Source: Thermofilum adornatum (GTDB lineage Archaea; Thermoproteota; Thermoprotei; Thermofilales; Thermofilaceae). From it: DNA of 32,000 bases. A program made the position numbers and the translations under genes. Positions within the stretch are counted from its first letter, which is position 1; every line of letters starts with the position of its first letter. Below are positions 1 through 32,000 of the stretch, in pieces. The DNA is taken from the NCBI RefSeq assembly GCF_000446015.1, contig NC_022093.1:600001-632000 (forward strand), written 5' to 3'. The notes under the pieces were generated by a model, which ran no database searches, had not been told where the DNA came from, and saw only the letters and a list, made by a program, of their open reading frames with translations.

Positions 1-113
1 GCCGTGAACCTCGTCGTATATCTCCTTCTCGAATGTTAGAGGTGGAACCCGTCGTGTCATTGCCTAGCAATCTATTTATCGGAGTGCTGAATAATATTTT
101 TGGTGACACCATA

Positions 114-632
114 ATGAGTTACGAGTTTGACGACTGGTTCAAGAGAATAAGGAAAATGATGGAAGAATTTGACAAAATGTTCGAAGAAATGCTACGCGAG
201 CCGATGTACTTCAGCGGAGAGGGAAAAAGCGGAAAAGTCATTGGACCCTACTACTACGGCTTCAGCGTAGAGATAGGGCCTGACGGCGTCCCAAAGGTAA
301 GAGAATGGGGAAACATTAGACCCGGACACGTGAGGCCAGTAATCAGAGACACTATTGAGCCATTCACAGATGTGTTCGACGAGGGAGACCACTATAGGAT
401 AATTGTAGATGTGCCCGGAGTTGAAAAGGACAAAATAAACATCGAGGCCACCGAGCGGTCCCTCACCATAACTGCGAGCAATGACCGGAAATACTACAAG
501 GAAGTATCGTTTGCTGAACCTGTGAACCCCGACACGGCAAAGGCACAGTACAGGAACGGAGTCCTAACAATCACGATCGAAAAGAAAGAGAAAACCAAGA
601 AAGAAAAAGGAGTAAAGATAAAGGTCGAGTAG
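114..632 (+). CDS. hsp20: small heat-shock protein, Hsp20/alpha-crystallin family
   Basis: ORF 33..632 has an alpha-crystallin-domain pattern (DHYRIIVDVPGVEKDKINIEA ... AQYRNGVLTITIEKK). The ATG at 114 (MSYEFDDW) is preferred because an A/T-rich TATA-like box (AATAATATTTTT, about 89-100) lies just upstream. Position 33 is the longest-ORF alternative. Confidence 0.85.
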   Translation: MSYEFDDWFKRIRKMMEEFDKMFEEMLREPMYFSGEGKSGKVIGPYYYGFSVEIGPDGVPKVREWGNIRPGHVRPVIRDTIEPFTDVFDEGDHYRIIVDVPGVEKDKINIEATERSLTITASNDRKYYKEVSFAEPVNPDTAKAQYRNGVLTITIEKKEKTKKEKGVKIKVE

Positions 633-1907
633 CTACAGAGCTATTTTCAGCTCTTCCCCGATTTTTGGAACATATGTTTCTTTTCCAAGCTTCCTACTGA
701 GTTCTGCAAGTTTCAACGCTGACTCTTCTTCGCCGTGTACAAGCACCACTTTGGCGTCTTTCTTCGCCAAGCTCAGAGTTTTAACTAACTCGTCGTGCCC
801 ACAGTGAGCACTAAAGTCAAACCACTCTATTCTAGCCTTCACGGGGCCCCGCTTGGTTGGAGACGCATATATCCCAGTCTCGATAACTTGGCGGGCAGGT
901 GTCTCGGGTATTACGTAACTTACGAATATGACCGCATTCCGACTGTTTTCCATTATCTTCTCCATGTAGAATTCACTGGGACCCCCCTGCAACATTCCAG
1001 CTGGCGAGATGACGATGCCAGGCCCGGAGAGAATCTTTTTGCGGTGATCCCAGTCCCTAACTTTGATGGATTTCTCGACGGCTTTCTGGAATAGCTTCGG
1101 CTCCCTTAAGAGGTCGAGGTTTTCCATTATTAAGTCGTTTGCTGCACGTGCCATGCCGTCTACATATATGGGCACATCTATGTCGTATTTTGCTAGGACA
1201 CAGAGTATCTCCTGTGCACGCCCAATAGCGAAAACCGGTACAAATGCGATGCCGCCGTTACCTACAACCTCAAGCACCGTATTGATGAATGCCTTTTCAG
1301 CCTCTTCCCTCGGAGGATGGTTATACTCTGCATACGTAGACTCCATGATTATTAGGTCTGCTTTGGATATGTCGTTCGGATTGGCGCCTCTAAGGAGACA
1401 CGTGTCATGTAACGAGTAATCACCTGTATAGAGAATATTCAGCGACGGGGACTCTATCTGTATCATTGAGCTTCCAGGAATATGTCCAGCATCAATCATC
1501 TTGATACTTATATCATTTACCTCGAAGTATTCTCCATAGTTTAGAGAAACGAGATTATCAAGCATTTTTTCGACCTCAACTATCTCGTATGGAATGTAGT
1601 ATTTAGACAACTTCATAAAGTCCCGTATGAGGAGGTCGGACAATGTTGCCGTGAGAGGCGTAGAGATGAATGGAATGCTTCTTGATACATATAGGAGCGG
1701 CACGGCGCCACTGTGATCCAGATGTGCATGTGAAACTGCTACAGCGTCTAGCCTTTTTGGCGGGACTGGTAGCGGGAACTGGGGTTCTTCTCCCTCTATG
1801 CTTACCCCGTAATCAAGCAACAACTGTTTTTCTTCTATTCCTAGAAGTATAGCTGACCTACCAACTTCTCTGGCCCCACCGAGGAACTTCAAATTTACAT
1901 CAGCCAT
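633..1907 (-). CDS. beta-CASP metallo-beta-lactamase-fold ribonuclease (aCPSF2-like)
   Basis: 424 aa. N-terminus LKFLGGAREVGRS and the HxHxDH motif (SHAHLDHSGAVP). The size and the lack of N-terminal KH domains fit the short archaeal beta-CASP group. Confidence 0.8.
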   Translation of the reverse strand: MADVNLKFLGGAREVGRSAILLGIEEKQLLLDYGVSIEGEEPQFPLPVPPKRLDAVAVSHAHLDHSGAVPLLYVSRSIPFISTPLTATLSDLLIRDFMKLSKYYIPYEIVEVEKMLDNLVSLNYGEYFEVNDISIKMIDAGHIPGSSMIQIESPSLNILYTGDYSLHDTCLLRGANPNDISKADLIIMESTYAEYNHPPREEAEKAFINTVLEVVGNGGIAFVPVFAIGRAQEILCVLAKYDIDVPIYVDGMARAANDLIMENLDLLREPKLFQKAVEKSIKVRDWDHRKKILSGPGIVISPAGMLQGGPSEFYMEKIMENSRNAVIFVSYVIPETPARQVIETGIYASPTKRGPVKARIEWFDFSAHCGHDELVKTLSLAKKDAKVVLVHGEEESALKLAELSRKLGKETYVPKIGEELKIAL

Positions 1908-1946
1908 TTTTTAGCCCTAGACTTTCAGCCACTAATCTTTATTTTT

Positions 1947-3824
1947 ATGTTTAACTTTATGCCAAGAAACACGCGGAGCAAAACATTTTTTGCTACATTT
2001 TCAATGATACCAAATATGGCTTCGTTTGATAGCATTGCCTATAGCCTGTTCGGATGGGCTGGCGAAACAATAGTAAAAATGTTCCCCAACCTGAAAACAG
2101 ACATAGCTACCGCTGACATGAAAATATATCCACAAGCATATGCGGCTAAAGTTGTACTCTTCTCGCTACTAGCACTAGTCATAGGGTTCGTCTTCGACGT
2201 CCCAATAGCCCTCATTCTTTCGAGGGCTGGCGTGAATCTAGGAGGCCTCGTTGCAACGAGCATTTCTATTCCCCTGCTTCTGGCTGGAAGCGTTTTCGGA
2301 CTCGGACTTATCTATCCCAAAATAAAGCTGTCCAATAGAACCAGCAGGTTTGACCTAGAGGTTCCATACCTGTCTGTCTACATCACCGTCATGGCTACGG
2401 GTGGAATCTCTCCATACACGAGCTTTGAGAGGCTCGCAAAGGCGCCTCAAGTCCTCTTTGCAGAAATAAAGAAAGAGGCAATGAACTTCTTCCTCAAAGT
2501 CAAGGGCATGGGTCTAGACCCTTTGACAGCGATAGAGGAAAGCGCGAAAAATGTCCCACACAACGGCTACAAACAGCTGATGCTAGGCTATGCCGCGACA
2601 CTCAGGTCTGGTGGAGACGTTGTCCACTATCTTCAGCGCCAAACCGAGGTCATGCTTAGAGAGCGTGTCTCGCAGATGAAAGCAGTTGGCGAAAGGATTG
2701 GCGCATTAATGGAGTCCTACATGGCTATTGTACTGCTAACCTCGATGACAATGTATGTTCTCTACGTTGTAAACATGGCACTTGCACAGGCTGGGATGGG
2801 ACTAGCCGGCGGAGAAATGCAGTTCATAATGTTTTCTTATATATTGATGCCTATGCTCTCGGGAGTTTTCCTTTATCTAGCCGACCTCATGCAACCCAAA
2901 TATCCCATCTACGACACGACCCCCTATCTAGTCTACTTTGCGGTCGGCCTTCCTATCACCGGCTTCCTATTCGTAGCCATGGTTCTACCCTTCGCAGTAT
3001 CACCACCTCTCTCCACAATGCTTGGAAACATTTTCTCACCATTCGTGGCTATCGTCCTGGGAATCTCGAAGGCCCTTGGACTCAGCAAGGGATACGAGAG
3101 CGGAGTAGGCATGACTTTGGCACTTTCCCTGGGACTCCTGCCAGCAATGATTGTAGAGTCGCGATCCTCAATAAAGTTCGGCGGAATACAGTACGGAATG
3201 ACAAGGTTTCTCAGAGACCTAGTAGAAGTAAGGAAGACCGGTATGGCTCCAGAAAGATGCATCATAAACTTGAAGGACAGAGACTATGGTAAATTTACAC
3301 CATATCTCCAGGAAATGGCTAAACAGGTGGGCTGGGGAGTGTCATTACACAAAATATTTGAGAGGTTCTCAAGGGGCATGAAGAACTGGTTTGCACTTAT
3401 TTCCATGTTCTTGCTTGTCGAAAGCATAGAGGTGGGCGGAGGTACACCGCAGACCCTTGAGGCACTTGCAAGCTATGCCGAGACTCTTGAACAGGTAGAA
3501 AAAGAGAAGAGAGCTACCCTGCGTCCCCTAATGCTTATGCCGTACGTAGGTGCACTCATAATCACAGTGGTTGTCCTCATACTCGTAGAGTTCATGGGCT
3601 CAATGCTCAAGTTTGCCGGTACAGCTATCTCGACACCACAGCTCATTGGAATGTTCCTCCCGCCAGTAATCATAAACAGCTACCTCATGGGCCTAGTCGC
3701 CGGAAAGATCAGCGCTGAACGTGTAGGCGCAGGATTTAAGCATGCATTCCTGCTTCTCTTGGCAAACCTGGTCGCGATGATGATTGCGCCACAGATAACA
3801 GCAGGAATGATGCCGAAGCTGTAA
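1947..3824 (+). CDS. FlaJ/TadC-like polytopic membrane protein (type II secretion system F-domain family; archaeal type IV pilus/archaellum assembly platform)
   Basis: 625 aa with many hydrophobic segments. Two cytoplasmic T2SS-F-like blocks are present (YLSVYITVMATGGISPYTSFERLAK; GLDPLTAIEESAKNVPHNGYKQLMLGYAATLRSGGDVVHYL). The true start may be an internal Met. Confidence 0.65.
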   Translation: MFNFMPRNTRSKTFFATFSMIPNMASFDSIAYSLFGWAGETIVKMFPNLKTDIATADMKIYPQAYAAKVVLFSLLALVIGFVFDVPIALILSRAGVNLGGLVATSISIPLLLAGSVFGLGLIYPKIKLSNRTSRFDLEVPYLSVYITVMATGGISPYTSFERLAKAPQVLFAEIKKEAMNFFLKVKGMGLDPLTAIEESAKNVPHNGYKQLMLGYAATLRSGGDVVHYLQRQTEVMLRERVSQMKAVGERIGALMESYMAIVLLTSMTMYVLYVVNMALAQAGMGLAGGEMQFIMFSYILMPMLSGVFLYLADLMQPKYPIYDTTPYLVYFAVGLPITGFLFVAMVLPFAVSPPLSTMLGNIFSPFVAIVLGISKALGLSKGYESGVGMTLALSLGLLPAMIVESRSSIKFGGIQYGMTRFLRDLVEVRKTGMAPERCIINLKDRDYGKFTPYLQEMAKQVGWGVSLHKIFERFSRGMKNWFALISMFLLVESIEVGGGTPQTLEALASYAETLEQVEKEKRATLRPLMLMPYVGALIITVVVLILVEFMGSMLKFAGTAISTPQLIGMFLPPVIINSYLMGLVAGKISAERVGAGFKHAFLLLLANLVAMMIAPQITAGMMPKL

Positions 3825-3837
3825 ATGGGGTGTTTTT

Positions 3838-4389
3838 GTGGCTATACTCGTCACTGGAACACCTGGTGTCGGGAAGACTACCGTCTCGCTGGAGCTTGCA
3901 AGGAAGACAGGCAAAAACTACGTGGATATAGCTGAGATCGTAAAGAGGGAAAAATTTTACAAGGGCTACGATGATGCAACTGACTCACTAATAGTTGACA
4001 CGGCGAAGCTAAAGAAATACCTCCGAAATCTGTTGACATGCAACGAGGTAATCGACACACATGTCGTCGAGGCTGTGCCACAGGAAAAAGTAACACATGT
4101 CTTTGTCCTGAGGCTGGACCCAGTCCAGCTGATGAAGCGACTAGAGCAACGTGGATATAGGGCTTCCAAGATAAGGCTAAACGTTGAGGCCGAGATATTG
4201 GACAGTATACTTATAGATTCTGTCAAGCTTTTTGGGACAGAAAAAGTTTTCGAGATCAATACTACGGGTAAAGATGTTTCTGAAATTGTTCAAATAATAT
4301 ATAGTATTCTCCAAGGTAATGGTGAAGAATTTAAACCTGGAAACGTGAATTGGTTGCAAAAATATTATTTTCTTCTTGAACAACAATAG
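3838..4389 (+). CDS. Fap7/AK6-type putative adenylate kinase (ribosome biogenesis NTPase)
   Basis: GTG start. P-loop at the extreme N-terminus (MAILVTGTPGVGKTT). About 180 aa, typical of archaeal Fap7 homologues. Confidence 0.8.
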   Translation: MAILVTGTPGVGKTTVSLELARKTGKNYVDIAEIVKREKFYKGYDDATDSLIVDTAKLKKYLRNLLTCNEVIDTHVVEAVPQEKVTHVFVLRLDPVQLMKRLEQRGYRASKIRLNVEAEILDSILIDSVKLFGTEKVFEINTTGKDVSEIVQIIYSILQGNGEEFKPGNVNWLQKYYFLLEQQ

Positions 4390-4434
4390 GGGTCAATTTT
4401 AAATAGTAATCACCCCCACAGATTATGCATAGAG

Positions 4435-4872
4435 ATGGCGGGGAAAAATAGAGGGGTGGGAAGAGGCGGCGTAGGTCGCCACCTCATCGTAGAGATGTTC
4501 GAGTGCGATGGCAAGCTACTTGACAGTATCGAAGTAGTCAAAACTGCTCTTCTCGACGCAGCAGTAGCCTCAAACAGCACCGTCGTTGGATTCGACTTCT
4601 ACAGGTTTAAGCCACACGGTGTAAGCGGCTACGTGCTCGTAGCAGAATCCCATATCTCTATCCATACGTGGCCAGAATATGGATACGCCGCGGTCGACGT
4701 TTTTACTTGCGGCGAGCACACAGACCCATGGAAGGGACTAGAGATACTCAAAGAAAGGCTAAAAGCGAAAAAAATGACTATACTTTCAATTGACAGAGGG
4801 GTCGGCATAGAGCAATATGCAGGCTACTGGACACCGCAACCAGAGCAAAAAGTGCTGGCGAAGACTCCTTGA
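4435..4872 (+). CDS. speH: pyruvoyl-dependent S-adenosylmethionine decarboxylase proenzyme family (SpeH; could be the crenarchaeal arginine-decarboxylase paralogue)
   Basis: 145 aa. HLIVEMFECD and the self-cleavage context VAESHISIHTWPEYGYAAVDVFTCG. Confidence 0.85.
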   Translation: MAGKNRGVGRGGVGRHLIVEMFECDGKLLDSIEVVKTALLDAAVASNSTVVGFDFYRFKPHGVSGYVLVAESHISIHTWPEYGYAAVDVFTCGEHTDPWKGLEILKERLKAKKMTILSIDRGVGIEQYAGYWTPQPEQKVLAKTP

Positions 4873-4877
4873 GCCCC

Positions 4878-5768
4878 TCAACGCACCAATAAGTATGCCG
4901 CATTGAAGAGCGAGTGTAAAATATGAACAACTTTTTCTGATTCTTCTTCTGAAATACGCCCAGGCACACAAATCTCGATCACTGGCTGACTTCCTGTCAA
5001 ACACTCCGCTTCGCTTGGCTCATTCCCTAATCCCACACCGGATACTCCTAGTTGTTGAAGAAGTAGCTCCGCCAGGGTTCTGTGCTCCTGTGCGGCATCT
5101 CCTAGAAGCTTTATTCCCCAATTCTCACAGCATCGGAGAACAACTGTAACCACTGGGTTGAGCGTGGATATTTCCTGGAAGAGTTCCTGTAAAAATGGGA
5201 AACAAAGCGGGTCTTTAATGCCGTCCTCGCTGTAAAGAAAAACATCCACATTTTCGCCAGAGACTGTCATGACTACCTGGTTATAAAGTGGAAAACTTGT
5301 GGAAAGGTTTCTAAGCAGATCCTCTAGATCCCCTTTAGACAGCTCAACATTCGAAAACACAACTAGGAGATTACCATAGAGGTAGACCTCTTTCTGGCCG
5401 GCTGAATATATCTTTTGGCTTCTTTCCCGCAACTTCTCAATGCCCTCGGCAAGTGAAGAAAAATCCTCACCTAGAACCTTGGCTATCACGTGTTCAGCCC
5501 CTAGCACATTGCTGGGAACCCCAGATGGAACAAGCAGTATATGCGTGTCCCCGTCAAACCTGACAAGGGCATCACTAATTATAGTGGTCGTTGACAAACA
5601 TTGCCAGTCAACTCCGCCAACAAGAAAGATCACTGGCTTGTCTCTGTCTCCATACTCGAAAACCAAGGCTTTTTCTCCAAGCCAGTCCCAGTACTCCCTG
5701 AAAGTTTGGGCCTTCCTCGCTAGGACATCATACAAATGGCTGAGATTGCTCATAATCCACCACTGCAA
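4878..5768 (-). CDS. hypothetical protein
   Basis: 296-aa ORF that fills the gap between flanking genes. I recognise no motif. Confidence 0.5.
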   Translation of the reverse strand: MQWWIMSNLSHLYDVLARKAQTFREYWDWLGEKALVFEYGDRDKPVIFLVGGVDWQCLSTTTIISDALVRFDGDTHILLVPSGVPSNVLGAEHVIAKVLGEDFSSLAEGIEKLRERSQKIYSAGQKEVYLYGNLLVVFSNVELSKGDLEDLLRNLSTSFPLYNQVVMTVSGENVDVFLYSEDGIKDPLCFPFLQELFQEISTLNPVVTVVLRCCENWGIKLLGDAAQEHRTLAELLLQQLGVSGVGLGNEPSEAECLTGSQPVIEICVPGRISEEESEKVVHILHSLFNAAYLLVR

Positions 5769-5874
5769 TTCTTCTAGCGTGGTCTTTATATTTTAGCGTA
5801 TATCCAGGGCAAGAAAAAATCGCGCAATAAAACAAAAAATTTAAACCCCTCAAGATAATTTTCTTTTAGCCTTA

Positions 5875-5951
5875 AGCCCGGTGGTGTAGCGGCCAAGCAT
5901 GGCGGGCTCTGGCCCCGCAGATCCGGGGTTCGAATCCCCGCCGGGCTACCA
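5875..5951 (+). tRNA. tRNA-Gln: tRNA-Gln (anticodon CTG), CCA encoded
   Basis: The cloverleaf was folded by hand. Acceptor AGCCCGG/CCGGGCT, anticodon stem GCGGG/CCCGC with loop CT-CTG-GC, T-arm CGGGG-TTCGAAT-CCCCG, discriminator A plus CCA. A TATA-like AAAATTTAAAC lies about 30 nt upstream. Confidence 0.9.
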
Positions 5952-6029
5952 GCCTCTTTCTATATTCTATCCGAAAAACGATACATCTACGAGTTCTGTT
6001 TAGATAGTGGGAGAAAAGCCAGAAGATGG

Positions 6030-6117
6030 TGGTGCGGGGGCCGGGATTCGAACCCGGGCAGGCCAACGCCAGCGGAGCCTCAGTCCGCCCCCTTTGTCCT
6101 AGCTCGGGCACCCCCGC
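6030..6117 (-). tRNA. tRNA-Leu: tRNA-Leu (anticodon GAG), class II with long variable arm, CCA encoded
   Basis: The reverse complement reads GCGGGGGTGCCCGAGCTAGGACAAAGGGGGCGGACTGAGGCTCCGCTGGCGTTGGCCTGCCCGGGTTCGAATCCCGGCCCCCGCACCA. Anticodon stem GCGGA/TCCGC with loop CT-GAG-GC. Confidence 0.9.
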
Positions 6118-6220
6118 CAGTAAAAAACTAAACAACCCAGAAACCTATAAGATTTTCGCATGCCCACAGTTTTGGGCAAAAGGTAATATTATAGCTGTGT
6201 TGTTAGATAATGGGTAAGAT

Positions 6221-6802
6221 ATGTCTGAGAAAAATGTGTCTGGCAGGCTTCCAGTCCCGTTTGACCAGTCCAAGATAGGCCTCCTTATAGGCAAGGACGG
6301 GACAAACAAGGCGAGGCTAGAGGAAGCATTCAATGTCAAAATTGAGGTTAAGCCAGAAGAGGGCATAGTCTACGTGGAGCCACGTGAAGGCGCAACACTA
6401 TACAACGTCTACGTGGCAGAAAAGGCCTTAAAGGCTCTTTCCATAGGCTTCAGTATTGACGACGTGTTGCTCTTGAAGGACGACGTCTATGACCTAGAAA
6501 TCATAGACCTAGGAGAAGTGGCAAAAAACCGAGAAGACTTGTTGCGCATAAAAGCCCGGGTGATAGGTACCGGGGGACGCTTCAAGAAGGCCCTAGAGGA
6601 CATGACTGGCGCAAAGATCGCTGTAGGCGAGAAGCAGATCGGAATAATTGGTGACTTTGAGCAAAACAAGCTCATCAAGGATGCTTTGACCAGGCTAATT
6701 GCTGGCCAGAGCCATCAAGCAGTGATGAAGTTTTTGGAGCGATACAGCTTTGAACTTAAGAGGAGGAGGATGGAGCTTTGGGAACGTATACAAGGGATGT
6801 GA
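6221..6802 (+). CDS. KH-domain RNA-binding protein (Dim2/Pno1-like)
   Basis: 193 aa with two KH GxxG loops (IGKDGTNKARLEE; VIGTGGRFKKALED). It lies directly upstream of a RIO kinase, a common archaeal pairing. Confidence 0.75.
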   Translation: MSEKNVSGRLPVPFDQSKIGLLIGKDGTNKARLEEAFNVKIEVKPEEGIVYVEPREGATLYNVYVAEKALKALSIGFSIDDVLLLKDDVYDLEIIDLGEVAKNREDLLRIKARVIGTGGRFKKALEDMTGAKIAVGEKQIGIIGDFEQNKLIKDALTRLIAGQSHQAVMKFLERYSFELKRRRMELWERIQGM

Positions 6803-7535
6803 CTTGAGTTTTAAAGACTCGTCCGTTAGGGAAGTCCTAGAAGACGTTTTTGATCAGAAAACAGTTCTGGCTGTTGTTTATCTAATGAATAAGGGAATTC
6901 TCTCCAAGCTCTACGGCACCGTCTCAACAGGTAAAGAGGCCAGGGTCTACTGGGGGAAGGGCAGAAACGGTGAAGACCTCGCTGTCAAGATATACCTGAT
7001 TGTGACTGCTGAATTTAGGCGTGGTAGACTGAAATACATAGTTGGAGACCCTAGGTTCCAGGGTGCAAGCCTCAGGGGTAGGGAACTTATTTATCAATGG
7101 GCTAGGAAGGAGTATAGAAACCTAAAGAGGGCAGTGAGCTTCGGCATCCCTTCTCCAAAGCCAATAGCCGTACATGAAAATATTCTTGTCATGGAGTTTA
7201 TAGGCGAGGACGGGGTTCCCGCGCCACTCTTGAAGGATACAACACTGCGGGACCCCGAGAAAAGCTTCCGCGAACTTAAAGGGATAATAGAAAAAATGGT
7301 TCTAGAGGCTGAAATTATACACGCTGACCTGAGCGAATACAATATACTTGTCAAAGAAAACGATGAACTAGTCATCATAGATTGGGGGTCGGCTGTACTT
7401 ACGTCGCATCCAAATGCACGTGAATTTCTCCTCAACGACATAAGAAATGTCTACAGGTTTTTTAGAGAAGAGCTTGGCGTAGAGACAGGCTCCCCAGAAG
7501 ACTTCTATAACTACCTGGCTATACGTATTAAATGA
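6750..7535 (+). CDS. rio1: RIO1-type serine/threonine protein kinase
   Basis: STGKEARVY signature, VMEFIG hinge, HADLSEYNILV catalytic loop and IDWGSAV. The start is uncertain: ATG 6750 overlaps the KH gene by 53 nt, and TTG 6804 just after the KH stop is an alternative. Confidence 0.85.
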   Translation: MNLRGGGWSFGNVYKGCDLSFKDSSVREVLEDVFDQKTVLAVVYLMNKGILSKLYGTVSTGKEARVYWGKGRNGEDLAVKIYLIVTAEFRRGRLKYIVGDPRFQGASLRGRELIYQWARKEYRNLKRAVSFGIPSPKPIAVHENILVMEFIGEDGVPAPLLKDTTLRDPEKSFRELKGIIEKMVLEAEIIHADLSEYNILVKENDELVIIDWGSAVLTSHPNAREFLLNDIRNVYRFFREELGVETGSPEDFYNYLAIRIK

Positions 7536-8940
7536 TTTCCAGCAAGTGTTTAATTTTGTCCCTGCTTATTAGGGCGCCGCCAGCCGCCGGGTGCCCGCCG
7601 CCCTCGAAGCCAATTTTCCTAGAAAGCTCCTGGAGCGTCCTTCCCACATCGATGTCTTCCGTTAACCTGCGGAATGAAACCTTGTACTTGTCCTCCGAGA
7701 ATGGGACTGCCACGCCGAGCATCTTCTTTGATTTTACTCTCTGCGACACAGCATAGGAAAGAATACTTGCCAGGGGGCCAGAATACTTTGGCGTAGCCTC
7801 TTCAAGCACCACGAGCACAGTGTCCCTTCCTTGTAGAGATATCTCGTCGAACTTCTCGTGGGCAAGCGAGAGAAGCTTTGCTAGCTCTTTCCTATAATTC
7901 TTCGCTATGTCTATGGCCCTTATCAAGTGGGTCCCCCTGTCTCCCAGGTTTATGGCTAGGGCTGTGCCATACGCGTCGAGCCTTCCGAGTGCATTTAGCA
8001 ACGAAGAATACTCGCGTAGATCCCGCAGCGGGCTTTCAGGCTTCTCGGTCAAAAGGTAGTAGTTGTAGCCACGGATCCTCTCCACAATCTCCTGTGCCTC
8101 TTTTGGCGAAACATCATGATCCCACACCAAGTATTTGACAAGCCCTGTTACAAGTATTGATACCTCTTCGCCACTCAATGAGCCCACAGTTCTAAGGTTG
8201 TCACCGTTTTTCGGCTCTATACCGATGTTACGCAAGAAATTGTAGCAAGCGGTCTCGTTTCCTGTTAGACCCGGGATAAAGGGATCCATCGTGCTTGCAA
8301 GTGCCTGTACAAGTGGTCGACTTGACCCGCCGAAGAGTCTTAGGCCTATTCGAGCTTCGATTTTTCCCTCTTTAACAGCCTCGTCCAAGACCTCTCTATT
8401 TATGCCCTTGAAAGAGCGTTTTTCACCGTTGTCTAGCCTATCGCCGAGAGCCCCCACAATGGCAAGGTGAACTAGGCTTTTTACCTCCTTGTAGTCTCTG
8501 AGAAAATAATAGGTAAGGGTAGATGAGCTGGTTTCCTCTGACCCGTTTATGCCGGCTAGATAGGGATTTATCTCGACTATTTTGTCGGTGTCCTCAGGGG
8601 CGGAAGGTATATGGTGGTCTATGACGAATACCTTGTGTTTGTCCCCGATTCTTTCCCTGATTAGGTTCTTGTATCCGCTACCAAGGTCGAGAAAAACAAC
8701 GTAGGAATAGTTCTCAAACGGTAGCTGAGCAAGCGTCTCTGGATAGACCTGTTCAACAAATGTCGCGTGGAAAGGTACATCATTTTTCTTCAAAAAATAT
8801 GCCATTAGTGAAAAAGAGCTTAGCCCGTCCGCGTCGTAATGTGAAATGATGAGTACTTGGTCTTTCTCGCGTCTTACCTCTTCAACGAATGAACGGAAAC
8901 GACTCTTCAGGCTTTCAAGCGATGCTTGCACACTCAACAA
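7528..8940 (-). CDS. DHH/DHHA1 phosphoesterase, RecJ/Cdc45(GAN)-like
   Basis: 470 aa. DHH motifs ISHYDADGLSS, FLDLGSG and FVIDHHI, plus C-terminal GGGHPAAGG. Confidence 0.8.
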   Translation of the reverse strand: MLSVQASLESLKSRFRSFVEEVRREKDQVLIISHYDADGLSSFSLMAYFLKKNDVPFHATFVEQVYPETLAQLPFENYSYVVFLDLGSGYKNLIRERIGDKHKVFVIDHHIPSAPEDTDKIVEINPYLAGINGSEETSSSTLTYYFLRDYKEVKSLVHLAIVGALGDRLDNGEKRSFKGINREVLDEAVKEGKIEARIGLRLFGGSSRPLVQALASTMDPFIPGLTGNETACYNFLRNIGIEPKNGDNLRTVGSLSGEEVSILVTGLVKYLVWDHDVSPKEAQEIVERIRGYNYYLLTEKPESPLRDLREYSSLLNALGRLDAYGTALAINLGDRGTHLIRAIDIAKNYRKELAKLLSLAHEKFDEISLQGRDTVLVVLEEATPKYSGPLASILSYAVSQRVKSKKMLGVAVPFSEDKYKVSFRRLTEDIDVGRTLQELSRKIGFEGGGHPAAGGALISRDKIKHLLEII

Positions 8941-8976
8941 TAACCCCGTTACAAAATAACGCGGAATTTTTTAGGT

Positions 8977-9423
8977 TTAGGTGTAGAGCGCTACCTTGGA
9001 CGGGTCGTATTTCCAGTCTGGGGGGAGTATGCCCTCCCTCTTATAGTACTTTGCAAGTCTGTGTATCTTGCTTTCTATTAGCTGTAACCCCCTCTTTGAG
9101 TGATAGTCTTTTGGATGCTCGTCGAGGTGCTTCCTTACCCTTACGGCTCTTTTCATGAGGTTGAGGAGATCTTCAGGGATTTCTGGCGCGAGTCCCCTTT
9201 CCCTAAGTATCTGCAGGACGCTTTTACCGGTAACAGCTTTTACAAGGGGAATGCCGTATTGGTCGCGGAGGATAGTGCCGATCATTGATGGTGGATAACC
9301 CTTCCTGTGGAGGGAGACGACTAGCTCCTCTACCTCTTCTGGCCTCATTTTTATCCATTCTGGTTTTTCGAGGCGTGCGGGTCTAAGGGAGCCAGACCGG
9401 CCCTTCTCTTTACTCTTCCTCAT
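8977..9423 (-). CDS. rps15: 30S ribosomal protein uS15 (S13e-type)
   Basis: 148 aa with full-length resemblance to archaeal S15 ([29 protein letters not shown] ... [20 protein letters not shown]). Confidence 0.9.
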
Positions 9424-9526
9424 TGTAATCCCAACTCTATTAACAAAAACTGTTTAAAAGAGTTTCGGTTTTGCATGGGGAGACATGCAAGACAAATATT
9501 AAATGTTTTTCAACCACAAATTATCG

Positions 9527-10642
9527 ATGATACTATACGAATTCGAGATAAAAGAGATACTAGAGAGCATTGGTTTACCGGTAGAAAAATCATGCCTTCT
9601 AAACTACCCCATCGAGGGGACAGAACGATGTCTAGAAGACTTGTCGCCGCCCTTTATTGTTAAAGCACAGGTACGAGGATGGGGCAGGGGCAAGGCTGGA
9701 CTAGTAAAGACTGCGAACAGCATAGATGAAGCCTTGAAGATTTCGCGGGAATTTTTATCGAGGGATTTCCGCGGAGAAAAGATACGATACGTTATGGTTT
9801 CAGAGAAGAAGGCAGTACAGAGAGAAATGTATCTATCATTCATGGTTTCCTCGCTACCCCCTGGCTATCTCCTGCTTGCCTCCAAGTACGGGGGCGTAGA
9901 CGTAGAGGACCTCGCCAGAAAGCCAGGAGGCCTCCTCAGGATCTTTATTGACCCCTTTGAGGACCTAAGGGACTACATGGTGAGGAGAGTAGCCAGCTAT
10001 CTGGAGCTACCCTACAATCATGTTGCAGACATGATCTACTCGCTCTGGAAAGTATTCAGAGACTACAACTTCACGTTGCTTGAGATAAACCCATTAGCAT
10101 TGACTGACCAGGGGATCCTGGCCTTGGACAGGAAAGGAATAATTGATGACGACTCGTTAGGCGACAAAAAGCTCGCAGGCATAGCCCAGAGGTACTATTC
10201 AGAGCTCGATGCCCTTGGACGCACAGCTGTAGAGAGAGGGTTCGCGGCCGTCAAGCTGGATGGAAACATCGCCGTTATAGGGAACGGCGCTGGACTGACA
10301 ATGGCCACGCTAGATGCTGTAAACGATGCTGGTGGGAAGCCAGGATTCTTCCTGGATCTAGGCGGAGGCGCAGAGATGGAGAGAGTAAAAGAGGCTGTAA
10401 AACTTGTCTTAGGACAGAGTCACATAGACAGGGTCCTCATAAATATCTTGGGAGGAATAACCAGATGCGACGAGGTAGCCCGGGGAGTCGTAGAGGCACT
10501 ACGTGAGACAGGCAACAGAAACGTGAAAATCGTTGTGAGGCTCTCAGGCTTCATGGAGGAAGAGGGCAGAAGAATCCTGTTGGACGCGGGGATCAAGCCC
10601 TATGATAGTCTCGAAGATGCAGTCGTAGAGGTGGTGAAGTAA
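9527..10642 (+). CDS. sucC: succinyl-CoA synthetase (ADP-forming) beta subunit
   Basis: ATP-grasp N-terminus MILYEFEIKEILESIGLPV and C-terminal CoA-ligase block INILGGITRCDEVARG. The ATG at 9527 is preferred (TATA-like AAATATTAAA about 25-30 nt upstream); the longest ORF starts at 9503. TAATG overlap with sucD. Confidence 0.85.
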   Translation: MILYEFEIKEILESIGLPVEKSCLLNYPIEGTERCLEDLSPPFIVKAQVRGWGRGKAGLVKTANSIDEALKISREFLSRDFRGEKIRYVMVSEKKAVQREMYLSFMVSSLPPGYLLLASKYGGVDVEDLARKPGGLLRIFIDPFEDLRDYMVRRVASYLELPYNHVADMIYSLWKVFRDYNFTLLEINPLALTDQGILALDRKGIIDDDSLGDKKLAGIAQRYYSELDALGRTAVERGFAAVKLDGNIAVIGNGAGLTMATLDAVNDAGGKPGFFLDLGGGAEMERVKEAVKLVLGQSHIDRVLINILGGITRCDEVARGVVEALRETGNRNVKIVVRLSGFMEEEGRRILLDAGIKPYDSLEDAVVEVVK

Positions 10643-11526
10643 TGGCTATACTTGTAGATGAAAATACAAGAGTGCTCGTGCAGGGAATCACTGGGAAGCA
10701 GGGAATGCTTCACACATCGCAGATGTTAAAGTATGGGACCCGCATCGTTGCAGGCGTCTCTCCTGGAAAGGGGGGCACAGTCGTTGAGGGGGTCCCAGTA
10801 TACAATTCCGTGGAAGAAGCCCTCGAAAAACACCCAGACATCAATACATCCATTATATTTGTCCCGGCACGCTTCGCGCCAGACGCCGTCTATGAGGCTG
10901 TCGACTCGGGAATCAAGACAATCGTGGTCATAACGGAACATATACCTGTCCACGAGACAATACGCTTCGTTAGATATGCAGCAACCAAGGGAGCTACAGT
11001 AATCGGTCCAAACACTCCTGGGGCAATCTCTCCAGGGAAGTCAAAGGTTGGGATAATGCCTGGAGACTATTTTAAACCTGGAAGGATAGGCCTGATCTCT
11101 AGGAGCGGCACGTTAACCTACGAGATCTCCTTGAAGCTTCTAAAGGCCGGCTTAGGAGTCTCGACAGCGGTGGGGATTGGCGGAGACCCTGTTACGGGGC
11201 TATCTTTCGAAGACGTCTACAAAATGTTCAAGGGCGATCCAGAGACAGACGCCGTTGTAATCGTGGGCGAGATAGGCGGTGGCAAAGAGGAAAAATTCGC
11301 ACAATACTATGCAACTGATACTAGCAAGAAGCCCGTGGTAGCTTACATAGCAGGCAAAACAGCGCCGCCCGGCAAAAAGATGGGCCACGCTGGGGCAATA
11401 GTGTTTGGCTCCGAGGGAAGCTATCCAAGCAAGGTGGAGGCCCTGTCAAGGAGCGGCGTAAAGGTTGCCGGCAGCCTCGGCGAAATAGTACAGCTGGTCA
11501 GAGAAGCCATGCAGAGGACACATTAG
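10642..11526 (+). CDS. sucD: succinyl-CoA synthetase alpha subunit
   Basis: VLVQGITGKQG CoA-binding motif, SRSGTLTYE, and the phosphohistidine loop MGHAGAIV. Confidence 0.9.
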   Translation: MAILVDENTRVLVQGITGKQGMLHTSQMLKYGTRIVAGVSPGKGGTVVEGVPVYNSVEEALEKHPDINTSIIFVPARFAPDAVYEAVDSGIKTIVVITEHIPVHETIRFVRYAATKGATVIGPNTPGAISPGKSKVGIMPGDYFKPGRIGLISRSGTLTYEISLKLLKAGLGVSTAVGIGGDPVTGLSFEDVYKMFKGDPETDAVVIVGEIGGGKEEKFAQYYATDTSKKPVVAYIAGKTAPPGKKMGHAGAIVFGSEGSYPSKVEALSRSGVKVAGSLGEIVQLVREAMQRTH

Positions 11527-12227
11527 CCGAAGGTTATCCTTGTATACTTCTCTCTTTCTCCGCTTAGAACCCTGAAGATCCTATCTGGAGGATTACCGTT
11601 GAGAACATATGTGGCTATCCTGCCCCTCTCAATGATGTTTAGCGCATAAAGGTCTATTAGACGGTACTCGCCCGCATGTTGCCCCGACACAAATTTTCTC
11701 TTTAACTCCCCAACAGATATCTCCTCGAGAAAACTTGCCTCCGGATGCTTTTTGGGGTCCTCCGTGTATATACCGTCAACGTCCGTAGCTATAATGAGCT
11801 CCGCGCCCAGCGACTCGGCCGCCAGGGCGGCAGTAGTAGTAGTCGACTGGCCGGGCTGGAGCCCACCCATAAAGATAATCTTCATCCCGAGATTAACCAG
11901 CTCGTGTAGCCTTCTCAACGTGTCTGGAATCAGCGGAAATGTTCCATAGAAAGCCGTATGCATGAGTGAAGCGTTGAGCCTGCTTACTTGTATACCTATC
12001 TCGTCAAGCAGACTCTCGTTGACGGCAAGCCTCCTGCCGACCTCAATGTATCTCCTTGCAACCTTGCCCCCACCGACCACCACAACGATTTTTCTGTCCG
12101 ATGCCTCGCTGTACTTCTTCAGCGATGCGAGAAAGCTCTTTACGTATTCTTCGCGGAGCTCTCCCCCCTCAGTGAACAATAGAGACCCGCCAAGCTTTAT
12201 AACTGCTGGACGCATATTGCTCTCCAT
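11523..12227 (-). CDS. pyrH: uridylate (UMP) kinase, archaeal type
   Basis: Amino-acid-kinase fold motifs: VIKLGGSLL, VVVGGGKVARRY and ATDVDGIYTEDPKK. The start may be Met5 (12215). Confidence 0.85.
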   Translation of the reverse strand: MESNMRPAVIKLGGSLLFTEGGELREEYVKSFLASLKKYSEASDRKIVVVVGGGKVARRYIEVGRRLAVNESLLDEIGIQVSRLNASLMHTAFYGTFPLIPDTLRRLHELVNLGMKIIFMGGLQPGQSTTTTAALAAESLGAELIIATDVDGIYTEDPKKHPEASFLEEISVGELKRKFVSGQHAGEYRLIDLYALNIIERGRIATYVLNGNPPDRIFRVLSGEREKYTRITFG

Positions 12228-12366
12228 CTACGACGAGCACCACACACTCTTAAGAATATTTCTTGTGTCTCCCATGGAAGTGGTATAGGGGAAACATACA
12301 TGGCAAACATACCTTTAAAAACCATTTACATGCTTAAAGAGTAGACACTTTAGGTGAGCGGAGACA

Positions 12367-13599
12367 ATGAGAGAGGATGTAGAGAGATTCAAGCTGGAAA
12401 AGCTAGTCGAGGAGCTAAAAAAGAAGGAGGGAAGAGGGACAGAGCTCGTATCACTATACATACCAGCCGGCAGACCTATCAGCGAAGTCGTAAACACGCT
12501 CACCTACGAGTACGCCACGGCCTCAAACATAAAGGACCGGGTCACAAGGCACCACGTACTAGACGCATTGGCATCCATAATTAGCCGCCTAAAGATGTTC
12601 AAGGAGACGCCGCCAAACGGCTTGATAGTCTTCGCTGGCTACGTCGCTGGAGACGTGCCCGGCCGAGAAAAAATGGAGATTCACCTCATAGAGCCGCCGC
12701 AGAAGCTGAACGTCTGGCTCTACAGGTGCGACTCTAGATTCTACACAGAGATACTCGAAGACATGATAAGAGTGAAAGAGGCCTACGGGCTCATCCTCGT
12801 GGAGCGAGACGAGGCAGCAATAGCGATTCTCAGGGGCAAATCGCTAGAGGTGGTTGACGAGCTTACGGCTGGCATCCCGGGAAAGCACAGGAGCGGTGGA
12901 CAGTCGGCCAGGAGGTATGAAAGAGTAATTGAGCAACTTGTACACGAGTTCTATAAGAGGCTAGGCGAACACGCCAACAAGATATTTCTACCGATAAAGG
13001 ACGAGCTAAAAGGCATAATCGTTGGCGGCCCCGGCTTCTCGAAAAAAGAATTCGTAGAAGGCGACTACCTCCACTACGAGCTACGCCAAAAAGTAATCGG
13101 AGTATTTGACGTTGGGTACGGCGGGGTCTCGGGCCTCTACGAGCTACTCGACAAGGCGCGGGACCTAATAAGGGACGTACAGTACATGAAGGAAAGAGAA
13201 ACAGTAAACAAGTTCCTGTACCACTTGGCCCGAGACACAGGGCTAGCAATATACGGAGAAGAAGAGGTTCGACAGGCCCTACAGCTGAACGCTGTCGACA
13301 CGCTCCTCGTATCAGAGGCAGTAAACAAGGTAAGGGTCCACGCTGTATGCAAGACATGCAAGCACGAGTTCCAGGCGACGCTCAACAGTGAGGAAGAGGC
13401 AAACAAGCTGACATGCCCCAAGTGCGGCGGCGAGGTCGAGGTACTAGAGAACAAGATGATAATTGAAGAGCTGGCCGAGCTGGCAGAGAACAGTGGCGCA
13501 GAAGTTGTACTGGTCTCGACGGAGTCGGCAGAGGGGAAAGAATTCTACAAGACATTTGGGGGCATAGCTGCCATACTGAGATACAAGCTACAGAAGTAA
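12367..13599 (+). CDS. prf1: peptide chain release factor aRF1
   Basis: 410 aa. GGQ motif (HRSGGQSARRYER), NIKS-position motif reading ASNIKDR, and a C-terminal zinc-ribbon insert CKTC...CPKC. Confidence 0.9.
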   Translation: MREDVERFKLEKLVEELKKKEGRGTELVSLYIPAGRPISEVVNTLTYEYATASNIKDRVTRHHVLDALASIISRLKMFKETPPNGLIVFAGYVAGDVPGREKMEIHLIEPPQKLNVWLYRCDSRFYTEILEDMIRVKEAYGLILVERDEAAIAILRGKSLEVVDELTAGIPGKHRSGGQSARRYERVIEQLVHEFYKRLGEHANKIFLPIKDELKGIIVGGPGFSKKEFVEGDYLHYELRQKVIGVFDVGYGGVSGLYELLDKARDLIRDVQYMKERETVNKFLYHLARDTGLAIYGEEEVRQALQLNAVDTLLVSEAVNKVRVHAVCKTCKHEFQATLNSEEEANKLTCPKCGGEVEVLENKMIIEELAELAENSGAEVVLVSTESAEGKEFYKTFGGIAAILRYKLQK

Positions 13600-13603
13600 G
13601 AAA

Positions 13604-14233
13604 ATGAAAAAGAAAGAGCTCGAGCGGATCCTAAATCTTGTCCCCAGGCATCCTTCTCCAAAGATACATTTTGAACAGTACTCTACTCCTGCAACCCTAG
13701 CGGCTACAATGCTCTGGATAGCCGAGGAGCACTACCACGACATATCCGGCAAAAGGGTTGTCGACCTCGGGAGTGGCACTGGGAGGCTTGGGCTGGGCGC
13801 CGCTGTCCTAGGTGGACAGACACTTCTTCTAGACATAGACTACGAGGCGTTGCAGGTTGCACGTAGTCAAGCTGTACAGCTAGGAATCTACGATAGGGTG
13901 GACCTTGTTGCAACAGACGTTTTGCATCTCCCATTCAGGGAGAACATTGTATTCGACACTGTGATCCAGAACCCGCCCTTTGGGGTCCACAGGAAGGGGA
14001 GCGACATTGCCTTCCTAGAGAAGGCCCTGGCCCTAACAGAGACAATTTACAGCCTTCACAAGGCAAACACTATCAGCTACATTAGGAGCTTCCTCAGGAA
14101 ACACCACCCTTCCCTCGTCATCGATGTGCTCCTCGAAGAAGAAATATGCATACCCCCCGAATACATGTTCCACAGGAAAAGGAGACACTGCTTCAAGGTC
14201 TCCCTTATCCGTGTATACAGGCCTAGACAGTAG
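13604..14233 (+). CDS. METTL5-like SAM-dependent (N6-adenine) RNA methyltransferase
   Basis: FEQYSTPA N-terminal motif, SAM-binding VVDLGSGTGRLG, and catalytic VIQNPPFG. Confidence 0.75.
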   Translation: MKKKELERILNLVPRHPSPKIHFEQYSTPATLAATMLWIAEEHYHDISGKRVVDLGSGTGRLGLGAAVLGGQTLLLDIDYEALQVARSQAVQLGIYDRVDLVATDVLHLPFRENIVFDTVIQNPPFGVHRKGSDIAFLEKALALTETIYSLHKANTISYIRSFLRKHHPSLVIDVLLEEEICIPPEYMFHRKRRHCFKVSLIRVYRPRQ

Positions 14234-14252
14234 CAGGCTCATAATAATATAT

Positions 14253-14864
14253 ATGGGTGCAAATTCACTTTTCAAAGTGGTGTATATGGAGACCCCAGAC
14301 AAGAAGCAGATAGTCATACCTGGCGAGGAAATAGCGACGATCGAGGAGTATTCTCCGGGAAAAAACGTGTTCCAAGACACCGGCGACGGGCTGATAAAGT
14401 CGAAAAAAGTCGGAAGGCTACGGCTCGACGTAAAGACCCACGTTGCAGAAGTCGAGAGCATGAAGACCCACAAAAATGTACTTACGAAAAACGAGGTTGT
14501 ATACGCTGTGGTGGAGCGGTTCGAGGACCCAATCGCCGTCTTGAGGATCATATATTCAGAAAGCAAAAAGACCCCAATAGTCCCATCCGTGACTGGCATC
14601 CTGCATGTAGCAAATGCTAGCAACTCGAGGGTACGATACCTTTCAGACGTCTTCGGCTATGGAGACATAGTGAGGGCATACGTTGTAGAGGAGGGCGGCC
14701 CACCGTTCTACCTGTCGACCAGGGGGCGACAATTCGGAGTAATCGTGGCAAAGTGCCCTAAGTGTATGTCGTCCATGAGGAAACGCGGCATAGTGCTTTA
14801 CTGCCCCCAGTGCGGCTACAAGACAAAGAACAAGAAGATAAGCCTGTACTATCTCTTAAAGTAG
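14253..14864 (+). CDS. csl4: exosome complex RNA-binding subunit Csl4
   Basis: N-terminal VIPGEEIATIEEYSPGKNV, a central S1-like domain, and a C-terminal zinc ribbon CPKC...CPQCG. The longest ORF (14124) overlaps the upstream gene, so ATG 14253 or ATG 14286 is more likely. Confidence 0.8.
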   Translation: MGANSLFKVVYMETPDKKQIVIPGEEIATIEEYSPGKNVFQDTGDGLIKSKKVGRLRLDVKTHVAEVESMKTHKNVLTKNEVVYAVVERFEDPIAVLRIIYSESKKTPIVPSVTGILHVANASNSRVRYLSDVFGYGDIVRAYVVEEGGPPFYLSTRGRQFGVIVAKCPKCMSSMRKRGIVLYCPQCGYKTKNKKISLYYLLK

Positions 14865-14878
14865 CAGGGCGCCTAGCG

Positions 14879-15490
14879 ATGCGAGGCATTACCCTCACTC
14901 TGAACTTTGACACTCCCGAGGAGGCCATTTCCTTTTTGAAGCTAATAACATCCAGGATAAAATACTCCGGGCTTTACGGTGAGATAAAGGGCAAAAAATT
15001 GAAGCTATTCATCCCAGAGAGCCAGAGAACCGAAGAAGTCGTAAACGAAGTAAAAACCCTATACAGGGAACTGCACGGCGCAAAAAACGCCTTCCAGAAA
15101 AAGAGATTTAAGATTCAAACAGTCCTCTCACTGGCAAAGCTCGAAACAGCCATACCGGTACCCGTCCTCGTAGACATTATCAAGCTACAGGGCAAACACG
15201 CGAGGCTAGCTGGGGAAACGATAGAGACAAGCCTTGAGCTCAACGAGCTTGTAAAACTCGCAGAACAAGTCTCATCAGCTTACCACTCAGCGATACATAT
15301 GCCACTAACATCCTCTGCTAGGCGGCTCCTAGTTGTCGCCTCCCTGACGCTTGGAAAAAATCCCGAAGAAACGGTTAGCTTACTGCTCTCCAGAAACCTT
15401 TTGAGGGAAGAAGACGGTACACTGAGCCTTTCCATGGACTATGAGCGGAGCCTTGAAAAGCTGAGAGAACTAGTAAAACAGTCTACATGA
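14879..15490 (+). CDS. hypothetical protein
   Basis: ATG 14879 (MRGITLTLNF) follows the csl4 stop; the 242-aa longest ORF overlaps csl4. I recognise no motif. Confidence 0.5.
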   Translation: MRGITLTLNFDTPEEAISFLKLITSRIKYSGLYGEIKGKKLKLFIPESQRTEEVVNEVKTLYRELHGAKNAFQKKRFKIQTVLSLAKLETAIPVPVLVDIIKLQGKHARLAGETIETSLELNELVKLAEQVSSAYHSAIHMPLTSSARRLLVVASLTLGKNPEETVSLLLSRNLLREEDGTLSLSMDYERSLEKLRELVKQST

Positions 15491-16331
15491 TGTATGAAAA
15501 GTTCCTGTCAGAGACCCTTTTCTTTAGCTTCTCGTTTATCTTTACCTCGAATTCTTTCACAAACAGTATCCTGAGCATACGCTCAGAATTTGAGATCCTC
15601 ACTTCAGCTGAGTAGCCTAAAGACACGGTCTTCTGGCCGTCGAGAATCATATTTGCCGGGTGTGCCAGTATCCTTACGCCTATGGTTCCGCCGTGGATCA
15701 CTAGCGGGCGGAGAGCGGGCGACAACGCGCCTGGAAAAAGCACCTCTAAAAGCTTCTGGCCGACATCGAGGATCACCGGCCCGCCATAGGACAGAGCGTG
15801 CCCAGTGCTACCGCTGGGCGTAGCCACAATTATCCCATCCGACCTGCCGTGGTAAAGGCCCAAGCCATCCAGCGAGAACTCGAACTCTATCAGCTTGCCC
15901 GGGAGAGCCCAGATACACAGCTCGTTGAGAAAGACCCCCTTCTCGTCTCCATAGGCGTACTCCCCCAGGGCAACATTCCTGGTGGAGTAATTCCCCTCGA
16001 GAACATTTTCCAGCACCTTTTCCGCGTCGCGTATACTGTGTGGAAGCAGGTAGCCAAGGCTGTCAGCCGCGAAGCCCAGGATAGGCGGCAGGATACCGCC
16101 ACTCTTCTGGACAATCCTGAGAAACGTCCCGTCCCCGCCGACAAGTATCCCGAGGTCGGCTTTTGTGGCCTCGTTCTCGCTTAGCTGTTCCACAGGTATC
16201 TCGTGGCCCAGGACCGGGTCAACGTATACCTCGACACCCCTCGCCGCGAGGAAATCGTATATCTTCTTTGCCCAGCCGGCCGCCACCGGGTCGCCTGCCC
16301 TGGCCTTCAGCCAAACACTACGTATAGACAT
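15483..16331 (-). CDS. nadK: NAD kinase
   Basis: GGDGTFLR motif, NELCIW and ATPSGSTGHALSYGGP blocks. 282 aa. Confidence 0.85.
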   Translation of the reverse strand: MSIRSVWLKARAGDPVAAGWAKKIYDFLAARGVEVYVDPVLGHEIPVEQLSENEATKADLGILVGGDGTFLRIVQKSGGILPPILGFAADSLGYLLPHSIRDAEKVLENVLEGNYSTRNVALGEYAYGDEKGVFLNELCIWALPGKLIEFEFSLDGLGLYHGRSDGIIVATPSGSTGHALSYGGPVILDVGQKLLEVLFPGALSPALRPLVIHGGTIGVRILAHPANMILDGQKTVSLGYSAEVRISNSERMLRILFVKEFEVKINEKLKKRVSDRNFSYIM

Positions 16332-16397
16332 CTATAAGCTCCTAGAACTTATTAACACTCGATATTAAAAATTTTAGATGTGCCTTGCTGTCAGCTT

Positions 16398-17510
16398 TTA
16401 TCCTCGCCGCATCCTCTTGAGGTACTCGCTTAGGGGCTCCCTTATTACTATGCCTTTGCCAGAGACAATGTCAAAGATGTATTTGCTGGGCTTTACTGGC
16501 GCCCACCTAGCCTTCCTGATGTACATGACCCTCTCGACGTTTCCGTATATCTCCTCGATGCCCAGCACTATGATCCCAGAAGCCAGGAACTCCTCTACGC
16601 CGAACCTGCTCAGCTTCGTGCTACCAGTAGGTATCTCGCTGGTCATGATGGTTGTCAGCTCCCCGGTCTTCTCTATTGCGAAGACCATTTCTCTCAGGAA
16701 CTCTCTTGCATAGAGAACGTCCTCTTCTTTCCCGCCGTAGACAAGGGGCGCGATGGGGTCTATGACAAGCCTCTTCGCGTTTATCTTCTTTGCCGCTGCA
16801 AGTATCTGCTCGATGATGTACCTGGGCTCGATGTTTTTCCTCTCGTCCCTCATGTAGATCTTGCTGAAGTGGGTCCTCATGTCCACAAACATCAGCTTCC
16901 TAGAGGATATTAGATCCCTCAGATTCCACCCAAATATCTGGAGGCCGCGGAGCAACTGGTTCGTCGGCTCGTCTATAGCTATGTATAGCCCCGGCTCGCC
17001 GTTAAGTGCGCCATGCAACAGGAACTGGATAGAGAGGATTGTTTTTCCACAGCCAGCCTCTCCAGCGACCAGGTATGTCTTCCCCCTCAGGAAGCCTCCC
17101 GCAAGAATCTCGTCGAGCCCTGGGACACCCGTCGGTGCAAACAGTGCCTTACGGGTTATCAGTGCCTGCTGGTAATTATAGGTGTACGGGTCGTCCTGGT
17201 ATGGCAACTCGTCGACTGCCTGGGGGACAGCAGGGACACTGGGTACAGCGGGGGCTGGAGGCACCTCCTCTGGTATAGCCTCTGCGACCTGAGTATCGTA
17301 GCTCTCCTGGACTGGGACGGGCTGTGAAACAACCTGTGTAGATGCGGCCGGCTGCACGGCCTGGACCTGCGTGGGCACCCTGCACAGCGGATTATATGGA
17401 TCGGGGACTTGCGTCTTAAGCTTGAGGCAGTACTGTCTAGACTTTATGTATAATGGACACCCAATACACGAAGACCTAGCAGGTTTACCCATGTCCGCCA
17501 ATTCGACCAC
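16398..17510 (-). CDS. KaiC/RecA-superfamily ATPase with N-terminal Cys cluster and P/Q/V-rich linker
   Basis: GVPGLDEILAGGFLRGKTYLVAGEAGCGKT (Walker A) and a KRLVIDPI Walker-B-like strand. The N-terminus has CIGC...C...C followed by about 90 low-complexity residues. Confidence 0.7.
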   Translation of the reverse strand: MVELADMGKPARSSCIGCPLYIKSRQYCLKLKTQVPDPYNPLCRVPTQVQAVQPAASTQVVSQPVPVQESYDTQVAEAIPEEVPPAPAVPSVPAVPQAVDELPYQDDPYTYNYQQALITRKALFAPTGVPGLDEILAGGFLRGKTYLVAGEAGCGKTILSIQFLLHGALNGEPGLYIAIDEPTNQLLRGLQIFGWNLRDLISSRKLMFVDMRTHFSKIYMRDERKNIEPRYIIEQILAAAKKINAKRLVIDPIAPLVYGGKEEDVLYAREFLREMVFAIEKTGELTTIMTSEIPTGSTKLSRFGVEEFLASGIIVLGIEEIYGNVERVMYIRKARWAPVKPSKYIFDIVSGKGIVIREPLSEYLKRMRRG

Positions 17511-17571
17511 TATTTCTGAATTTTAGAAATTGTTGCTTAAATATGTATCTTTTCAACGCCAAGAGAAAAAA

Positions 17572-17841
17572 TCAGACATCCTCAACCCTCTCAGCCGACA
17601 ACACTGCCTCTAGAAGCCTGGCAAAAGTGTTAAAAGCGGCCCGCAGGCTAGAAACGTCCCCAGAAGTTATCTCTACAAGCATCTTTCCCTCCCCAGCAAG
17701 CCTAGCCACAGCCCTTGACCTGTACCTCGGAGCCGCCCCAGTCTCGGGCAAAAATGCACGGTAAATCCACTCCACGCGGTCAGGGTCGCCCTCGACCTCT
17801 AAGACAGCCCTGAAACGACCATTAGCGTCGTCCACACGCAT
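17572..17841 (-). CDS. pcc1: KEOPS complex subunit Pcc1-like
   Basis: 89 aa. The pattern FRAVLEVEG...IYRAFLPE...MLVEITSGDVSSLRAAFNTFARLL matches the Pcc1/CTAG fold consensus (A.D...LRa..Ns.lR). Confidence 0.65.
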   Translation of the reverse strand: MRVDDANGRFRAVLEVEGDPDRVEWIYRAFLPETGAAPRYRSRAVARLAGEGKMLVEITSGDVSSLRAAFNTFARLLEAVLSAERVEDV

Positions 17842-17874
17842 ATTAGAGCATTGCCTTTACTGGCAGAAAAGCTT

Positions 17875-18462
17875 TTATGCGTTATCCCCTGTGTCCCTAG
17901 CCCGGTAATAGCGGACAGACTTGACCAGCATCCTTGGACCAATATAGGCACCGTTCTCGTAGAACTTCAACACGAACAAGAAGTCCCTCCCCTTCACGGG
18001 CTCCACCAGGAGAGCCCTGCCCGACAGGCCTCCAAGCTCGTCCACCCCCACAACCCCCACATACGTCAAGTCAAACATAGAGGCAACGTCCAGCCCATAC
18101 TCAGACTCCTCCCCAAGCGAGTACACATACACATCCGACGAAGCCCTCGGGACACGCTTATCCCCCGAAAACACGACCCCGCGGAGATACAGAATAGCCG
18201 GGATCCTCCTAGCCACTTCTCCCCCAACATCCCAGGCCGCAATCCTCCCAGGGTTGCCCCCAAGCCCCCTATACACGACCACAAGCCTCCTAGCACCCAT
18301 ATACCTAGCCAAAGCCAGCATCTCCCCAAGGCTCCTACCACCCCTATTAACCCTCCTCGCCCCCGGAAGACACATGGCAAGCTCACGCGCAAGCCTCCTC
18401 ACATGCACAGTATCATGCCTACAAGTAGACACCACTACCCGCCACGCCATCCAGTAAAACAA
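17875..18462 (-). CDS. Brix-domain ribosome-biogenesis protein (Imp4/Mil-like)
   Basis: VVVSTCRHDTVHVRRLARELA...RVNRGGRSLGEM...GGNPGRI pattern. The probable start is Met5 (18450). Confidence 0.65.
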   Translation of the reverse strand: MFYWMAWRVVVSTCRHDTVHVRRLARELAMCLPGARRVNRGGRSLGEMLALARYMGARRLVVVYRGLGGNPGRIAAWDVGGEVARRIPAILYLRGVVFSGDKRVPRASSDVYVYSLGEESEYGLDVASMFDLTYVGVVGVDELGGLSGRALLVEPVKGRDFLFVLKFYENGAYIGPRMLVKSVRYYRARDTGDNA

Positions 18463-18552
18463 GACACAACAAACTAAATACCTTTACCCCGACAAATCCA
18501 GCCCCGAGAAAAATATAAATAACAACAACCAACAAAAAACAAGAAACCCCTT

Positions 18553-18665
18553 GGGCCCGTAGCGCAGTTAGGAAGCGCGGCGGCCTTCTAGGCCGAAAAA
18601 CCGCGAACAACACAAAACACGAAGAAAGCCGCAGGTCCCGGGTTCAAATCCCGGCGGGCCCGCCA
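18553..18665 (+). tRNA. tRNA-Arg: tRNA-Arg (anticodon TCT) with an intron of about 36 nt in the anticodon loop, CCA encoded
   Basis: Acceptor GGGCCCG/CGGGCCC, D-arm GCGC-AGTTAGGAA-GCGC, anticodon stem GCGGC (18580-84) paired to GCCGC (18628-32), loop CT-TCT-A. The inserted sequence at about 18591-18626 sits at the canonical 37/38 position. T-arm CCGGG-TTCAAAT-CCCGG. TATA-like AAAATATAAATA lies about 30 nt upstream. Confidence 0.85.
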
Positions 18666-18872
18666 TCAAAACATTATAAAACACAATAAACACAAGACAC
18701 ACAACCAGAACCCCATACAAGACCCAAACAACAATATTGAAGCCTCAAGGCATCAGAAATTCAAAAAGTGTTCTCTGCGGTTTATTCCAAAAATTTTTCA
18801 TAGTCAAATTTTCTCTAGACCAGTTTCCAGATCTACATAAAATTTAACTATATATAATTCAAATTTACACTT

Positions 18873-19769
18873 GTGAAGGTTGTAACTTTTCTTAGCGTGA
18901 AGGGCGGCGTAGGCAAGACAACTCTGACAGTCAATACAGCTAACGAGCTGGCGACAAAAATAGGGGGATCAGACAAAGTACTCATAATAGATCTAGACGC
19001 CCAGGCTGGGGCATCCGTATATCTATTAGGGTACGATCAACAACAAGCCCTTGAAAAACAAAACCAAACAATCCACGAATTACTAGACAAGACAATAAAC
19101 AACCAGGACCCCAACATCTCTAAATATATAATAAACCCGTATAAAACAAACCCATCCAGCGGTTGGAGTCCAAGGCTCGACATTATAGTTGGGGACTCAA
19201 GGATAATAGACCTTGAAAGAGAAATCATTTCTCGATCTGCCGCAAAAGGGTTCGGGTGGAGCCTCATACTGTACCAGTTATTGACGAAGCTTTCACAGCT
19301 CAACTATAGCTTCATATTCATAGACCCGCCGGCAACTCTTGGCGCCCTTTCAAGAATGGCGCTAGGCGCAAGCAACTACTTCCTTATTCCACTCATTCCA
19401 GACGACTTCGGCCGCGTCACAGTGGGCATGTTCACAAAGGACTTCTTCAACCAAGCATTCTACGAGATCGCACTCGCTGGACGACAAGACCGACCACTAT
19501 GCGGAGGCATAGTCTTCAACAAGATAAAGACAAGCACCCATGCCAAAATAGCAGACGAGATAGCCGACGAGATATGCGGCAAGAAGCTCTACGACAAATA
19601 CTCCATACCAGTCTACAAGACTAAGCTCTACGACAGAATAGCATACGTCAAATCACTAGAAGAACACAAACCCCTGTACAAAATTGGAGACAAAAAAGCA
19701 GAGGAAGAGTTCCAAAGCTTCTTCGACGAATTCTACGACTACGTGGTAAGAGACAAGGCAAAAGGGTGA
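18873..19769 (+). CDS. ParA/Soj/MinD-family (SIMIBI) ATPase
   Basis: GTG start, which places the deviant Walker A SVKGGVGKTT at residues 8-17. IIDLDAQ (Walker A') and IFIDPPATLG (Walker B). A TATA-rich box (AAAATTTAACTATATATAA) lies immediately upstream. Confidence 0.85.
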   Translation: MKVVTFLSVKGGVGKTTLTVNTANELATKIGGSDKVLIIDLDAQAGASVYLLGYDQQQALEKQNQTIHELLDKTINNQDPNISKYIINPYKTNPSSGWSPRLDIIVGDSRIIDLEREIISRSAAKGFGWSLILYQLLTKLSQLNYSFIFIDPPATLGALSRMALGASNYFLIPLIPDDFGRVTVGMFTKDFFNQAFYEIALAGRQDRPLCGGIVFNKIKTSTHAKIADEIADEICGKKLYDKYSIPVYKTKLYDRIAYVKSLEEHKPLYKIGDKKAEEEFQSFFDEFYDYVVRDKAKG

Positions 19770-20221
19770 AAAAACTGCAGGACTTCGCCAGTGAAGAGGA
19801 GGCCTACAAATACGTATCCCACGTCTTGAGCGAAAAAGGCTACAAAGTAAAAAGAATAATGAGCGGGAAGGGAAAACAATCCCCAGATGCGGACATTGAG
19901 CTAGAGAAAAACAATGAGAAGATAGCCATCGAAGTAAAATACTTCAAAGACGCACCTAAATTCTACTTGGGACTGGATGAAGCGCTTGCGCTCCTTCTTC
20001 ATGGCTATGACAAGGTCTACCTGTTGCACGTGCTCGACACAGCGCTAAGCGATAAATGCGAGAACCATGTTTCCAAAGCTCTAGCCATCATAAACTTAAC
20101 GCCTATTGGTTACATGTTCATGATTGGGCGGGGAGACCCCAAGATCCTCAGGGAAGCCTTAAGAAACCCTCTAAAGATGGACCCCCACCTTCACGAGTCG
20201 CACAGCCAAAGCATTCACTAA
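19766..20221 (+). CDS. small PD-(D/E)xK nuclease-fold protein, Hjc/Hje (Holliday junction resolvase)-like
   Basis: The GTG start overlaps the ParA TGA (GTGA at 19766-19769). 151 aa with motif order E10-E12 ... GYKVKR ... SPD41AD43 ... IAIE56VK58. The fold assignment is by eye only. Confidence 0.55.
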   Translation: MKKLQDFASEEEAYKYVSHVLSEKGYKVKRIMSGKGKQSPDADIELEKNNEKIAIEVKYFKDAPKFYLGLDEALALLLHGYDKVYLLHVLDTALSDKCENHVSKALAIINLTPIGYMFMIGRGDPKILREALRNPLKMDPHLHESHSQSIH

Positions 20222-20571
20222 AGGACATGCTTCGAGACACCCACGACATTATCTTCCATTGTAGCTCAGTGGACTCGTAATGATCGAAAATTCACGTTGA
20301 TATTAGAGAACCACCAAACCATGACCCTTTGATAAACGCGTTACAAAACTCACTAAAAAACAGCCCCAACAGTGCCATTAATCCGCATACCCACCAGCCA
20401 CCCACACAATTTTCAACCCATCCTCTCCTGGAACCATCCCCTAAAACATACTTCGCCACACCACTTATTCGTCTTTTATCCCGCTACACATTGCCCAAAC
20501 AAACTAGACCCAGAAAAGCGACTCAAGAACAAAACTACATAATCCAAGAACCAAAAAGCAGAAAAGCCATA

Positions 20572-20690
20572 AAAACAAAGTTATCACATAGCATAATATC
20601 GTTATTATTTATGATAACAATGTTATTACATGTATTTTAAACAGAGAAAAACAAAAATAACAAAGTTATACACAAACATAACAAAATTAT
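20572..20690. repeat. four phased copies of a 13-bp inverted repeat ATAAC-N3-GTTAT
   Basis: Perfect copies at 20614..20626 (ATAACAATGTTAT) and 20657..20669 (ATAACAAAGTTAT). One-mismatch copies at 20572..20584 (AAAACAAAGTTAT) and 20678..20690 (ATAACAAAATTAT). Start-to-start spacings are 42, 43 and 21 bp. Confidence 0.7.
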
Positions 20691-20734
20691 TACAAGCCAA
20701 TTCACAGTACTCAAAAACAGCCCTGCGTCTTCAC

Positions 20735-22459
20735 CTTTCAATTCTTTCTTAGTTGCATCTGCTCTTGATTTTCGGCTTCGCTATTTTCGGCTTCGGCTTC
20801 GCCTTCAATTCTTTCTTAGTTGCATCATCGGAAACACTTATTTTCTGGTTTATGTCCTTATTCATCCTTCAATTCTTTCTTAGTTGCATCAGGTGGCTCC
20901 GCGCCCTCGAGTCCCCCGCAGACACTCGTGTGCCTTCAATTCTTTCTTAGTTGCATCACACATATTCTTCACACCGCACGAGCTCCAGCCAGTGCTAGCA
21001 CCCCTTCAATTCTTTCTTAGTTGCATCGTACAGACAGACAGCACAGGCAGAATAGTGTACAATAGAATTCCTTCAATTCTTTCTTAGTTGCATCAGCACG
21101 TATATCCACCACATTTTTCTGCACCTCTTTTTTCAACCTTCAATTCTTTCTTAGTTGCATCGTCGAGCGCATGGATTATTCCGAGCGTCACGAAGAACAA
21201 CCCTTCAATTCTTTCTTAGTTGCATCTCGATATCGTTTTCGACGCCCGCCGAACCCACACAGGACCCTACCTTCAATTCTTTCTTAGTTGCATCTAATCT
21301 GGGGCGTGGAATCTATGTAGCCACTTCGTTCACCTTCAATTCTTTCTTAGTTGCATCTACCATGTTTGCTTTTCTAGCAGGTGTAATTTCAAGTACCTTC
21401 AATTCTTTCTTAGTTGCATCAGAAGTGGCAGGGGAGGAATTGTATCCGCTTATACGCCCTTCAATTCTTTCTTAGTTGCATCGTAACGAGGCAAAGCACA
21501 CAGCAATTGATTGCCTACATCCTCTTCCTTCAATTCTTTCTTAGTTGCATCCAGACAGCTTAAGGAGTTCCAGTTGAGGATGGAGAGGCTCCCCTTCAAT
21601 TCTTTCTTAGTTGCATCTCAAGCGAGTCTGGGTCACTTGCCTTTGCTTTTTCAAAGCCTTCAATTCTTTCTTAGTTGCATCAGGAGGCGTGACGGGAAGG
21701 AATACGAGTATGGCATGGTGTCCTTCAATTCTTTCTTAGTTGCATCAATGAATAGGCAAAGAAAGCTAGGAAAGCTGTTAAAGCAACCTTCAATTCTTTC
21801 TTAGTTGCATCGCTAGAATTTTCAAAGCTCGACCTATCCCTTACCAGCTTCGCCTTCAATTCTTTCTTAGTTGCATCTGTGGGAAAATGGTTCAACACCT
21901 CAAACTAGATTCAATCTACCTTCAATTCTTTCTTAGTTGCATCAGGATTGGCCTCTTGAAGAAAGCAGATGGGGAAAGCATCCTTCAATTCTTTCTTAGT
22001 TGCATCGGCGCTAGGACTTATAAGCATCACCTATAGGATTATCAAGTCCTTCAATTCTTTCTTAGTTGCATCGTTGGCTAATGGGGATGACCAAGGTATA
22101 CGCGTATGTGACCTTCAATTCTTTCTTAGTTGCATCAACGCAAGGGTTGAGGAATATAGGGAAACACTGCAGTCAATCCTTCAATTCTTTCTTAGTTGCA
22201 TCCACAGCTATGAAACCAGTAATATTTCTCGATAAATCGCCTTCAATTCTTTCTTAGTTGCATCTATTTCTGGCTTTTGAAGTTTCCAGAGATAAATAGC
22301 AATTCCTTCAATTCTTTCTTAGTTGCATCGACAGGGTGAGGCCGGGGACGCCACACAGATAATCGCCCTTCAATTCTTTCTTAGTTGCATCAGTCATTTA
22401 CCCGTGACGATGTCCCCAAAATCAGTGCCGCTGCCCTTCAATTCTTTCTTAGTTGCATC
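20735..22459 (-). CRISPR. CRISPR array, 27 repeats of 25 nt and 26 unique spacers (37-45 nt)
   Basis: The plus-strand repeat is CCTTCAATTCTTTCTTAGTTGCATC, with starts at 20735, 20802, 20866, 20933, 21003, 21070, 21137, 21202, 21270, 21333, 21396, 21458, 21527, 21593, 21657, 21722, 21787, 21853, 21919, 21982, 22048, 22112, 22178, 22240, 22305, 22367 and 22435. Only the repeat at 20735 deviates (CTTTC...). The reverse complement GATGCAACTAAGAAAGAATTGAAGG ends in ATTGAAGG. This resembles the Sulfolobales repeat family ending in ATTGAAAG, hence the minus-strand call. Confidence 0.95.
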
Positions 22460-22900
22460 CGAAATGTTTTACTCGGGTGTGGTTTATATGTTTAATGCTT
22501 TTTCCTGCAAGAAGTCTGCAAAACTGCCCTAGCACTCAGAATTACTCGTTGGAAACTTCTGAAACTTCCCAGTAGGGAAGCTTCCCGGAACGCCCCGTTT
22601 TAAGACGGGAAGTTTTCCCGTAAACCTAAATTTAAAATAATCCTCTCGTCAAGAAACTTCATAAACAACTTTTAGTTTTCCTTAAAGAAAACATTGACTT
22701 ACTTTGCTTTCAATGTAGTTGAACATATATGGGTGTGTTCCTTGGTTGTGAGGTTCAGCATGCTATGAGCCTAAGCTGTGCAATAGGAGATGTTATTCTA
22801 AAGATTTATTGTGGAATTTGTAGTGTTTTTGTGAGAAGACTTGTAGAGCTGGTTGCCTAGATGGTTTTCGGTGTAAAGGATCATAGAATAATCCAATAGT
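22460..22900 (-). promoter_or_regulatory. CRISPR leader (minus-strand orientation), between the array and the cas4 3' end
   Basis: An ORF-free region of about 440 bp that abuts the perfect repeat at 22435-22459. The degenerate repeat is at the opposite end, and the region contains clustered palindromes (22552-22619). Confidence 0.65.
22483..22496 (-). promoter_or_regulatory. candidate TATA box for pre-crRNA transcription
   Basis: The minus strand reads ATTAAACATATAAA, followed by about 23 nt and then the first repeat. This would place the transcription start at or just upstream of the repeat boundary. Confidence 0.4.
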
Positions 22901-22921
22901 AAAAAAGTAAAAAGAAAAAAA
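22901..22921 (-). terminator. oligo-T terminator candidate for the cas4-cas2-cas1-csa1 operon
   Basis: The minus strand reads TTTTTTTCTTTTTACTTTTTT about 30 nt after the cas4 stop. Archaeal termination typically uses T-tracts. Confidence 0.5.
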
Positions 22922-22950
22922 TAGATTGTCTATGTTTAGGTTGACTGTTG

Positions 22951-23502
22951 TCAGAATAGTGGGCAATATCTCTTGTACCAGCAGGAGGAGCACTTGGCAG
23001 AGGGGCTTGTCTGTGGAGGCTTCTCGGACTCAATGACTTTTAATGTCTTGTCTACGAGTCTTCTAGTCGCGTCTAGTGTTTCCAGGGTCACTTCGTATGT
23101 GTGTGTCTTTTCGCCCAGGACTAGGATTGCTTTTTTAGTCGGGCCTACAGTTTTCTCTGACAGCAACGTGTACGCGAATAGTTGCCACTTGAAGTGGTTG
23201 AACTCGTGTCTCTTGTAGGCCTTTACCTCTACGACTGTTACTTGCTTCGAGCCGCTGACTATGTCTGCTGTGCCTCTAAGCCTGAGTTCTGGGCTTCTCA
23301 TGGGAAACTCTACCCGGACTGGTGGCTCTAGTACTAGGGTTTGGATGCTCTGGAGCCTAAGGACCCTTACTTGTCTTGCATTCTCCATGCTGTAGGTTTC
23401 AGGTTCCCTGACGTGGAAATTGTGGATCAGCCATGGAATCATTGGACAGTAGACGTACTGTTTTATGTCGAGGGGAGTAATATAGTCAGAAGATGACCAC
23501 AT
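22951..23502 (-). CDS. cas4: CRISPR-associated exonuclease Cas4
   Basis: N-terminal YVYCP cysteine, RecB-type D...EVK (ADIVSGSKQVTVVEVKAYK), and a C-terminal CSSCWYKRYC iron-sulfur cluster cysteine triad. ATG 23502 (MWSSSDY) is preferred; the longest ORF (23610) overlaps cas2 by 125 nt. Confidence 0.85.
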   Translation of the reverse strand: MWSSSDYITPLDIKQYVYCPMIPWLIHNFHVREPETYSMENARQVRVLRLQSIQTLVLEPPVRVEFPMRSPELRLRGTADIVSGSKQVTVVEVKAYKRHEFNHFKWQLFAYTLLSEKTVGPTKKAILVLGEKTHTYEVTLETLDATRRLVDKTLKVIESEKPPQTSPSAKCSSCWYKRYCPLF

Positions 23503-23764
23503 TTTGCTCGACCTCCCTGTAGGTCCCAAATGCCCTTCTTCTGGACCAGTCGTATCCACACAGCGTAAACACGTGTATAATGTCGCGGTCGTCGCTGGCA
23601 AAGTACTCACATATCCTGTAGAGGTCTTTTAGCCTCTGAGAGTCAAGCTTGCCAGTGAAGGCGCTTCTCTGTATCCTTGATAGCCCGATGCTCTTTAGCT
23701 TCGCTGCAAGTCTAAGCCTCTTTTCGTCGTCGTGGATATCGTATACAACGACGACTCTCACCAT
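23486..23764 (-). CDS. cas2: CRISPR-associated endoribonuclease Cas2
   Basis: 92 aa. MVRVVVVYDI...KRLRLAAKLKSIGLSRIQRSAF ferredoxin-like pattern. Overlaps the cas1 stop. Confidence 0.9.
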   Translation of the reverse strand: MVRVVVVYDIHDDEKRLRLAAKLKSIGLSRIQRSAFTGKLDSQRLKDLYRICEYFASDDRDIIHVFTLCGYDWSRRRAFGTYREVEQNVVIF

Positions 23765-24735
23765 TGAGCTATAAACCCCCTGTAGCCTGGAACCTCTCCC
23801 CTTACAAATGACGCAAGCTTGACGGCATATGTCTTGACGAACTGTTCCAGAGTAGCGGCCTCCCCATCACTCGTCCTCGCCCTGGCCTGCATGCTGTCCT
23901 TGTAGCCTTGCAGTAGCGCGCTCCTTGAGCTTCTAGACAGGAGCCCATTGTCGATGTCGGGCCTCCAGCCCGAGAAAAACATCTTGATTAGTAGCCTGTC
24001 TACGGCCACCTGCTTAAACATCTCGCTGTAGTCGTAGACGAGGCTCTCTTTCCCGCTCCTATCAGCGTGGAGGAAGCCTGCGTAGGGGTCTAGCCCGGCT
24101 AGGACGAGGCCTTTCCAGCAGTCAGAGTAAAGCACAGCATACAAATAATTCAATGATACGTTAAACGGGTCAAGCGCCTCGGGATCCCTACCGTCAAAAT
24201 GGACGTCGCTTGGCACAAGCTCCACAACGAACCCCCAGTATATCCTAGCCAACTGGGCCTCAAAGTTTATGACTCTCTGCGGGTCGCCCAGAGCTAACGG
24301 GAGCTTGTCTAGTTGCATCTCTATTTCCAGGGCGCCCTCTCTCAACCGGGGCTCTTCCCTGCTCTTGGCGAAGTAGCGCAGTAGCCCGGCTTGGTTCTTT
24401 ATCTTCGCGTATAGAAATGAGTAAACAATGTCCCATCTCTTCTGACTATTATATGCCTCGTATTGTGCACGCCTAGTCTGGACAGTCTTGTTAATGAAGG
24501 GTGGATATATGCGCCCGACAGGGTAGCCTCTCTGGTCGAGAAAAACAATGTCGACTCCGTGGGAAACAAGCAACCTAACTGCCCTAGACGTCACGGAGAC
24601 TCCTCCACTCAGAATCAGGACTTGATCTATGTCGCCTGGGGAAAGCTCCTGCCTTCTATCCTTATTCTCCACGACTAGGAGGCCTTTTCTTGTCCTAAGC
24701 GTGGTTCCGTATCCTTTAAGAATCAGGGTCTTCAT
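23758..24735 (-). CDS. cas1: CRISPR-associated integrase Cas1
   Basis: About 325 aa with typical Cas1 blocks (LILSGGVSVTSRAVRLL; EAQLARIYW; NVSLNYLYAVL; GFLHADRSGKESLVYD). ATG 24735 forms an ATGA overlap with the csa1 stop. Confidence 0.9.
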   Translation of the reverse strand: MKTLILKGYGTTLRTRKGLLVVENKDRRQELSPGDIDQVLILSGGVSVTSRAVRLLVSHGVDIVFLDQRGYPVGRIYPPFINKTVQTRRAQYEAYNSQKRWDIVYSFLYAKIKNQAGLLRYFAKSREEPRLREGALEIEMQLDKLPLALGDPQRVINFEAQLARIYWGFVVELVPSDVHFDGRDPEALDPFNVSLNYLYAVLYSDCWKGLVLAGLDPYAGFLHADRSGKESLVYDYSEMFKQVAVDRLLIKMFFSGWRPDIDNGLLSRSSRSALLQGYKDSMQARARTSDGEAATLEQFVKTYAVKLASFVRGEVPGYRGFIAQW

Positions 24736-25640
24736 CCACACACGCCCCTAAAGGGACAAGACTCGGGGCATACCTCTGCTCTGGGCGGCTCCTTACCCGA
24801 TACAAGCATGTCTATGACCTCGTCCCTAGCATCTATGAACTCGCTCCTCAGGCTCGTCGATATGTAGACAGGCTCCCAACTGAAACCGACCTTCCCGCCG
24901 TTAGCTATGGACACATAGAGGAGAATGCCATAGTCTACTGGAACCTCGTAGTTTGCCTCTAGGGCCAATGCATAGCCTGCGAGGGCCCTTTTATAGTTTT
25001 CATGGGGCTTCCCGAGCTTCACCTCTATTACAACGCCTGTCTCGACAAGGGCGTCTACACGGAGATTCCTAGACAAGCCAAGCATGGATCCGTCAACCCT
25101 CTACTCCGAGAAATAGTAGACCCACTCGTCCGCGGAGAACCTGAGGAGAAGCTTCTTATAGAGGTCTACGACCCACCTCTGCTTCGCCAAGTCCACACCC
25201 ATCTCCTTCAGTTTCCTGTAAACCGTCCTTGAAACATTCTCATAGGCCTCCTATCCGCTCCGGCCAAGGGCAAGCTCCCTCCTGACCTCTTCGGAAACCA
25301 TCTGGAAGACCCTGTGAACAAGCTCGCCGTTAGCCAGCCACTGGTTTTTCTCGCCCTCGACACCCATCCTCCTCAGGTAGACATCCCTCATTGTTGGACA
25401 ATACCTGTACGCGACCTCGCTCACGCCTAGCCCGAGATACGCCCTGGGGCGAAGAGGAGGCTTGTCCCAGTTCCACCCCCTATACTCCTCTTCTACAGGG
25501 TCCTGGCTCCTTGCCCTGTGAAACCTTCTCAAACTCGCATACAGGTCTCTCTTAGAAAAGTAGCCCACACTCATGTTGTTTCCCCATGGATAGAGGAACA
25601 ACTGTAATCTAATATTGGTTCTTACGGCTCTAGAATACAA
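24732..25640 (-). pseudogene. csa1: csa1 (Cas4-family, type I-A) interrupted by two in-frame TAG codons
   Basis: ORFs 25251..25640 and 24732..25085, plus the 49 codons between them, are all in one frame. The in-frame stops are TAG at 25251-25253 and 25101-25103 (plus-strand CTA). The concatenated protein has YRYCP near the N-terminus, VDAL...IEVK, and a C-terminal CPESCPFRGVC. It is about 280-300 aa, as expected for Csa1. Confidence 0.75.
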
Positions 25641-25664
25641 ATTCCTAATTATAGCAGGGACATT

Positions 25665-26321
25665 TTACTCGTTGAGGCCCAGAATTGCTTTTCCCCAGCT
25701 AGTCAGCTTCAGCCCGCCCTTCCTCCCATGAGACACTACCAGACCCATCTTCTTGAGATCAGCCAAGTGGTTCCTCACAGTCTTAGAGGACTTGCCGAGC
25801 CTATAAGCAATAGTATCCGCGTTGGAGTACTCGTTCTTTGCAATAAATTCCAATATATCCCTTTTCTCTTTGCTCAGGGACGAAAAAGCCCTGGCAATTC
25901 CAGAAGGAATATGGAGCTCTTCGGCCTCCCCGCTCTCAGACGACACGTATAGCTCGAAAACCTTGCCAGATGTAAAGAGAGCGATAAGCACAGCCACAAT
26001 GACAGCCCTCATCCCTCCGCCCAGGTCGGCAATGATTGGCTCATAGAGACCGTTAATAACGCTCCTAGCCCTGGAAACAGCCAGCGAAGAATCGGAGAGA
26101 GGCAACTCTACTAGTCGAGGCGTATTCAAGCCTACCCTTGTACAGTACTCAATCAGGCTCGCATGAGCCCTCCTAGTCCCCGCAACAACTGGGCTACCAG
26201 TAAACAAGACAATGTCCTCGCCGCCCCTCGCGGCTAGACGACTAAGCCTCCTAATAACAAAGTCCTCGTGAAAACCAAGACTAAACACAAACGACCTACG
26301 CTCCACACTTTCCATTCGCAT
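25665..26321 (-). CDS. csa3: Csa3-type CRISPR-locus transcriptional regulator (CARF-like N-domain plus winged HTH)
   Basis: 218 aa. The N-terminal Rossmann-like block begins VFSLGFHEDFVIRRL. The C-terminal wHTH is ILEFIAKNEYSNADTIAYRLGKSSKTVRNHLADLKKMGLV. Confidence 0.8.
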   Translation of the reverse strand: MRMESVERRSFVFSLGFHEDFVIRRLSRLAARGGEDIVLFTGSPVVAGTRRAHASLIEYCTRVGLNTPRLVELPLSDSSLAVSRARSVINGLYEPIIADLGGGMRAVIVAVLIALFTSGKVFELYVSSESGEAEELHIPSGIARAFSSLSKEKRDILEFIAKNEYSNADTIAYRLGKSSKTVRNHLADLKKMGLVVSHGRKGGLKLTSWGKAILGLNE

Positions 26322-26588
26322 ATCAGCTATTTTAACTTATCCCGTTTATAAAAGGGAATAATTTAAAACTTCACATTTTTCAAAACCAATAAGTCGAAAT
26401 GGAATTATATTATAACCTCTAGCGCATTTTAACACTAGTTTTCCCAAGAAAAACAGGGAAAAACTCCTTTTTCTCTAGCATTATGCTTACAACATGATTG
26501 GATCTTTCTAGGAAAATCCTTTTTCACGATGGGATGTTTGTATATATACCTATAGGAAAAGATAAATAATTCTTTATCTAACCATGTT
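26322..26588. promoter_or_regulatory. divergent csa3 / csa5-cas7 promoter region with TATA boxes and inverted repeats
   Basis: The palindromic TATA element TCCCGTTTATAAAAGGGA (26340-26357) lies about 28 nt from the csa3 ATG. GATAAATAAT (26561-26570) lies about 26 nt from the csa5 ATG. Inverted repeat TTTTCCC-N10-GGGAAAA is at 26439-26462, and GAAAAA-CTCC-TTTTTC is at 26458-26473. Confidence 0.55.
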
Positions 26589-26591
26589 TTG

Positions 26592-26924
26592 ATGCAAAAA
26601 GCAGATTATAGTCAACTAGACCAGAGATACGAGGGGCTCGTTAATATTTTCGCCTATCTTGTCAAGGAAAGAGTATATGGTCCCGTCGACAGAATGGCGA
26701 GAGCTACAGACCTTGATACGGTTAGACTTGCGGTATATGAGGCGTTGAGGTATGCGTCTACAGAGCTTAAACGAGGAGTGAAGATATACGTTCCCAGCGA
26801 GGGTGAGGTTCAGGACTTTTTGAGGGCTGTGGAAAAGAGAATCGGGCTAGCACGAGAAATAGCAATTAAAGCCTTGACAAGGGGCCTGCAAATGGAAGTA
26901 AGTTCATCTGGGGGTGAAAAGTAA
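26592..26924 (+). CDS. csa5: putative Csa5 (type I-A small subunit, Cas11a)
   Basis: A small (about 110 aa) helical protein encoded immediately upstream of csa2/cas7, with a TAATG overlap. The assignment is by position and size only. Confidence 0.5.
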   Translation: MQKADYSQLDQRYEGLVNIFAYLVKERVYGPVDRMARATDLDTVRLAVYEALRYASTELKRGVKIYVPSEGEVQDFLRAVEKRIGLAREIAIKALTRGLQMEVSSSGGEK

Positions 26925-27907
26925 TGGTATTCGTATCTATTGGTTTAAGGCTTAGAGTCGAAGTAGAAGCTCTTAACATGGTTGAGGCTCTAGGCGCCTA
27001 TACACGTCATAGAACAGTTTCCATTCTCAAAAAAGTAAATAAGGACGGTAGCATACGTTACAAGATTCTTACTGCTCCCGCAATCTCTGGACAGTCTATC
27101 GCCAACGGATATATGAGGGCACTAGTCGAGTTGGGTAATTTTTATAAATTGAAGGTATGTGAGGAATGTAAAGCATACGAGACGCGGGGAGGCTTCACTA
27201 AACACGGAACAAGCAAGGACAAAGACTTAACACATGACAAAATAGTGGAAAGCTGTATCGTGGAGGACATTACTGGCTTTATGGTTCCAGACCTTGGTAT
27301 CCGGAGAACTTCGCCGGTGATGTTCAGTTACATGGTGCCCGATGTAGAGAGTGCTAAAGCCATGGTAGAGTCCCAGTTCCACGTAAGATACGACTTCTCG
27401 ACCCAGCAACACCAGCCCTTCAGTATAGAGAGCGGAACAGCCATATACATGCTGATGATAGGCATCGATGCGTCAAGGATAGGCAAGCTCGAGAATGGTG
27501 AATTTACAGAAGACAGAGAGACGCGTTTAGAGGTGGCATTTAAGGGGATTTCTGTCCTTCTCGAAAGCTCCGGTTTCGGGGCAAAGAAGGCGAGATACCT
27601 ACCAATAGAAGAAGTGGTCGGGGGCATAGCGGCTATATCAAACCCGATCCCATTCTCTGTTAGTCCGCCGCGTGTCTATCCCGGAGGAACAAATTACATC
27701 TGCGATACTATAGCCAGGGCGGAGAAATATTTAGACGCTTTGAATCAATTAAAAGAGGAAATCCATATCGTGTACATGGACAAAGAACGGCTAGACTCAT
27801 GCACATCGAGCAAACAAAACGTCGAAAAAGCAGATACCATGACTGAGATGCTAGAAAAGGCCCTCCAGAAAACAAAGAACCTTCTGCCAAAGCAAAAAAG
27901 AGATTAG
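26924..27907 (+). CDS. cas7: Cas7 (Csa2/DevR family), type I-A backbone subunit
   Basis: Hallmark N-terminus LRLRVEVEALNMVEALGAYTRHRTV ... APAISGQSIANGYMRALVEL. Confidence 0.85.
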   Translation: MVFVSIGLRLRVEVEALNMVEALGAYTRHRTVSILKKVNKDGSIRYKILTAPAISGQSIANGYMRALVELGNFYKLKVCEECKAYETRGGFTKHGTSKDKDLTHDKIVESCIVEDITGFMVPDLGIRRTSPVMFSYMVPDVESAKAMVESQFHVRYDFSTQQHQPFSIESGTAIYMLMIGIDASRIGKLENGEFTEDRETRLEVAFKGISVLLESSGFGAKKARYLPIEEVVGGIAAISNPIPFSVSPPRVYPGGTNYICDTIARAEKYLDALNQLKEEIHIVYMDKERLDSCTSSKQNVEKADTMTEMLEKALQKTKNLLPKQKRD

Positions 27908-27917
27908 GGCACTACAA

Positions 27918-28667
27918 ATGAAATATGCAGTGCTCGTTAAGCTAAGAGCTCCTGGAGGCATCACAGTCAACTATCCACTTGCACCTGTACCATCACCACA
28001 TTATCCTCTTCCACCCCCTACAACGCTTGTGGGCGCCCTTGCATACCCATTCCTTAGACTCCGAGAAGCAAAAGAGACCGTTGAGGGCTCGTTTTCGCCG
28101 GCAGTAAAGATCTTAGACATGGTTCCGTACGCTTCCGCTGGAACAGATGGGTGGGTCCGAACCCGCGAAGTTGAGCGAATTTTCCAATTGATGTATCAGA
28201 AAAAGATTAGATGGAACGACATGTCGCTTGCGTATAGCGTAGGGGCACGAGGCTTAAGCCGTTTCGCTGATGACAAACTTTACGTCTTGTACATTGTCAC
28301 CGAAAAGAGCTTGATAGATTACGCTTACGGTATTGTGAGAATTGGAAAAAAAGAGGGAATTGTAAGCGTCGAAGATGTATGCTACGAGGAACTAGAGAAA
28401 ACCGTTAAGTACAAGGAAATGGGAACTTTTGAAACCTTCTTTTACTTCCCAAAAGACATAGCAGTTGTACAGAGGGGACAAGTTATATCTATGCCTAAAC
28501 TTGTCAAAGAAAACTTTGGTACAACTGTTTCACCCGTAATGGAAGATTATATTGTAAATAACGGGTTTGAACCGATTATTGGCGAACTCAAAACGAACGG
28601 AGCCCTGATAAAGATAGAAGACTTCGAGATACCCATACCTAGAATGTTACTCGAGGGAAAAACATAA
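27918..28667 (+). CDS. cas5: Cas5a
   Basis: 249 aa. N-terminal RAMP pattern YPLPPPTTLVGALAYPFLR. Positioned after cas7. Confidence 0.75.
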   Translation: MKYAVLVKLRAPGGITVNYPLAPVPSPHYPLPPPTTLVGALAYPFLRLREAKETVEGSFSPAVKILDMVPYASAGTDGWVRTREVERIFQLMYQKKIRWNDMSLAYSVGARGLSRFADDKLYVLYIVTEKSLIDYAYGIVRIGKKEGIVSVEDVCYEELEKTVKYKEMGTFETFFYFPKDIAVVQRGQVISMPKLVKENFGTTVSPVMEDYIVNNGFEPIIGELKTNGALIKIEDFEIPIPRMLLEGKT

Positions 28668-29710
28668 TGCCACCAAAGAAAACTTCTGGACAAGTAGTAA
28701 TAAGCCTTGAAAACATCGATGCATACCGAGGCTTTATTGTAACATGGTTTGCTGACGCAGCTACAACCTATCTAATCAACCAGAGACTTGACCGCGACAT
28801 AAAAGAATCTCTTAGCGACCTTTGTGCACAAGCCAAAAATTATGTTGAAAGTCTAAAAGAGGCCGACAAAGAGAGAGCATGTAGCAGAATTCCCCTGCCC
28901 TTGACAGGTAATGACATAAAAACAAAAAGCCTTTATGACGTATGTAAATGTCCAGACCTCATATGCAACGAAAATCCTTCATCCATGAGCCTTAAACCAG
29001 CACTCTCGCTAGAATTCATCGAATACATAAAAACCTTCAATCCTCAAATAACCCAGAAGTTCCTAAAAAGAGAGGTTATAAAGATCGAGGACCGACTACA
29101 TGGCCTAGCAGTGATTGGAGCCGACATCACTCATACCTATACTGTTAGGAGGGGTGTCGAACAGGAATGGGGATACACATTTATCGAAGTACCTAACCCA
29201 GGCGCTATTGATTATAGGAAATTAAGTGGAATGATAAAAACCGTCGTTAGATCTGTTCTTAATAATGAGGGTAGTAGGGCAAGTGTGCTAGTGGGAGTAG
29301 CCTCCGTCCTTGTGCTGATATACGGGAGAAATCTATATGAAAACGTGCAACGCTCACCAATAAATCTAGAGTTTCTCAGGCTTTCAATGCGTAATGGAGG
29401 CAAAAAGGCAATGGTCAAGGCTTTTGAAATCCTTAGTCCCAGCGGTATAGCTTTAGATATTTCACGAATGGGATTAGCCTCACCCCTCTACTCAATGTTT
29501 TCCAAATATCCAAAAAACAGTGGACCCGCAAGAAACTTCGTTGAAGACCTAGCCAGGGCGATAATCGTATACAACTCACTAAAGACGACAGAAGAGATTT
29601 ACAAAGCTCTCAGAAGCCTCACGTCAGAGAACATTCGAAATGACCTCCACAGGAACTATGGCGACACATGGAGAGACATTTTTGACAAATTGTTACAGGT
29701 AAGGGTCTAG
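28667..29710 (+). CDS. candidate type I-A large subunit (Cas8a2/Csa4- or CsaX-like)
   Basis: 347 aa, coupled to cas5 by a TAATG overlap and lying between cas5a and cas3'. I recognise no motif, so the call is by position and size. Confidence 0.4.
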   Translation: MPPKKTSGQVVISLENIDAYRGFIVTWFADAATTYLINQRLDRDIKESLSDLCAQAKNYVESLKEADKERACSRIPLPLTGNDIKTKSLYDVCKCPDLICNENPSSMSLKPALSLEFIEYIKTFNPQITQKFLKREVIKIEDRLHGLAVIGADITHTYTVRRGVEQEWGYTFIEVPNPGAIDYRKLSGMIKTVVRSVLNNEGSRASVLVGVASVLVLIYGRNLYENVQRSPINLEFLRLSMRNGGKKAMVKAFEILSPSGIALDISRMGLASPLYSMFSKYPKNSGPARNFVEDLARAIIVYNSLKTTEEIYKALRSLTSENIRNDLHRNYGDTWRDIFDKLLQVRV

Positions 29711-29722
29711 GAGGCGCAACAG

Positions 29723-31555
29723 TTGAGACCCCTAATCGAAAAAGCAGCTGAGATCTTAAAAAATGATGCTAACACCTCTAAACCGCCGAGAATAATTATT
29801 GAGGCGCCAACCGCTTATGGCAAAAGCACCGCAGCACCACTGATGGCTAGGATCCTCATTGAGAGTGGCTGGTGCCACAGTTTTATACATTCTTTACCGC
29901 TTAGAGCCATAGTAGAAGACGTTTATCTCTGTCTCATGATAAACGCTTTCTCGTCGAGTGAAGCCCTGAGAAACTATTGTAGGAAAAGTGGAACTGTTCT
30001 CAGAGAAGTTAAAGAGTCGCTTTCAGCCGTCAATATCGGCATCAAAGACATAGCTTACCAAATGGGTGAACACCTGCTTTCAAACCAGGAAAGCGATGAA
30101 CTCGTAGAAGTGAAAGACGTCCTGAAAAAAGAACCACTATTCGATGCTAGATACGTCATAACTACACTCGACTCTCTTGCATATAACGCCTTCCGTGTCC
30201 CAGTTACAGAGATTTTTAGCTACAGGAAACACTATGCTATCCCCAGAACTAGGATTTTCGTAAGTGCAACATATTTCGACGAGGCACACATGATCTACGA
30301 GGAGAAGGAAGACGAAGAAAGCAACCTATTCACAACATTTAACGAGCTTCTCAGGATGCTGGTAGCAGCCCAAACACCAATTATTGTTGCAAGCGCCACA
30401 CTCAGTGAAAACTCGGAGCGACACCTTCTAGAAACCCTACAAGAAGCAAAAATTGTAAAGCTTGACAAGACCGATAAAAGCGACGGGCACCTGACTCTTG
30501 TCCACGACAAAGAATTCGAAGAAAACGTTACATCTATCCAATGGTTCTCTAGTCTTCTCCGAGAGGATAACCTAAAAGAAAAAGTCAAGGAACTCATCGA
30601 TACAGGAATGACTGTTTTTATAGCACGGGATACAATAAGAGAAGCAATAAAAACCTTCAAAGAACTAAAAGAATCGCTTGAGCTAAATGATGATGAAATA
30701 GTACTTTTACATAGCCTCATGACCAGGGAAGATAGAAGCAGAGCCCTAGAAAGCATCCGAGACGAAAAGACGAGGATACTCGTAGCTACAAGCATCGTGG
30801 AGGCAGGCGTAGACATAAGTTTCAATGCATTAATTACAGATGCCAGCAGAGCCTCCTCTGTAATCCAGAGAACAGGCCGAGTATGCAGAAAAATTGAAAG
30901 ATGCAAGGAAAACAAAGCACATGTCTTTATCCTCGAAAACAAGCACCTCGATTCAAGGATCAAAGGGCTCCTTGAAAATGCAGAAAACCAGCAAAAACAG
31001 ATATGCTGGAGACTGCCCTACGACACAGACAGTTATCTGGGCTACGGGCCGCTCCTACGGGAAACAGGTATCCCAGAAATAAACACGAAGCTGAAAAGGA
31101 GCCTGGAGACCCTAGCCTCTCCTCTCCTCATCTCCAGCAGATCCATCGGAGAAATTGTGAGAAACCATGGATACGGGCTGGTGCGGACATTTCTTGCAGA
31201 AGTCGTTGTTGCGGATCCAGAGCTTCTCAACGGAGCTGGCAGAAGAGTAAATCTAAACAAGGATAGCTTTGTAACCTCTCTAAACAAGCTCAGGCTTCTA
31301 GCTTCTAGGGGCTGCATAGACGGTCTGTATGTGGCGCTGGGGACACGGGAAAAAGCTACACTTAGGAAGATATCTCCAATAGAAGAGCTATACCGGCAAA
31401 GAGAAGAAATCAGCCTCGACAAATACTTCCATAACCTCCAAAAAACACTAGCCGACCCAGAAACAAAATACAACTTTGTTGGAACAGTCTTCCTGCTTAA
31501 AACTAACTGTTACGAGAAAAACCTAGGGGTAAAAGAAGATGTGCTACGCATATAG
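29723..31555 (+). CDS. cas3: Cas3' SF2 helicase
   Basis: TTG start. Walker A EAPTAYGKST, DEAH box (YFDEAHMIY), motif III ASATL, and the helicase C-domain VATSIVEAGVDIS...QRTGRVCR. Confidence 0.85.
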   Translation: MRPLIEKAAEILKNDANTSKPPRIIIEAPTAYGKSTAAPLMARILIESGWCHSFIHSLPLRAIVEDVYLCLMINAFSSSEALRNYCRKSGTVLREVKESLSAVNIGIKDIAYQMGEHLLSNQESDELVEVKDVLKKEPLFDARYVITTLDSLAYNAFRVPVTEIFSYRKHYAIPRTRIFVSATYFDEAHMIYEEKEDEESNLFTTFNELLRMLVAAQTPIIVASATLSENSERHLLETLQEAKIVKLDKTDKSDGHLTLVHDKEFEENVTSIQWFSSLLREDNLKEKVKELIDTGMTVFIARDTIREAIKTFKELKESLELNDDEIVLLHSLMTREDRSRALESIRDEKTRILVATSIVEAGVDISFNALITDASRASSVIQRTGRVCRKIERCKENKAHVFILENKHLDSRIKGLLENAENQQKQICWRLPYDTDSYLGYGPLLRETGIPEINTKLKRSLETLASPLLISSRSIGEIVRNHGYGLVRTFLAEVVVADPELLNGAGRRVNLNKDSFVTSLNKLRLLASRGCIDGLYVALGTREKATLRKISPIEELYRQREEISLDKYFHNLQKTLADPETKYNFVGTVFLLKTNCYEKNLGVKEDVLRI

Positions 31556-32000
31556 AAAACCACCAATAGAAGAAACTCTCCACAAACACTCACTCGAGGT
31601 TGCCCAATGCATTAAAAACTCCTGGGAATTCATCGGCCTAAAAAGAAAAATATGGAGGCTCTACGGTATCGACGAGGAAACAGCCGGAGACCTAGTTCTC
31701 ATAGCAGGCCTCCTCCACGACCTAGGAAAAGCAGAAAAAGAAACACAGGAAAAATGCAAGACAGAGTGCACAGATTTCCCACATCACTATGTAACCTCCG
31801 CGATGATAGCCCTCAGGATCGGGTACAACACCATCGACCTCGACCTAAGCCCAGACAACATAGAGGACACCCTCAACCAACTCCTAGCTGGAAAAAATAC
31901 GCAGCTCGAGGCGAGACATATCTTCCTGGCACTAGTTGTCCTACCAGTACTACTACACCACTACTCACAGATCACAAGCGAATACAGCGTCCTCAAACCA
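31539..32000 (+). CDS. cas3: Cas3'' HD nuclease (partial, runs off the window)
   Basis: My own translation of the frame starting at ATG 31539: MCYAYRKPPIEETLHKHSLEVAQC...LIAGLLHDLGKAEKE...LLHHYSQ. H...HD...H metal-ligand pattern. It overlaps the cas3' end by 17 nt and has no stop before 32000. Confidence 0.8.
   Translation, partial: MCYAYRKPPIEETLHKHSLEVAQCIKNSWEFIGLKRKIWRLYGIDEETAGDLVLIAGLLHDLGKAEKETQEKCKTECTDFPHHYVTSAMIALRIGYNTIDLDLSPDNIEDTLNQLLAGKNTQLEARHIFLALVVLPVLLHHYSQITSEYSVLKP

Follow-up and report, generated by a model that had tools for sequence, protein, structure and literature searches.

In Thermofilum adornatum, overlapping genes encode a Soj/ParA-type ATPase and a small protein with the PD-(D/E)xK endonuclease fold, and they form a two-gene module that is conserved but dispensable in Thermofilaceae. 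The window analyzed is the 32,000 nt stretch of contig NC_022093.1 from position 600,001 to 632,000, and all coordinates are numbered within it (Table 1). ParA/MinD ATPases are known as positioning motors that work with DNA-binding adaptors or cargo proteins. Judged by its sequence, a ParA with a conserved, coupled and apparently active endonuclease partner matches no described ParA system, and literature searches returned no description of a ParA and PD-(D/E)xK pair. The best reading, which we put forward tentatively, makes the pair an accessory module acting in genome conflict, with the nuclease under the control of ParA.

Table 1. Coordinates of the gene pair and of flanking features within the window.
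Feature	Position	Strand	Details
tRNA-Arg	18553..18662		Rfam match, 57.7 bits; anticodon TCT read from sequence
AT-rich upstream region, TATA-like ATAAAATTTAAC / TATATATAA	18790..18872	+	read from sequence
Soj/ParA-type deviant-Walker-A ATPase	18873..19769	+	298 aa, GTG start
GTGA stop/start overlap	19766..19769	+	4 nt; implies translational coupling
PD-(D/E)xK endonuclease-fold protein	19766..20221	+	151 aa; putative catalytic residues E10, D43, E56, K58
Palindrome cluster ATAAC-N3-GTTAT	20572..20690		four copies
CRISPR array	begins at 20735		27 repeats

The ATPase and its putative nuclease partner

The first-pass annotation assigned the full Soj/ParA signature to the upstream ORF, and the assignment holds: KGGVGKTT occupies residues 10-17, followed by IIDLDAQ and IFIDPPATLG, so that the deviant Walker A with its signature lysine, the Walker A′ and the Walker B aspartate are all present. 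Across 13 aligned family members, K10, GGVGKTT, DLDAQ, FIDPPA and PDD/E are invariant; at the level of sequence, the ATP-binding and dimer-sandwich motifs are all intact. The protein matches the Pfam profiles AAA_31 (8.7e-25, 88.1 bits with a cutoff of 27) and CbiA (2.4e-13, 50.5 bits with a cutoff of 25.4), but misses the equivalog level of NCBIfam ParA_partition (69.8 bits versus a cutoff of 180). Its AF2 model (pLDDT 89.8) is best matched in Foldseek by Soj, ParA, McdA, the delta protein and the pNOB8 ParA-DNA structure, with TM scores of 0.68-0.71 by query; by target, the scores to Soj, ParA and McdA are 0.78-0.85. In sequence and in structure, it most closely resembles ParAs of DNA segregation, namely PF-32, Soj, pNOB8 ParA, ParF and P1 ParA. 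The window's ParA shares 98% identity with an annotated T. adornatum protein of the ParA family.

The TGA of parA overlaps the GTG of the next gene, as had been claimed and as the sequence itself shows. That both ORFs are genuine genes is borne out by recurrence of the pair at 37-98% amino acid identity and by the dN/dS values (0.075-0.6 for ParA and 0.06-0.27 for the 151-aa ORF); the pattern of substitution in the smaller ORF is that of purifying selection. Its reported motifs sit at the residues given for them (E10-E12, GYKVKR, S39-P40-D41-A42-D43 and I55-E56-V57-K58). Membership of the PD-(D/E)xK superfamily is likewise borne out by the Pfam Hjc profile, by hhalign, and by AF2 with Foldseek. 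The AF2 model (pLDDT 85.5) has the elements H10-23, E27-31, E44-48, E51-60, H70-78 and E83-90, and neither the model nor the family alignment contains an RHH or HTH. E10, D43, E56 and K58 are invariant in the subfamily of ~150-aa proteins, and P40, D43, E56 and K58 in the wider family. With invariant catalytic residues and a dN/dS of 0.06-0.27, the protein is apparently an active endonuclease with a full E...D...ExK metal-binding and catalytic set.

The nearest characterized sequence relative is the Holliday junction resolvase Hjc, and the first-pass description of the protein as Hjc-like stands at the superfamily level but not beyond it. The protein shares with Hjc and Hje (both PF01870) a length of ~150 aa and the order and spacing of E...D-13 residues-E-x-K. 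The Pfam Hjc profile matches at 22.6 bits (cutoff 21.1), covering only profile positions 8-64 of 93. The hhalign alignment (84% probability, E = 7e-6, 62 columns) places D43, E56 and K58 opposite Hjc D42, E55 and K57; how the helix-1 glutamates pair up is uncertain, with Hjc E12 set opposite Y14 even though E10 is invariant in helix 1. A phmmer comparison with PDB Hjc chains gives E-values of only 0.7-1.0, and Foldseek TM scores to Hjc chains are 0.27-0.41 query-normalized and 0.32-0.49 by target. The alignable region is the N-terminal 60-70 residues, and the R-x-P-x-S-G loop is not conserved: R28, P30, S32, G33 and Q70, invariant in an alignment of eight Hjc sequences, are unconserved in the nuclease family. 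Further, Hjc is near-universal in archaea, whereas this family is restricted to Thermofilaceae-type lineages and is dispensable there.

The best structural matches are instead small XisH-like and MmcB-like PD-(D/E)xK proteins. In one Foldseek search, the XisH-like 2okf ranks first (E = 4e-4, TM 0.47/0.53), followed by SfsA, EcoT38I and Hjc; other matches include RecU, MspJI, restriction endonucleases and MmcB-like proteins, among them a phage protein with an E-value of 1.9e-5 and TM of 0.54/0.55. Sequence identity to the XisH-like and MmcB-like proteins is only 17-20%, the Pfam XisH match has an E-value of 0.16, and we know of neither family being paired with a ParA ATPase. The nuclease belongs to an unnamed and undescribed PD-(D/E)xK family without a Pfam model of its own, whose signature is PDxD...EVKYF...YxGLDEALALL...PIGY...NP and whose C-terminal half is family-specific (the GLDEALALL helix, the PIGY hairpin and the NP motif). 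About 130 cluster representatives match the wider family at E<1e-3.

Conservation, loss and neighborhoods of the pair

A gene-pair survey found the overlapping unit kept in nine Thermofilaceae-type lineages. With two exceptions, every nuclease homologue of at least 37% identity has ParA directly upstream with an overlap of 4-35 nt, and the overlap recurs in T. pendens, Infirmifilum and MAG loci. The exceptions are L018, which retains a nuclease remnant and in which other DNA has taken the place of ParA, and L024, whose ParA is frameshifted and stops just before the nuclease start. Of the three outcomes that the first-pass annotation regarded as fatal to its proposal, two (a small protein outside the PD-(D/E)xK superfamily and a pair not conserved elsewhere) are contradicted by the support for the fold and by this conservation. 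The ParA and nuclease identities drop together from locus to locus (98/98, 56/51, 52/44, 51/48, 45/38 and 41/40), and the GC content of the pair-bearing lineages ranges from 39 to 66%; the pair has the look of vertical inheritance, with its GC ameliorated to that of its hosts. It is confined to one archaeal family, apparently in single copy in the searches run. A GTDB scan with a 13-sequence alignment returned five loci, the complete Thermofilum genomes not being recovered by that scan.

Distant nuclease relatives, of ~200 aa, never adjoin a ParA gene. Some follow a SNF2-like helicase within a three-gene operon of coiled-coil, SNF2 and nuclease genes (L014/L030, L032 and L035) or are preceded by a type IIG-like N6-methylase (L026). 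SNF2-like helicases and type IIG-like methylases are typical partners of defense nucleases. A viral or plasmid origin of the pair was considered and rejected: the nuclease has no match among IMG/VR viral contigs, INPHARED phages or PLSDB plasmids, and the ParA is only ~26-33% identical to generic plasmid and phage ParAs.

The module's dispensability follows from ParA being broken in up to three lineages and from destruction of the whole module in one close strain. In that strain (L018, 97% identical), an ABC transporter replaces the DNA from the tRNA 3′ end through the nuclease start, leaving a frameshifted nuclease remnant. The ParA of L002-4, L012 and L023 has an in-frame TAG and has lost ~46 aa, as independent assemblies from NCBI, ENA, Logan and JGI agree. 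The L024 and L051 copies of ParA appear to be interrupted as well. The nuclease is intact where ParA is broken, and thus either ParA is not strictly needed to keep the nuclease gene or the nuclease acts alone.

The pair's location is non-syntenic among three complete genomes. Its neighbors include CRISPR-Cas I-A, cas6, Cas4/DUF87/type I RM, DUF499 with SNF2, HEPN-MNT, VapBC/MazE-PIN and Csx1; by a raw tally without a background rate, most of the distinct neighborhoods examined hold toxin-antitoxin, CRISPR or restriction-modification genes. Toxin-antitoxin and defense genes are very common in hyperthermophile genomes, and this signal could be background. In PADLOC, neither the nuclease nor three members of its wider family gave a match, the ParA matched PDC-M28B only over residues 3-57, which is the P-loop, and no catalogued anti-phage ATPase-nuclease system (PADLOC-DB) matched both components.

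Candidate functions

The first-pass annotation had left two options, a segrosome-like module and an ATPase-nuclease module of defense or mobile elements; both are still plausible, and the data lean to an accessory or conflict role. In such a module, the nuclease would be the cognate partner of ParA. An ATP-bound ParA dimer would bind DNA non-specifically and would recruit, distribute or license the nuclease on it, and the nuclease or its DNA substrate may feed back on the ParA ATPase. The module would act in genome conflict, by restricting invading or mobile DNA or by competing with it, and would be neither the cell's Holliday junction resolvase nor a classical partition cassette. A ParA-regulated accessory nuclease is suggested by the conservation and co-divergence of the pair, by a likely active enzyme and by a ParA of the DNA-binding segregation type; the non-syntenic location, the defense-type neighbors, the loss in L018 and the ParA interruptions point the same way. 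Also in favor of this reading are the distant relatives that follow a SNF2-like helicase or type IIG-like methylase, and eight other loci in which no iterated centromere-like repeats flank the pair.

Septu PtuAB, PARIS AriAB and Gabija GajAB share with the pair a compact operon in which an NTPase gene precedes a nuclease gene, and the pair likewise lies close to genes of CRISPR-Cas, restriction-modification and toxin-antitoxin systems. The known systems, however, are horizontally mobile and join an ATPase of the ABC/AAA15/OLD type to an HNH or TOPRIM nuclease, whereas the pair has a ParA-type ATPase and is found in one archaeal family. Most defense systems are patchy and horizontally mobile. 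Counting against the conflict role are the one-family range, the apparent single copy, the vertical look, the absence from virus, phage and plasmid sets, the lack of a PADLOC match for the nuclease and the intact nuclease where ParA is broken, as well as the fact that, to our knowledge, no ParA-family ATPase is a component of a defense system. If the nuclease is indeed ParA-controlled, it would bring a new type of NTPase to the ATPase-nuclease defense repertoire.

A more specific version, which we consider rather unlikely, is that the pair would be the first system of immunity or plasmid interference to combine a nuclease with a ParA-family ATPase at its core, in which a nucleoid-coating ParA dimer licenses or delivers the PD-(D/E)xK endonuclease against incoming DNA, such as DNA engaging or imitating a partition complex. 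On that view, ParA would add a further class of NTPase module to those of prokaryotic defense, and the SNF2-plus-nuclease operons would be sister systems with the same effector family. In practice, all hosts of the pair are hyperthermophiles that are hard to grow, and what is described here comes from sequence and models.

The serious rival, somewhat unlikely on present evidence, is chromosomal partition of the type Ib, SegAB or HpaAB kind, with ParA as the motor and the PD-(D/E)xK-fold protein replacing SegB as the centromere-binding adaptor, its restriction-enzyme-like fold being used for sequence-specific DNA binding. The operon layout is that of type Ib par, SegAB and HpaAB, with ParA first, a partner of ~150 aa and a 4-nt overlap, which HpaAB also has. 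More broadly, ParF-ParG, delta-omega, SegAB and HpaAB all combine a small Soj-like ParA lacking an N-terminal HTH with a coupled downstream gene for a ~110-150-aa partner. The ParA's best matches among segregation ParAs agree with a partition role, as do the apparent single copy, the vertical look within Thermofilaceae and the co-divergence. A preprint reports segB in Sulfolobaceae and ties it to non-rod-shaped Thermoproteota, which makes a different adaptor plausible in the filamentous Thermofilaceae. A nuclease-fold centromere protein would bear on DNA segregation in filamentous Thermoproteota, for which SegB is unreported.

However, the partners in those partition systems are RHH or HTH centromere-binding proteins without an enzymatic site, and iterated centromere repeats flank their operons; here, the partner has neither RHH nor HTH, retains an invariant catalytic E/D/ExK set, and lies in an operon with no conserved flanking repeat array. 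In the eight other loci, iterated repeats are absent within ~400 bp up- or downstream of the pair, although a centromere may lie farther away. The sole nearby cluster in T. adornatum, the ATAAC-N3-GTTAT palindromes, accompanies the CRISPR array in L006 and is missing from the other loci. The lack of synteny across the three complete genomes, the destruction of the module in L018 and the persistence of the partner where ParA alone is broken (up to three lineages) also sit poorly with partition of the chromosome.

An improbable alternative is a DNA repair or recombination nuclease that, in the manner of Hjc/Hje or MmcB, cuts DNA that is branched or damaged and that ParA distributes over the nucleoid or activates there. 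The PINA ATPase, which works with Hjc, offers a loose parallel. The size and catalytic motif order of the nuclease, its nearest characterized sequence relative, and structural neighbors that include Hjc, RecU and MmcB-like 'DNA repair' proteins all fit this alternative, but the Hjc likeness is confined to the N-terminal half, with a query-normalized TM of 0.27-0.41 and the R-x-P-x-S-G loop unconserved. Moreover, the family is dispensable and limited to Thermofilaceae-type lineages, and the pair lies in variable regions, while genes for repair tend to be stable and to keep their synteny.

A selfish addiction or toxin-antitoxin-like pair, with the nuclease as toxin and ParA as its restrainer or the reverse, accords with an overlapping two-gene operon at variable genomic positions amid many toxin-antitoxin loci, but is very improbable, as ParA is inactivated in several lineages where the nuclease is intact and under purifying selection (hard to square with ParA as an essential antitoxin), no known antitoxin resembles the 298-aa ATPase encoded upstream, and the searches run revealed neither multiple copies per genome nor signs of horizontal spread.

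Local setting in T. adornatum

The adjacency of the pair to a tRNA gene and to CRISPR-cas, which had been taken to indicate an accessory island, is correct but specific to T. adornatum. ARAGORN missed the tRNA because it contains an intron. A tRNA-linked integrated element was rejected as a general property of the pair, with a tRNA present only at T. adornatum loci and no integrase gene called beside the pair anywhere.

The palindrome cluster was weighed as a centromere or operator for the gene pair and rejected. The window does hold an excess of ATAAC-N3-GTTAT (6 matches at up to 2 mismatches versus 0.81 expected); in L006, however, a 96%-identical strain, a ~470-bp insertion parts the palindromes from the pair and leaves them beside the CRISPR repeats, and they are absent in the 13 other loci examined. 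The lower G+C ascribed to the pair is real relative to the genes just upstream, yet the two genes are no outliers in the window (GC of 0.457 and 0.465 and GC3 of 0.528 and 0.586, with window medians of 0.487 and 0.558 and a GC range of 0.42-0.57). Low G+C was rejected as a sign of foreign origin, given these values and the spread in GC of pair loci across lineages.

The AT-rich region upstream of parA is, from its sequence, presumed to be the promoter, the parA-nuclease transcript then being leaderless or nearly so. In L006, bases 18812-18872 of this region are deleted and short direct repeats of TCAAATTT flank the deletion, so that the stretch is not essential for keeping the ORFs intact.

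Inheritance of the ParA-nuclease pair

The window is part of the chromosome of Thermofilum adornatum or of a strain very close to it, and matches CP007493.1 with 99.66% identity over 12001-20759. The first-pass annotation had described a ParA-like ATPase gene whose stop codon overlaps the start of a gene for a 151-aa Hjc-like protein, and a reading of the sequence reproduces the ParA signature, the ORF coordinates and the overlap. The anticodon loop of the upstream tRNA reads TCT, which makes it tRNA-Arg(UCU).

Features of the window in and around the pair
Feature	Position	Strand	Details
ParA ORF	18873-19769	+	GTG start, 298 aa; KGGVGKTT (residues 10-17), IIDLDAQ, IFIDPPATLG
Small-protein ORF	19766-20221	+	GTG start, 151 aa
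Stop/start overlap	19766-19769	+	GTGA: TGA of the ParA ORF within the GTG of the 151-aa ORF
tRNA with intron	18553-18662		Rfam 57.7 bits; encoded CCA end; missed by ARAGORN
CRISPR array	about 20735-22459		27 repeats; downstream of the pair
Type I-A genes beyond the array			cas4, cas1, Csa1 fragment, csa3, cas7/csa2, cas3 helicase

The pair is a unit. Every homologue of the small protein with at least 37% identity has ParA directly upstream, apart from a remnant in one T. adornatum strain (L018) whose ParA was replaced, and the two genes overlap in nearly every locus; in the exception, a deeper MAG lineage (L024), a frameshifted ParA stops just short of the nuclease start. The pair occurs in T. 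adornatum strains (window, L006, L010, L016, L017), a Thermofilum sp. group (L005, L011, L019-L022), T. pendens (L007; 299 + 147 aa), Infirmifilum uzonense (L008/L009; 305 + 138 aa) and five deeper MAG lineages (L001/L013; L002-4/L012/L023; L024; L049; L050-52). Identities to the window drop in parallel for ParA and nuclease (98/98, 56/51, 52/44, 51/48, 45/38 and 41/40) and the GC of the loci ranges from 39 to 66%, which together indicate a long, apparently vertical residence, not recent transfer. The low G+C noted earlier holds relative to the genes just upstream but not to the window as a whole: the two genes have GC of 0.457 and 0.465 (GC3 0.528 and 0.586) against medians of 0.487 and 0.558, within a window GC range of 0.42-0.57.

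The ATPase and its PD-(D/E)xK partner

The window ParA is 98% identical to an annotated T. adornatum ParA family protein and matches Pfam AAA_31 (8.7e-25) and CbiA (2.4e-13). Its 69.8 bits against the NCBIfam ParA_partition equivalog are far under the cutoff of 180, and it is thus a diverged ParA outside any named equivalog. The signature and catalytic lysines as well as GGVGKTT, DLDAQ, FIDPPA and PDD/E are invariant in 13 of 13 family members, and the Soj-type ATPase is intact. Among sequences with solved structures it comes closest to Borrelia PF-32, H. pylori Soj, pNOB8 ParA (alignment over residues 2-248), ParF, P1/P7 ParA and SegA; its AF2 model (pLDDT 89.8) has its best structural matches in Soj, ParA, McdA, the delta protein and the complex of pNOB8 ParA with DNA (TM 0.68-0.71). 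The protein is an ATPase of the nucleoid-binding Soj/ParA kind, presumably itself able to bind DNA.

The small protein belongs firmly to the PD-(D/E)xK superfamily, as the first reading had held. It scores 22.6 bits against Pfam Hjc (cutoff 21.1), the match being confined to profile positions 8-64 of 93, with weaker scores to NOV_C, Mrr_cat and XisH; PHROGs returns 'Holliday junction resolvase' at 4e-4, and phmmer against the PDB finds Hjc chains only at E of about 0.7-1. Comparing the family profile with that of eight canonical Hjc proteins gives 84% probability (E 7e-6, 62 columns). The residues E10-E12, GYKVKR, S39-P40-D41-A42-D43 and I55-E56-V57-K58 lie where they had been placed, and D43, E56 and K58 align opposite Hjc D42, E55 and K57; the catalytic Asp equivalent is therefore D43, which had been listed, not the emphasised D41. 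Foldseek against the PDB ranks the XisH-like 2okf first (E 4e-4, TM 0.47/0.53), followed by SfsA, EcoT38I, ST1444 Hjc and A. fulgidus Hjc, with Hjc chains reaching TM 0.27-0.41 (query-normalised) or 0.32-0.49 (target-normalised). Among viral models, an MmcB-like protein is best (TM 0.54), then restriction endonucleases.

Although Hjc is its closest characterised relative by sequence, the small protein is not an Hjc. Its C-terminal half has features peculiar to the family (GLDEALALL helix, VYLLHV strand, PIGY hairpin, NP motif), and R28, P30, S32 and G33, invariant in the Hjc alignment, are not conserved across the family. Further, P40, D43, E56 and K58 are invariant throughout the wide family of more distant relatives, E10 is invariant in a 13-sequence subset, and the small gene has a dN/dS of 0.06-0.27; this invariant catalytic set under purifying selection suggests an active enzyme. 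Overall, the coupled PD-(D/E)xK protein is conserved with its catalytic residues kept, and both genes are co-inherited.

Variable residence, decay and candidate roles

The pair resides in variable regions. Its position is non-syntenic across three complete genomes. The island between tRNA and CRISPR array proposed earlier is specific to T. adornatum. The neighbours include CRISPR-Cas I-A in the window; Cas4-like, DUF87 and type I restriction-modification genes in L006; VapBC and MazE in Infirmifilum; and, in deeper MAG lineages, MazE-PIN and HEPN-MNT (L001), a solitary cas6 divergent from the pair (L002), or HEPN-MNT, RHH-PIN and Csx1 (L050-52). In T. pendens (CP000505; L007 1-5561), the region looks like a defence island: the pair is immediately preceded by genes for a DUF499 protein of >1000 aa, a 132-aa protein and an 813-aa SNF2/ResIII helicase, and followed by one for a coiled-coil PDDEXK_10 protein and by two HEPN-MNT pairs. 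Hyperthermophile genomes abound in genes of these kinds, however, and these neighbourhoods are only suggestive of an accessory role.

Stronger evidence comes from decay of the module. Up to the 3′ end of the tRNA, L018 matches the window with 97% identity; it diverges exactly at 18665, making the tRNA end a recombination or replacement boundary. An ABC-transporter operon stands in place of 18666-19781, a stretch that takes in the putative promoter, ParA and 16 nt at the start of the nuclease gene, and what is left of that gene has indels. In the L002 lineage, an in-frame TAG at 5441-5443 and an internal deletion of ~46 aa, which removes the strand after Walker B, make ParA (5222-6004; also L003, L004, L012, L023) a pseudogene; this sequence recurs in separate assemblies from NCBI, ENA, Logan and JGI, and the 158-aa nuclease downstream is intact. 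L024 and L051 likewise have a split ParA, with assembly error possible in both. These events imply that the module is dispensable and that ParA is the more readily lost of its two components.

We tentatively favor, at somewhat short of even odds, a reading in which the small protein would act as the cognate partner of ParA, ATP-bound and DNA-bound ParA would recruit or license the nuclease, and the module would serve genome conflict. A SegAB/HpaAB-like partition system, with the nuclease-fold protein as adaptor, is the main rival and appears unlikely: it accords with the operon architecture, the type of ParA, the lineage-wide, apparently vertical inheritance and a preprint that reports segB for Sulfolobaceae and ties it to non-rod-shaped Thermoproteota, but is at odds with the intact active site, the repeated decay and the lack of adjacent repeats, no iterated repeats flanking the pair in eight other loci. 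A repair or recombination role is less well supported and improbable, and an addiction module, also less well supported, is very improbable. PADLOC has no model for the nuclease, which is absent from the viral and plasmid collections searched, and the literature searched yielded no description of a ParA and PD-(D/E)xK pair. Whether a ParA-partner operon or an NTPase-nuclease pair, the combination of components is unprecedented; it is unusual and experimentally testable, but lineage-restricted. The original observation is confirmed and its interpretation partly supported.

Flanking elements and the wider nuclease family

Four ATAAC-N3-GTTAT-like palindromes at 20572-20690, in an AT-rich stretch adjoining the array, had been linked to the pair (six window matches with up to two mismatches, versus 0.81 expected by chance). 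That link is rejected: the palindromes remain beside CRISPR repeats in L006 and L010, even though L006 has a ~470-bp insertion between them and the pair, and are absent from the 13 other loci compared. They are a feature of the array flank, where some factor, e.g. a CRISPR-locus regulator, could bind. Upstream of ParA, TATA-like boxes in an AT-rich stretch would fit a leaderless transcript. L006 (96% identical, about 9085-9095) has a 61-bp deletion relative to window 18812-18872, bounded by short direct repeats TCAAATTTTCT and TCAAATTTACACT, that removes the TATA-like region and the ParA GTG start; its ORFs survive, and the gene caller picks an upstream ParA start (303 aa).

The array repeat is CTTCAATTCTTTCTTAGTTGCATC, with a degenerate first copy at 20734 (CTTTCAATTC). 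Its reverse complement, GATGCAACTAAGAAAGAATTGAAG, looks like crenarchaeal type I-A repeats, which would suggest minus-strand transcription with the leader lying towards cas4 (22460-22950). T. adornatum strains differ greatly in the DNA beyond the pair: strain 1505 has a CRISPR array with entirely different spacers, none of the window's being detected there despite a 99.66% identical flank up to 20759, L006 a two- or three-repeat array and an insertion, L017 a GNAT gene and L018 other content. The Csa1 match is limited to a 129-aa ORF at 25251-25640 (-), covering profile positions 9-98 of 292, and 24742-25250 contains no ORF of at least 120 aa; csa1 (24741-25640) is probably frameshifted or truncated. 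Long ORFs at 17851-18477 (+) and 17875-18462 (-) overlap almost completely; the latter matches a gene that related records annotate (191 aa, without a Pfam hit), and the proline- and histidine-rich former is probably spurious.

The nuclease family has no Pfam model of its own, and none of 20 relatives scanned had an above-threshold Pfam hit. Among 5.8 billion proteins, a word-indexed search picked up only 13 relatives; when 1.84 billion cluster representatives were searched exhaustively with a profile, 131 matched at E<1e-3, only about seven of them close and ~150 aa long, the remainder being 190-260 aa with a common core (QPDIDIL...EVKYF...YxGLDEALALL...PIGY...NP(L/F)). ParA was never near these longer members in the loci examined. 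At three distinct loci on Thermoprotei-type metagenome contigs (L014/L030, 225-4429; L032, 223-4429; L035, 223-4408), a wide-family member of ~200 aa is encoded third in an operon, after a ~510-aa coiled-coil protein without a Pfam hit and a SNF2/ResIII helicase of ~680 aa; this recurrent operon is a candidate uncharacterised helicase-nuclease system. At another locus (L026, 787-4417), a 188-aa member directly follows a 1015-aa N6_Mtase/Eco57I-type (type IIG-like) protein and may be an accessory nuclease of a restriction-modification-like system. Other members are solitary among unrelated genes.
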